Positions 1 through 47,562 of a stretch of DNA of 47,562 nucleotides are shown here, piece by piece. The position numbers and the translations under genes are program-made. The stretch is from an uncultured Bacilli bacterium. Lineage in GTDB: Bacteria > Bacillota_I > Bacilli_A > RF39 > UBA660. The stretch lies in NCBI GenBank assembly GCA_944332535.1, contig CALVKE010000011.1, forward strand, positions 1 to 47,562, in the 5' to 3' direction. The notes beneath the pieces are model-generated. The model saw nothing but the letters and a program-made list of their open reading frames with translations, was not told the DNA's origin and searched no databases. Numbering within the stretch: position 1 is the stretch's first letter; each line of letters starts with the position of its first letter.

Positions 1-384
1 CATTTGATGAGGAAATGTCATCTTCGAAAAGGAAAGAGCATAATTAGAGCGAGCCTTCAATTCAGGATCCAGTCCATAACTACCACCAATCAAAAATGTA
101 ATCGAAGAAAATTGCATTTGCCATGAATCTAGTTTCGAAGCAAATTCAACCGAAGAAGACTCTTTTCCTTCAATTTCTAAAGTTACTAGGAAATCTTTTT
201 CCGTAATCCACTTTTCGATTCGTTCTTTTTCCTTTCGAAGAGCCGTTCTTTCTTCTAAAAGCCCTTCATCTGCGACTTCGATCAGTTCTATTTTTGTATA
301 CTTGGATAAACGACGTAAATACTCTTGGACGGCCATTTTCCAATAATCTTCTTTTAATTTTCCAACACAAATCACACGAATCAT
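1..384 (-). CDS. rlmH: 23S rRNA (pseudouridine1915-N3)-methyltransferase RlmH, N-terminal 128 codons (C-terminus runs off the left edge)
   Basis: Not in the ORF track because it is truncated. The reverse complement from the ATG at 382-384 reads MIRVICVGKLKEDYWKMAVQEYLRRLSKYTKIELIEV...ITFLIGGSYGLDPELKARSNYALSFSKMTFPHQM and stays open to position 1. The N-terminus is RlmH/SPOUT-like, and the gene follows yycJ as in Bacillus. Confidence 0.85.
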   Translation of the reverse strand, partial: MIRVICVGKLKEDYWKMAVQEYLRRLSKYTKIELIEVADEGLLEERTALRKEKERIEKWITEKDFLVTLEIEGKESSSVEFASKLDSWQMQFSSITFLIGGSYGLDPELKARSNYALSFSKMTFPHQM

Positions 385-386
385 AG

Positions 387-1148
387 CTACACCTCAAGTA
401 GTTCTAACGGATCATCTTGTCTCGCAATGAAAATCTTTCCTTCAAAACAAACCGCATTCAATCTTTCTTTTGCTTCTTTCATTGCCAAATCCTCCGTATT
501 ATTCTTCTCACTTAAATGAGCAAGGACAATATAACGAGTATCTTCTCCTACTAACATCGATAAATACTTAGCCGCCATTTTGTTCGATAAATGACCAGAA
601 TCCGATAAAATTCGTTGTTTTAAGGAAAAAGGATAAGGTCCTTCCATCAACATTTGCTCATCATGATTACTTTCTAAAATATAAATGCTTTTATTTTTTA
701 TTCGTTTTAAATAGCGTTGATTAATATAACCGGTATCCGTAATATAGACCAAACTACTACCATCACTTTGCATCAAAAATCCAACAGAACAAGATGTATC
801 ATGAGAAGTATGAATCAAATCAACCGTCAAATCCACAAAGTCCTCATGCTCTTCAATATATTCCAAGTATTCTTCTCCGACAATTTCTAACATTTCTTCT
901 TTCATAGAAAGAGGAATAGAAGCTTTTAAACCGGTTTTTTTCAAAAAAGTTTTAAGCCCTTTTACGTGATCCGAATGAACATGGGTAATAAATACTTTAT
1001 CAATATCAGTAGGTCTTAATTGCAATAAATCTAATTCTTTTACCAAGTAAGAATAGGAAACCCCAACATCGATTAAAAATCGAAGTTGGGAACACACAAC
1101 AAGCGTGCAGTTTCCTTTAGAACCACTAGCAATTACTTTTACTTTCAT
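387..1148 (-). CDS. yycJ: MBL-fold metallo-hydrolase, YycJ/WalJ-like
   Basis: The 253-aa ORF begins MKVKVIASGSKGNCTLV and carries a metallo-beta-lactamase HxHxDH motif (ITHVHSDHVKGL). Its ATG overlaps the upstream stop (TAATG at 1148). The position before rlmH matches Bacillus synteny. Confidence 0.8.
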   Translation of the reverse strand: MKVKVIASGSKGNCTLVVCSQLRFLIDVGVSYSYLVKELDLLQLRPTDIDKVFITHVHSDHVKGLKTFLKKTGLKASIPLSMKEEMLEIVGEEYLEYIEEHEDFVDLTVDLIHTSHDTSCSVGFLMQSDGSSLVYITDTGYINQRYLKRIKNKSIYILESNHDEQMLMEGPYPFSLKQRILSDSGHLSNKMAAKYLSMLVGEDTRYIVLAHLSEKNNTEDLAMKEAKERLNAVCFEGKIFIARQDDPLELLEV

Positions 1149-2692
1149 TATCGGTACACCGTTTTAAATGGATTTAGCGGAACTCCGCCACGATAAGGCA
1201 TACCATTATAAATAGCAAAGTGTAAATGTACTCCCGTTGCAAATCCACTCTCTCCCATTAAACCAATAACATCTCCCGCATAAACCGTAGCACCTACTGC
1301 TTTATAACGAGTCGCCATATGAGCATACATCGTATAATATCCGTTCGAATGCTTAATCGTAATATAGTTACCATTCGTACTAGTATATCCAGACTGTACA
1401 ACTACTCCATTGTTTGCTGCTTTAATTGGAGAACCATATCCACATCCACCAATATCGATTCCTTCATGTAGTTTTCCCCAACGCCAACCAAAAGGACTAT
1501 TGATCGTATATGGTACCGCTGTTGGCCAAACCCAACTACCAATCGATACAGGAACTTCTTGATTCCAATCGGTAGAAGATGAGTATTGACGAGTTCCACG
1601 AATAACAATTCGATCGACACTCGGTTTAATCTTTTCTTCGCTCGTCGTTGCAGTAGCAACAATTTCTCCATTGACTTTCTTTCGGATAACAGACACAACG
1701 GAAAGCCCATCCTGTCCTTCTTGTTTTACCTTTTCATATCCAACATATTTAGTATTATCGTCCTCATACTTTGTCTCGTATTCAACTACCTTTTCCTCTA
1801 CGACAAAATCTTCTTCGGTAAGTCGAAACTGTGGATCCAAAATACCAATGGTTACCACCTGTCCTGGATAAAGCAAATCAGACGCCGAATTAAAATCCGA
1901 ATTAGCAATTAAAAACTCTTCTGTTGAAATCTTATTATTGAAGGCAATATCTTCGATGGTATCTCCTTCTTGAACAACGTATTGTTCTTGTTCTTGATCC
2001 GTTCCAAATAGTAGAAACTGACTAAGAGAATCAACATCCGTATAAATTTTCTCTCCGGCTGGAATTCTCTCTTGCGTAATCGTCTTCTTATTTTCAATGT
2101 AGAGATTTTCAATGGTTTTTCCTGTATAAACAATTTCTTCTTGTGTTCCATTTAAATAGTTCTCATAATCTTCTTCATCCACAAATACTTTAATTGTTCT
2201 CTCCATTGCTTCATATAAAACATCTTTATCTAATACATAGAAAACAACGTCTTCTCCCTGAACCGTTCCTTCCTCTGTTTCCTCTTCTACTCCGCCAATA
2301 AATACTTTGTATCCGTTAATCGTAAATGCTTCCGGTCCTTTCATCTCTTTAATTTTTTGATAAATCTCTTCTGTCGTAGAAAGCTTTTCATTAAACGTAT
2401 ACTCTTTTACAATATCCAAATCATTCGGAGCATATACTTTATCTACATTATATTTCTCTTTAATTTCATTTTGTTCTTTATCAATATAGGTTTCCAATTC
2501 CTCTTTCGAAGAAACAATACCGATCGATTTTCCTTCTAGATAAACACGATAAACCATATCTGCTTGATCTACTCGAGCAATATCCATCGCTAACAAATTA
2601 GCATCTTCCTCGTTTCGCAGCACCGGAATAAATACGAGAGCAAAACTAAATAAGAAAGCTACAAATATCGATAAAATCGTTTTACTATTCAT
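1148..2692 (-). CDS. Secreted or anchored M23 peptidase with LysM and G5-like modules
   Basis: 514 aa with an N-terminal TM/signal (ILSIFVAFLFSFALVFIPV). A LysM-like segment reads YVVQEGDTIEDIAFNNKIS...LYPGQVVTIG. A G5-like segment reads YEKVKQEGQDGLSVVSVIRKKVNGEIV...IVIRGT. The C-terminal M23 motifs are HEGIDIGG and GVHLHFAIY. Confidence 0.8.
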   Translation of the reverse strand: MNSKTILSIFVAFLFSFALVFIPVLRNEEDANLLAMDIARVDQADMVYRVYLEGKSIGIVSSKEELETYIDKEQNEIKEKYNVDKVYAPNDLDIVKEYTFNEKLSTTEEIYQKIKEMKGPEAFTINGYKVFIGGVEEETEEGTVQGEDVVFYVLDKDVLYEAMERTIKVFVDEEDYENYLNGTQEEIVYTGKTIENLYIENKKTITQERIPAGEKIYTDVDSLSQFLLFGTDQEQEQYVVQEGDTIEDIAFNNKISTEEFLIANSDFNSASDLLYPGQVVTIGILDPQFRLTEEDFVVEEKVVEYETKYEDDNTKYVGYEKVKQEGQDGLSVVSVIRKKVNGEIVATATTSEEKIKPSVDRIVIRGTRQYSSSTDWNQEVPVSIGSWVWPTAVPYTINSPFGWRWGKLHEGIDIGGCGYGSPIKAANNGVVVQSGYTSTNGNYITIKHSNGYYTMYAHMATRYKAVGATVYAGDVIGLMGESGFATGVHLHFAIYNGMPYRGGVPLNPFKTVYR

Positions 2693-2695
2693 TTT

Positions 2696-4054
2696 CTACT
2701 CCTCTTTTCCTTTTTCTTCTTTTCGATAACTTAAAAAGGTTGACGTATCTCTTTTAAATAACAATTCAATCGTCGCTGTTGGACCATTACGATGTTTTCC
2801 AATAATCAATTCACTAATACTAGTATTACTATCCGTTCTAGCTTCTTTATTATAATAATCATCTCGATATAGGAAAGCAACAATATCAGCATCTTGTTCA
2901 ATGGAACCAGATTCCCTCAAATCACTCATAATCGGACGTTTATCTTCCCGACCTTCTACTGCACGAGATAACTGAGCAAGAGCAATGACAGGGATTTTTA
3001 ACTCCATCGCCATCGTCTTTAAACTACGAGAAATATCCGATACTTCTTGTTGCCGGTTGGTACCATATTTGCCACCGCCAGAAATAAGTTGCAAGTAGTC
3101 GATAATAACGACTCCTAACCCCTCTTCACTACTAGCTAAACGACGACATTTACTACGAATCTCGCCAATCGTGACACCAGGAGTATCATCAATATAAATT
3201 TTCGTATCTTGAAGACGACTAATTGCCTCATTGACACGCTTCCAGTCATTATTTAGCAAATTCCCCGTACGAAGTTTATACCCTTCTATCTGTCCTTGAG
3301 ATGATAACATACGTAAAGCCAACTGTTCTGCACCCATTTCTAAGTTGAAAAGAGCTACCGCTTTATCCGTATTCATCGCAATATGCGTTGCAATATTTAA
3401 AGCAAAAGCTGTTTTCCCCATTGCTGGACGAGCCGCTAAAATAATAAATTCATTTTCATGAAAACCAGAAGTCAGTTTATCTAAATCATAAAATCCACTT
3501 GGTAATCCGGTAATTTCTCCTTTCGTTGCAGCTAACTTTTCCAAGTCATTCTGCGTTTTATATAATACATCTTTAATTCCTCGAAATTCCGAAGAACGAC
3601 GATTCTTAACGATCGAGAAAAACTTTTTCTCTGCTTCGTCTAACGTCTCGTTCACATCGCCATCACTTTCGTATCCGAGCGTAGTAACTTCCGTAGAAGT
3701 TTCAATCAATTGCCGAAGAATCGCTTTTTCTTCTACAATTTTAATATAATAATCAATGTTCGCAGCCGTTGGAACCAAATCTAAAATTTCTGTTAAGTAT
3801 TCGATTCCCCCAACTAACATCAACCAATCTTTCTTTTTTAATTCGGCCGATACTGTTGCAATATCAACCGGAATTTTTTGATCGGCAAGTTCTTTCAACA
3901 CATGAAAAATTTTTGCGTGGGAGTCCAAGAAAAAGGAACTATCCGTCAACATTTCACATGCTTTAGAAAGAGCATATTTCGATAAAAACATCGACCCTAA
4001 AACAGATTGCTCTGCAAAGGTATCATTTGGTAACGTTCGAGCTGCCATCTTCAA
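2696..4054 (-). CDS. dnaB: Replicative DNA helicase (DnaB family; DnaC in B. subtilis naming)
   Basis: 452 aa. It has a Walker A motif (AARPAMGKTAF), the motifs IIDYLQLI and ALAQLSR, and a RecA-like C-terminal domain. The rplI-dnaB synteny is conserved. Confidence 0.95.
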   Translation of the reverse strand: MKMAARTLPNDTFAEQSVLGSMFLSKYALSKACEMLTDSSFFLDSHAKIFHVLKELADQKIPVDIATVSAELKKKDWLMLVGGIEYLTEILDLVPTAANIDYYIKIVEEKAILRQLIETSTEVTTLGYESDGDVNETLDEAEKKFFSIVKNRRSSEFRGIKDVLYKTQNDLEKLAATKGEITGLPSGFYDLDKLTSGFHENEFIILAARPAMGKTAFALNIATHIAMNTDKAVALFNLEMGAEQLALRMLSSQGQIEGYKLRTGNLLNNDWKRVNEAISRLQDTKIYIDDTPGVTIGEIRSKCRRLASSEEGLGVVIIDYLQLISGGGKYGTNRQQEVSDISRSLKTMAMELKIPVIALAQLSRAVEGREDKRPIMSDLRESGSIEQDADIVAFLYRDDYYNKEARTDSNTSISELIIGKHRNGPTATIELLFKRDTSTFLSYRKEEKGKEE

Positions 4055-4070
4055 CAGACCCCCTTTCTTT

Positions 4071-4511
4071 TTATTTTGTCAATTGCACTTTTAAAGTAGC
4101 CGTAATATCTTTATATAAACGTACGGTAACACGATGAAATCCCAAACTAGACAAATTATGATCTAGTTCGATTTGCTTTTTATCGATTGTAATTTCTTTC
4201 TTAGCAAGAGCTTCTTTAATTTGTTTAGGACTAACGCTACCAAATACTCGGTCCCCTTCTCCTACCTTTACTTGGAAAAGCAAACTCATTTTTTCTAATG
4301 TTGCTTTTTGCTCTTGTGCGATTTTACGAAACTCCATATCTTGTTTGCGTTCTTCTTCTTTTTGATGTTCATAATCAGCCATCGACTTTTCTGTTAATGG
4401 TTTGGCATATCCATTTTTAATCAAATAATTTTTTCCATACCCATCTTTTACTTCTTTGATGTCTCCGACTTTTCCTTGTCCGCGCAAATCTTTTACAAAA
4501 ATGATTTTCAT
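4071..4511 (-). CDS. rplI: 50S ribosomal protein L9
   Basis: 146 aa, starting MKIIFVKDLRGQGKVGDIKEVKDGYGKNYLI, a typical L9 N-terminus. There is an ATGA overlap with the upstream DHH gene. Confidence 0.95.
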   Translation of the reverse strand: MKIIFVKDLRGQGKVGDIKEVKDGYGKNYLIKNGYAKPLTEKSMADYEHQKEEERKQDMEFRKIAQEQKATLEKMSLLFQVKVGEGDRVFGSVSPKQIKEALAKKEITIDKKQIELDHNLSSLGFHRVTVRLYKDITATLKVQLTK

Positions 4512-5479
4512 TCTATCTCCCCCAATACTTTTTTTAATTCCGTCTCTACTTCCTTAATACTTTTTCCTTCTATCCGACAAGCCGCATCGTGACGGTCTCC
4601 TCCGCCACCTAGAATCGATAAAATCTCTCCAACATCTACATTTCCGATGCTACGAGCACTAATTCCAACGATATTATCGGATAACTTTCCAATTACGTAA
4701 GAAGTCTCAATATGATTAAATTCCAATAAAGTATCTGCAATCATTGCTAACTCCTCACGGCGATAGATAATCCGATTGCTTCCCTTTGCAAAGGCAATTG
4801 TTCTTTGAAGAATTTCGGTATCGGTAATCACCTTTTGTCTTAATATGTATTCTTCTAAATCTTGTTTCAGCAAATTATTAACAAAACTAACATCCGCTCC
4901 ACTTTCTATTAAGTGATAAGCCGCATAATGGGTTTTACTACTCGTTTTCATCGAAAACTCATTCGTATCTAGTGTAATTCCAGCTAATAAAAAACTAGCA
5001 TAAGTTGGTGGAATTGTTTTCCCAAAGTAATAAAAAAATTCGGTAACAATTTCACTAGCAGAACTACTTTCGTTTAAAATAAGGGAATTTTCACTGACTA
5101 TCGTATCTTCTCCTCTGGCGTGATGGTCAAAAATAATAGTTTCTGGAAAAAAAGAGACAATTTCACAATCTTGTAACAAACTCTTTTTATTCGTATCTAC
5201 TACGAATAACAAACTTCGTGCGTAAAGAGAAGGAGAAATTAACTTTGACGTAGTAAATGCTACATCTTTCGCAGTTGCCAACATCTTCTCTACTCCTGCT
5301 TCGTGATTTTCATCATTTACGATAATATACGCATCTTTTCCACAAGATTTGACAAAGTAATAAATTCCCAAGGCACTTCCAATAGCATCTAAATCTAAAT
5401 CTTTATGCCCCATAATAAAAACGGTGGGATATTTCTTGATTTTTTGATAAATACGACGAAACATTCTTTTTTTATTCAT
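4508..5479 (-). CDS. DHH/DHHA1 phosphoesterase (stand-alone catalytic module at the GdpP/YybT locus)
   Basis: Motifs seen are GHKDLDLDAIGS, VVDTNK, DHHARGE and GGGGDRHDAA (DHHA1). I moved the start from the track's 5506 to the ATG at 5479 (MNKKRMF...), which has an SD cacGGAGGAACTATG. The longer start would sit on the predicted -10/TSS. Confidence 0.8.
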   Translation of the reverse strand: MNKKRMFRRIYQKIKKYPTVFIMGHKDLDLDAIGSALGIYYFVKSCGKDAYIIVNDENHEAGVEKMLATAKDVAFTTSKLISPSLYARSLLFVVDTNKKSLLQDCEIVSFFPETIIFDHHARGEDTIVSENSLILNESSSASEIVTEFFYYFGKTIPPTYASFLLAGITLDTNEFSMKTSSKTHYAAYHLIESGADVSFVNNLLKQDLEEYILRQKVITDTEILQRTIAFAKGSNRIIYRREELAMIADTLLEFNHIETSYVIGKLSDNIVGISARSIGNVDVGEILSILGGGGDRHDAACRIEGKSIKEVETELKKVLGEIE

Positions 5480-5508
5480 AGTTCCTCCGTGTAGAAACCC
5501 CCACATTA

Positions 5509-5537
5509 ATTATACTACAAAATAACAGGAGTTGCAA
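5509..5537 (-). promoter_or_regulatory. SigA-type promoter for the DHH-rplI-dnaB unit
   Basis: The minus strand reads TTGCAA-17 nt-TATAAT (-35 at 5532-5537, -10 at 5509-5514), placed just after the rpsR terminator. Confidence 0.6.
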
Positions 5538-5560
5538 AATATTATACTACGAAAACAGCA

Positions 5561-5589
5561 AAAGAAAAAGACGAAATCTATTTTCCGTC
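5561..5589 (-). terminator. Rho-independent terminator after rpsR
   Basis: The minus strand reads GACGGAAA-ATAGA-TTTCGTC (one bulged C) followed by TTTTTCTTT, immediately 3' of the rpsR stop. Confidence 0.6.
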
Positions 5590-5593
5590 TTCT

Positions 5594-5809
5594 TTATTTC
5601 GTATATGGTAATAGCGCAATAGCTCTTGCACGTTTTACTTGTTCTGCAATATGTCTTTGATGTTTTGCACATGCTCCGGTTACTCTTCTAGGTAAAATTT
5701 TTCCTTTTTCATTAACGTATTTCTTTAAAATATCTACATCTTTATAATCGATATTTTTACCGGCACACATATAGCAAATCTTTTTCTTTTTACGATAAAA
5801 TTCTGCCAC
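5594..5809 (-). CDS. rpsR: 30S ribosomal protein S18
   Basis: 71 aa. The segment [32 protein letters not shown] is characteristic of S18, and the rpsF-ssb-rpsR order is conserved. Confidence 0.95.
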
Positions 5810-5824
5810 TATAATCCCTCCTTT

Positions 5825-6310
5825 TTAGAATGGTAATTCATCATCACTAATTTCAATATTTGCACCAAAATCACGGAATGGATCACTACTTACATCAGTA
5901 GTTGTATCTTGAGAACTAGTAGATGAGAAGTCATAAGGAGTAGCACTATCTTGGAAAGCTGGTTGAGCAAAATTATCTCCACCATCTCTACTTCCGGCAC
6001 GATCTAAAAATTGCACATTATCTGCAACAACTTCTGTCACGTAACGTTTCGTTCCATCTTGTGCATCATAAGTACGAGTCTGAATACGACCATCGATCGC
6101 TACTTGACTTCCTTTCGTCAAATAATTCTTCACGTTCTCCGCTTGTTTTCTCCATACGACAATATTGATAAAATCCGCTTCTCTTTCTCCATTTTGATTA
6201 GTAAAATTTCGATTTACAGCAAGAGAAAAAGTTGCAGATGGGATATTCGCACTCGTATAACGAAGCTCTGGATCCCTTGTTAATCTTCCAATTAAAAATA
6301 CTTTATTCAT
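5825..6310 (-). CDS. ssb: Single-stranded DNA-binding protein
   Basis: 161 aa. It has an OB-fold N-terminus (MNKVFLIGRLTRDPELRYT), a disordered tail and an acidic tip DDELPF. Confidence 0.95.
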   Translation of the reverse strand: MNKVFLIGRLTRDPELRYTSANIPSATFSLAVNRNFTNQNGEREADFINIVVWRKQAENVKNYLTKGSQVAIDGRIQTRTYDAQDGTKRYVTEVVADNVQFLDRAGSRDGGDNFAQPAFQDSATPYDFSSTSSQDTTTDVSSDPFRDFGANIEISDDELPF

Positions 6311-6322
6311 AATATACCTCTT

Positions 6323-6613
6323 TTAGTTATCGATACGAACAATTAAATGACGAATAACGTCTTCACTGATTAATGCTAAACGATCGAATTCCTTAATAGC
6401 AGCATCTGTCGTAGCTTCTACCGTAATTAAGAAGTAATAACCCTTATGATACTTTTTAATTTCATAAGCTAAATCTCTTTGTCCCATTTCTTTCATTTCA
6501 AGAACTTTTGCTTGAGCATCAGAAAGAATAGCACTCATCTTATTAGCTACTTCCTTGATGTTAGCTTCTTCTAAATCAGGTCTTACAATAAACATAATCT
6601 CATATTTTCTCAT
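6323..6613 (-). CDS. rpsF: 30S ribosomal protein S6
   Basis: 96 aa, starting MRKYEIMFIVRPDLEE, a typical S6 N-terminus, with SD AAAGGAGGTG. Confidence 0.95.
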   Translation of the reverse strand: MRKYEIMFIVRPDLEEANIKEVANKMSAILSDAQAKVLEMKEMGQRDLAYEIKKYHKGYYFLITVEATTDAAIKEFDRLALISEDVIRHLIVRIDN

Positions 6614-6677
6614 TCTAACACCTCCTTTTGGACATATGGCCTAATTAGGCAAGGAGTATTAACTAATACTCGCTAGT
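6614..6677 (-). promoter_or_regulatory. Structured rpsF 5' leader (candidate S6:S18-responsive leader)
   Basis: The roughly 60-nt leader has a perfect 8-bp hairpin GAGTATTA-GT-TAATACTC (6654-6671) and a second small palindrome GCCTAATTAGGC next to the SD. S6:S18-binding rpsF leaders are known in Firmicutes, but I cannot verify the consensus here. Confidence 0.35.
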
Positions 6678-6706
6678 AGTATAACAAAAAAAGAAAAGAA
6701 AAGCAA
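6678..6706 (-). promoter_or_regulatory. SigA-type promoter of rpsF-ssb-rpsR
   Basis: The minus strand reads TTGCTT-17 nt-TATACT with an extended -10 TG (TGTTATACT). The -35 is at 6701-6706 and the -10 at 6678-6683. Confidence 0.65.
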
Positions 6707-6762
6707 GAAGTTTCCAAACTTTTTCTCGCTTCTAAAAGGTTCATCCTCTTTTAATACTAAAC

Positions 6763-6909
6763 TTAAATTCCTTGACGTATCACTTGGCGTTTCGTTTCTG
6801 ACAACGTCACATTAATAAATGCGTAAGTTACACTTAAAAAGATCACAAAAACACTGGTAATAAATATCGCTATCTTTGCAATCCCTTCTTTTTTCTTGCC
6901 CTGCTTCAT
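6763..6909 (-). CDS. 48-aa single-pass membrane protein (below the ORF-track size cut-off)
   Basis: The translation is MKQGKKKEGIAKIAIFITSVFVIFLSVTYAFINVTLSETKRQVIRQGI. It has a strong SD (GAAGGGAG, 8 nt before the ATG) and its own TTGTCA-17-TATAAT promoter. Confidence 0.6.
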   Translation of the reverse strand: MKQGKKKEGIAKIAIFITSVFVIFLSVTYAFINVTLSETKRQVIRQGI

Positions 6910-6938
6910 GATAAATACTCCCTTCTACTATTACCCAA

Positions 6939-6967
6939 ATTATATTATTTATCAATATGTTTGACAA
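6939..6967 (-). promoter_or_regulatory. SigA-type promoter for the 48-aa ORF
   Basis: The minus strand reads TTGTCA (6962-6967)-17 nt-TATAAT (6939-6944). Confidence 0.6.
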
Positions 6968-7048
6968 TATTCATTTTACTTTAAAGTGTGATAGAAAAAA
7001 CCAATATATATATTCTTAATACACTACGTAGACTTGGAATAATTTAGA

Positions 7049-7080
7049 GAAAAAAAGTTTTCCACAAATCTGTGGAAAAC
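7049..7080 (-). terminator. Rho-independent terminator after the 140-aa gene
   Basis: A perfect 10-bp hairpin GTTTTCCACA-GATT-TGTGGAAAAC is followed by TTTTTTTC on the minus strand. Confidence 0.8.
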
Positions 7081-7081
7081 T

Positions 7082-7504
7082 CTATGAATTCTGTTTGTCG
7101 ATCGCATCAAAATCCAAAACGCTTGGAATGTTCTCATTGGTCGCAGCATTCACGGCAGGAGTCGGAGAAACACTCGTATTAGCGCCAGTTACATTAGATT
7201 CTGCAGTAGGTGGAACCGTATCCACCGTTGGAATCGTGTTTGGTGGCAGTGGAGACGATGGAATCGTCGATACCTCTGGATTTTCTGGAATCGTCGAAGT
7301 GTTAACATTAGATATATTAGCTTCCCCAACATTAGAAGAAGAAATAGAAACATCTGCTAACACGGCCTCTCTATTTTTCTTTTCCTGTTCTAATTGCTTT
7401 CTTTCAATTATGAAACCGATAATTGCCATGATAAAGATAATAGAAAGAACAACCACCACATAATAAATAGGACCATCTAAAAAATCTCGATAAAACCATA
7501 TCAT
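7082..7504 (-). CDS. Bitopic membrane protein with a Pro/Thr/Ser/Asn-rich low-complexity ectodomain
   Basis: There is a TM helix (IYYVVVVLSIIFIMAIIGFII), then a low-complexity stretch such as STIPENPEVSTIPSSPLPPNTIPTVDTVPPTAE. I moved the start to the ATG at 7504 (MIWFYRDF...) because the track's GTG at 7513 lies inside the SD GAGGGTG. Confidence 0.6.
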   Translation of the reverse strand: MIWFYRDFLDGPIYYVVVVLSIIFIMAIIGFIIERKQLEQEKKNREAVLADVSISSSNVGEANISNVNTSTIPENPEVSTIPSSPLPPNTIPTVDTVPPTAESNVTGANTSVSPTPAVNAATNENIPSVLDFDAIDKQNS

Positions 7505-7564
7505 TTTCTTCACCCTCTTTATTCTAATATCATTATACTAAAAGATAAAAAAATGTGCAACTCA

Positions 7565-8011
7565 TTAATCTGCTAAATCATCCACGTATCCATCACTTTC
7601 ATAATCCGAACACTTTAAATACGTTTGATATTGATAACTTTCTCCCTGATGTAAAATTTTGACATATCCGTTACAACCATCCGTATTTTCGAGATAATTT
7701 TTCTCTTTCAAGGTAGAAAAAGGAACAAATACACTATCTCCTTCTAATAATTGGCTATAATAATCTATCCGATACGCTTCTGCTGCCAATTGAGCATCTT
7801 TTATCAAATCTTGATATTTTTCCTTCCCACTCAAAGAAGAATCCGGAGTAGAACTAGGTTTTTCCTCTTCTTCTCCAAATTGAATAGAAGGTCCGTCTTT
7901 TTCTAAGCCTAATTTATAAGCATTTACACTTACTACTACAATACACAAAACAAAAATAACAACAAAGCCTAAGAAAACCCCAAGGCCCCATCCATGATTA
8001 TTTAATTTCAT
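7565..8011 (-). CDS. Bitopic membrane protein with a pilin-head-like Cys-bracketed C-terminal module
   Basis: 148 aa. The N-terminal anchor is GWGLGVFLGFVVIFVLCIVVV, followed by an acidic linker. The next segment, YQDLIKDAQLAAEAY...CNGYVKILHQGESYQYQTYLKCSDY, aligns by eye with residues about 41-123 of the 605-aa prepilin at 20992-22809. SD GGAGTG. Confidence 0.6.
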   Translation of the reverse strand: MKLNNHGWGLGVFLGFVVIFVLCIVVVSVNAYKLGLEKDGPSIQFGEEEEKPSSTPDSSLSGKEKYQDLIKDAQLAAEAYRIDYYSQLLEGDSVFVPFSTLKEKNYLENTDGCNGYVKILHQGESYQYQTYLKCSDYESDGYVDDLAD

Positions 8012-8060
8012 ACATCATCACTCCGATAACATCATTATACAGCAAGTTTATGAAAAATAA

Positions 8061-8085
8061 AAGAAAAAAAGAATGCTTAGCATCC
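8061..8085 (-). terminator. Rho-independent terminator after rpoC
   Basis: The minus strand reads GGATGC-TAA-GCATTC (one G:U pair) followed by TTTTTTTCTTTT. Confidence 0.6.
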
Positions 8086-8087
8086 TT

Positions 8088-11000
8088 TTAATCCATAAGT
8101 TCCTCTTCTAGACGATCAAGTACTTCTTCATCTTCGTCCATCAATTCATTCTTTAACTGATACTCTACTGTTTTATAATCTTTAATACCAGTACCAGCTG
8201 GAATTAATTTACCGATGATAACGTTTTCTTTTAATCCTTGAAGATGATCTACCTTACCACGAATTGCAGCATCCGTTAAAATACGTGTTGTTTCTTGGAA
8301 GGATGCAGCAGATAAGAAGGAATCTGTCTCCAAAGAAGCTTTTGTGATACCAAGAAGTACTGGACGACCAGTCGCTGGTTTCTTCGCTTTTAAGATAACT
8401 TCCTTATTTCCTTCCGTAAATTCAAAGAAGTTTACCAAAGAACCTGGAAGGAAATGAGTATCTCCGCTATCAATAATACGAATCTTACTAATCATACGAC
8501 TAGCAATAACTTCGATATGTTTATCAGAAATATCTACACCTTGACTACGATAAGTATGTTGTACTTCTTTCAAAATATATTCTTGTGTCGTTAAAGGATC
8601 TGTTACAGCAAGTAATTCTTTTGGAGAAATAGCTCCTTCTGTTAACTTCTCACCAGCTTTAACACTGTCTCCTTCTTGCACGTGAAGTTTTGCCCCATAA
8701 TTAGAAACGTGTTCAATCGTTTCGACATCGTTTTTAACATAAATCTTGAACTTACCATGATCTTCTGTAATCTTAGTAACTTTTCCATCGATTTCAGAAA
8801 TGGTTGCTTTTCCTTTTGGATTACGAGCTTCGAATAATTCTTGTACACGAGGAAGACCTTGTGTAATATCTTCTCCACCAGCAACTCCACCAGTATGGAA
8901 TGTTCTCATGGTCAACTGAGTACCAGGTTCACCAATGGATTGAGCAGCCATAACACCGATTGCTTCTCCGATTTCTACCAAGTTACCAGTTGCTAAGTTC
9001 TTACCATAACACTTACGACATACTCCATTATGAGTAGCACAAGTTAAAATAGTACGAATTTCAACTTCTTTCACTCCGGCAGCAATAATTTTATCAGCAA
9101 GTTGATCGGTGATATATTCTAAGCGTTCTGCAATCACTTCTTTTGTTTCTGGATGTAATACTTTCTTGTTCGTAAAACGTCCAATAATACGATCTCTCAA
9201 AGACTCGATAACCGTACCGTTTTTATCATTGATAAAGTCAGATACTACAACACCTTGATCGGTACCACAATCTTCTTCTTTAACAATAACATCTTGTGAT
9301 ACATCAACCAAACGACGAGTCAAATATCCAGAGTCAGCAGTTTTCAAAGCGGTATCGGCGCTACCTTTACGAGCACCGTGAGTCGATAAGAAGAATTCTG
9401 ATACAGAAAGTCCCTCTTTAAAGGAAGAAAGTACTGGAATCTCTACTGATTCTCCATTTGGTTTTGCCATTAATCCACGCATTCCGGCAACCTGAGTAAA
9501 GTTCGAAATGTTACCACGAGCACCAGAGTGCATCATCATGAAGATTGGGTTATCCATATCGCTATTAGCGATCGCTTGCAATTCTTTTGTTACCTCATCT
9601 TTGGCATGATTCCATGTCTCAATAACTTTTTCGTAACGTTCTGCTTCGGTAATAAGACCACGTTTGTATTGTTTATTGATCATATCTACCGTTTTTTGAT
9701 GTTCTTCTACAATTTTTTGTTTGTTTTCTGCAGGTACTACATCACTTGCGGAAACGGTAATACCGGCAATGGTAGAATACTTGAATCCTAAATCCTTTAA
9801 TGCATCTAGGAATACAGAAGTTTCGGTTGTTTTGTAACGTTTAAAAATCTGAGCAATAATTTTTTCCAAAATCTTTTTCTTAAATGGCATAACAAGTGGC
9901 ATATTACGAACTACTTCTGGAATATTAGCGCCCTTTTCAATAAAGAATTTATCCGGGGTAATATGTTGAATATTCTCATCACTTGGTTCGTTTACGTAAG
10001 GGAAAGAATCTGGTAAAATTTCATTAAATTTGATCTTTCCAACCGTTGTTACAAAATATTTTCCATGTTGCTCTTCCGTAAATAATTTATGTTTAAATGA
10101 ATCTACTGGAATAACAATTCTAGTATGAAGAGTAATTTCTCTTCTTTCATAAGCCATTAACGCTTCGTTAGAATCTTTGAATAATCTTGCTTCTCCAGGA
10201 AGACCAGCCTTTTCCATCGTAATATAATAGTTACCTAAAACCATATCTTGAGATGGAGTAACGATCGGATCTCCTGATTTCGGATGAAGGATATTATTAG
10301 CTCCTAGCATTAACAAACGTGCTTCGGCTTGTGCTTCTTGAGAAAGTGGTACGTGTACAGCCATCTGATCCCCATCGAAGTCGGCATTAAATGCTGGACA
10401 TACTAATGGGTGAAGACGAATTGCCTTACCACCGATTAGAATTGGTTCAAATGCTTGAATTCCAAGTCTATGTAGAGTTGGTGCACGGTTTAATAATACT
10501 GGATGTTCTTTAATAACTTCTTCTACAACATCCCAAACAATTGGATCGCGATTTTCAATCAAACGTTTTGCAGCTTTAATATTATGAGCAATATCCTTTG
10601 ATACTAACCCATTAATAACATGTGGTTTGAATAATTCCAAAGCCATTTCTTTTGGAAGACCACATTGATACATTTTTAGAGATGGTCCTACTACGATAAC
10701 GCTACGTCCAGAATAGTCTACACGTTTACCAAGTAAGTTTTGACGGAAACGACCTTGTTTTCCTTTTAGCATACTAGATAAAGATTTCAAAGGACGGTTT
10801 CCTGCACCAGTTACACTTCTACCGCGACGTCCGTTATCAAATAAAGCGTCTACTGCTTCTTGAAGCATTCTTTTCTCATTTTGAATAATGATCGAAGGAG
10901 CTCCTAAATCGATTAATTTTTTCAAACGATTGTTACGGTTAATAACACGACGATATAAATCGTTCAAGTCACTTGTTGCAAAGCGTCCACCATCCAATTG

Positions 11001-11726
11001 AATCATTGGACGTAACTCTGGTGGAATAACTGGAATACAATCCATAATCATCCATTCTGGACGATTTCCAGATTGATAGAACGCATTTAATACATCGATT
11101 CGTTTCAATAAACGAGTACGTTTTTGTCCTTGTGCATCTTCCAACTCTTTGCTAATTTGATCGATTTCTTGTTTTAAATCAACTTTCTTTAAAAGTTCTT
11201 TAATAGCTTCTGCTCCCATTCCTACTTTGAAACCATTTCCATATTTTTCATAGTAAGCACGGTATTCTTTTTCAGAAAGTGTTTGTTTATTTTCCAAAGG
11301 AGCATTTCCTTTATCAATAACAACATAACTAACAAAGTATAATACTTCTTCCAAATCTCTTGGGCTCATGTCAAGAACAAGACCCATACGAGAAGGAACA
11401 CCCTTAAAGAACCAAATATGGCTAACTGGGCTAGCAAGTTCAATGTGTCCCATTCTCTCACGTCTTACTTTACTGCGAGTAACCTCTACTCCACAGCGAT
11501 CGCAGACAATATTTTTATAACGAACTCGTTTGTACTTTCCACAAGCACACTCGAAATCTTTGGTAGGTCCAAAAATCTTTTCACAGAATAGTCCGTCTCG
11601 TTCAGGACGAAGAGTACGATAATTAATGGTTTCTGGTTTTTTAACTTCCCCATAACTCCATTCACGAATTTTTTCAGGAGATGCAATTCCAATTTTTAAA
11701 GCATCAAACTTATTTACTGGTATCAT
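8088..11726 (-). CDS. rpoC: DNA-directed RNA polymerase subunit beta'
   Basis: 1212 aa. It has the catalytic [12 protein letters not shown] motif, Zn-finger cysteines near the N-terminus, and a TAATG overlap with rpoB. Confidence 0.98.
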
Positions 11727-14700
11727 TATTCTTCATCTCCTTCCATATCACTATAATCGTCTTCGAAATCCTCGTCGTAATCATCCTCATCTTCCTCATC
11801 CTCTGGATAATCATCTAAAGAATCTTGTTTTGGAAGAGGGAAATCTTCTCTCTCGTCAATTGGACGAATGTCTTCTTTTTGTTCATCGTCTTCGATTTCT
11901 TTCAAATCTAATACGTTTCCTTCATCATCGATCACACTAATATCAAGTCCTAGTGCTTGGAATTCTTTCATCAACACACGGAAGGATTCAGGAATTCCGG
12001 CTTGTTCAATCTCTTGCCCTTTAACAATAGATTCATATACTTTAACACGACCAATGACATCGTCAGATTTATACGTAATAATTTCTTGAAGGGTATGGGC
12101 AGCACCATAAGCGTAAAGAGCCCAAACTTCCATTTCTCCAAATCTTTGTCCACCGAATTGTGCCTTACCACCAAGAGGTTGTTGTGTAACCAAAGAATAT
12201 GGTCCAGTACTTCTGGCATGTAATTTATCATCTACCATGTGGTGAAGTTTAATCATGTACATAACACCAACGGCAATACGGTTTTCAAAAGGTTCTCCCG
12301 TTCTACCATCGTATAGAATAGTTTTTCCGTCAGCATCCATTCCAGCTTCTTTCATCATCGCATCGATATCACTCATCTTTGCTCCGTCAAATACTGGTGT
12401 TGCAACGTGAATATTTAAGTTTTTCGCAGCCATTCCTAAATGCAGTTCAAGAATCTGTCCTAAGTTCATACGAGAAGGAACACCTTGTGGATTTAACATG
12501 ATATCAACTGGTCTTCCATCTGGTAAATATGGCATATCTTCTTCTGGTAAAACAAGAGAGATAACACCTTTATTTCCATGACGTCCAGCCATTTTATCTC
12601 CGATTTGGATTTTTCTCTTTTGTGTAATATATACACGAATTACTTTACTAACTCCAGCAGGTAACTCATCATTATCTTTTCTAGAGTATACTTTTACTTC
12701 GTGAACAATACCATCTCCACCATGTGGAACACGTAAAGAGGTATCACGAACTTCTCTTGTTTTTTCTCCGAAGATAGCATGAAGAAGTTTTTCTTCAGAA
12801 GTAAGTTCTGCCATTCCTTTTGGAGTAACTTTTCCAACTAGGATATCTCCTTCTTTTACTTCGGTTCCAACGACAACGATACCATTTTCATCCAAGTGCT
12901 TACGTGCTTCTTCGCTAACATTTGGAATATCTCTGGTAATCTCTTCTGGTCCAAGTTTGGTATCACGACATTGCATTTGATAATCTTCAATATGAATAGA
13001 AGTGTACACATCATCTCTTACTAATTTCTCATTTAAGATAACGGCATCCTCATAGTTATATCCGTTGAAAGTCATGAATGCTACAACAACGTTCTTTCCT
13101 AAAGCTAACTCTCCTTCGTCCATACTAGGTCCGTCCGCAATAATATGTCCACGTTCTACTTTATCTCCGACTTTTACAATTGGACGTTGATGGAAACAAG
13201 AGTCTCCATTACATTCTTCAAAGTTAGCAAGATAATAAGTATCTTTTCCACCTTTATTTTTAACAACGATACGTTTTGCATCTACGTATTCTACAATACC
13301 ATCTGCTTTTGCAAGTACAGCCGCTCCAGAATCCCGCGCTGCAATATGCTCTACTCCTGTACCAACAAGAGGAGCTTCTGCTTTTAAAAGTGGTACGGAT
13401 TGACGTTGCATGTTGGCACCCATCAATGCACGAGTAGCATCATCGTGTTCCAAGAACGGAATACAACTAGTGGTAACAGCTACTACTTGTTGTGGAGAAA
13501 CATCAATATAATCTACTTTATCAGGAGATGCTAAAATATTTTCTCCGCGGTATCTTGCTGCCACTTGTTTATCAATCATCATATTGTCTTCATCGGTTGT
13601 AACAGTTGCTTCAGCGATGATCAAATCCTCTTCTTCATCGGCTGTCAAATAATCTACCTGATCCGTAATTTTTCGGTTATCTACTTTACGATATGGCGTC
13701 ATAATAAATCCATATTCATCTACTTTTGCATAACTTGCCAAGGAAGTAATAAGTCCGATATTAGGTCCTTCTGGTGACTCAATTGGACAAATTCTTCCAT
13801 AGTGAGATGGGTTAACGTCACGTACTTCCATACCAGCACGGTCTCTTGACAAACCACCTGGTCCTAACGCAGAAAGACGTCTCTTATTCGTAAGTTCTGA
13901 AATCGGATTAACTTGATCCATAAATTGTGATAATTGACTAGAACCAAAGAATTCTTTCATCGCTGCCGTAACAGGACGAATATTGATTAATGTCTTTGGT
14001 GTTACTTCTTCCATCTCTTGGGTCGTCATACGTTCGCGAATTACTCTTTCCATACGAGAAACACCAATACGGAATTGATTTTGTAAGAGTTCTCCTACTT
14101 GGCGAATACGACGATTTCCCAAATGATCGATTTCATCATAATTACCAACACCATCTAATAAATTTAAGTAATAAGATACTGCTGCATAAACATCCGAAAT
14201 AGTAAGTCTTTTTACTTCGATTGTTTGATCGTTTCCGATTAAAACCATCTTCTTTTTCTTATCATTTGGATGATAAATTGCAACTTCTTGTACTTTATTA
14301 TAGGTATCCAACTCTTCGTTGATCATTACTTCTTTAACCCCATAACCATTAGCAAAAATAGGGCGTAAAACATCCATTACATCTTTGGTTACCAAAGTAC
14401 CTTTTTCTACTACTACATTTCCATCTACTTTAATATCTTCTGCTAATGTTTGATTTAAAAGTCGATCCAAAACATTTAATTTACGATTGAATTTATAACG
14501 ACCAACACGAGCCAAATCATAACGGAATTCATCAAAGAAACGTGTAATAATTTGGTTCTTAGAAGAATCTAGCGTAGCTGGTTCTCCAGGTCTTAATTTT
14601 TCGTAAATTTCAATTAATGCTTCGTCCGTATTCTTCGTAGAATCTTTTAAAATAGTATTTTCAATATAGTCATTTTCCCCAAATACATTTTTAATATCTT

Positions 14701-15313
14701 CATCGCTAGACAAACCAAAAGCACGTAAAAGAGTCGTCAAAGTCACTTTACGAGTTCTATCAATTCGAACGTATAAAACATCTCGTGCGTCAGTTTCGAA
14801 TTCTAACCATGTACCACGAGTTGGAATAATCTGAGAAGTGATAAGCTCTCTACCATTCTTATCTAACTCACGATTAAAATACACACTTGGACTACGAACC
14901 AATTGTGATACGATAACACGTTCTGCACCATTGATGACAAATGTCCCACTATCTGTCATAATAGGCATGTCTCCTAAAAATATTTCTTGTTCTTTTACTT
15001 CTCCTGTTTCATGATTAAATAGACGAACGTCCACTTTCAAAGGAGCCGCATAAGTTGTTTCACGATCTTTACACTCTTTAATAGAATAACGAGGCTCTTC
15101 AAAATGATAATCTCCAAATTCTAATGATAGTGTTCCAGAAAAGTTTTCAACGGGGAATAAATCTTCAAAAACTTCCTTGATACCGGTATCTACAAACCAT
15201 TGATACGATTTTGTTTGGATTTCTAGCAAATCCTTAAGTTCATAAGTATTTCTAATTCTAGAAAAACTTCTTCTCTCACGGTGGTCACCACATTTTACAT
15301 TCTTATATGCCAC
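11726..15313 (-). CDS. rpoB: DNA-directed RNA polymerase subunit beta
   Basis: 1195 aa with a GTG start and SD AGGGGTG. Conserved blocks are present (the rifampicin region [15 protein letters not shown], and [13 protein letters not shown]). Confidence 0.98.
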
Positions 15314-15406
15314 TTATTTCACCCCTATACAATAATAATCAAAGAACATAATTACCTCTAAAAATAATACGTCAATTTATATTAATAGCATATTATTTTC
15401 AAGAAG

Positions 15407-15994
15407 TCAAGACAAATCACAACAAATTACAAAAAAGCCATTCTTTTTCTCTAATACACTTACAGTATAATATTTTTCAAGGTCGCATATCATCGATTTA
15501 GCACCTTGATCTTTCCGAACAACGAAAAACAAACTTCCGTTTTCTTCCAAATGATCTTTCGCACCCACTAACATTTCATAAACCTTTTTCTTGCCTGCTC
15601 GAATTGGTGGATTGGTTACGATATATTGAAATTTCTTAAGTCCTATGTTTTGATAACAATCGCTTTCTAAAATCGTCACATCTACTTTATTTTCTTTAGC
15701 ATTTCTTTCTGCCAAGTGAAGAGCGCGACGGTTAATGTCACACATCGTGATAGAAGCATTGCAACATTTTTTTAAAACGATTCCAATAGGACCATAACCA
15801 CATCCGAGGTCTAACACCTCTCCATAAAATTTTTCGTACGGTATATTTTCTAAAAGAAAACGCGTACCGAAATCTAATTTTTCTTTAGAAAATACTCCAT
15901 TATCTGTAAAAAAGGAAAAATCCGAGCCAAGAACTTTCGTATGAAATTTGTGGATGTCACTTTTTAAGTCTTCATTCGTAAAATAATGAGCCAA
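15407..15994 (-). CDS. Class I SAM-dependent methyltransferase, RsmC/YbxB-like
   Basis: Motifs are VLDLGCGYGPIG (SAM motif I) and TNPPIRAGK (NPPxxxG motif IV). Its position just upstream of rpoB matches ybxB in B. subtilis. I moved the start to the TTG at 15994 (M-AHYFTNE...), 7 nt after SD GGAGGGA. Confidence 0.75.
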   Translation of the reverse strand: MAHYFTNEDLKSDIHKFHTKVLGSDFSFFTDNGVFSKEKLDFGTRFLLENIPYEKFYGEVLDLGCGYGPIGIVLKKCCNASITMCDINRRALHLAERNAKENKVDVTILESDCYQNIGLKKFQYIVTNPPIRAGKKKVYEMLVGAKDHLEENGSLFFVVRKDQGAKSMICDLEKYYTVSVLEKKNGFFVICCDLS

Positions 15995-16011
15995 ATAACA
16001 TCCCTCCAGGA

Positions 16012-16053
16012 ACAAAAAGAACCAACCTAAACGATATGATTTAAGCTAGTTCT
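16012..16053 (-). terminator. Probable terminator of the ABC cassette (or a leader hairpin of the methyltransferase gene)
   Basis: A 14-bp stem AGAACTAGCTTAAA/TTTAGGTTGGTTCT (3 G:U pairs) has an 8-nt loop and is followed by TTTTTG. A TTGCAA-17-TATTAT promoter-like sequence lies upstream of it, so the role is ambiguous. Confidence 0.45.
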
Positions 16054-16108
16054 CCTTTCGCTAACTATATAATACAATAAGTTTTTTATTTTTGCAAGTT
16101 TTTTTCGT

Positions 16109-16768
16109 TTAAGATTCGCCGTTTTCCACAATAGACAAATAATTTTGACAAAAAATCAAAGGAATGAAAAAGAATAGTAACAAAATACCAACACCAAAGA
16201 AAAAAGAATATTTTTCTAAAAACTCGCTCTTCATCCAAAAACCAGTACTGAAAAGAAGAAGAACACTCATCAAAAAGGCAGGAAAACATTTTGAAAACAA
16301 AAAGTAGAAAAATAACATAGCAAGTGGAATGAACTCTTGAAAAAGGATATCAAAAAACAAAAATTGAAAACAAAATTGCCAAGGAATATCGAAAGAAGAA
16401 AAGAAAAAGGAAAAAAGGAGAAAGAGGCCTACTAAAAAGACCTTTAACAACAACTGAAAAAGAAAACAAGATAGTAGTTTAATTCGAATCCATTTTTTTA
16501 AACTCATACGCAAGAATAAAAAAGAGGGGTGTTCTTTTCTGTCTTTTGTAATTAAAAAAATAGAAAAATAAAGGTGAATCGCCATCCAAAAAAAGAGAAA
16601 AGGACCGTCGCCATAACCTAAAAAACGCAAATATCGTTCTGTAAAGGGCTGAAAATGTTGAAAAGAAAAAGCAAAACTACATCCAACGGTCAATGCAACA
16701 AGAAACAAAAGCAAGAAAGAAAACCGACGAAAGAAATAGAAAAAATCATTATATAATATATATTTCAT
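16109..16768 (-). CDS. Polytopic membrane protein, probable permease partner of the ABC ATPase (extremely Phe-rich)
   Basis: 219 aa with multiple hydrophobic segments. My hand count gives about 52 Phe out of 219 residues. The ATGA overlap with the ATPase stop at 16765-16768 implies translational coupling. Confidence 0.6.
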   Translation of the reverse strand: MKYILYNDFFYFFRRFSFLLLFLVALTVGCSFAFSFQHFQPFTERYLRFLGYGDGPFLFFWMAIHLYFSIFLITKDRKEHPSFLFLRMSLKKWIRIKLLSCFLFQLLLKVFLVGLFLLFSFFFSSFDIPWQFCFQFLFFDILFQEFIPLAMLFFYFLFSKCFPAFLMSVLLLFSTGFWMKSEFLEKYSFFFGVGILLLFFFIPLIFCQNYLSIVENGES

Positions 16769-17412
16769 AGACCCTCACGACTTACTTCTTTTACGACTCC
16801 CGCATCAAACTCATATACGACATCTACAATTGTTTGAATATCTTCTTTGATATGGGTTGCTAAAATAATGGTTTTCCCCATCTCTTTTAATCGCACTAAC
16901 TCTTCTCTTAACGCATCGGTCGTCTCTTTTTCAATTCCGTTAAACGGCTCATCTAAAATAAGAATATCTACATCTTCCATTAACACTTGCGCAATTCCTA
17001 ACTTCTGCTTCATTCCTAAGGAGTACTCACTAAATTTTTGATTTCTCTCATCATAAAGACGTACTCTTTTTAAAGCGTCCAAAATTTTCTCATCTCCTAT
17101 TTTATCTTGAATAGAAGCTAATAATTTTAAATTTCGATATCCAGATAAATGCGGTAAAAAACTGGGTTTTTCAATCAATGCTCTCGTACTAGGGGCAAAG
17201 TCACGTTCCTTTATAACATTCTTTCCATCAAAGAGCACCTCTCCAGAAGTAGGAACGTAAAACCCGCAAATAATTTTCAAAAGAACACTTTTTCCACTTC
17301 CGTTTTTCCCAATAAAACCATATATTTTACCAGGATTCAATTCCATATTAACATTTTCTAACACCGTATGGTTTTTAAATTTTTTAGAAACATTTACAAC
17401 ATCAATTCTCAT
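16765..17412 (-). CDS. ABC transporter ATP-binding protein (ABC-2/DrrA-like single NBD)
   Basis: 215 aa with Walker A GKNGSGKS, signature LGMKQKLGIA and Walker B ILILDEP. Confidence 0.9.
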   Translation of the reverse strand: MRIDVVNVSKKFKNHTVLENVNMELNPGKIYGFIGKNGSGKSVLLKIICGFYVPTSGEVLFDGKNVIKERDFAPSTRALIEKPSFLPHLSGYRNLKLLASIQDKIGDEKILDALKRVRLYDERNQKFSEYSLGMKQKLGIAQVLMEDVDILILDEPFNGIEKETTDALREELVRLKEMGKTIILATHIKEDIQTIVDVVYEFDAGVVKEVSREGL

Positions 17413-17468
17413 CTTTTACTCCTTAAAAATAAATAAGAAAAATCAATCTCCTTTTCCAACGAAAAAGA

Positions 17469-18347
17469 TTAACTTGCCTCTTCATTACAAATAATAAATT
17501 TTTCCTTATCGCGGTAATAATAATGTAAAAATAAAGTTGTTAACAAATATAATACGACCATAATGGAAAGAACCAAACCTAAATTAGTAAATTCATCTAC
17601 TTGCCAAGAGGCAATCAAACTAAAATTAGAAGCAATATTCTCGATTCCTAATATCTTCCGAATAAAGATACCACCAACAAAGAATTCCAAAATAATCTGT
17701 AGAGCCATATAAAACACAAAAGATTTAAAGGTTCCAATCAAAAAGTTAGACGATTTTTTCAAACAAATAAATGCAATATTAACACATAAAAGCATATGAA
17801 AAACAATAATTGAAAAATAAAGAAGCAAAAATTGTCCAAAATGTTGATAATAATATTCTATTAGTTGCAGATTTCTAGTATTTAGATAATCAAAATTTCC
17901 CTGTGTAGCAATAATACAGATAAAAAAGAACAATAGAAAGGCACACGGAACAATAAAAATAGTTTTTTTAATCGCATCAAAATAGATATTCCTCTTTTCC
18001 TTTTGATAACTCGTTCTAGTTAATTCGTTTTTATAAAACCCAGATTTCACTAAACGATAGACGGAGAAAGTTGCAAGAGAAAAAATAATGATTGGTAAAA
18101 ATAAAAATTTTGCTGTTGCAGTTTTCGTATCCGCAATAAATAAAGTGATTGCATCTAGACTTTCTATTTTGGCGTTTTCAATATATTTTTGAATATCCTC
18201 ACAATTGTTTTTTTCTTCACAAGTAGGAAGCATTTCCTCATATATTTTTATTACTTCCTGGGAATAACGAAATTCTCCTATAAGATAGTAACAAAAAAAC
18301 AAGACAAGACCCAGCATGACGAGAATTGACACAAAATACTTCTTCAT
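17469..18347 (-). CDS. Polytopic membrane protein, probable ABC-2-type permease
   Basis: 292 aa with an N-terminal TM, a roughly 50-aa loop containing 3 Cys, and at least five further hydrophobic segments. It is the first gene of the three-gene unit with the ATPase. Confidence 0.55.
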   Translation of the reverse strand: MKKYFVSILVMLGLVLFFCYYLIGEFRYSQEVIKIYEEMLPTCEEKNNCEDIQKYIENAKIESLDAITLFIADTKTATAKFLFLPIIIFSLATFSVYRLVKSGFYKNELTRTSYQKEKRNIYFDAIKKTIFIVPCAFLLFFFICIIATQGNFDYLNTRNLQLIEYYYQHFGQFLLLYFSIIVFHMLLCVNIAFICLKKSSNFLIGTFKSFVFYMALQIILEFFVGGIFIRKILGIENIASNFSLIASWQVDEFTNLGLVLSIMVVLYLLTTLFLHYYYRDKEKFIICNEEAS

Positions 18348-18425
18348 AACTCCTCCACTACTTTTTCCTACACTCTCTTTACTATAAGAATATCATAAAA
18401 AATTATTTTTTGGTATAAAAATTTG

Positions 18426-18458
18426 TTAAAAAAAGAGCATACCTTTTTGATATGCTCT
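18426..18458 (-). terminator. Rho-independent terminator after rplL
   Basis: AGAGCATA-TCAAAAAGG-TATGCTCT is followed by TTTTTTTAA on the minus strand. Confidence 0.8.
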
Positions 18459-18477
18459 TGATGAAGTCGAATATCTA

Positions 18478-18846
18478 CTATTTAATTTCAACAGTAGCTC
18501 CAGCTTCTTCTAATTTAGCTTTAATTTCGTTTGCTTCGTCTTTAGAAATATTTTCTTTTACAGCACCGTTGTTGTCAACGATATCTTTACTTTCTTTTAA
18601 TCCAAGACCAGTAATTTCACGAACTACTTTGATAACGTTAACTTTACCAGCACCTGCATCAGTAAGAACAACACTAACCACAGTATTTTCTTCTTCTTGT
18701 TGACCACCAGCAACTGGAGCTGCAACTGCAACTGCGCTTGGATCTACTCCAAATTCTTCCTTCATAGCGTCTACTAATTCTTTAATTTCTAAAAGACTCA
18801 TTTCTTTTAAACTTTCGATAAAGCTTTCTTTTGTTAACTTAGCCAT
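18478..18846 (-). CDS. rplL: 50S ribosomal protein L7/L12
   Basis: 122 aa. It has an Ala/Val-rich hinge and the C-terminal domain [21 protein letters not shown]...[10 protein letters not shown]. Confidence 0.97.
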
Positions 18847-18869
18847 TTTTATTTCCTCCTTATTTTAAA

Positions 18870-19364
18870 TTAATTTTCTTCTTTTTGTTTTGCATATAAA
18901 TCTAAGCAGATAGATAAATCTTTTGGAATTGCGATCAATGCACCAGCAAGCATTGTAAGTAATCCGTCTCTTGATGGGATCTTTGCAAATTCAGCAAGTT
19001 TAGCACTATCTGAAACTTCTCCATCAACAACACCTACTTTTAATACAAGGGCTGGATGGTTCTTTGCAAACTCTGACAATACTTTGATAGGAGCAACAGT
19101 ATCACTTCCGTAAGCGAGAGCGCTTGGTCCTTCTAAACTAGCATCTAAATTAATATTTAAATCATTAAATGCACGTTTCATTAAAGTATTTTTATATACT
19201 TTAAAATCAGATCCAGTCTCACGAAGAGCACGTCTTAATTCTTTGCTTTCATTATCCGTTAATCCACGGTAATCAAACAAAACAATAGTAGATGCGTCGT
19301 TCGTTGTTGTCTTAATCTCTTCTACCACTTTTTCTTTTCCCGCTAAAATCTTAGCATTTGCCAT
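18870..19364 (-). CDS. rplJ: 50S ribosomal protein L10
   Basis: 164 aa reading ...VLFDYRGLTDNESKELRRALRETGSDFKVYKNTL, directly upstream of rplL. Confidence 0.95.
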   Translation of the reverse strand: MANAKILAGKEKVVEEIKTTTNDASTIVLFDYRGLTDNESKELRRALRETGSDFKVYKNTLMKRAFNDLNINLDASLEGPSALAYGSDTVAPIKVLSEFAKNHPALVLKVGVVDGEVSDSAKLAEFAKIPSRDGLLTMLAGALIAIPKDLSICLDLYAKQKEEN

Positions 19365-19505
19365 AAAACACCTCCTATATATTTATTTAAAGGTGCCCAA
19401 AAAAAGTTCTTAAATCCAAAGACTAAGAACTTTTTTTATTATGAGTAATAAATATTAAGTCCTCGGTAGGATTTACAAAACAACCTACTGTCTTTGGCAC
19501 CAATC
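19365..19505 (-). promoter_or_regulatory. Ribosomal protein L10 leader (L10(L12)4-responsive attenuator)
   Basis: The minus strand reads GGTGCCAAAGACAGTAGG...CCTACCGAGGAC, then the terminator hairpin GTTCTTA-...-TAAGAAC + TTTTTTT, then GGGCACC, which pairs back to the 5' GGTGCC. This layout is typical of Firmicute L10 leaders. Confidence 0.75.
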
Positions 19506-19534
19506 AATTAAACTTTATTATATTATGTTTTTTT

Positions 19535-20233
19535 CTATTTGTCAAAAGAATTAATTTGAACTTTAATTCCTGGACCCATAGTAGTAGCAACGCTAATATT
19601 TTTGATATAATCTCCTTTTACCGTTGCTGGTTTTACTTTTAAGATAGTTCCAACAAATGCATTTAAGTTATCAAGCAATTGTTCTTCTGTAAAACTTGTT
19701 TTTCCGATAATTCCATGTACATTTCCAAAAGAATCTGTACGATAAGTTACACGTCCTGCTTTTACCTCATTAACAGCTTTTTCTACATCTAATGTAACAG
19801 TACCTGTTTTTGGGTTTGGCATTAATCCTTTTGGTCCTAATAATTTACCAAGTTTTCCAAGTAAAGGCATCATGTCAGGAGTTGCGATCATAACATCGAA
19901 ATCGAACCAGTTTTCTTTTTCGATTTTTTCTAACATGTCAACATCTCCAACATAGTCAGCACCAGCATCTTTTGCTTTCTTAGCATTCTCTCCTCTAGCA
20001 ATGACTAAAACTCTTTTTGTTTTTCCAGTACCGTGAGGAAGAACGATAGCTCCTCTTAATTGTTGATCAGCCTTTTTTGTATCCAAATTTAATCTTAAGG
20101 CTACTTCAACAGAAGAGTCGAATTTGCTAACAGATGTTTCTTTTACAAGTTTTACAGCTTCTTCTTTGGAATAAACTTTTCCTTTTTCCAATTTTTCTAA
20201 AGCTTGTATATACTTCTTGCTTCTTTTCTTCAT
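19535..20233 (-). CDS. rplA: 50S ribosomal protein L1
   Basis: I moved the start to the ATG at 20233 ([14 protein letters not shown]...), which is preceded by AAGGAGGT. The 37 extra codons in the track translate the structured spacer. Confidence 0.95.
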
Positions 20234-20249
20234 TTCTTTAACCTCCTTA

Positions 20250-20333
20250 TGTGGTATATGATTTCCTAATGGAAACCGAAGCGATGCAAAACGCATCGGG
20301 CTGGCGGATAGTTTATATTCTTTTCCTCCCACA
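20250..20333 (-). promoter_or_regulatory. Candidate L1-binding 23S-stalk mimic abutting the rplA SD
   Basis: The minus strand reads UGUGG-GAGGAAAAG...(inner hairpin CGAUGC-GUUUU-GCAUCG)...UCAUAUA-CCACA-UAAGGAGG. Compare the 23S H76-78 strands GGUGG-GAGGC... and ...GAAAUA-CCACC. The closing helix ends 1 nt before the SD. Confidence 0.5.
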
Positions 20334-20362
20334 CAGGTTAACAACCTATATGTGAACTAAGT

Positions 20363-20788
20363 TTAATCTACGATTTCAATACCCATATTACGTGCAGTAC
20401 CTTCTACAATTTTCATTGCATCTTCTACTGTATAAGCATTCAAATCTGGTAATTTAGTTTCGGCAATCTCCTTTAATTGAGCTCTTGTAATCTTACCAAC
20501 AACATCACTAGATCCTTTTGTAGATCCCTTACTAATTCCTGCGGCTTTCTTAAGTAAGAATGGTGCTGGTGGAGTCTTAATTACAAAATCGAAAGATCTA
20601 TCATCATAAATAGAAATTTCAACTGGTAAAATATCTCCCATTTTATCTCTAGTTGCATCATTATATTTTGTACAGAACTCTTGTAAATTGATTCCTGCAG
20701 GTCCTAACACTGTTCCAACTGGTGGAGCAGGGGTAGCTTTTCCAGCAGCAATCTGTAATTTTACTTTTTTTACAACTTCTTTTGCCAC
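20363..20788 (-). CDS. rplK: 50S ribosomal protein L11
   Basis: I moved the start to the GTG at 20788 ([25 protein letters not shown]...), because the track's GTG at 20797 is part of the SD GGAGGTG. Confidence 0.95.
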
Positions 20789-20828
20789 GAAAAACACCTC
20801 CTATAAATTTTCTTATCACGTTTTCGCG

Positions 20829-20865
20829 AGTGGTCCTAATAGCTTTTTCCGCCAAGCTTCCCACT
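20829..20865 (-). promoter_or_regulatory. Candidate L1-binding stalk mimic in the rplK leader
   Basis: The minus strand reads AGUGG-GAAGCUU-GGCGGAAA-AAGCU-AUUAGGA-CCACU. It has the same helix/internal-loop layout as the 23S L1 stalk and as the site at 20250-20333. Confidence 0.45.
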
Positions 20866-20898
20866 AAATTTGCCTATATAAATCCATATAGCACGTAA

Positions 20899-20927
20899 AT
20901 AATAACATTAAAGTCTTGAAAAATCAA
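20899..20927 (-). promoter_or_regulatory. SigA-type promoter of rplK-rplA
   Basis: The minus strand reads TTGATT-17 nt-TATTAT with an extended -10 TG (TGTTATTAT). Confidence 0.55.
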
Positions 20928-20952
20928 GTGTTTTTTATAATTTTTATCAATT

Positions 20953-20984
20953 TAAAAGAAAAGACTTAGTGTTTGAGCACTAAG
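20953..20984 (-). terminator. Rho-independent terminator after the prepilin-like gene
   Basis: CTTAGTG-CTCAAA-CACTAAG is followed by TCTTTTCTTTT on the minus strand, 8 nt after the stop codon. Confidence 0.7.
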
Positions 20985-20991
20985 CTTATCT

Positions 20992-22809
20992 TTAACGGCA
21001 ACTACAATTTCGAGTACACTGAGTATAAGTACAACTTTTACATTCGTTACTACCAACATGGCTTGGTCCGTTACAACTATATCCTTGGGATTCATATACC
21101 GATGGCCGATGTTCTGGAGCACAAGCAACCTCCCCGTCTGCACTACATGCAAAGACTACGTCACATTGCCAAGTACAATTTCTTTCCCAATGTGCATATA
21201 ACGTTTGATTTGCAGTAATAGAAACAAGATTAGAAGAAGTAATTTGAGACCCTCCCGAAGCAGAAGTAAACCATCCTTTAAATGTATGTTCTGCTCTACT
21301 TGGTGTTGGTAGGCTACCGTACGTAGAAGCATAGCTTACTGTCTTACTACCAGGAGAAACACTTCCACCGTTGGCATTAAAGAATACCGTATAAGTACGA
21401 GGATTCCAACGAGCATATAATGTCTGATTAGAAGTGATATTAACGCGACTACCAGAAGTAATTTGTGTACCACCAGAAGTTGCTGTATACCATCCACCAA
21501 AATTGTAACCTGCCCTGCTTGGAGTAATTAAATTACCATAAGTATTTCCATAAGTGACATTCATTACAGTAGAAGCAGGAGTTCCTCCATTTCCATTGAG
21601 TGTAACTTTATAAGTATTGGCTTTCCAAACAGCATTTAATACATGATTAGAAGTGGTATTCACGACCGTTGTATTGAAAATACGATTTCCACTAGCATTA
21701 TTCCATCCTTGGAATGTATATCCTACTCTACTTGGATTTGGTAGTGTTCCATAGGGCTCTGCATAAATAACTGTTTTACTTGTCGGAGAAACGCTTCCGC
21801 CATTGGCGTTAAAAGTTACCGTAGATCGAGCAGTAATAATAACAGAAGTCGATGCTTGGCTTACCAATCCAGCACCAGTCGTAGCACTACAAGTAACGTT
21901 ATTTCGTCTAGTAAGTCCTAATTCAGAAACAGTCGCATTCTTAGAAATTGTACCATTATCATTTAAATAAAGTGTGGTACTACCTGATTTACATTCTATC
22001 ACTCCGCCGCTTGGCCCAAAAGAACCTATTTCAAACAAGTCAGACACTTTCGTCGTCTTATAACTCGTATCATTCCATAAAAATTCATTACTCGGACTTT
22101 TGCTTGTTAGGGTAATTGGATTTTTATCAATTCTAACCGGATATACTTCCGTCGATTCACTGATATTACCATCTTTATCTATGGCTCTCACACTAACATC
22201 ATGAGATTCACTCAAAACAAACGAGTCTCCCGAAAAATCCTCCCATTCTTCTCCATCAAGAGATCTTTGATAAGTAGCTACTTCCGCACCAAAAAGTTCG
22301 TTGTTAAAAAATTGTTGATAAATATTTTTACTACTCCAAGTACCTGCAGAATAACTTGCTCCATTTTGATTTTCGTACTTTAAAACATAATCCACAGCAT
22401 ATACAGATTCATCCAAATCACAACTCGCATTTTCCGTTTTATATTCTCCACAAGTCATACAGACTGTATAATCATAATCATTATTACCTTTCTTTTGAAT
22501 AATGACATATCCTTCTTCACATGGATTTCCATCTTTATCCGTAATTTGTTCCATCTCATTATACTTAACAATTTGATCTATCGTAATCTTTTTCACAGAC
22601 CCTACTGTTCTTGGCAAAAAACTACGATTTTCAAGAGAAAAATCAATAGCAGATAACCGAACATTATCTTCCAAAACTTGATAATATTGATCTCCCGTCT
22701 GATCAATAAAACTTTTTACTGCAGGATATGCAATAATCATTAAAACCGGAAGAATAACTAAAACTGCTAATAATTCAATCAAGGTAAATCCTTTCTTACT
22801 CGCTTTCAT
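20992..22809 (-). CDS. Chimeric type IV prepilin-like surface protein: class III signal, pilin-like head, three Listeria-Bacteroides (Flg_new) repeats and a Cys-rich tail
   Basis: 605 aa. The N-terminus MKASKKG|FTLIELLAVLVILPVLMIIAYPAV has the canonical prepilin-peptidase motif with Glu at +5. Residues about 328-543 are three repeats of about 72 aa (..F.ANGG.....K.V.Y...YG.LP.PSR.GY.F.GW......G..I.......I..N..LYA.W). The last 61 aa contain 10 Cys. Confidence 0.8.
   Translation of the reverse strand: MKASKKGFTLIELLAVLVILPVLMIIAYPAVKSFIDQTGDQYYQVLEDNVRLSAIDFSLENRSFLPRTVGSVKKITIDQIVKYNEMEQITDKDGNPCEEGYVIIQKKGNNDYDYTVCMTCGEYKTENASCDLDESVYAVDYVLKYENQNGASYSAGTWSSKNIYQQFFNNELFGAEVATYQRSLDGEEWEDFSGDSFVLSESHDVSVRAIDKDGNISESTEVYPVRIDKNPITLTSKSPSNEFLWNDTSYKTTKVSDLFEIGSFGPSGGVIECKSGSTTLYLNDNGTISKNATVSELGLTRRNNVTCSATTGAGLVSQASTSVIITARSTVTFNANGGSVSPTSKTVIYAEPYGTLPNPSRVGYTFQGWNNASGNRIFNTTVVNTTSNHVLNAVWKANTYKVTLNGNGGTPASTVMNVTYGNTYGNLITPSRAGYNFGGWYTATSGGTQITSGSRVNITSNQTLYARWNPRTYTVFFNANGGSVSPGSKTVSYASTYGSLPTPSRAEHTFKGWFTSASGGSQITSSNLVSITANQTLYAHWERNCTWQCDVVFACSADGEVACAPEHRPSVYESQGYSCNGPSHVGSNECKSCTYTQCTRNCSCR
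21181..21828 (-). repeat. Three tandem coding repeats of about 216 nt (Flg_new / InlB B-repeat type) inside the prepilin-like gene
   Basis: The protein-level repeats are TVTFNANGGSVSPTSKTVIYAEPYGTLPNPSRVGYTFQGW..., YKVTLNGNGGTPASTVMNVTYGNTYGNLITPSRAGYNFGGW... and YTVFFNANGGSVSPGSKTVSYASTYGSLPTPSRAEHTFKGW.... Confidence 0.8.
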
Positions 22810-22822
22810 TATTCCACCTCAT

Positions 22823-23692
22823 TTACTTTAAAATTAATACTACCACGCGATAATTACCTTGAAAATAACTATTAAAATAACTATCATCATCATTCGTAGA
22901 AAAGGCCAAGTATTCTCCGTCTAAAGAATAATTGTCTAAAGAAATCGTAGATATCGTTTGCAAACTTTCCAGAGAAACACGATTTAAAAAATCTTCTTTT
23001 TGCTCCGTACCTTTTGCATACTCAATATAATTAGCAATACTTTGTCTTAAACTCTCTCTTACCGTATCTAAACTAGCCGCAAACGTCACAACTTTATGGG
23101 AAAAAGCATTTGTCTCTTCTTTATAAATGATGGACCCTTTTCGATTATACACTTTTCCTTCCCAACTATCCTGCAAATTTCCCTTTTGATAATCTTCTAA
23201 CGAAATCGTAGCATCTAAAGTTTCTTTTAGGGTGATTTCTTTATTTAAGTCCATTTTAATTCGGTATTGATCCTCTTTTTTATCTACCTCAATTCCATCT
23301 TCTAAAAAATGATAATCATTCGTAGTATTGGTATTAAACACTGCTAGGAAACTAAGATCTTTACTCTTTTGCTGTAAAACAGTATCAATAAGACCTAGGG
23401 CAACTACTTCTTCCAGATAATCTTCGCTACTCAAGACATCATTTTCAACATTAATAACAATAGTCTCTTTCTTGGAATCGTTCAATTCAAAATGAGAAGA
23501 GTCTCGTTTTTTAGCAGTTACCTTCACCTCTTCTCCATCGACAAAGGAAGAAATATTTCGTTCATTAAATTGCTCTACGATAGTATCTAATCGATTCTCT
23601 ATTTGCTGACCTTTAGAAAAAAGAGATAAAAAAACTCCCATTATAATAAAACACAAACCACACAATAACAATAACACTCTTCTTTTGTTCAT
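22823..23692 (-). CDS. Signal-anchored extracytoplasmic protein of unknown function (first gene of the prepilin cassette)
   Basis: 289 aa. The N-terminus is MNKRRVLLLLCGLCFIIMGVFLSLF, followed by an acidic, Asp/Glu/Ser-rich soluble part in which I recognise no motif. The stop lies 13 nt before the prepilin ATG. Confidence 0.6.
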   Translation of the reverse strand: MNKRRVLLLLCGLCFIIMGVFLSLFSKGQQIENRLDTIVEQFNERNISSFVDGEEVKVTAKKRDSSHFELNDSKKETIVINVENDVLSSEDYLEEVVALGLIDTVLQQKSKDLSFLAVFNTNTTNDYHFLEDGIEVDKKEDQYRIKMDLNKEITLKETLDATISLEDYQKGNLQDSWEGKVYNRKGSIIYKEETNAFSHKVVTFAASLDTVRESLRQSIANYIEYAKGTEQKEDFLNRVSLESLQTISTISLDNYSLDGEYLAFSTNDDDSYFNSYFQGNYRVVVLILK

Positions 23693-23721
23693 TACATTAC
23701 ACTTCCCTCTATTTTATCCTC

Positions 23722-23751
23722 ATTCTAACACGCGAAGCAAAAATTTGTCAA
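23722..23751 (-). promoter_or_regulatory. SigA-type promoter of the 289-aa/605-aa cassette
   Basis: The minus strand reads TTGACA (23746-23751)-18 nt-TAGAAT (23722-23727) with an upstream TG (TGTTAGAAT). Confidence 0.6.
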
Positions 23752-23761
23752 GTACAAGAAG

Positions 23762-23807
23762 TGCAAACAAAAACAGTTATCTTCCATCAATAAAAGAAAA
23801 TAACTGT
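23762..23807 (-). terminator. Rho-independent terminator after the nusG-coupled ORF
   Basis: A 12-bp stem ACAGTTATTTTC/GAAGATAACTGT (one G:U pair) is followed by TTTTTGTTTG on the minus strand. Confidence 0.7.
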
Positions 23808-23817
23808 CATCATTTTA

Positions 23818-24219
23818 TTATTTACGAATCAAATTAGTGTGATCCATCGTAAATGTCGGACTATTTAAAATTCCTTGTCCGAGCAATAAATCTAATTTTT
23901 GAAATTCGATTTCAGCAATTTTATTCGATAATAATTTACTAGCAACCGGTTGATAACGCTTTTTTAACTCAGTCTCATTGCGACCACTAGCATAATAGTC
24001 ATCACAAATTTTAGCATCAAACGGATAAAGCAAAGTCGAAGAAACTAAGATTCCCTCAACAGAATCCAAAGCATATCCTAGTTCTTTTTGTACAACATGA
24101 ACGATTTCTTTTTCCGAAAGATCACCGCGCTTAGCATATAAATCATATGCCTTTTGTTTCAATTCTACATATTCATCTGCAGGAAATGACGTCAACAGTT
24201 CTTGAAAACTAACCTTCAT
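23818..24219 (-). CDS. 133-aa soluble protein of unknown function, translationally coupled to nusG
   Basis: It has no TM or signal and starts MKVSFQELLTSFPADEYVELKQKAYDLYAKRGDLSEKEIVHVVQKELGY.... Its ATG overlaps the nusG TAA (TAATG at 24219). Confidence 0.6.
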   Translation of the reverse strand: MKVSFQELLTSFPADEYVELKQKAYDLYAKRGDLSEKEIVHVVQKELGYALDSVEGILVSSTLLYPFDAKICDDYYASGRNETELKKRYQPVASKLLSNKIAEIEFQKLDLLLGQGILNSPTFTMDHTNLIRK

Positions 24220-24755
24220 TATTTCAATACCTCAATTTCTGATAAATCAACTTCGATAGAAGTTTCTTGTCCAAACAAATCAACAAGTAACATAATCTTT
24301 GAATTTGGAATATCCATCGAATCGATTTTTCCAATCATTCCTTCAAATGGACCGGAAGCAATCTTGACTTTCGTTCCAACCGCTAAATCTTTGTCTACTT
24401 CAATACGACTCATTCCCATATCTTTTAAGATTTTATCCACTTCATATGGTTGTAAAGGAGTAGGTTTGGCACCCTTTCCACTAGAACCGATAAATCCAGT
24501 TACTCCTGGAGTATTACGCACAACATACCAAGCATCATCGCTCATAACCATTTCCACTAAGATATATCCAGGAAACATTTTCTTAACTTTTTCTTTTTCT
24601 ACTCCATCTTTTACTTCGACAACCTTCTCTTCAGGAACGATTACTCGAAAAATATAGTCTTTCATATCCATGCTTTCAGCACGCATTTCTAATTTTTCTT
24701 TTACCTTATTCTCATGTCCAGAATAGGTGTTAACAACATACCATTCTTTTTCCAT
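24219..24755 (-). CDS. nusG: Transcription termination/antitermination factor NusG
   Basis: 178 aa. The NGN domain starts WYVVNTYSGHENKV, and the KOW segment is VGTKVKIASGPFEGMIGKI. Confidence 0.95.
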   Translation of the reverse strand: MEKEWYVVNTYSGHENKVKEKLEMRAESMDMKDYIFRVIVPEEKVVEVKDGVEKEKVKKMFPGYILVEMVMSDDAWYVVRNTPGVTGFIGSSGKGAKPTPLQPYEVDKILKDMGMSRIEVDKDLAVGTKVKIASGPFEGMIGKIDSMDIPNSKIMLLVDLFGQETSIEVDLSEIEVLK

Positions 24756-24758
24756 CTT

Positions 24759-25091
24759 CTACACCCACGCTTTCACTAATGCCATAATTGCTTCGATTGC
24801 ATAGAAAAATACTCCAAAAAATAGAACAAAGCAAATAGTAGCAATAGAATATTTTACCATGTCATTTCGACTTGGCCATTTAACTTTATCAAGTTCTGCT
24901 TTTACTTCTTTTAAAAACTTTATTGGCCCTCCATGTTGCTTCTTTTCTTTTTTCTTAGTTTTCTTAGAAGTTTTCGATACGGCCTTCTTTTTTTCTTCTG
25001 TTTTATCCTTCTTTGCTATTTTTGAAGAAACTTTTTTTACTTCCTCTTCGACATCAACGATATCGCGAGTTGCTTTTACAACTTTTGCCAT
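24759..25091 (-). CDS. secE: Preprotein translocase subunit SecE with a Lys-rich N-terminal extension
   Basis: 110 aa. The C-terminal 55 aa are SecE-like (FLKEVKAELDKVKWPSRNDMVKYSIATICFVLFFGVFFYAIEAI). The N-terminal roughly 50 aa are a K/E-rich low-complexity stretch. Confidence 0.85.
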   Translation of the reverse strand: MAKVVKATRDIVDVEEEVKKVSSKIAKKDKTEEKKKAVSKTSKKTKKKEKKQHGGPIKFLKEVKAELDKVKWPSRNDMVKYSIATICFVLFFGVFFYAIEAIMALVKAWV

Positions 25092-25112
25092 TTTTCCACC
25101 TCATTTTTTATC

Positions 25113-25161
25113 AAAATAAAAACACCGTTTCCGTGTTAGTTATAAAATAGCACAGAAACGG
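25113..25161 (-). terminator. Hairpin plus T-run between the sortase gene and secE (terminator or leader attenuator)
   Basis: An 11-bp stem CCGTTTCTGTG/CACGGAAACGG (one G:U pair) has a 15-nt loop and is followed by TGTTTTTATTTTG. A TTGACT-17-TATTTT promoter-like sequence overlaps the 5' arm, so the function is ambiguous. Confidence 0.45.
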
Positions 25162-25209
25162 AGAAAAGTCAACATTCTAAGCATTTTTTACTACAAAATA
25201 AATACGCTT

Positions 25210-26061
25210 TTAAGAATTTGTTCTTTCGTTTCTCTTAATCAGCTTAGCTTGCACCACTATCCTTTGTCCGTTATTATCCTTACAAGTGGATAGGGTTAAA
25301 ATAGAATCTTCTACTGTTACTTCTGTATCAACAGGGGCAGTATTTCTTTTCTTCATAGTATCAATCCAAGCTTGTTTTGCCTCATCTGTTTCAAAAGTAG
25401 TCATAATGTAATAGGATTCCGCTTCGATCGTGTAGATAGAAAAAATTTGATATACATAATTATAACGAGGAGTAGATATTCGAATAATATAATTGTCCTT
25501 ATTTTCTTGCCAAGAAGTAGTTAAGACCTTTTTTAAAGAACCAAAAACCGTATTATCTACTCTACCATGTCCATATATTACTGTATTATCCGATAAATCG
25601 TCCAAATTGTTTCGATAATCCAAAAAGACCCAACCAGCAGAATTTTTTGTTTTATCAAACGCATGCGTCAAATAATAAGTATTATCTCCGCTATAGACGA
25701 CAGGATAATTAATATTGGTATTATTTACTTTAATATATCCGACAGTATCCGAATTTTTTTCTTTTAACTTGGAAAAATCCACTTGCATAAAGGGAACTTT
25801 TATATAATAGTAGTAATCACTTTCTTTATCCGGAGAAGGATTCACCAATACCTCATTATCCGGTAAATGAATGGTATTATCATCCACCTCGACAATATCA
25901 GCCATCTCTTCTAATTCTTTCTGTAACTTTTCGTTATTTTGCCCATCTTGTCCCCAGTGAAACACATAGTACGCGCCACCGATAAACAAAGAGGCAAAAA
26001 GGACAAAAAGAAACACAACGACCCAAAGTCTTAAACGATACCTCTTTTTTCGCTTCGTCAT
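25210..26061 (-). CDS. srtB: Class B sortase
   Basis: 283 aa with an N-terminal anchor. Motifs are GYIKVNNTNINYPVVYSGDNTYYLTH, VIYGHGR and the catalytic ILTLSTC...R. The adjacent gene ends in an NPxTxD-type sorting signal. Confidence 0.8.
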   Translation of the reverse strand: MTKRKKRYRLRLWVVVFLFVLFASLFIGGAYYVFHWGQDGQNNEKLQKELEEMADIVEVDDNTIHLPDNEVLVNPSPDKESDYYYYIKVPFMQVDFSKLKEKNSDTVGYIKVNNTNINYPVVYSGDNTYYLTHAFDKTKNSAGWVFLDYRNNLDDLSDNTVIYGHGRVDNTVFGSLKKVLTTSWQENKDNYIIRISTPRYNYVYQIFSIYTIEAESYYIMTTFETDEAKQAWIDTMKKRNTAPVDTEVTVEDSILTLSTCKDNNGQRIVVQAKLIKRNERTNS

Positions 26062-26084
26062 ACGATCACATCCTAAAAACGTCT

Positions 26085-26112
26085 AAATGAAAAGTGATGT
26101 TACCATCACTTT
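26085..26112 (-). terminator. Hairpin after the surface-protein gene (weak or partial terminator)
   Basis: It has a 9-bp stem AAAGTGATG-GTAA-CATCACTTT, but the trailing T-run is poor (TCATTTAGACGTTTTT). Confidence 0.4.
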
Positions 26113-26117
26113 CCTTT

Positions 26118-27398
26118 TTAATTACTTAATCTTTTTTTCATGGTACGAAGAGTAATGCCAAGTCCTAGAAGACCAATACCAGATAATGTAACAGCAAGCA
26201 TTACAGGATCAGAAGTACTTGGGTTTGGTTCAGATTCTTCGGGATCAGTTGGAACAGTTGGATCGCCAGTACCTTCATCCGTATCTTCCATAGAACCTAA
26301 AATAGCATATTCACTCAAGTGAGTAGTGTTAAATACGGCATAATCTCCTTCTACTTGAACAGCAAAAGTTTCTACGACTTTATTATCTTTGATATAAGCA
26401 GCTGTTAAAGTAGTATACTTTTTCATTTCGTCTGTTAATTTGATTCTAATTGTAAACTTTCCATCTTCCATAGGAACAATGTCATTATTCTCGTCTAAAA
26501 TTGAAATATCATAGAAAGCAAGTAAATCTTTATTTAAAGCTTCAATTTCTGAAGTTAACTCGTCACTAGCATCTGCAAGAATATTTTTGCTTTCTAGTTT
26601 ATAATTCGTATTCAAATTCGTTTCAGATTCAAATACAACTTCTTCATCGGTCAATACTTTGTTATCAGAGAAAACAACACTTCCATCTTCTCCATAAGTA
26701 ACCATTTTATCGGTTTTGATATGAGAGTTAACCCACTCTTCTGTAATTGCACCAGGTACAACATGATAATCTGGATTAATGAAGTAAAGAGAACTATCAT
26801 ATTCAATTCCTTCTAAAGCGGAATTAAATTTTTTTGCTTCCTCAAATTTTGCCTCAAAATCTTCTTTTGAAGTAACTAAGAAATTATCTCCATTTTCATC
26901 TAATACTTTGTACTGAGCACCATTAATATCTCTGAAGATAACATAGTATAATTGGTTACCATCTTCATCCAATGTTTTTTCGGTTCCATAAATACCCTTT
27001 ACCGTCAAAGAACCTTCTCCTGTAATAATGTAGTCATCATCTACAAGAAGATCGATGGCATTTTTTCCATTAACCACAATTGTACTGGTAGGAACTACCA
27101 TGTTTTCAGATCCTCCATAAAGATAAAAACTTTGGTCTTTTGCAAATTCAAATGTATTTTTAGAATCTGTAAAAGTTCCGATAGTTACTTCTTCTGTAGT
27201 TGGATTCGTAACACAAGTATGACTTGTTAGAGTCATAGAATCATTCAAAGATCCTACTCCACAAATATCACGTTCAGAAACACCCCACATGATTTCATAA
27301 TCTGGGGCTGCTATAGATGCCTTTACCAACATTGGAGAAAGAACCATCGCACACGCCAAAACGCCAAACACTTTTTTGCCTATTTTACTTGACAACAT
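26118..27398 (-). CDS. Cell-wall-anchored surface protein with an NPSTSD (SrtB-type) sorting signal
   Basis: The signal peptide is MLSSKIGKKVFGVLACAMVLSPMLVKASIAA, with the start moved to the ATG at 27398, 8 nt after AAGGGA. The C-terminus is NPSTSD followed by the hydrophobic PVMLAVTLSGIGLLGLGITL and then RTMKKR. Confidence 0.75.
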   Translation of the reverse strand: MLSSKIGKKVFGVLACAMVLSPMLVKASIAAPDYEIMWGVSERDICGVGSLNDSMTLTSHTCVTNPTTEEVTIGTFTDSKNTFEFAKDQSFYLYGGSENMVVPTSTIVVNGKNAIDLLVDDDYIITGEGSLTVKGIYGTEKTLDEDGNQLYYVIFRDINGAQYKVLDENGDNFLVTSKEDFEAKFEEAKKFNSALEGIEYDSSLYFINPDYHVVPGAITEEWVNSHIKTDKMVTYGEDGSVVFSDNKVLTDEEVVFESETNLNTNYKLESKNILADASDELTSEIEALNKDLLAFYDISILDENNDIVPMEDGKFTIRIKLTDEMKKYTTLTAAYIKDNKVVETFAVQVEGDYAVFNTTHLSEYAILGSMEDTDEGTGDPTVPTDPEESEPNPSTSDPVMLAVTLSGIGLLGLGITLRTMKKRLSN

Positions 27399-27457
27399 AT
27401 CTATCATCCCTTTCACTATTATAATATCAAAAATTTATGTTATGTGTCAATACGATT

Positions 27458-28024
27458 CTAACTGAGTAATAACAAAATATATCCAATTAATAACAAGACA
27501 ACAGCCAAATTAATAATAAGAAGAAAATAATTCGTAAAAGCTTGATTGCCACTTGATGCAACAGTTACATCATCTCCTTCTAACTGTTGAATATAATCAT
27601 CGTAGTACAACTGTTCTTTCAAAAAAAGTACTCTCTTAAAATAGATAAAATCATCCGGATGAAAAAAGTGTTCTAGCGTATCAAGATTCTCTTTCAAAAC
27701 ATCCAAACTAAGTAAGGGTAAACGATAATCGTAAGAGTCTAAAAAACTACCAATTGCCATAATTGCTAAGGTTTGAATATTATCAAATTTCATTTGCATG
27801 ATCTCTTCCATTGTTGCCTTTCCAATCTTTTCGTAAGAAGCAAACTTAATATCGGTAGGATTCGTAAAACAAACTCCAATCGTTCGATAATGAAACCGCA
27901 ATATTCTCTTTCCGTCATTATGAAAGCGATGCATCTCTTTCGAAATAGCAAGGAACACTTTTCTTTTCTCTGCCATCGTTCGATAACTAGAAAGATATTC
28001 TTCTAAACTAATCCGATTATCCAT
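27458..28024 (-). CDS. Tail-anchored membrane protein of unknown function immediately downstream of the sigma-factor gene
   Basis: 188 aa with no N-terminal signal. The single TM is at the extreme C-terminus (FTNYFLLIINLAVVLLLIGYILLLLS). The gene lies 24 nt after the sigma-factor stop. Confidence 0.6.
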   Translation of the reverse strand: MDNRISLEEYLSSYRTMAEKRKVFLAISKEMHRFHNDGKRILRFHYRTIGVCFTNPTDIKFASYEKIGKATMEEIMQMKFDNIQTLAIMAIGSFLDSYDYRLPLLSLDVLKENLDTLEHFFHPDDFIYFKRVLFLKEQLYYDDYIQQLEGDDVTVASSGNQAFTNYFLLIINLAVVLLLIGYILLLLS

Positions 28025-28048
28025 AGAATCCCTCCTATTATAAATTCA

Positions 28049-28672
28049 TTATATCACGTATAAGTTCTTCTTTACTAGATAATCTTTTAATTTTTTTCGA
28101 TTTCTTGATAAAATACTAGAAATAGCGCGAGGAGATTTTTCAAAAAGCAGGGACAAACTTTTCACAGAATATCCATGAAAAGAAAGTTCTAAAATGGAAG
28201 CCATCTCGAGTGGTAATTCATACAAAAAGGAAAGAATAGCAGCTTCTAATTCGTGTGTTTCTAAAGTAAGATTAACATCATTTTTAGGATCCATCAAAAC
28301 ATCCATCAAGGTAATATTTTCTTTCTGGGTAGGAGAAGAAAGAGAAAGAGCTTCTACGATAGCTTTGTTTTTATGTGTTTGCATCGAACGAAGTAAATTT
28401 TTAAATCTTGCATCTACCGCTAAATTTAAATACGTATAGAAAGATGCTCCCACTTCTTCGTTATAACTAGAAATAGCAGATAAAAAAGTCAGGCGCACTT
28501 CTTGTTCCAAATCTTCTAATTCATATCCCATTTTTTTAAAAATAGCTTCCCATTTCCGACACTTTTTCCACAAGAAAGGTTCATACTTTTCTAATAAAAG
28601 TGCCGTATTATCATCCGATAAATCACTTACCATATACAAAAGTTCATAGTCGTTCATATCTCGATAATTCAT
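28049..28672 (-). CDS. sigH: Sigma-70-family RNA polymerase sigma factor, SigH-like by position
   Basis: 207 aa. It has region 2-like (LEDLEQEVRLTFLSAISSYNEEVGASFYTYLNLAV) and region 4-like (SFHGYSVKSLSLLFEKSPRAISSILSRNRKKLK) segments. It follows mrnC-rlmB as sigH does in Bacillus. Confidence 0.6.
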   Translation of the reverse strand: MNYRDMNDYELLYMVSDLSDDNTALLLEKYEPFLWKKCRKWEAIFKKMGYELEDLEQEVRLTFLSAISSYNEEVGASFYTYLNLAVDARFKNLLRSMQTHKNKAIVEALSLSSPTQKENITLMDVLMDPKNDVNLTLETHELEAAILSFLYELPLEMASILELSFHGYSVKSLSLLFEKSPRAISSILSRNRKKLKDYLVKKNLYVI

Positions 28673-28674
28673 AA

Positions 28675-29361
28675 CTACTCCCGAATTTGTCGAACTGCCT
28701 CATAAATAAATAGGGCCGCAGCAACAGAGGCATTTAAACTATTGACTGTACCATACATAGGGATAGAAGCAATAAAATCACAGTTCTTACGAACTAATTC
28801 GCTCATTCCTTTTCCCTCGTTTCCGATTACAATAATCGTTTTTCCCCGGTAATCTATTTTTTTAAAGTCTTCTCCATTCATATCGGTTCCAACTACCCAA
28901 AAGCCTTGCTTTTTTAACTTCGACATGGTATCTACTAAATTGGTCACTTGGCAAATAGGAAGATGATTGGCGCTTCCCACACTGGTTTTTAGTACCGTCG
29001 CATTCACCTCTACCGAACGATTTCGAGGGATCACAATACCTTGAATACCCGATGCTTCCGCAGTACGAATAATGGCTCCCAAATTATGAGGATCTTCTAA
29101 GTGATCCAAAAATAAAAGAGTACATGGATCTTGATCCAACAAATCCTCAAGGTCCGTATATTCAAAATCATCCACTTCCATAGCAATTCCTTGATGCACA
29201 CCGCCACACATCTTATCTAAAACACTTTTTTCCACATAATTAATTTTTTGGTGTATCATCTCTAACAAAACACTATCCGAAAAATCTTTTTGCAAATAAA
29301 TCTTTTTTCCTTTTCCGTTTTTTAAATATTCCAAACAAACATTTCTACCGTAAACTAGCAT
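28675..29361 (-). CDS. rlmB: TrmH-family 23S rRNA 2'-O-methyltransferase (RlmB/YacO-like)
   Basis: 228 aa with SPOUT motifs (DPHNLGAIIRTAEASG, IVIGNEGKGMS, IPMYGTVNSLNASVAAAL) and conserved synteny. Confidence 0.8.
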   Translation of the reverse strand: MLVYGRNVCLEYLKNGKGKKIYLQKDFSDSVLLEMIHQKINYVEKSVLDKMCGGVHQGIAMEVDDFEYTDLEDLLDQDPCTLLFLDHLEDPHNLGAIIRTAEASGIQGIVIPRNRSVEVNATVLKTSVGSANHLPICQVTNLVDTMSKLKKQGFWVVGTDMNGEDFKKIDYRGKTIIVIGNEGKGMSELVRKNCDFIASIPMYGTVNSLNASVAAALFIYEAVRQIRE

Positions 29362-29737
29362 TTCCTACCTCCAAAATAAACTTCATTATTGCATCGATTC
29401 GATCCTTTCTATCTAAATAAGAAAGATACCCAATTACCGCTTCCAAAGCCGTCGCATGTTTATAAGTTAAAATATCACAATTTTTAGGATGCCGCAAACT
29501 TTTATAATTTCTCGCTCGTCGAATCACACTTTCCTCTTCTTCGGTAAAAAAAGAGGCCTCTAACAATTGTTCCAAAAAATAAGCTTGCTTTTTAGCACTG
29601 ACAAAAAGAACCGCCTTTTCCTGTAATTCTTTTACGTGATTCATACCAAGATCAATAAGATAACGCCGAATATAGCCTTCGTAAACGGTATCTCCTAAAT
29701 ATGCCAAAACCAATACATTTATCTCTAATACGTTCAT
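29345..29737 (-). CDS. mrnC: Mini-ribonuclease 3
   Basis: 130 aa. It has the LAYLGDTVYE RNase III-like signature and ...RRARN...A..YKHATALEA. It overlaps rlmB by 17 nt. Confidence 0.85.
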   Translation of the reverse strand: MNVLEINVLVLAYLGDTVYEGYIRRYLIDLGMNHVKELQEKAVLFVSAKKQAYFLEQLLEASFFTEEEESVIRRARNYKSLRHPKNCDILTYKHATALEAVIGYLSYLDRKDRIDAIMKFILEVGNASLR

Positions 29738-29802
29738 TTTTACACCCCGAAATCATCATAAAGGAAAATGACAAAAAAGACAAGAGAAACAAACGAAGTA
29801 AG

Positions 29803-29825
29803 CAAAAAAAGAACATTACTGTTCT
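29803..29825 (-). terminator. Rho-independent terminator after the metallopeptidase gene
   Basis: AGAACA-GTAA-TGTTCT is followed by TTTTTTTG on the minus strand. A TTGTCT-17-TATGAT promoter follows, before mrnC. Confidence 0.65.
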
Positions 29826-29827
29826 TT

Positions 29828-30523
29828 TTAACGATCATCACGATTGGAAACAATTAACACAAGTCGTAATAGTTCCAACAAAGTAGTAGCAAGTCCTGCA
29901 ACATAAGTAAGAGCTGCGGCTGTCAACATACTTTTTCCGCCGGCTACTTCGTCTGTATCCAAAATGCCATCTGCCTCTAGTATTTTCAAAGCGCGCTTAG
30001 AAGCATCAAACTCTGTTGGTAAAGTAACTAGTTGAAACAATAACAAAACCAAAAGTAAACCGATTCCTCCCCAAGCAAGATCCATCCAACTAAATAATAG
30101 ACCAATCAAAATAGCAATATAACCAAACTTAGATGCAAAATTAACAAAAGGAACTAAAAAACCACGTATTTTGATAAATATATAACCTTCTTTATGTTGA
30201 ATGGCATGTCCGCATTCGTGGGCAGCAACGGAAACCGCGGCAATTGTATCACCGTGAAATACCTCTTTCGAAAGGCGCACTACTTTTCGAGTAGGATCAT
30301 AATGATCGCTAAGTACGCCAGAAACTTCCGTCACGTAAATATCTTGTAACCCATTTTCATCTAATATCTTTCTTGCCACTTCACAACCAGTCAAACCTTT
30401 CGCTGTTTTAATCGCCCGAAATTTACGATAACGACTATTTAAAATTGCTTGTGCAACTAAAGTAATAATAGCCCCAATAATAACAAGTCCGTATCCTAAA
30501 AAATCAAACCCGTAATATATCAT
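29828..30523 (-). CDS. Membrane zinc metallopeptidase, YugP family
   Basis: 231 aa with the HExxH motif in AAHECGHAIQH, flanked by hydrophobic segments. The overall layout matches the YugP/Zn_peptidase_2 family. Confidence 0.8.
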   Translation of the reverse strand: MIYYGFDFLGYGLVIIGAIITLVAQAILNSRYRKFRAIKTAKGLTGCEVARKILDENGLQDIYVTEVSGVLSDHYDPTRKVVRLSKEVFHGDTIAAVSVAAHECGHAIQHKEGYIFIKIRGFLVPFVNFASKFGYIAILIGLLFSWMDLAWGGIGLLLVLLLFQLVTLPTEFDASKRALKILEADGILDTDEVAGGKSMLTAAALTYVAGLATTLLELLRLVLIVSNRDDR

Positions 30524-30532
30524 ATTTCACCT

Positions 30533-31921
30533 CTAAATCCTTTCATAAATTGTTTTCTCTCTAGTATCAATCAAACGAATCCCCTGTTTTAATAACTCTT
30601 CGCGAATCTCATCCGCTAGGGCATAATTTTTTTCTTTCTTAGCAAGATTTCTCTCTTCTATTTTCTTTAAAATTTCCTCTTCCACGTCCTCTTGCTCTTC
30701 TTCCATCGTAAGGTCAAGAGAAAGTACTTGATCCATATCTTCTATCAAATAGCGCTTCGAATAATCATTTAACTCTTCTTCTTTTAATACATCGTAAACA
30801 AGAGTTAGCATACTAGACGTTGCTAGATCATTAGAAATTGCCTCTTTCATTTTATTCTGGTAAAATGCAACCTTCTCACTAAGAGTATCCGGTGTAGTTG
30901 AAAGTGATGCGATTTTCTTTTTCAATTTGCGATAGCTAACTTGTGCTTGTTCGAGTGCTTCATAAGAAAACACTAAATTATTGCGATAATGACTTCCTAA
31001 GCAAAAATAACGATAACTCATCGGAAAGTATCCTTTTTCTTCTAATAAAGAAAGCGTTAAAAATTCTCCACTAGACTTACTCATTTTTCCACTTTTATCA
31101 TTCAAGTGCGCTCCGTGCAACCAATAAGAACACCACTTATGTCCAAAATACGCTTCGCTTTGAGCAATTTCATTCGTGTGATGAGGAAAAATATTATCTA
31201 CTCCTCCACAATGAATATCCAAATATTCTCCTAAGTAAAGAGCGGAAATTCCACTACATTCAATGTGCCATCCAGGATATCCTACTCCCCATGGAGAATC
31301 CCATTTCATTTCTTGTTCTTGAAACTTACTAACCGTAAACCACAAAACAAAGTCTCCTGGATTTTTCTTCCTGTCATCTGCTTCTACCGTATCCCGTACA
31401 CCAACTCTTAAATCTTCCGGATTTTTTCCAGATAATTGATAATAATCTTTCGCTTTGCTAATATCAAAATAAATATTTCCACCAGAAGAGTAAGCGTATC
31501 CTTTGTCTAACATCACTTCGATCATTTTAATATATTGATCGATATGATCACTTGCTTTTTCCACGATCTCTGGCTTCTTAATATTTAATTTACGACAATC
31601 CTCAAAAAAAGCATCCGTATAAAATTGGGCAATCTCATAAACCGTTTTTCCTTCTCGCTTTGCCCCTTTTTGCATTTTATCTTCTCCGGTATCCGCATCG
31701 CTCGTCAAATGACCAACATCTGTAATATTCATGACGCGCTTAACATCATATCCAAGATAGCGTAACCCTTTTTCTAAGATATCTTCAAAAATATAAGTAC
31801 GAAGATTTCCAATATGAGCATAGTGATATACTGTCGGACCACAAGTATACATTCTGACAATTCCCTCATCGTGAGGAACAAATTTTTCTAACCTCCGACT
31901 TAAGCTATTATAAACTTTCAT
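30533..31921 (-). CDS. cysS: Cysteine--tRNA ligase
   Basis: HIGH-type motif YHYAHIGNLRTY and KMSKS are present. I moved the start to the ATG at 31921 (MKVYNSLSR...), 4 nt after GGAGGA. Confidence 0.95.
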   Translation of the reverse strand: MKVYNSLSRRLEKFVPHDEGIVRMYTCGPTVYHYAHIGNLRTYIFEDILEKGLRYLGYDVKRVMNITDVGHLTSDADTGEDKMQKGAKREGKTVYEIAQFYTDAFFEDCRKLNIKKPEIVEKASDHIDQYIKMIEVMLDKGYAYSSGGNIYFDISKAKDYYQLSGKNPEDLRVGVRDTVEADDRKKNPGDFVLWFTVSKFQEQEMKWDSPWGVGYPGWHIECSGISALYLGEYLDIHCGGVDNIFPHHTNEIAQSEAYFGHKWCSYWLHGAHLNDKSGKMSKSSGEFLTLSLLEEKGYFPMSYRYFCLGSHYRNNLVFSYEALEQAQVSYRKLKKKIASLSTTPDTLSEKVAFYQNKMKEAISNDLATSSMLTLVYDVLKEEELNDYSKRYLIEDMDQVLSLDLTMEEEQEDVEEEILKKIEERNLAKKEKNYALADEIREELLKQGIRLIDTREKTIYERI

Positions 31922-32003
31922 AATATCCTCCATTTGTACTATTATACGAATCAATTATGTTTAAAATATGTAATTTTGAACAAAAAACAATTCCATTACG
32001 TTT

Positions 32004-32032
32004 ATTATAATAATTTTTCGCTAAAATAGCAA
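32004..32032 (-). promoter_or_regulatory. SigA-type promoter of cysS
   Basis: The minus strand reads TTGCTA-17 nt-TATAAT. The leader is short (about 75 nt), with no T-box sequence seen. Confidence 0.6.
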
Positions 32033-32142
32033 ATCAAACCAAGAACATTTATAGAAAAGAAAAAAAGGATCAAAAGTACAAAAAAGACAACATAAGTAAG
32101 AAAAAGAGGAAAAAGACATGAATTTGTCATGCCTTAAATACT

Positions 32143-34446
32143 TTAGCCAATCGTTGGAATCGATACTTTCTTTTTTCCAACTAGAATAGAATCAATCACC
32201 AATCGATCAATTTTATCTTCGATAATTTTATCTACTTTTCTTGCGCCAAATTCTTCAAATTTACTCAAAGCAATCACCTCTGGTATAACTGATTTACCAA
32301 TGGATAATTGAATTCCACGATCTTGAAAATGCCTTTTTACTTCACTTAATTTTTGCCTTACGATTTTTTCTAAAGATTCCCGCGTCAAATTAGGAAATAC
32401 TAGTACTTTATCTATACGATTCATAAACTCTACACTTAAAAATTCTTTTAATTTCGAATCAACCGAAGAAGTATCGTGACAAAAACCTAAGGATGACTTT
32501 CCAAACCCAATGTTTGAAGTCATGATAATGGTCGCATGGGAAAATGATACTTCTCGCCCTGTAGAGTCTTTCATCACTCCTTCATCCAATGCTTGTAAGA
32601 ATAAGTTTATAACATTGGTACTAGCTTTTTCTATCTCATCTAAAAGAATAACAGAATAAGGATGAAGTCGCACTTGTTCTAAAATATTTTTTCCATCATC
32701 ATAACCAACATAACCGCTAGGAGAACCGATTATTTTACTAATACTATGGCTTTCCATAAATTCACTCATATCTAAACGAATAAAGGAATTTTTTCCTCCC
32801 ATATAATGAGCATATTCTTTCGCCAAATAGGTCTTCCCGACTCCCGTTGGCCCGACAAATAGAAAAGAAGCTGGACGTTTCCCCTTTTTCAAACCAAACT
32901 TTAACCGCTTAGTAAACTCACATAACGCATGAACGGCTTCTTCCTGACCGATAATCTTTTTTTGAAGGACATCTTCCATTTTAGCCAGTTCCTTCATAGC
33001 CGTTTTATCCATCTCGTAAATAGGAATTTTCGTCTTTTGAAACACCACCTTTTTAATATCTTCTTTTGTTACATTACGCACTTTTCCACCTGTTATATTA
33101 CGTAGTTCTAACTCATTTAATTGAGAAAGATAACGACATTCTTCTTCCTTCAACACACTCGCTTCTTTAAAATGATGTTTCATAATACTTCTGTTTTTCT
33201 TTTCTCGAATGATTTCTATGTTTCGTTTCAACTCTAATATTTTTTGACGTCCGTCTTCTTTTTTTAGTTGGACCATGGAACAGACTTCGTCCAAAATATC
33301 AATCGATTTATCCGGTTGCTTTCGATCGTGCATATAATCATTCGTAAAATGAATAATATCCCATAAAAGCGAATCCTCGATTTTTACCCCATGAAAAGAA
33401 GTATATAAATCCTTTAATCCAGACAATATTTGATAAGTCGCCTCATCACTAGGCTCTAACACTTCCACTTTTTGAAATCGACGATCAAAGGCCTTATCCT
33501 TTTCGATTGTTTTCTTATATTCTTCCATCGTAGTAGCGCCAATTAAACGAAGTTTTCCACGGGCTAAAGAAGGTTTTAAAATATTAGATGCATCAATTGC
33601 TCCTTCTGCACCTCCTGCTCCTACAATTGTATGTACCTCATCAATGAACACAATAACATCATCACGCGACTCTACTTCTTTTAAAATCTTAGAAATTCTC
33701 TCTTCAAATTCTCCTCGGTACTTCGTACCTGCAACCAAACTAGCAATTTCTACAGAAATAATACGTTTTCCTCGCAAGGAATCTGGAACTTCTTCTTTGG
33801 CAATAAGACGTGCTAACTCTTCTACTATCGCCGTCTTTCCCACTCCTGCGTCTCCTACTAACAAAGGATTATTTTTTCCTCTTCGCGATAAAATTTCAAT
33901 CACATGCTGAATTTCTTCCTCGCGACCAATCACAGGATCAATATCCCCTTTTAGTGCTCTTTTCGTTAAATCAACACCAAATTCTTCTATTAATAACTTC
34001 TTTTTGGTTTTTCCTTTTTTCTCAATTGTCTGTTCACTAAATTCATCATAAAGATTATCAATATCAACATCCATATTCTCTAAAATACGAATGGCAATAC
34101 CATCTCCCTCTTCTAGTAAGGAAAGAAAAAGATGAGAAACACTAACCACGTTCGAATTCATTTCCCGAGCTGTTAATGCGGCATTTTCTAATACTCTTTT
34201 CAAAAGTGGCGTATACAAAAACCAATGATTTTCCTCGCTTCCAAGTCCTACTGCTTTTATCAATTCCTCACGAAAAGAAGTATACGTAACACCAAGTTCT
34301 TGAAAACGATGAGCAATTCTTTCATTTTCCGATAGAATGGAGAGGAATAAATGTTCACTACCAACATACGGATGTTTCATCTCCATCATTTCTTTTTTCG
34401 CCATAATAAGTACTTTTTGTGCTTCTTCACTAAATCTTGAAAACAT
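32143..34446 (-). CDS. clpC: ATP-dependent Clp protease ATP-binding subunit, ClpC-like
   Basis: 767 aa with duplicated Clp_N repeats and two AAA+ modules (GDAGVGKT and GPTGVGKT). Confidence 0.85.
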   Translation of the reverse strand: MFSRFSEEAQKVLIMAKKEMMEMKHPYVGSEHLFLSILSENERIAHRFQELGVTYTSFREELIKAVGLGSEENHWFLYTPLLKRVLENAALTAREMNSNVVSVSHLFLSLLEEGDGIAIRILENMDVDIDNLYDEFSEQTIEKKGKTKKKLLIEEFGVDLTKRALKGDIDPVIGREEEIQHVIEILSRRGKNNPLLVGDAGVGKTAIVEELARLIAKEEVPDSLRGKRIISVEIASLVAGTKYRGEFEERISKILKEVESRDDVIVFIDEVHTIVGAGGAEGAIDASNILKPSLARGKLRLIGATTMEEYKKTIEKDKAFDRRFQKVEVLEPSDEATYQILSGLKDLYTSFHGVKIEDSLLWDIIHFTNDYMHDRKQPDKSIDILDEVCSMVQLKKEDGRQKILELKRNIEIIREKKNRSIMKHHFKEASVLKEEECRYLSQLNELELRNITGGKVRNVTKEDIKKVVFQKTKIPIYEMDKTAMKELAKMEDVLQKKIIGQEEAVHALCEFTKRLKFGLKKGKRPASFLFVGPTGVGKTYLAKEYAHYMGGKNSFIRLDMSEFMESHSISKIIGSPSGYVGYDDGKNILEQVRLHPYSVILLDEIEKASTNVINLFLQALDEGVMKDSTGREVSFSHATIIMTSNIGFGKSSLGFCHDTSSVDSKLKEFLSVEFMNRIDKVLVFPNLTRESLEKIVRQKLSEVKRHFQDRGIQLSIGKSVIPEVIALSKFEEFGARKVDKIIEDKIDRLVIDSILVGKKKVSIPTIG

Positions 34447-34500
34447 AAAATCCCTCCATTAAATTCTATGAATATATTGTGAGAAGAGAAGCACTTCTAT

Positions 34501-34528
34501 ACAAAAAAGAATACAAAATTTGTATTCT
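34501..34528 (-). terminator. Rho-independent terminator before clpC
   Basis: The near-perfect palindrome AGAATACAAA-T-TTTGTATTCT is followed by TTTTTTGT on the minus strand and touches the upstream stop codon. Confidence 0.65.
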
Positions 34529-35766
34529 TATTGCATTAATAAATAGATACCAACAGCAATCGCTAGTACGTCCACCACCAAGAAAAATATTAAACTACCA
34601 TAATTAGCTAGACCAGAAGAAGAGGTAGAAGAAGAGGTAGGCATCTCTCCTAATTTTAATACCCTAGTAGGTCCTTTTTCTGGCGAATTGTTTCCGGTCA
34701 CCTGTTCCTCAAAAGAGGCTTGAAGATTTTCCTCTTGTTGAATCACATCGTCTTGCTCTAACTGTTGTAAATTAATTTTTCCTTCTTCATTTCCAAACAA
34801 GTTATGTTTCTTATCCGCTGCAACAATCGATTCAATCGAATTAACAGAATATCCTTCTAAGTAAATACTATCTTCATTATCACCGCTAGATAAATAACAA
34901 GTTGTAGAATTCATTTCATTAACCGTTACTTCTCGTCCACTAGAGGTTACATTTTTACTAAATCCATCAATAATAGACGGAAGAGCATCTTGATCAAATT
35001 GATAACCATCTTCATAGCCAAACACTTCGTTAGAAACTGCAACCCCATTTTCTTTATCAATATAACTTACGGTAATTAAACGATCATACTGACTATCTTC
35101 TTTATTTTGCTTCACAATCGCCATTCTTACTAAAATATTTTCTCCGGTCTTATTACGAACAAATTTTTCGTAATAATCCACTTTCGATTCCCCAACAGCA
35201 AGTTCTTCTGGTTGCTCTTTACTCTTGGAAGCAGGCGATAATTCCTGAAGAGCCATACTAAGAGCCTCTTCTAAACTGCGCCCCATCTCTTCTGGAAAAC
35301 GAACTTGGTTTCCTTCTACTACAAAACCAGCTTTTCTTAATACTTCTAACATTTCTTTCATATCTGTTCGAATGCGATATTTTTTTTGATTCGGAAGATT
35401 TTGAACACCAATACCAAATTTTCCTTCATACTCTAAAGAACGTTTAAAAAGTTCATAACTATTACGAAGTTGAGGATTCATTTTTTCTACATAATCAACC
35501 GTTTGATCATAAGTAGACAATGACCATGACAAACGCTCAAACAAAAGGGAAGGATCCAAATTAGCTTGATTTCCGTTTATTCTAATTTGAGAAGATCCAT
35601 TTTGGTTTAATAAAAGAAGATCATAGTTTGCTTGATCATAAAAATCTACTAACAGTTTTTCCAAATAATCCTGACTTTTTTCATCATACACAAAGGAAAC
35701 TGTTTTTCCATCAAAGCGAGTAGAAATACCAGCTTGTTTCAACTGTTCTAAAAGTTCGTTCGTCAT
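34528..35766 (-). CDS. Tail-anchored protein of unknown function
   Basis: I moved the start to the ATG at 35766 (MTNELLEQLKQAG...) with SD GAGGAAGTG, giving 412 aa. There is no signal peptide. A Ser-rich stretch precedes the C-terminal TM SLIFFLVVDVLAIAVGIYLLMQ. There is an internal echo, LLEQLKQAGISTRFDGKTVSF versus MLEVLRKAGFVVEGNQVRF. Confidence 0.6.
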   Translation of the reverse strand: MTNELLEQLKQAGISTRFDGKTVSFVYDEKSQDYLEKLLVDFYDQANYDLLLLNQNGSSQIRINGNQANLDPSLLFERLSWSLSTYDQTVDYVEKMNPQLRNSYELFKRSLEYEGKFGIGVQNLPNQKKYRIRTDMKEMLEVLRKAGFVVEGNQVRFPEEMGRSLEEALSMALQELSPASKSKEQPEELAVGESKVDYYEKFVRNKTGENILVRMAIVKQNKEDSQYDRLITVSYIDKENGVAVSNEVFGYEDGYQFDQDALPSIIDGFSKNVTSSGREVTVNEMNSTTCYLSSGDNEDSIYLEGYSVNSIESIVAADKKHNLFGNEEGKINLQQLEQDDVIQQEENLQASFEEQVTGNNSPEKGPTRVLKLGEMPTSSSTSSSGLANYGSLIFFLVVDVLAIAVGIYLLMQ

Positions 35767-35820
35767 AAAATCACTTCCTCTATTATTTATAACAATCATA
35801 CCATAAAAAGCTTTTTTTGA

Positions 35821-35846
35821 AAAGAAAAAAAGAAGCAAAAGCTTCT
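35821..35846 (-). terminator. Rho-independent terminator after the permease gene
   Basis: AGAAGC-TTTT-GCTTCT is followed by TTTTTTTCTTTT on the minus strand. Confidence 0.65.
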
Positions 35847-37276
35847 TAAAGTGCTAACATAATCAAGAAAATAACAAGTAATACGATTAAAATGGCAACA
35901 AATAATTTCCAGATATGTTTTAACCAATTACCGTAAGATACTCCAAGATAATCAAGAGTACCCATTAAGATAACACTAGATGGTACTACTAACATTGCAA
36001 GTCCATAAATAGATTGGAAAATAACAGCAATGATAGGATATAAACTTTCATCCGTAATAACAGTAGCAACATAAGGCAAGGTGCTTTGCACTTGATATAG
36101 CGCCTCTACATTGAATAAGCTAGCAAGGAAAGCAACAATACTCATCGTAACAACGTTAAATCCCTCAGTAAGACCTAATAGTGCTTTTGTGAATAGTAAC
36201 TGGAATGGATGATAAGTCGCAATAATCAAGATCATATAAATTAAAATCATGATAGCGGCAGGTTTTACAGCTTTTTTCATTCCGTTACAAATTCCATCTA
36301 ATAAATCATTCCATTTTACTCGGTAAACAAGCGCTAAAATAAGTGCTGTAAAAACAATTAGAACTGGGAATGTAGCAACTGGAATTTGACCAACAGAATA
36401 AGTCCACTCTCCAAATGCTTGCACGTTACCTAATACTTTATAGAAAATTGGGAATCCAAATAGTTCAAATTCTTGTAACCAAGTAAGAGCATCGGAAAAA
36501 GCAGTAAACTCTGGAAAGAGCGTTTGCCAAGGGAAACATCCCATCAAAAGAATCACAAGCATTAAATCAAAGATTACAACAAGTGGCCAAACGCGAACTT
36601 TTTTTCCTTTTTCTACTTTTATCTCTTGTGGAATTAATTCCTCTTTTACATCGACATTTTGATTTTTGGTTTTCTTAGCGTAACGTAAGGTATGAAACAT
36701 TAATAATCCAAGTGATAGGAATAATATGATAGCTTTATATCCTAGCTCAGAAGCATAAGTCGTACCAAGAACGGTATTTACATAAGAGAAAATATCTACT
36801 GCAAAGGTATTTCCGATCATACCGACAACGACACTACCAACAGTTACACTGGCAGCAACTAACTTATTGTAACCCATCAAAAGAATTAATGAAATAAGCA
36901 TTGGGAACAATACGATTAGTCCGAAAGAAAATCCAACAGCAGACGTAATAGCAGCAAGCACTACCATCGTAACGCTTAAGAAAATCCACTCTCTTCCTTC
37001 AAATCCTTTCTTAATTTTTTCTAAAAGTACCCGATAGGCTGGAATTTTATACAAAACTCCGTAAAGCAATCCACATACTAACACGTATAAGAAAATATGG
37101 CTGAAAAAATTAAACGCGATAAGTGGATATGAGAACAAATCAAACAGTCCTAGTTGTTCTCTGGTAGATTCTACAAGTTGATCATAGTTTACATACGCAA
37201 TTGGAAAAATCCAAGTACATAAAAAAACAATGAAAATTGAAAGTAGTACTACCTTTAAAATATTATGTTTTTTCAT
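35846..37276 (-). CDS. Polytopic permease, YfcC/DcuC-like (ion-transporter superfamily)
   Basis: I moved the start to the ATG at 37276 (MKKHNILKVVLLSIFIVFLCTWIFPIAY...) after SD GGGAGGG, giving 476 aa with at least 10 hydrophobic segments. The N-terminal ...TWI.P..Y pattern is reminiscent of YfcC-family proteins. The family call is tentative. Confidence 0.5.
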   Translation of the reverse strand: MKKHNILKVVLLSIFIVFLCTWIFPIAYVNYDQLVESTREQLGLFDLFSYPLIAFNFFSHIFLYVLVCGLLYGVLYKIPAYRVLLEKIKKGFEGREWIFLSVTMVVLAAITSAVGFSFGLIVLFPMLISLILLMGYNKLVAASVTVGSVVVGMIGNTFAVDIFSYVNTVLGTTYASELGYKAIILFLSLGLLMFHTLRYAKKTKNQNVDVKEELIPQEIKVEKGKKVRVWPLVVIFDLMLVILLMGCFPWQTLFPEFTAFSDALTWLQEFELFGFPIFYKVLGNVQAFGEWTYSVGQIPVATFPVLIVFTALILALVYRVKWNDLLDGICNGMKKAVKPAAIMILIYMILIIATYHPFQLLFTKALLGLTEGFNVVTMSIVAFLASLFNVEALYQVQSTLPYVATVITDESLYPIIAVIFQSIYGLAMLVVPSSVILMGTLDYLGVSYGNWLKHIWKLFVAILIVLLVIFLIMLAL

Positions 37277-37380
37277 ATTAACCCTCCCACTATCATTATA
37301 ACAACAAACAATGGGAAATACAAAGAAAATTCTTGCTTTTTTCAAGAAAAAAAGAAATTCCAAACGAATTTCTTTCAAAA

Positions 37381-38880
<1,500 letters not shown>

Positions 38881-39471
38881 TTAATCCGTCATCACTACTT
38901 TAGTATGAGCTACCAAATCGTGTAGTCCGCGTCCATCTTTTCGTAATAGGACCATAAATATAGTTACTAATGATAATACAATTTGGATCATTTGTAAAGT
39001 AAAACTTGCATAAAAATAATAATCTCTACTCATAAAAAGTACAAAAATAATCATTAACAAATTCGTAAACAATGAATTTAAAATAGCGGCACGAAACAAA
39101 TAATCATTGATCGTTACCTTGTGTTCTCCATCACTGACCACCTGTATTTTCATAAGTTTCTTTCCAATTGTTTGACCATTACGATAAAATTGAAATACTA
39201 CAAAATATAAAATAGTAAGAGCAACTTGAATAATATAACTTGGAACGCTAGCATAGTCCAAATCATAAGTAATAAGAGCCGTTTGATTCAAGTATTCTTC
39301 GTCACTAATTTCATGATTCAAATAAGCTTGTTGAACGTCATTCAACTGATTTCTAAGAGCATTATAATTATCTACTGGAATAAAATAACACAAAAAAGAT
39401 GCTACAATACTCACGATCAAAATATCAATTCCATAAGCAAGAAATCTTGGAAAAAAATACGCTTTATTCAT
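38881..39471 (-). CDS. RDD-family membrane protein
   Basis: 196 aa. The N-terminus is FFPRFLAYGIDILIV, with a central GQTIGKKLMKIQVV and a C-terminal RGLHDLVAHTKVV, as in RDD proteins. Confidence 0.7.
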   Translation of the reverse strand: MNKAYFFPRFLAYGIDILIVSIVASFLCYFIPVDNYNALRNQLNDVQQAYLNHEISDEEYLNQTALITYDLDYASVPSYIIQVALTILYFVVFQFYRNGQTIGKKLMKIQVVSDGEHKVTINDYLFRAAILNSLFTNLLMIIFVLFMSRDYYFYASFTLQMIQIVLSLVTIFMVLLRKDGRGLHDLVAHTKVVMTD

Positions 39472-40453
39472 TTTTATCCTCTCCTTTTAAAAATTCTTTA
39501 TATTCTTTCAGTATCTTTATTATATCATGAGTTGAGGAAACGCGAAATATCTTTTCTTTGATTTCTTTTCCATTTTTTAAACCTTTTAAATACCAAGCGA
39601 TATGACTACGAATTTCCAAAACAGCCAGATGTTCACTTTTTAATTCTTGTAAATTATGTAAATGAAGAAGAGCCATATCGATCTTTTCACAAGGAGTAGG
39701 AGCTGGTGGAAGAGGTATGTTATCAAGATAGAACACGGCATCTCGAATGAGCCAAGGATTACCTAAAACGCCACGTCCAATCATTACTGCATCGACTCCG
39801 GTATCTAACATTTTTTGTAAACTCTCCATATCTACGATATCACCATTTCCAATCACTGGAACAGCGACAGCATTTTTCACGGCACGAATAATATCGTAAT
39901 TTACTTTACCACTATATCCTTGACTTCGAGTACGTCCATGAATACAAATAGCACTTGCTCCAGCCTTCTCACACACTTGTGCAATCTCTACAGCATTGAT
40001 GGATTTTTCATCCCAGCCGCTACGAATTTTTACCGTAACGGGAACAGAAACAGCACGAACAACGGCGCGAACAATTTTTTCCACCTTTTCTGGATGTTTT
40101 AATAAACTAGCTCCTGCTTGGGCTTTTACTGCAACTTTTGGAACAGGACATCCCATATTAATATCGATAATATCAGGATGCATTGTCTCCTCAATATATT
40201 TAGCAGCAACAACAAAGCTTTCTTCATCACTTCCAAAAATCTGTTGTACGATAGGGCGTTCCATCTCTTCCATATAAAGCATATCTTGGGTTTTCTTATT
40301 CTGATAAAAAAGCGCTTTATCACTTACCATTTCGGCATAGATTAAACCACAACCCATTTGTTTTACAATTTTTCGAAAAGCCGAATTACAAATACCTGCC
40401 ATTGGAGCAAGTACTACTCTATTTTCAATTTCCACATTTCCAATTTTCCACAT
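39464..40453 (-). CDS. dusB: tRNA-dihydrouridine synthase
   Basis: 329 aa reading LAPMAGICNSAFR..., DINMGCPV and a TIM-barrel Dus pattern. It sits upstream of lysS as in Bacillus. Confidence 0.9.
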   Translation of the reverse strand: MWKIGNVEIENRVVLAPMAGICNSAFRKIVKQMGCGLIYAEMVSDKALFYQNKKTQDMLYMEEMERPIVQQIFGSDEESFVVAAKYIEETMHPDIIDINMGCPVPKVAVKAQAGASLLKHPEKVEKIVRAVVRAVSVPVTVKIRSGWDEKSINAVEIAQVCEKAGASAICIHGRTRSQGYSGKVNYDIIRAVKNAVAVPVIGNGDIVDMESLQKMLDTGVDAVMIGRGVLGNPWLIRDAVFYLDNIPLPPAPTPCEKIDMALLHLHNLQELKSEHLAVLEIRSHIAWYLKGLKNGKEIKEKIFRVSSTHDIIKILKEYKEFLKGEDKNE

Positions 40454-40520
40454 ATTATCACCCCAACAAACATATCCACTATATCATAAAGATACAAAAA
40501 GGAAAAGAAAAAAGAGAGAA

Positions 40521-42476
40521 CTATTCATTCTCCCCTAAACTATCAATTAATTCTTCTTTGGTCATTTTAGAATAACCTTTAATACCCTTTTCCTTTGCTT
40601 TAGAACGAAGTTCTGTAATAGTATAATCTTCTAAAGAATCTACCTCAGGCATCTTACCATGTTCTACTAAATAATCAATTTGTTCTTTCGTAATAGTTTC
40701 ATATTCTAAAAGGGCATCTGCAATCGATTTTACTAGATCCTGATTAGCACTCAAAATTTCTTTTGCACGATCATAACATTCATTGATAATTTTACGAACT
40801 TCAATATCAATTTCATGAGCTACCTCATTCGAGAAGTTCTTACTCTTGTTATAATCTCTTCCTAAGAATACTCCACCTTCTTGTTGTTCTAATTGTACAG
40901 GACCTAAATCACTCATACCGTACTCAGTTACCATAGCACGGGCAATTTTAGTTGCCTTTTCAAAGTCGTTATGAGCACCAGTCGTTACTTCTTTAAAACG
41001 TAATTCTTCAGATACACGTCCACCAAGAAGTCCAATAATTCTTTCTAATAATTCCGTCTTAGTAGAAAGATAAGTCTCCTCTTTTGGCATCATAAGCGTA
41101 TACCCTCCGGCTTGCCCTCTTGGAATAATCGTAATTTTTTGAACATCATCAGCGTTTTCCAATTTAATTCCAAGTACAGCGTGCCCTGCTTCGTGGTAGG
41201 CAACCACTTCTTTTTCATGAGCATTGTATTTACGAGAAGTTTTGGCAGGACCACCAATTACTCTATCGGTTGCTTCATCTATTTCACTCATCGTAATGCA
41301 TTCTTTATTACGACGAACTGCAAGAAGTGCTGCTTCATTTAATAAGTTTTCCAAACTAGCTCCACTAAATCCAGGCGTTCTTTTTGCTAAATTCTTAAGA
41401 GAAACACTGTCTGCCAACACTTTATTTTGTGCGTGTACTTTTAAAATTTCTTCTCTTTCGCGAACATCTGGTAAATCAACTGTTACTTGACGGTCAAAAC
41501 GTCCTGGGCGAAGAAGTGCTGGGTCCAAAACATCTGCACGGTTCGTTGCTGCAATGACAATAATTCCTTCATTTGCCCCAAATCCATCCATCTCGGTTAA
41601 TAACTGGTTCAACGTTTGCTCTCTTTCGTCGTGTCCTCCACCTAAACCAGTTCCACGTTGACGACCAACAGCATCAATCTCATCGATAAAAATTAAGCAA
41701 GGTGCATTATGTTTTGCTTGTTTAAACATATCACGAACTCGACTAGCACCAACACCTACAAATAACTCTACAAAGTCAGATCCACTAATGTAATAAAATG
41801 GTACATTTGCTTCTCCTGCAACCGCTTTTGCAAGTAACGTTTTACCAGTTCCTGGAGGACCAACTAATAAAACTCCTTTTGGAATTCTAGCACCCAATTT
41901 TTGAAATTTCTTTGGCATTTTTAAAAAGTCAATTAACTCTTTTACTTCTTCTTTTTCTTCTTTTAATCCAGCTACATCTTTAAATGTTACTTTATTCTCA
42001 TCACTCACCAATTTCGCACGACTGCGACCAAAGTCCATCGACTTATTCGCACCACCCATTTGACGAGTTAAAATAAAGAATGCTCCACCAATTAAAATAA
42101 CAATTGGCAATACATTTACTAAAATCAATAATAATGAACTAGATTCTGGATCGTTTAAAGTATCCATCTTAAAGTCATTCTCTTCACTATAACGAGCAAT
42201 CTCTTTAATAACAGAATCCGTTAAAGGAACTCGTACAAAGAATGTTTCATTCTCACGATATCCTTCTAAAGTACCTCTAATTTCATATACACCAGCACGT
42301 GCTTTTGGCGTAATTACAATTTCTTCTACATTACTATCTCCCATTTCTTGAATAAGAGCATCATAAGTTAAGATATTTACCTTTTGATTTAAGATATTAA
42401 AACAATAATAAATTCCTAACATCAAAAGAACTAAAAACAAATAAGGAACAATACCTTTTTTTACATTTTTGTTCAT
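40521..42476 (-). CDS. ftsH: ATP-dependent zinc metalloprotease FtsH with a C-terminal helix-extension-helix (Rho_N/SAP-like) tail
   Basis: 651 aa with two N-terminal TMs, an AAA module (GPPGTGKT), the HEAGHA zinc site, and an extra tail [30 protein letters not shown]. Confidence 0.95.
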
Positions 42477-42490
42477 AAAATCCTCCTCAT

Positions 42491-43816
42491 TTAATGATAT
42501 TTATATATTATATCATACTTCTCTGATTTTTTCTTCATAAATTTACTTTTTTTTATTCCGGGAATCCAAATCACTTGATTTTTAGAATCCACCACAATAG
42601 GCCATAGTTCTCTTTCTGCAAGAGGAATTTTAGCATCGATAAAAATATCTTTTACTTTTTTATGACCATTCATACCATGCAAAGCAATTTTATCTCCATG
42701 TTTTCTAGTACGAACATAAAGGGGAAGTGCAATCTCATCGGATAAAAGTCGACAAACATCGTTTCCATTTCCTTCACATTCTTCCATTCTTTCTAAATGT
42801 TTTTTATTTGGTAGAATAACATAATCCTCTAATTCCATCTCATAACTATCAATCGCTTGTACTTGATCCGTAAATCGCAAAATCTGGTACTCTTTTACTA
42901 CTTTTATATTATTAGGTAAATAAATATAAGTATTCTTCTTTTTAGAATGAATTAAATCAAAAAGTAATTGTACATGTCGATCATGTAGAACCATCATATC
43001 ATCGTGATAAATCTCTTCTAAGATTCGATATAAAATCTTTTCCTGAATCAAAGAATCTAACTTTAAAAAGGCAGGCAATTGTATTTCTTTGTTCTGATAA
43101 ACTTGATGATAGACTTTATCCACCTGTCTATCCAAGAAAGAACTATATTCTAACAAGGTATGACTAAATTGAAAAAACTTTTCATGAACCTTTGCATTTT
43201 CCTTCTTCAAAAAAGGCAAAACATTCTTTCGATAACGATTTCTAGTATATTTATTTTTAAAATTAGATTTATCTACAACATAAGGAATAGCGTGTTGGGT
43301 AACAAAATCCATAATATCTTGTTTGGTAACGAAAATAAGAGGTCTTACAATCTCATACTCTTCCATTTTCACTCGTTCTTGAAATCCACTGTATCCTTTT
43401 AACGTAGAACCACGAACAATTCGCATTAAAATAGTTTCCATCAAGTCATCCCCGTGATGCGCAGTCATTAAGTATCCGGCATGATATTTACGAATTAATC
43501 CCTCAAAGAAATGATATCGAATCTCCCTTGCCTCGTTATGAAAATTATCATCACTATATTGTTCAATTTTCATCTTTTCAAACAAAATATCGTGCTCTTG
43601 GCACCATTTTTCTAAGAAAATTGCTTCTTTTTCACTTTCTTTACGAATATTATGATTCACGTGAGCAACTACAATAGAAAACGGAATCTGACGTCGAATC
43701 ATATATAAAATATACAAAAGAGCCATAGAATCCGGTCCTCCAGATACACCTACTACGATGACATCTTCTTTTTTTAAGCCAATTGTTTGAATCAAATATT
43801 GATATACTTTCTCCAT
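42491..43816 (-). CDS. tilS: tRNA(Ile)-lysidine synthase
   Basis: 441 aa with the PP-loop VGVSGGPDS and a position before ftsH. Confidence 0.9.
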   Translation of the reverse strand: MEKVYQYLIQTIGLKKEDVIVVGVSGGPDSMALLYILYMIRRQIPFSIVVAHVNHNIRKESEKEAIFLEKWCQEHDILFEKMKIEQYSDDNFHNEAREIRYHFFEGLIRKYHAGYLMTAHHGDDLMETILMRIVRGSTLKGYSGFQERVKMEEYEIVRPLIFVTKQDIMDFVTQHAIPYVVDKSNFKNKYTRNRYRKNVLPFLKKENAKVHEKFFQFSHTLLEYSSFLDRQVDKVYHQVYQNKEIQLPAFLKLDSLIQEKILYRILEEIYHDDMMVLHDRHVQLLFDLIHSKKKNTYIYLPNNIKVVKEYQILRFTDQVQAIDSYEMELEDYVILPNKKHLERMEECEGNGNDVCRLLSDEIALPLYVRTRKHGDKIALHGMNGHKKVKDIFIDAKIPLAERELWPIVVDSKNQVIWIPGIKKSKFMKKKSEKYDIIYKYH

Positions 43817-43881
43817 TATTTATTTCACCTCATCATTCTTTGAAAGGTTTTTTCAAAAAAAAGAAAGAAGAAATTACTTCT

Positions 43882-44181
43882 TTACTCATCCGGAAATTTT
43901 AAAAGAATTTCTCCTTCTTTAGAATAGAAGAATTTCTCACGAGCATATCGCCCAATATAATCTGGATCCTGCAACTTTTCAACGTCTACCGTTAGAGCTG
44001 CTTCTTTTTCTTTTAACTCTACTAATTTTTCGCTTAAAACAGCTTTTTCTTTATATTTAGTAGCGATATCTACCCAATATTTACCAATTGTTACAACCAA
44101 AACAACAACCAACAACAAACAAACAGGAACAAATAACATCATTCTCGTCCGAAATTTCTTCTTTTTTTTGTTTTTGGCCAT
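43882..44181 (-). CDS. divIC: Septum-formation initiator, DivIC/FtsB family
   Basis: I moved the start to the ATG at 44181 (MAKNKKKKKFRTR...), giving 99 aa. It has a single TM, then a coiled coil and ...DPDYIGRYAREKFFYSKEGE. It follows yabQ as in Bacillus. Confidence 0.75.
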   Translation of the reverse strand: MAKNKKKKKFRTRMMLFVPVCLLLVVVLVVTIGKYWVDIATKYKEKAVLSEKLVELKEKEAALTVDVEKLQDPDYIGRYAREKFFYSKEGEILLKFPDE

Positions 44182-44209
44182 TGTCATTCTCACCCACTTT
44201 TCCACCTTA

Positions 44210-44238
44210 ATTATAGCGACAGAAAAAGAATATTTCAA
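44210..44238 (-). promoter_or_regulatory. SigA-type promoter of divIC
   Basis: The minus strand reads TTGAAA-17 nt-TATAAT. The -35 lies inside the 3' arm of the yabQ terminator. Confidence 0.55.
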
Positions 44239-44256
44239 CTAATATTTGAAATATTC
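44221..44256 (-). terminator. Rho-independent terminator after yabQ
   Basis: A perfect 11-bp stem GAATATTTCAA-ATATTAG-TTGAAATATTC is followed by TTTTTCTG. Confidence 0.8.
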
Positions 44257-44283
44257 TCTCTATTTGACAAATATAACTGTAAA

Positions 44284-44559
44284 TCAATATTTTCGTATTC
44301 TTTTTGTATAATAGTTTCCAAATAGATATCCAAGAAGAAAAAATAGAAAAAAATATATATGAATAACCCCTGAATTCACCATCAACAACAAAAGAAAATA
44401 AAGTATGGAATGAAAGATACAAAATAGAAAATTAAAAATAATTTTAAAAATACCTTTTTTGGAGAAAAGATAACGATAACATAAATTCACAGAAAAAGAA
44501 AAGAAAAAACCGTAAGCAAAAGAACAGATAAAACTTTGAAATTGTACTTCTAATGTCAT
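44284..44559 (-). CDS. yabQ: Spore cortex biosynthesis protein YabQ-like membrane protein
   Basis: 91 aa with three hydrophobic segments. It is coupled to yabP (TAATG at 44559), and the yabP-yabQ-divIC order is conserved. Confidence 0.65.
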   Translation of the reverse strand: MTLEVQFQSFICSFAYGFFFSFSVNLCYRYLFSKKGIFKIIFNFLFCIFHSILYFLLLLMVNSGVIHIYFFLFFLLGYLFGNYYTKRIRKY

Positions 44560-44849
44560 TACTTAAATAACCTACTAATGAAGGTATTTTCTTTTTCCTT
44601 CTTCATTCCTTCTTCTACATAGGCAAACGATTTTAAAAGTCCTTTAATAGAAACATTTCCTTGTAAAGTATCTAATTTTAATAATTCCATATCACTTCCC
44701 TTTAAAATTAAATATCCCATTACTGTTTCCATCAAAAATTCTTCATCGTCAAAACTATCAATCTTTTTTACCCCTGTAACTAAAATACTTTTTCTCTCTA
44801 CTACTGTAATACTATGATTATAATTAGGTAATACCGTGTCCTTGTCCAT
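44559..44849 (-). CDS. yabP: Sporulation protein YabP
   Basis: 96 aa. The segment HSITVVERKSILVTGVKKIDSFDDEEFLMETVMGYLILKGSDMELLKLD...GNVSIKG matches the YabP pattern. Confidence 0.8.
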   Translation of the reverse strand: MDKDTVLPNYNHSITVVERKSILVTGVKKIDSFDDEEFLMETVMGYLILKGSDMELLKLDTLQGNVSIKGLLKSFAYVEEGMKKEKENTFISRLFK

Positions 44850-44902
44850 ATTCTTAAGCCCTCCTCCACTTAAAAAGATGTACCAACGAATTAAAAAATT
44901 CC

Positions 44903-44927
44903 AAAAAAAAAAGCAAAATGCTTTTTT
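44903..44927 (-). terminator. Rho-independent terminator after spoVG
   Basis: AAAAGCA-TTT-TGCTTTT is followed by a T-run on the minus strand, immediately after the stop. Confidence 0.55.
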
Positions 44928-45197
44928 TTATTCTGTTTCTTCCGCCGTTTCGTTATATGCTTTTAAGATTTCATCTTCAAACATAGCACGAACTTCTGGA
45001 TTAATTGGATGTGCTACATCTCTATATTCCCCAGAATTTGTCTTCTTACTAGGCATAGCAATAAACAAACCTTTGTCTCCTTCAATGATTCGAATATCAT
45101 GTACTGCAAAACAATCGTCTAATAAAACGGATGCAATACCTTTCATACGAGAACCTTCTTTTTCGATTCTACGTACATTAACAGATGTAATCTTCAT
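44928..45197 (-). CDS. spoVG: Septation/regulatory protein SpoVG
   Basis: 89 aa reading MKITSVNVRRIEKEGSRMKGIASVLLDDCFAVHDIRIIEGDKGLFIAMPS, a highly characteristic SpoVG sequence. Confidence 0.95.
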   Translation of the reverse strand: MKITSVNVRRIEKEGSRMKGIASVLLDDCFAVHDIRIIEGDKGLFIAMPSKKTNSGEYRDVAHPINPEVRAMFEDEILKAYNETAEETE

Positions 45198-45235
45198 ATC
45201 GTTTCCTCCTTCTAAAGTTTACACTTTATGATTCT

Positions 45236-45264
45236 ATCATATACTAATTTATGGAAAAATGCAA
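45236..45264 (-). promoter_or_regulatory. SigA-type promoter of spoVG
   Basis: The minus strand reads TTGCAT-17 nt-TATGAT. Confidence 0.55.
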
Positions 45265-45300
45265 GAAGAAATAGATAAGTTTATCACTACAACTCTTTTT

Positions 45301-46422
45301 CTACATCTTATCCAACAATTTATCTAATTTCCTACTTTTGAAATGAAAAATGATCCAACAAATAAGAGCAATAATAACAAGAATTCCTAAAACAACAAAG
45401 GCTATTTTCTTTTGTTTTTCCGTAATAACAAACTTTTTTTCTTCCGCTTGTTCTTCCTCTTTTTCGATGCCGTTACTTACTCGATTAATACGAATAGTAT
45501 AAGTTTGTTCCTCTCCATTTTCTGCTTTTACTACAATTCTTACATCGGAGCCGGAAGCGATAGAATCGGCACCAATAATTTCATAAGTTGCTTTACTATC
45601 AGCGGGTTCTGCGTGAACTGTTAAAGATTCTACATCCTCACTAACAGTAATATAGTAATGGTATTGATCTTCTTTAAAAGGAATTTCATAATGATCGATT
45701 GTTAGTGTTTTCAGATTTGCATTGGAAGAGGTGGAAATATCCGGAGTGGGAGAAGGTGTTGCATGAGAGGTAAAATTCTCTTTAGCCTGCTCTAATTGTT
45801 CATTGGTAACTTCGATATTGGGTTCGCTTTCAATTACAACACTCGTCTCTGGTGGAGCAGTTACTTCGGTCTCACTTTTTAAAATGGAAACAGTAGTAAT
45901 TGATTCTGTCGTATATTCTAATAATTCCGCATTTTCTTCCAAATAGCTTTCCAACGTCGGGTCGACTTTAAATCCACCGGCCGCTGCTTCTAATACTTTG
46001 ATGTCCACCGTCTCTTTTGAATCATTTTTAACATAAAATCTGATATTAGCAGAATAATCGGTACAAGCCAAAAATTGATCGACACACTTATTTCCGGTAG
46101 AATCCAGATCAATAATACTAAGAATATAATAATAATTATCATCTTTGTATATTTGTGCATCATAAAAATCTGTCAAAACTCCACTGATTTCTAAGACGGA
46201 ATCATCAAATGCAAGAGCTAATACCACCGTATAAATACCGGTAGTATTTTCACTATTTCGATCGATTCCAGAAAAACGAACATTAACCGGAAGATAAAAG
46301 CTTGATCCAACAGATTGTTCCGTATTGATATCGGATATAGAAACACTAGAAATAGAAGCTGCACTTACGCTAAACGGGACAAGAAAAAACATTAACAATA
46401 GAATAACAATAAACTTCTTCAT
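45301..46422 (-). CDS. Membrane-anchored surface protein with a cohesin-like N-domain and a cadherin-like beta-sandwich domain
   Basis: 373 aa. The signal peptide is MKKFIVILLLMFFLVPFSVSAAS. The segment NANLKTLTIDHYEIPFKEDQYHYYITV...VHAEPADSKATYEIIG...VKAENGEEQTYTIRINR fits the cadherin-like beta-sandwich pattern. The C-terminal TM is IAFVVLGILVIIALICWIIF. Confidence 0.65.
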   Translation of the reverse strand: MKKFIVILLLMFFLVPFSVSAASISSVSISDINTEQSVGSSFYLPVNVRFSGIDRNSENTTGIYTVVLALAFDDSVLEISGVLTDFYDAQIYKDDNYYYILSIIDLDSTGNKCVDQFLACTDYSANIRFYVKNDSKETVDIKVLEAAAGGFKVDPTLESYLEENAELLEYTTESITTVSILKSETEVTAPPETSVVIESEPNIEVTNEQLEQAKENFTSHATPSPTPDISTSSNANLKTLTIDHYEIPFKEDQYHYYITVSEDVESLTVHAEPADSKATYEIIGADSIASGSDVRIVVKAENGEEQTYTIRINRVSNGIEKEEEQAEEKKFVITEKQKKIAFVVLGILVIIALICWIIFHFKSRKLDKLLDKM

Positions 46423-46479
46423 TACTTCATTTACTCCTACCTACAAACAACAAAATTTCATATTATATTAGATAAGCTC

Positions 46480-46509
46480 ATTATACTTTAAACAAAGAAT
46501 TTCTGTCAA
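46480..46509 (-). promoter_or_regulatory. Consensus SigA promoter of the cohesin/cadherin-like gene
   Basis: The minus strand reads TTGACA-18 nt-TATAAT, both hexamers perfect, starting 2 nt after the upstream stop codon. Confidence 0.65.
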
Positions 46510-46510
46510 G

Positions 46511-47362
46511 CTATACGTCTGCTAAACTTCCGTCTTTCTCCGCGTCCATTAAAACCATAATAAAATCATCATCAATATGATAAGGATCTAACAAAATAAC
46601 ACCTTGCCCGTTTGTAATCTCATTATTTTTTTTACTGTACTCTGTATCCTTTTTTATTACTTTAAATTCTATTTTTTTTAAATCCTTCGTGTCAAAATCT
46701 AGAGTTCTTCTTAACAGTTTACCATCTTTTTTTAACAACTCTAATCGATCTAGTATTCCTGGATCTGGTTCTTGATCTCCAACCCAATTATAAATACCTA
46801 CTATATCCATTTCATCAGAATATTCTCTAGGTAAACTTCCCTTATTAAAATGTGCTATTTCAAGAACTCTTAGCAAAATATATTTATTATGCCATTTACT
46901 CTCTTTAAATATTCGTTTCCCTTCTGAATTTCTATCACATATTTTATATAATAAAACATCCCCAACTTCCCAATTTGCTTTTTTAATAACAAGTTTAGAA
47001 ACCTTCTTTTCAGGAGGTTGAGGAGAATTTAACTTTAAGGCTAAACTCTCCAACACTAACTTCCTTTTTTCATACATTTTTTTATTGTCTTTCCATCGCT
47101 CTAAATCCATACCACTCTCTATACATTTTAGTGCTTCTTCTTTTACCTCAGGCAATAATCTTCCATACTTCCACTGTGTTTCTGCTAAGGCGAACCAAAA
47201 TAATGGACCATCTTCTTCATCCGCTATATAATCCATATTACTATCGATTACATCAATTGTTGCCTCCATATTCGTAAAGCCTAATCTCAATCGGTCTAAA
47301 TATTCTTCCTTTATATCGCATGTTACATCATCTTGATACAATCCTACTCCCCATGCTCCCAT
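46511..47362 (-). CDS. Cytoplasmic protein with a DUF4259-like N-terminus
   Basis: I moved the start to the ATG at 47362 (MGAWGVGLYQDDVTCDIKEEYLD...) after AGGAGGAAATAGT. The MG.WG.G.F.ND pattern is typical of DUF4259. I recognise nothing in the remaining 200 aa or so. Confidence 0.5.
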   Translation of the reverse strand: MGAWGVGLYQDDVTCDIKEEYLDRLRLGFTNMEATIDVIDSNMDYIADEEDGPLFWFALAETQWKYGRLLPEVKEEALKCIESGMDLERWKDNKKMYEKRKLVLESLALKLNSPQPPEKKVSKLVIKKANWEVGDVLLYKICDRNSEGKRIFKESKWHNKYILLRVLEIAHFNKGSLPREYSDEMDIVGIYNWVGDQEPDPGILDRLELLKKDGKLLRRTLDFDTKDLKKIEFKVIKKDTEYSKKNNEITNGQGVILLDPYHIDDDFIMVLMDAEKDGSLADV

Positions 47363-47415
47363 ACTATTTCCTCCTACCATTTTCATCTTATAAAACTATT
47401 TATTTAAAAATAGAA

Positions 47416-47562
47416 TTATTTATATTCTTTTTCAACAACTTTTGTTTTAAAAATGATATCTCCTATTTTTCTCTTATTTGCTAGAATTAAAATAGCGTCA
47501 ATTGGCCATAAAAATACAAAAATGTTTCTAAGAATAAGCGTCGATACACTTGGTACAGTATT
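47416..47562 (-). CDS. C-terminal 48 codons of a second RDD-family protein (N-terminus beyond the right edge)
   Basis: Not in the track. The minus strand reads ...LILRNIFVFLWPIDAILILANKRKIGDIIFKTKVVEKEYK*, which parallels the C-terminal R(K)xGD...T.VV end of RDD proteins such as the one at 38881-39471. Confidence 0.5.
   Translation of the reverse strand, partial: NTVPSVSTLILRNIFVFLWPIDAILILANKRKIGDIIFKTKVVEKEYK

Follow-up and report, generated by a model that had tools for sequence, protein, structure and literature searches.

The locus lies on the minus strand of a 47,562-nt stretch of DNA, referred to here as the window, and the sequence features listed for it in an earlier note made from the sequence alone were all found at the positions given there. 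The upstream anchor of the junction is nusG (24,219–24,755; Pfam NusG, 108 bits), whose product is 71–90% identical to the NusG proteins of 80 related genomes. Nucleotide 24,219 is common to the nusG stop codon and the ATG of the next gene, p133 (23,818–24,219), and the resulting TAATG confirms the overlap described previously for a soluble 133-aa product. It is followed by a hairpin and U-run (23,762–23,807), predicted by RNA folding to form the intrinsic terminator of secE-nusG-p133, and by a predicted sigma-70 promoter (TTGACA-18-TAGAAT with a TG extension; 23,722–23,751) recognised by its match to the consensus. The p289 gene (22,823–23,692) encodes a single-pass membrane protein, designated a pilin partner on the basis of its ORF and the adjacency of its homologues to pilin genes, and is separated by 13 nt, containing the ribosome-binding site GAGGTGGA, from p605 (20,992–22,809). 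A second predicted intrinsic terminator, identified by a terminator scan and its fold, ends this pair (20,953–20,985). Further downstream, the rplK promoter (TTGATT-17-TATTAT with TG) and its structured leader (20,797–20,927), delineated by alignment with 42 relatives, lead into rplK (20,363–20,788; Pfam Ribosomal_L11 N- and C-terminal domains), which bounds the junction on its downstream side. The true start of rplK is the GTG at 20,788, which is GVG-conserved in relatives; the GTG at 20,797 lies upstream of it, inside the GGAGGTG ribosome-binding site.

Judged by consensus matches and folding energies, the p289-p605 pair resembles a transcription unit complete in itself, as had been proposed, with a promoter of its own, close spacing and terminators on both flanks. 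The candidate promoter agrees with the consensus at 11 of 12 positions in addition to its TG extension, and tied with one other site as the best in a 5-kb scan. The hairpin after p133 has a 14-bp stem with extra closing pairs (−17.8 kcal/mol), followed by UUUUUGUUUG; its stability corresponds to z = −5.7, with none of 200 shuffled sequences equally stable. The hairpin after p605 is predicted at −13.8 kcal/mol (z = −4.3) and is followed by CUUUUCUUUU. No such hairpin was found in relatives with a p133 homologue, where the stop codon runs into the rplK promoter. That the cassette and rplK promoters share an origin was considered and dismissed, the likeness being, by eye, confined to the consensus elements.

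In E. coli and B. subtilis, a promoter dedicated to rplK and a structured leader directly precede that gene, and nusG closes a separate upstream unit. The present locus resembles them in both respects, but the boundary between secE-nusG and rplKAJL-rpoBC, here holding p133 and the pilin cassette, is often occupied in this clade: at least one gene lies between nusG and rplK in 30 of 75 relatives (0.5–6.8 kb, with varied genes), and the two are 141–240 nt apart in the other 45. The view that the cassette interrupts one of the most conserved gene junctions is therefore not upheld, since the arrangement is unusual only against textbook genomes. The genes found at the junction in relatives include a tyrosine-integrase trio and a sigma factor; in one relative (L079) a serine recombinase follows nusG and rplK was not found downstream at all. 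The region upstream of rplK aligns across 42 relatives, with invariant blocks that include AGTGGGA and ACCAC and with nearly invariant leader hairpin arms (GCTATAT...ATATAG); the leader has no Rfam match at E ≤ 1. Downstream of the cassette, both of these elements are preserved intact. Because the cassette occupies the gap that separates secE-nusG(-p133) from the rplK promoter-leader region, no transcription unit is interrupted by it; it is an accessory addition at an inter-operon boundary that varies throughout the clade, so that nothing essential is disrupted. The textbook secE-nusG/rplKAJL arrangement is thus a permissive operon boundary in a large clade of uncultured gut Bacilli, and because this boundary repeatedly gathers accessory genes, a break in gene order is by itself no sign of something exotic. 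Two further accessory blocks occupy neighbouring junctions of the same window, one comprising sortase B and a 432-aa substrate-like protein and the other an ABC module.

The insertion had been described as comprising three genes, a count that has to be reduced. A jackhmmer search with p133 converged on a family present in 21 of the 80 relatives, always directly after nusG, with tandem two-domain forms in 7 of the 21. Since the family follows nusG in these species, it is older than the cassette and distinct from it: p133 encodes a small protein of the cytoplasm and is inherited together with nusG, to which it is translationally coupled, and the species-specific addition is the two genes p289 and p605. 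The p133 family is fast-evolving and lineage-specific. No Pfam or NCBIfam hit was obtained for p133, a PDB profile search returned nothing below E = 0.18, and 20 members of the family gave just two isolated weak matches. The word-indexed homologue search was insensitive for p133, as it was for p289, yielding two hits in each case, and an exhaustive search of representatives was needed for p289.

The same comparison bears on whether the cassette arrived recently, as a mobile or horizontally transferred island aimed at the nusG-rplK junction. Such an origin could account for its absence from the loci of all 80 relatives, including the closest (L005, NusG 90% identical, where 211 nt separate nusG from rplK), for the occurrence of the gene pair at other chromosomal sites in other species, and for the integrases or recombinase seen at the junction or just after nusG in some relatives. 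The cassette itself, however, lacks integrase, transposase and tRNA genes and has no flanking repeats, direct or inverted, beyond short chance matches; the ORF list and a repeat search bear out what had been reported on this point. The GC3 values of p289 (0.25) and p605 (0.21) differ from the window mean (0.243 ± 0.040) by less than one standard deviation, which rejects recent transfer on this measure, and the overall codon composition of the cassette is indistinguishable from that of its housekeeping neighbours. The higher total GC of p605 arises at second codon positions and reflects amino-acid content. Neither its ORFs (integrase, transposase) nor its repeats or composition mark the cassette as a mobile element or genomic island; the base composition of p289-p605 is native, and recent acquisition as an island is judged very improbable. 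The same cassette is present in several samples of the source species.

The N-terminus of p605 reads MKASKKG followed by FTLIELLAVLVILPVLMIIAY, that is, a Gly-terminated leader of seven residues, Phe at +1 and Glu at +5, together with a hydrophobic helix, features by which its head is predicted to be a type IV pilin module. Residues 1–132 (22,414–22,809), comprising the class III signal peptide and the pilin module, score above cut-off against Pfam N_methyl (26.2 bits; cut-off 21.2) and TIGR02532 (30.7; cut-off 16.3). A head of this type, ~125 aa in length, is shared with 18 homologues that differ in their C-terminal domains, and G7, F8, T9, L10 and E12 are invariant across 19 pilin-headed homologues. 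A profile of the module matches solved pilins, among them PilE1 (8pfb) over positions 7–110 (104 positions) at E = 6.5e-7, and AF2 models residues 11–130 at pLDDT 78–95, with a helix at 10–60 and then beta-strands. Foldseek of the whole AF2 model of p605(1–335) against the PDB gave no significant match, because 200 low-confidence residues dominate that model. The N-terminal 50 residues also match the NCBIfam models of the Com and type II secretion (T2SS) pseudopilins ComGC, ComGD and GspG, although p605 scores far below the equivalog cut-offs of ComGC and GspG (28 vs 75 bits; 21 vs 89); pseudopilins are ~100–140 aa long whereas p605 has 605 residues, and its gene lies outside any comG or gsp operon.

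The remainder of p605 falls into three regions. Residues 333–545 (21,175–21,813) hold three Flg_new domains (Listeria-Bacteroides/InlB B-repeat), which score 162.4 bits against PF09479 (cut-off 27) and 70 against TIGR02543 (cut-off 20.95); the internal DNA repeats D1 and D2 fall in this region. Residues 133–332 (21,814–22,413) are probably Ig-like or beta-sandwich spacer domains, to judge from weak matches, including an OmpL47-type barrel at E = 6e-5 that is below cut-off; AF2 confidence is low here. A motif of this middle region, VRAIDKDGNIS...IDK, is common to the homologues P0003 and P0005. The C-terminal tail (residues 546–605; 20,995–21,174) is marked by the positions of 10 cysteines and has no family match, and Cys-rich tails also terminate P0003, P0008 and the protein encoded upstream in locus L001. 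The likeness to internalin-type proteins of Listeria lies in the three canonical Flg_new repeats, the one segment matched by InlA and InlH models. Unlike these proteins, p605 lacks an LRR domain, a signal peptidase I signal and an LPXTG or GW anchor, and it would be anchored through its pilin module.

By definition, a modular pilin joins a pilin module at its N-terminus to one or more domains that are not specific to type IV pilus biology, and Raynaud et al. (2021) listed 264 such architectures (PMC8179133). With a predicted N_methyl head and Flg_new repeats, p605 falls within this definition. The description of the 605-aa protein as prepilin-like and multidomain accordingly stands, and the suggestion of an undescribed surface or appendage module is not upheld for p605, which by its sequence is a modular type IV pilin, an already described class. 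A close known comparison is with the modular type IV pilins of Streptococcus sanguinis, PilB with a vWA module and PilC with a lectin module (PMC8179133). In common with these, p605 has a short leader, a class III signal peptide, a small pilin module, C-terminal 'effector' modules unrelated to pili, a monoderm Firmicute host, a predicted role in adhesion and a probable location at the tip. It differs from them in its effector modules (three Flg_new domains and a 10-Cys tail instead of vWA or lectin), in the position of its gene, alone at a housekeeping operon boundary and outside any pil locus, and in having a conserved, non-pilin, single-pass partner gene, none being described for PilB or PilC.

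This partner, p289, consists of KRR, ~22 hydrophobic residues forming a single N-terminal membrane anchor, and an extracellular domain of ~255 aa. That no motif could be recognised in it is matched by the searches: neither alone nor with 29 family members did it give a Pfam, NCBIfam or PDB match at E ≤ 0.01. Neither p133 nor p289 thus matches a described family, and the two unannotated families are leads to follow. A PilN/PilO-like identity was rejected on an empty PDB profile search at E ≤ 5, and the AF2 model of p289, built from two sequences, is unusable (pLDDT 41). The exhaustive search found four close clusters among 1.84 billion representatives (P0023, P0002, P0024 and P0025; 36–43% identical) and ~24 weak matches, which are secreted, lipoprotein or LPXTG-anchored Firmicute proteins; p289 is a member of an unannotated family of surface-protein domains. 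Metagenome scans added no further homologue: an alignment of the p289 family gave 25 pattern hits, none of them confirmed, and an alignment of the pilin module gave 80 loci, none with a p289 homologue, its matches being mostly generic pilins aligned at the N-terminus alone.

Adjacency of the two genes elsewhere was the test that the earlier note had set for itself, and it came out positive. In all recovered loci (L095/L096, L001, L093 and L094), which represent four or five species-level clusters and include several contigs of ~2 kb, the close homologue of p289 adjoins a pilin-headed gene of the p605 subfamily or a consistent fragment of one. The pilin heads in L095 and L093 are 60% identical to that of p605 and also carry its unusual Pro within the membrane helix; in L001 and L094 the upstream genes are truncated and the presence of pilin heads is deduced from their tails. 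These pairs occupy at least three chromosomal neighbourhoods (nusG/rplK, efp/rnhB, ffh and ?/ftsA), with a spacing of 13–40 nt throughout, and the partner-first order of the window is the reverse of that in the other loci. Inspection of L095 and L093 by eye shows hexamers resembling a promoter and a hairpin resembling a terminator. The C-terminal modules of the paired pilins are variously absent, Flg_new with a Cys tail, or Flg_new with a glycine-rich domain. The remote p289-like proteins P0029 and P0031 have no pilin neighbour or lie on an uninformative contig, P0029 having no adjoining pilin gene. The small signal-anchored genes that follow other pilin-headed genes (L085, 132 aa; L088, 152 aa) have no detectable homology to p289.

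Such adjacency could arise between functionally unrelated genes if surface genes gather at operon boundaries and the pairs descend from one locus that was later rearranged. The sortase B/432-aa block and the ABC module at neighbouring junctions fit this explanation, as do the remote family member without pilin linkage and the few species sampled. It is nonetheless hardly probable, given that the association has outlasted relocation to at least three neighbourhoods, inversion of gene order and the complete replacement or loss of the pilin C-terminal modules, with the genes close together throughout. Since p289 stays with the pilin module whatever modules follow, its action is most likely directed at, or exerted together with, the pilin module itself, and it may interact physically with p605.

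The junction is therefore best read, with reasonable though far from full confidence, as the lineage-specific p133 gene followed by a native p289-p605 operon for a modular pilin adhesin and its membrane partner. Prepilin peptidase would cleave p605 after Gly7, between MKASKKG and FTLIE, and the pilin module would be inserted by type IV filament machinery encoded elsewhere, with p605 most likely at the filament tip, where its Ig-like region, its Flg_new repeats and its Cys-rich tail could be presented as an adhesin. The contribution of p289 may be to dock or stabilise the pilin module or to be displayed along with it. No gene for a prepilin peptidase, assembly ATPase or platform protein was found in the window or in the fetched neighbouring loci.

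Orphan minor-pilin genes, located apart from those of the machinery, are a frequent feature of type IV systems. The isolation of p605 nevertheless also fits another role, in which its pilin-like N-terminus is a mere membrane anchor that never polymerises; the helix, cleaved or not, would hold the Flg_new/Cys-rich ectodomain on the surface, and p289 would be a second, independently anchored, co-expressed surface protein. Genes for type IV filament machinery are absent near ~10 examined pilin-headed loci, which stand alone among housekeeping genes; the genomes of relatives are small (a closed one is 1.31 Mb); and a bulky 470-aa C-terminal extension is hard to fit into a filament body (PMC8179133). 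Against this, the class III signal is strictly kept in 19 of 19 homologues (Gly −1, Phe +1, Glu +5), for which a plain anchor has no need, and short ComGC-like pilins occur in related contigs (L090, 125 aa; L101, L102 and L119). An anchor without a filament is thus considered unlikely, yet it is an alternative of some weight.

Beyond the reading of an adhesin operon, a bolder proposal is advanced tentatively and is itself rather unlikely: that in small-genome gut Bacilli proteins of the p289 subfamily serve one subfamily of modular pilins as dedicated accessory factors of a sort not recognised before. Carrier pilin and partner would then constitute a two-gene display module that is portable and whose adhesive C-terminal modules are exchanged between species; the pilin would need its partner for docking, stabilisation or priming in the membrane, perhaps with no classical machinery linked to the pair. 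The host organisms are abundant, uncultured and small-genomed, and a pilin-headed Flg_new adhesin with swappable terminal modules and a conserved partner is a concrete candidate for their attachment to hosts, mucus or other microbes.

The genes between nusG and rplK are arranged exactly as the earlier note described, all on the minus strand. According to the ORF calls, secE (24759-25091) and nusG (24219-24755) are followed by p133, a 133-aa ORF (23818-24219) that starts on an ATG overlapping the nusG stop codon by a single base, by p289, a 289-aa ORF (22823-23692), and, 13 nt past the latter, by p605, a 605-aa ORF (20992-22809), after which come rplK, rplA, the L10 leader (RF00557), rplJ, and rplL in that order. 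The predicted signals around the p289-p605 unit, referred to here as the cassette, were also recovered: the TG-extended promoter TTGACA-18-TAGAAT agrees with the consensus at 11 of 12 positions and shares first place in the 5 kb scanned with one other site. RNA folding showed that both proposed terminators fold stably, the hairpin 3′ of p133 at -17.8 kcal/mol (z = -5.7) and that 3′ of p605 at -13.8 kcal/mol (z = -4.3), each followed by a U-run.

The 130 nt 5′ of rplK (20797-20927, minus strand) align with the same region in 42 relatives (alignment A7, 43 sequences), sharing a TTGATT / TGnTATTAT promoter, a hairpin GCUAUAU...AUAUAG, and a leader in which AGUGGGA(A/G)GC and GCUAUUnGGACCACUCGCGAAAAC flank a variable insert. 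The second of these blocks lies just 5′ of the GGAGG ribosome-binding site, which, with the GTG start that follows, is also shared and places the rplK start at 20788. Strongly conserved across the clade, the leader gave no Rfam match at E≤1; it resembles a leader through which L1 would autoregulate the L11 operon. The cassette thus occupies an inter-operon boundary: the nusG/p133 unit ends on one side of it, rplK keeps an intact promoter and leader on the other, and so none of the transcription units is interrupted. Where relatives carry a p133 homologue, the stop codon of this gene abuts the rplK promoter directly with no hairpin, so that the terminator and promoter at 23722-23807 go with the cassette arrangement only. 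Further downstream, the rplA ORF call (19535-20344, 269 aa, TTG start) is too long, the real start probably being the methionine of MKKRSKKY near 20233, which gives a rplK-rplA spacer of ~130 nt (70-260 nt in relatives).

The window backbone is a classic Firmicute housekeeping block (clpC, cysS, Mini-III-like RNase, rlmB, sigH, secE, nusG, rplKAJL, methyltransferase, and rpoBC), collinear with that of the closest relatives, loci L005 and L011. A NusG-based scan, using one genome per species, retrieved 80 loci with NusG 71-90% identical, most of them labeled as uncultured gut ‘Bacilli bacterium’ with Clostridium sp. CAG:710 and OZ006981.1, a closed genome of 1.31 Mb, among the species represented. 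The nusG-rplK junction, which had been regarded as among the most conserved, varies within this clade. Of the loci, 75 have rplK downstream of nusG, with a gap of 141-240 nt in 45 and of 0.5-6.8 kb in the remaining 30. The gap contents vary and include a ~130-aa gene, its ~285-aa two-domain form, a 230-aa protein, an HNH-like 138-aa protein and, in L084, a sigma factor. In L071 (8536-14763) and L072, the gap encodes a 232-aa protein and a ~500-aa N-terminally anchored protein, followed in L071, where the block reaches 6.8 kb, by three consecutive tyrosine-integrase genes; mobile DNA therefore does use this junction. In L079, L081, and L083, rplK was not found within 4-8 kb after nusG, and a serine recombinase comes after nusG in L079.

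The reading of a three-gene insertion into an invariant junction is only partly right: the species-specific addition is the two-gene cassette. A jackhmmer search seeded with p133 converged on 21 of the 80 loci, the gene always being the first 3′ of nusG, so that p133 belongs to the nusG unit as a lineage-specific gene and stands outside any insertion. Seven of these 21 loci encode tandem two-domain proteins. The family diverges very fast: members share ~20% identity where the NusG proteins of their species share ~80%, yet Y17, K21, P66, K100, and E103 are invariant. Searches of Pfam and PDB found no relative of the family. Genes of this family (23818-24219, minus strand, in the window; L007-L059, just 3′ of nusG) are translationally coupled to nusG, and p133 could be a lineage-specific factor tied to NusG or transcription.

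As to the origin of the cassette, the gap is empty in the closest relative, L005 (nusG-rplK 211 nt), and, in agreement with the earlier note, neither an integrase nor any meaningful flanking repeat was found around the cassette. The GC3 values of p289 (0.25) and p605 (0.21) lie near the window mean (0.243 ± 0.040), the raised total GC of p605 residing in second codon positions and thus reflecting amino-acid content. Contigs from several samples, those labeled ONAT22 and BRZ among them, carry the cassette in identical or near-identical form. On this evidence the cassette is a settled, species-specific accessory unit, and a recent foreign insertion is unlikely.

The p605 protein begins with a 7-residue leader followed by GFTLIE and a hydrophobic helix, scoring above cut-off with both Pfam N_methyl and TIGR02532. 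Its head profile matches solved type IV pilins, with PilE1 (8pfb) aligned across positions 7-110, and the AF2 model of residues 11-130 (pLDDT 78-95) consists of a 50-residue helix followed by β-strands; Foldseek on the whole p605 model was uninformative. The pilin module is followed by a low-confidence middle region, three Flg_new repeats (162 bits), and a 10-Cys tail. Eighteen homologues were found, with similarity confined to the first ~125 residues and C-terminal domains that differ between proteins (Ig-like, laminin-G, HYR, DUF285, or Cys-rich tails). The predicted architecture of p605 places it among the modular type IV pilins, a class described by Raynaud et al. (2021; PMC8179133); the 605-aa protein is thus prepilin-like and multidomain, as first proposed, but belongs to a known class. 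Cys-rich tails, which match no family, end several pilin-headed proteins (P0003, P0008, L001:2-433, and p605 at 20995-21174 in the window); a CPxGGTLxGxxC(Y/F) ending is common to three of them and absent from p605.

What remains undescribed in the proposed surface module is p289, a conserved partner of the pilin gene which deserves modest follow-up. It carries a KRR motif, one hydrophobic segment, and a predicted extracellular domain of ~255 aa. When 1.84 billion representative proteins were searched exhaustively, p289 gave four close clusters, one fragment, and ~24 weak matches, the last being Firmicute proteins that bear signal peptides, lipoboxes, or anchors of the LPXTG type. None of these relatives, close or weak, has a Pfam, NCBIfam, or PDB match, and p289 itself is, as noted from its sequence, without a recognized motif. 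Co-occurrence with pilin genes was borne out, since every close p289 homologue with usable flanks adjoins either a pilin-headed gene or what could be a fragment of one. Between efp and rnhB in L095/L096, a 1009-aa protein with N_methyl, five Flg_new repeats, and an ALK/LTK glycine-rich domain is encoded 16 nt upstream of the partner; in L001, the partner and then rnhB follow a truncated gene whose product has a Flg_new repeat and a Cys-rich tail at its end; in L093, ffh is followed by a 148-aa pilin module (60% identical to that of p605) and the partner; and in L094, a gene with a glycine-rich tail, which in our reading resembles the glycine-rich end of the L095 protein, lies 25 nt upstream of the partner, itself followed by ftsA. 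Visual inspection of L095 and L093 showed promoter-like hexamers and a terminator-like hairpin around the pair. In all these loci the pilin-headed gene or presumed fragment comes first, whereas in the window p289 does.

That the pair stays adjacent despite relocation, inversion of gene order, and swap or loss of the pilin C-terminal modules argues for a functional link of p289 to the pilin module itself. One remote member of the wider p289-like domain family shows no linkage to a pilin gene, so the link appears specific to the close p289 subfamily. In the proposed mechanism, a promoter of their own would drive p289 and p605, and a prepilin peptidase would process p605. The pilin module of p605 would then be incorporated into a type IV filament, with the tip as its probable position, and expose the Flg_new and Cys-rich modules as adhesive parts; p289, tethered to the same membrane, would dock, stabilize, or accompany the pilin module. 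The main alternative is that the pilin-like N-terminus of p605 serves only as a membrane anchor; no genes for type IV filament assembly machinery are present in the 47.5 kb of the genome that the analysis covered.

Other accessory genes interrupt the housekeeping block, all on the minus strand. A second surface-protein block (25210-27416), between a conserved 188-aa gene and secE, encodes a class B sortase (TIGR03064, 155.8 versus a cut-off of 153.75 bits) and p432, a 432-aa protein that resembles a sortase B substrate in its C-terminal sequence of NPSTS, hydrophobic stretch, and KKR. Among the 80 related loci, no sortase B homologue and at most one locus with a p432 homologue were found, and the loci of the closest relatives lack both genes, so that this block also appears species-specific. 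A third block (16109-18347), between rplL and the ybxB-like methyltransferase gene preceding rpoB, encodes an ABC ATPase along with two proteins, of 292 and 219 aa, that match no family; at the same junction, L038 carries a 395-aa pilin-headed (N_methyl) protein. Elsewhere among the housekeeping genes, two more genes are surface candidates, encoding a 436-aa protein without family (34528-35838) and a 373-aa protein with a cadherin-like β-sandwich domain (45301-46422).

What the first reader, a model, noticed from the sequence alone, without database searches (positions are those of the whole stretch)
20992..22809. Chimeric prepilin combining a class III signal, a pilin head, three Flg_new repeats and a 10-Cys tail
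The N-terminus MKASKKG|FTLIELLAVLVIL... is a textbook prepilin-peptidase substrate (Gly at -1, Phe at +1, Glu at +5). At 605 aa, however, the protein is several times the size of a normal Gram-positive pilin or pseudopilin.

After a Cys-containing head (residues about 35-135) and about 190 aa of unassigned sequence, it carries three tandem Listeria-Bacteroides / InlB-B-type repeats. These repeats are usually found on LPXTG or lipoprotein adhesins, not on pilins.

The protein ends in a 61-aa tail with 10 cysteines (NCTWQCDVVFACSADGEVACAPEH...NECKSCTYTQCTRNCSCR), which is unusual for an exported Firmicute protein. Two DKDGN motifs also occur (residues about 91 and 211).

This architecture suggests a pilus- or pseudopilus-presented adhesin (a tip or minor pilin) with a disulfide- or metal-stabilised knob.
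Basis: partly seen in the sequence, partly recalled or inferred. Interest (0 to 1): 0.75.

Follow-up and report, generated by a model that had tools for sequence, protein, structure and literature searches.

The report
Modular pilin-like adhesin, cysteine-rich tip
This gene encodes a large pilin-like surface protein (pilin module, two Ig-like domains, three InlB-type repeats, cysteine-rich end), an unnamed member of the known class of modular type IV pilins from an uncharacterised gut Firmicute family.

Summary
It has a class III signal peptide (MKASKKG|FTLIE), three Flg_new repeats and 10 Cys in its last 61 residues.

The "unassigned" 190 aa are two Ig-like beta-sandwich domains. The "head" is a small pilin module with four conserved Cys.

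That module defines a large family absent from Pfam and NCBIfam: 754 proteins at E<1e-8. It includes ~130-aa stand-alone pilins and modular proteins up to 1,883 aa. About a third of 103 sampled members end in Cys-rich tails. Pilin + Flg_new fusions recur in P0022, P0024, P0122 and a 734-aa L100 protein.

So this is a new member of the known class of modular type IV pilins (S. sanguinis PilB/PilC), not a unique chimera.

The pilus link is unproven:
- No prepilin peptidase or assembly gene lies in the window or near 16 of 17 family loci.
- One locus (L100) sits beside a Tad-like ATPase cluster.
- A second head-domain gene in the window (7565-8011), and close relative P0027, lack the class III motif.

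A non-polymerised, membrane-anchored reading therefore remains open. The target's tail has no detectable homologue. Interest is moderate.

The parts
22726..22809 (-). Class III (prepilin) signal peptide, aa 1-28. Leader is MKASKKG with Gly at -1, then F+1 and E+5, followed by the hydrophobic alpha1-N segment with Pro at mature positions 14 and 22.
   Evidence: Pfam N_methyl 26.2 bits against GA 21.2. TIGR02532 30.7 bits against 16.3. Across 92 aligned family heads, E5 is present in 92/92, G-1 in 86/92 and F+1 in 87/92.
22405..22809 (-). Pilin module, aa 1-135. A long alpha1 helix (10-60) is followed by a small beta-sheet (72-76, 99-108, 111-120). Four conserved Cys sit at 97, 117, 120 and 130.
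   Evidence: AF2 with a 119-sequence MSA gave pLDDT 86. A profile of the head hits only type IV pilins and pseudopilins in the PDB, aligned mainly on alpha1. In the non-redundant protein collection 754 proteins match at E<1e-8. Cys pattern: CCCC in 83 heads, C-C- in 7, other in 2.
22120..22389 (-). Ig-like beta-sandwich domain 1, aa about 141-230. It is Big_13/OmpL47-type and contains the second DKDGN.
   Evidence: AF2 strands 142-227. Foldseek matches tandem Ig, Fn3 and cadherin adhesin stalks. NF047446 scores 23.4 bits, below its cut-off of 40. The same domain is repeated up to 39 times in giant proteins that score as Big_13.
21823..22116 (-). Ig-like beta-sandwich domain 2, aa about 232-329. 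C273 and C307 are invariant among close relatives. The domain ends in 'ITARS', which corresponds to the 'ARHSYPA' junction found in relatives.
   Evidence: AF2 strands 234-326 with pLDDT above 90. Alignment A4. Tail junction motif.
21181..21822 (-). Three Flg_new / List_Bact_rpt (InlB B-repeat type) repeats, aa 330-399, 400-472 and 473-543. They are 44-51% identical to each other.
   Evidence: Pfam PF09479 162.4 bits, 3 stretches. TIGR02543 x3. Pairwise identities. PDB InlB B-repeat 2y5p is a weak sequence match.
20995..21177 (-). Cys-rich C-terminal tail, aa 545-605, with 10 Cys. There is no LPXTG motif and no transmembrane segment. The stop codon is at 20992-20994.
   Evidence: Cys count and positions. 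Enrichment P about 1e-10. No homologue found. It is not a frameshifted remnant of the relatives' Gly-rich domain.
22823..23692 (-). Upstream partner gene, 289 aa. It has an N-terminal signal-anchor and no Pfam hit. Its stop lies 13 nt upstream of the pilin ATG, so co-transcription is likely.
   Evidence: ORF listing. No Pfam hit. A 42%-identical, 289-aa orthologue sits directly upstream of the 60%-identical pilin orthologue in MAG MGBC162581, where the flanking genes differ (recA and a Zn-ribbon gene).
23722..23751 (-). Promoter-like site, TTGACA-18-TAGAAT with an extended -10 TG, upstream of the partner gene.
   Evidence: 11 of 12 consensus matches; tied for best-scoring site in 20300-25300 (the other 11/12 match lies inside rplK). 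This is a consensus match only.
20964..20985 (-). Intrinsic-terminator-like hairpin with a T-run, starting 7 nt after the stop codon.
22814..22820 (-). Shine-Dalgarno sequence GAGGTGG, ending 4 nt before the ATG.
   Evidence: Read from the sequence.

Best explanation
The gene encodes a modular type IV pilin-like adhesin.

Proposed mechanism (all steps inferred):
1. The prepilin inserts into the membrane through its class III signal peptide.
2. A prepilin peptidase encoded elsewhere in the genome removes MKASKKG.
3. The mature protein is held by, and probably polymerised through, its alpha1-N helix into a type IV filament, most likely at the tip. The 470-residue C-terminal extension would clash with subunits stacked above it.
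4. The small four-Cys pilin head acts as the carrier.
5. Two Ig-like domains and three InlB-type B-repeats form a stalk roughly 20 nm long by rough estimate.
6. A 61-residue knob with 10 Cys, probably five disulfides, is the distal and fast-evolving binding or capping element.

The gene forms a two-gene unit with a conserved 289-aa membrane-anchored partner of unknown role.

Shown here: the sequence features, the predicted folds, family membership, synteny with the partner, and absence of assembly genes nearby.

Inferred, not shown: cleavage, polymerisation, tip location, disulfides and adhesion.
For: - The class III signal passes the curated cut-offs.
- E5, G-1 and F+1 are almost invariant across 92 family heads. 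E5 is needed for pilin processing and assembly, not for simple membrane anchoring (established knowledge).
- The AF2 model (pLDDT 86) shows a 50-residue alpha1 helix, a small beta-sheet and then two beta-sandwich domains. The latter match adhesin stalks such as SiiE, MpIBP, Bap, GhpA and cadherins.
- A profile of the head matches only pilins and pseudopilins in the PDB.
- The head also occurs as about 130-aa stand-alone pilins, and fused to lectin (Laminin_G_3, as in S. sanguinis PilC), DUF5011/HYR, DUF285, ALK_LTK_GRD and DUF4214 modules. This is the grafting pattern reported in PMC8179133.
- In L100 a head-family pilin with a Cys tail and an N_methyl+Flg_new pilin lie directly downstream of a cluster of RcpC/CpaB-like protein, T2SSE ATPase and two polytopic membrane proteins.
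- Every domain has an even Cys count (4 + 2 + 10).
- Cys pairs are gained and lost together. C117 and C130 are lost together in 7 heads. An extra C...C pair in Ig domain 1 is present in 3 of 5 close relatives.
- The gene looks expressed: strong SD, promoter-like site, terminator and a conserved orthologue-plus-partner pair.
Against: - No prepilin peptidase, extension ATPase or platform gene lies in the 47.6-kb window.
- None lies in the roughly 280 kb around 16 of 17 family loci. The same screen found machinery at 13 of 82 generic pilin loci.
- Family genes are scattered singly among housekeeping genes.
- Two relatives carry the same head on a non-class-III hydrophobic N-terminus: window 7565-8011 and P0027.
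- The top 50 Foldseek hits contain no pilin, because the Ig domains dominate the search. The pilin fold of the head therefore rests on predicted secondary structure and alpha1-level sequence similarity.
- The whole genome was not available.
Confidence: 0.55

Rival explanations
1. It is a pilin-derived but non-polymerised surface protein. The class III helix, cleaved or not, serves only as an N-terminal membrane anchor. The Ig and Flg_new stalk pushes the Cys knob through the cell wall. No pilus is involved.
For: - The gene is an orphan among housekeeping genes, as are 16 of 17 family loci.
- There are several paralogues per genome: three in MAG MGBC162581 and two head genes in this window.
- The head sits on an ordinary hydrophobic anchor without G|F..E in window 7565-8011 and in P0027.
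- The 470-aa extension is hard to accommodate in a filament body.
Against: - E5, G-1 and F+1 are almost invariant in 92 heads. A mere anchor would not require this.
- The head also occurs as minimal about 130-aa pilins.
- L100 links family members to a type IV filament ATPase cluster.
- Pilins with grafted extra modules are documented pilus components: the roughly 460-aa PilB of S. sanguinis, the 488-aa PilC, and CofB/TcpB (PMC8179133; protein lengths are from my own knowledge).
Confidence: 0.3
2. It is a minor pseudopilin of a competence (ComG) pilus or a type II secretion-like pseudopilus, rather than of an adhesive pilus.
For: The N-terminal 50 aa give weak hits to the ComGC, ComGD, ComGF, ComGE, GspG and GspH models. 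Bacilli commonly encode ComG systems (established knowledge).
Against: - All these equivalog scores are far below their cut-offs, for example ComGC 28 against 75 and GspG 20.9 against 88.85. They cover only alpha1.
- The gene is not in a comG-like operon.
- The adhesin-type modules have no counterpart in Com or T2SS pseudopilins.
Confidence: 0.08
3. It is a decaying or chimeric gene. The Cys tail would be a read-through or frameshift artefact of a lost C-terminal domain, with no function.
For: The tail has no homologue anywhere. The closest relatives carry a Gly-rich ALK_LTK_GRD domain at that position instead.
Against: - The 605-codon frame is intact, with a strong SD, and the stop codon sits directly before a terminator hairpin.
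- No alternative frame resembles the relatives' C-termini.
- Cys-rich tails occur at the same position in about a third of family members (35 of 103).
- The Cys count is even.
Confidence: 0.04

Closest known systems
Modular type IV pilins of Streptococcus sanguinis: PilB (pilin + vWA) and PilC (pilin + ConA-like lectin) (Raynaud et al. 2021, PMC8179133)
   Same: Both have an N-terminal class III signal and a small pilin module, with functional modules grafted at the C-terminus. Both come from monoderm hosts and are predicted adhesins. Family members P0007 and P0009 even carry the PilC-type Laminin_G_3 module.
   Different: - The PilB and PilC genes lie in the pil locus and have been shown to be in pili. 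This gene is an orphan with no machinery in view.
- This protein has five stalk domains and a Cys-rich cap rather than one module.
- Its head has four conserved Cys, and the S. sanguinis paper's main text does not mention disulfides or cysteines.
- No detectable sequence similarity beyond alpha1 (S. sanguinis PilE1 aligns over residues 1-54 only).
CofB / TcpB, the tip-located minor pilins of type IVb pili
   Same: Both have a pilin module followed by a flexible linker and beta-rich domains that project from the filament tip (as summarised in PMC8179133).
   Different: CofB and TcpB are from diderm type IVb systems, are trimeric initiators and are encoded in the pilus operon. No sequence or domain homology to them was tested or found here.
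Listeria internalins and other Flg_new (List_Bact_rpt / InlB B-repeat) surface proteins
   Same: The three repeats score strongly against PF09479 and TIGR02543 and align with the repeat region of the InlA and InlH models.
   Different: There are no LRR domains, no LPXTG motif and no GW anchor. Anchoring is N-terminal, through a pilin helix. Scores against the internalin models are far below their cut-offs (59.8 against 1600).
Tad/Flp (type IVc) pilus systems
   Same: One family locus (L100) lies next to an RcpC/CpaB-like gene, a T2SSE ATPase and two polytopic membrane proteins arranged like tadA-tadB-tadC.
   Different: Flp pilins are tiny and use a G/XXXXEY motif, whereas this protein has a GFTLIE-type signal. 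RcpC scores 24.6 bits, below its cut-off of 28.8. The two membrane proteins have no Pfam hit. No such cluster is seen near the target.

Membership tests
Type IV pilin / type IV filament subunit | Class III signal peptide: a short basic leader ending in Gly or Ala, then about 21 hydrophobic residues with Glu at +5. | tested here: met
   MKASKKG|FTLIELLAVLVILPVLMIIAYPAV. N_methyl 26.2 bits against 21.2. TIGR02532 30.7 bits against 16.3.
Type IV pilin / type IV filament subunit | Lollipop fold: an alpha1 helix of about 50 residues packed on an antiparallel beta-sheet head. | tested here: inconclusive
   The AF2 model (pLDDT 86) has helix 10-60 and strands 72-76, 99-108 and 111-120. The head profile hits only pilins in the PDB, mostly over alpha1. 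Foldseek was run on the whole model and returned only Ig-domain matches in the top 50. The head could not be searched alone.
Type IV pilin / type IV filament subunit | A dedicated prepilin peptidase (Peptidase_A24) in the genome, and N-terminal cleavage and methylation. | not testable with these tools
   None is present in the 47.6-kb window.
Type IV pilin / type IV filament subunit | An assembly machinery (extension ATPase plus platform protein) that polymerises the subunit. | tested here: inconclusive
   Absent from the window and from 16 of 17 family loci. The screen was validated on 13 of 82 generic pilin loci. It is present next to family member P0289 in L100.
Modular pilins (sensu Raynaud et al. 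2021) | [quoted passage not shown] | tested here: met
   N_methyl and the pilin head, followed by two Ig-like domains, 3 Flg_new repeats and the Cys tail. Definition taken from PMC8179133.
Flg_new / List_Bact_rpt repeat proteins | Repeats of about 70 aa matching PF09479 / TIGR02543 above the cut-off. | tested here: met
   162.4 bits against 27, 3 stretches. 70 bits against 20.95.
ComG competence pilins (ComGC/GD/GE/GF) and T2SS pseudopilins (GspG/H) | A score above the NCBIfam equivalog cut-off over the full-length model. | tested here: not met
   ComGC 28 against 75, ComGD 20.9 against 70, GspG 20.9 against 88.85, GspH 14.2 against 80. Only alpha1 is aligned.
Sortase-anchored (LPXTG) surface proteins / internalins | A C-terminal LPXTG-type motif followed by a hydrophobic segment and a basic tail. 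For internalins, also an LRR domain. | tested here: not met
   The C-terminus is ...CTRNCSCR, with no sorting motif and no transmembrane segment. Internalin models score far below their cut-offs and no LRR hit was found.
OmpL47-type / Big_13 Ig-like domains (middle region) | A score above the curated cut-off of NF047446 or PF19077. | tested here: inconclusive
   The target scores 23.4 bits against 40. Relatives reach 36.6 bits. Giant proteins that share the domain score as Big_13. The predicted fold is a beta-sandwich.

The most novel reading that the evidence does not exclude
The target belongs to a distinct, unannotated clade of pilin-headed surface proteins in gut Firmicutes. Its features:
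- A four-Cys pilin module serves as a general display scaffold.
- Stalk and cap modules are swapped onto it: Ig, Flg_new, lectin, Gly-rich domains and hypervariable Cys-rich knobs.
- The genes are scattered as orphans among housekeeping genes.
- Some members have exchanged the class III signal for an ordinary anchor.

On this reading the family would be served in trans by a Tad-like ATPase system of the kind seen in L100, or would not be polymerised at all. Either case would be a surface-display route different from canonical operon-encoded pili.
Probability: 0.2. Interest if true: 0.6.

Novelty: new member of a known kind. Interest (0 to 1): 0.4.

Why it matters
Modular pilins are thought to be a general way for bacteria to place binding modules on type IV filaments, but only a few have been studied. 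This gene points to a large, unnamed family in gut Firmicutes. The search found 754 proteins at E<1e-8, and no source gives them a name.

The family's carrier module, Ig and B-repeat stalks and cysteine-rich tips are all uncharacterised. If these proteins are displayed on filaments, they are candidate host- or glycan-binding adhesins of uncultured gut Bacilli. They would also be an unusual case of disulfide-rich exported proteins in anaerobic Firmicutes.

If they are not polymerised, they would show pilin modules reused as plain surface anchors. Both outcomes can be tested with one cultured representative.

Tried and rejected
- **Single-sequence AF2 of the full protein.** pLDDT was 34, which is unusable. 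I replaced it with an MSA-based model of aa 1-335.
- **Foldseek on the model.** The hits are dominated by the Ig domains and gave no information on the head.
- **Tail searches.** No word-sharing homologue. No phmmer match to other family tails. No PDB match. No Pfam or NCBIfam hit. The tail is therefore analogous to other family tails, not demonstrably homologous to them.
- **Frameshift-remnant hypothesis for the tail.** Rejected.
- **Recent duplication of the Flg_new repeats.** Rejected. They are only 44-51% identical at the protein level.
- **LPXTG or sortase substrate.** Rejected, despite a sortase gene 2.4 kb upstream.
- **ComG or Gsp membership.** Rejected on cut-offs.
- **289-aa partner protein.** No Pfam hit and no relative in the JGI metagenome contigs. 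It is found next to only the one orthologue.
- **Metagenome scan with the head alignment.** It used only the generic GFTLIELL pattern and mostly returned unrelated pilins. I used these as a positive control for the machinery screen.
- **Look-up of the target's own contig.** Not on record.
- **Organism.** Identified only as a relative of 'uncultured Bacilli bacterium MGBC162581'.
- **Paper tools.** The paper search failed on all five attempts. Two paper-reading runs by DOI and the supplement look-up also failed. I could therefore not check whether N_methyl + Flg_new is listed in Dataset S1 of PMC8179133.
Full report
**1. Observation**

The ORF at 20992..22809 is real, but it lies on the minus strand. 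It encodes 605 aa from an ATG. Only 3 sense codons separate that ATG from the upstream in-frame stop, and a GAGGTGG Shine-Dalgarno sequence sits at 22814-22820.

Pfam gives N_methyl at aa 4-28 (26.2 bits against a cut-off of 21.2) and three Flg_new repeats (162.4 bits against 27). NCBIfam gives IV_pilin_GFxxxE (30.7 against 16.3) and three List_Bact_rpt repeats.

A script confirmed the remaining details:
- 16 Cys in total, at 97, 117, 120, 130, 273 and 307 plus 10 in the last 61 residues.
- DKDGN at positions 91 and 211.
- This is the only class III signal motif in the six frames of the window.

The tail's Cys density is far from chance. Background is 0.85% in the other 44 ORFs, and none has more than 5 Cys in any 61-aa window. 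The binomial probability is about 1e-10.

**2. Setting**

All genes in the region are on the minus strand. They form the conserved Firmicute string cysS ... sigH-like sigma - secE - nusG - rplK - rplA - rplJ - rplL - methyltransferase - rpoB - rpoC.

The target and a 289-aa gene (22823-23692) are wedged between nusG (plus a 133-aa ORF) and rplK. The 289-aa protein has an N-terminal signal-anchor and no family hit. Its stop lies 13 nt upstream of the target's ATG.

A near-consensus promoter-like site precedes the 289-aa gene, and a terminator-like hairpin follows the target's stop codon. This looks like a self-contained two-gene unit.

No prepilin peptidase, T2SSE ATPase or platform gene lies anywhere in the 47.6-kb window. 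YabP/YabQ-like ORFs (recognised by eye, not scored against a family) and DivIC point to a sporulating Firmicute. Overall GC is 34%.

**3. Anatomy**

AF2 on the single full-length sequence failed (pLDDT 34). A 119-sequence alignment gave a confident model for aa 1-335 (pLDDT 86). The model shows:
- An alpha1 helix spanning residues 10-60.
- A small beta-sheet (72-76, 99-108, 111-120).
- Two beta-sandwich domains (142-227 and 234-326).

Foldseek against the PDB matched the tandem sandwiches to adhesin stalks: CbhA Fn3 modules, GhpA, the MpIBP ice adhesin, SiiE, Bap and cadherins. The first sandwich is a divergent Big_13/OmpL47-type Ig domain. The same domain is repeated up to 39 times in giant proteins.

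A profile of the head hits only type IV pilins and pseudopilins in the PDB: Geobacter PilA-N, S. sanguinis PilE1, MshA, gonococcal pilin and GspG. The alignment is mainly over alpha1.

The three Flg_new repeats are 44-51% identical to each other, so they are not a recent duplication.

**4. The family**

An exhaustive HMMER search with aa 29-335 found 487 cluster representatives at E<1e-3. A profile of the head found 754 proteins at E<1e-8, and the best-scoring ones are mostly 120-230-aa stand-alone pilins.

I examined 103 head-bearing proteins. Lengths run from 64 to 1,883 aa. Of the 103, 91 have G-[FMILVYW]-[TSA]-x-x-E. Most of the rest have Ala at -1 or are truncated.

In 92 aligned heads:
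- E5 is invariant (92/92).
- G-1 is present in 86 and F+1 in 87.
- The four Cys pattern is CCCC in 83, C-C- in 7 (C117 and C130 lost together), and other in 2.

The Cys pattern fits two disulfides, C97-C120 and C117-C130. A Cys4 zinc site cannot be excluded.

C-terminal modules vary widely:
- Laminin_G_3, the same module as in S. sanguinis PilC.
- DUF5011/HYR.
- DUF285.
- ALK_LTK_GRD, a Gly-rich domain.
- DUF4214.
- Cys-rich tails. 35 of 103 have at least 6 Cys in the last 70 aa. Eight end in [YT]xCPxGG[TS]L...C.[YF].

Within this sample, Cys-rich tails occur only on proteins with a class III-type N-terminus.

No Pfam or NCBIfam model covers the head or the tails. None of the relatives looked up is named by any source.

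**5. Closest relatives**

- **P0022** (818 aa, about 60% identity). It has the same head, the same Ig pair and three Flg_new repeats at the same position. It ends in a Gly-rich domain.
- **P0024** (1,009 aa). It has at least five Flg_new repeats plus ALK_LTK_GRD.
- **P0023 and P0288.** They duplicate the Ig pair and carry Gly-rich and Cys-rich regions.

P0022-like, P0023 and P0288 are three paralogues in one mouse-gut MAG, 'uncultured Bacilli bacterium MGBC162581'.

In that MAG the orthologue is again preceded by a 289-aa partner that is 42% identical. There it lies between recA and a Zn-ribbon gene. The pilin-partner pair is therefore conserved while its location is not.

In relatives the motif 'ARHSYPA' joins the last Ig domain to the Cys tail. 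In the target, 'ITARS' is followed by the Flg_new block. The block thus looks inserted between stalk and cap, and the cap has been swapped within the clade.

The target's own tail has no detectable homologue. It is not a frameshifted remnant of the Gly-rich domain.

An extra C...C pair in Ig domain 1 is present in 3 of 5 close relatives and absent from both positions in the other 2. This again behaves like a disulfide.

**6. Link to a filament machinery**

I screened all held loci with E. coli HofB, HofC and GspO as phmmer queries. The screen found machinery at 13 of 82 generic pilin loci, so the method works. It found none in the window and none at 16 of 17 head-family loci, which together cover about 280 kb.

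Family genes sit singly among housekeeping genes. Examples are dnaG-sigA-trmK, uvrC-mutL, efp and frr.

The exception is L100, from a 138-kb gut contig. Its gene order is DUF5411, RcpC/CpaB-like, T2SSE ATPase (90.8 bits), two polytopic membrane proteins, a deacetylase-like gene and a 220-aa ORF. These are followed directly by an N_methyl+Flg_new pilin (734 aa) and a head-family pilin with a Cys tail (594 aa, ending CPEGGTLNGTTCYYY). This is the only physical link found between the family and a type IV filament (Tad-like) system.

Two observations point the other way. The window holds a second gene with the same head, at 7565-8011 (148 aa; 38.8 bits, E 6e-12 against a profile lacking alpha1-N). 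Its N-terminus has no G|F..E motif. Close relative P0027 also lacks the motif.

**7. Interpretation**

The best reading is a modular type IV pilin-like adhesin (confidence 0.55). This is the 'carrier pilin plus grafted effector module' design shown for S. sanguinis PilB. That study reported more than 1,200 InterPro proteins in 264 architectures, probably located at filament tips (PMC8179133).

Cleavage, polymerisation, tip location, disulfides and adhesion are all inferred.

The main rival (0.3) is a pilin-derived protein that is only membrane-anchored and never polymerised. The orphan context and the class-III-less paralogues favour it. The near-invariance of E5, G-1 and F+1 and the L100 cluster argue against it.

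A ComG or T2SS pseudopilin role (0.08) fails the equivalog cut-offs. A decayed or artefactual tail (0.04) is contradicted by the gene's intact signals and by the recurrence of Cys tails at the same position.

**8. Novelty and verdict**

The architecture is not unique. Pilin + Flg_new fusions and pilin + Cys-rich tail proteins recur in gut metagenomes. None is characterised or named, and neither the head nor the tails have a family model.

This is a new member of a known kind, the modular pilins. It sits within a large unannotated family that a type IV pilus specialist would find moderately interesting. Interest is 0.4.

The most novel reading not excluded is a pilin-headed surface-display family that is served in trans by a Tad-like system, or is not polymerised at all. 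I give this a probability of about 0.2.

Noticed in passing
window 7565-8011 (-), with neighbour 7082-7513 (-): A 148-aa ORF just downstream of rpoC carries the same globular pilin head as the target (38.8 bits, E 6e-12; two-Cys 'C-C-' type). Its N-terminus, MKLNNHGWGLGVFLGF..., has no G|FTLxE motif and is followed by an acidic Ser/Pro linker. The next ORF (143 aa) is a transmembrane plus Pro/Thr/Ser-rich protein.
   Followed up: partly
L100:1749-11785: A gut-metagenome locus carries a Tad-like cluster: DUF5411, RcpC/CpaB-like, T2SSE ATPase and two polytopic membrane proteins with no Pfam hit. It is followed by two modular pilins, N_methyl+Flg_new (734 aa) and head-family+Cys tail (594 aa). 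A partially held upstream ORF (1,267-aa product by the gene call) with Cys-rich stretches precedes it.
   Followed up: partly
window 25210-27416 (-): A sortase gene (25210-26061) lies next to a 432-aa secreted protein (26118-27416). That protein's C-terminus reads ...EPNPSTSDP, then a hydrophobic segment, then KKR. This is an NPxTx-like rather than LPXTG sorting signal, so it is a possible dedicated sortase-substrate pair inserted between the sigH-like gene and secE.
   Followed up: no
window 16109-18347, 20992-24219 and 25210-28024: The conserved string sigH-secE-nusG-rplKAJL-methyltransferase-rpoBC is interrupted at three places by accessory genes. These are an ABC ATPase with two membrane proteins, the pilin unit with a 133-aa ORF, and the sortase unit with a 188-aa ORF.
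   Followed up: no
L014:9362-12701: The widespread 130-aa head-family pilin P0184 (found on 92 contigs) is followed, after a 2-nt gap, by an unknown 469-aa protein. About 2 kb further on is a bAvd gene (accessory variability determinant of diversity-generating retroelements). This raises the possibility of a DGR acting near some family members.
   Followed up: no
alignment A4, target residues S207 and E221 (window about 22147-22191): Among the five closest relatives, an extra Cys pair in Ig domain 1 (V-C-V-R ... S-C-Y) is present in three (P0023, P0024, P0027). Both positions lack Cys in the other two, the target and P0022. This is pairwise gain or loss, as expected for a disulfide.
   Followed up: partly
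window 45301-46422 (-): A 373-aa protein has a signal peptide, a Cadherin-like beta-sandwich domain (36.5 bits) and a C-terminal transmembrane anchor. It is another surface protein in the window.
   Followed up: no
L009:9295-9987 and L011:6151-6579; also L100:12688-13905: Proteins with an N-terminal zinc ribbon (Zn_Ribbon_1) flank head-family pilin genes in L009 and L011; in L100 one lies a single gene downstream. This may be coincidence or a recurrent neighbour.
   Followed up: no
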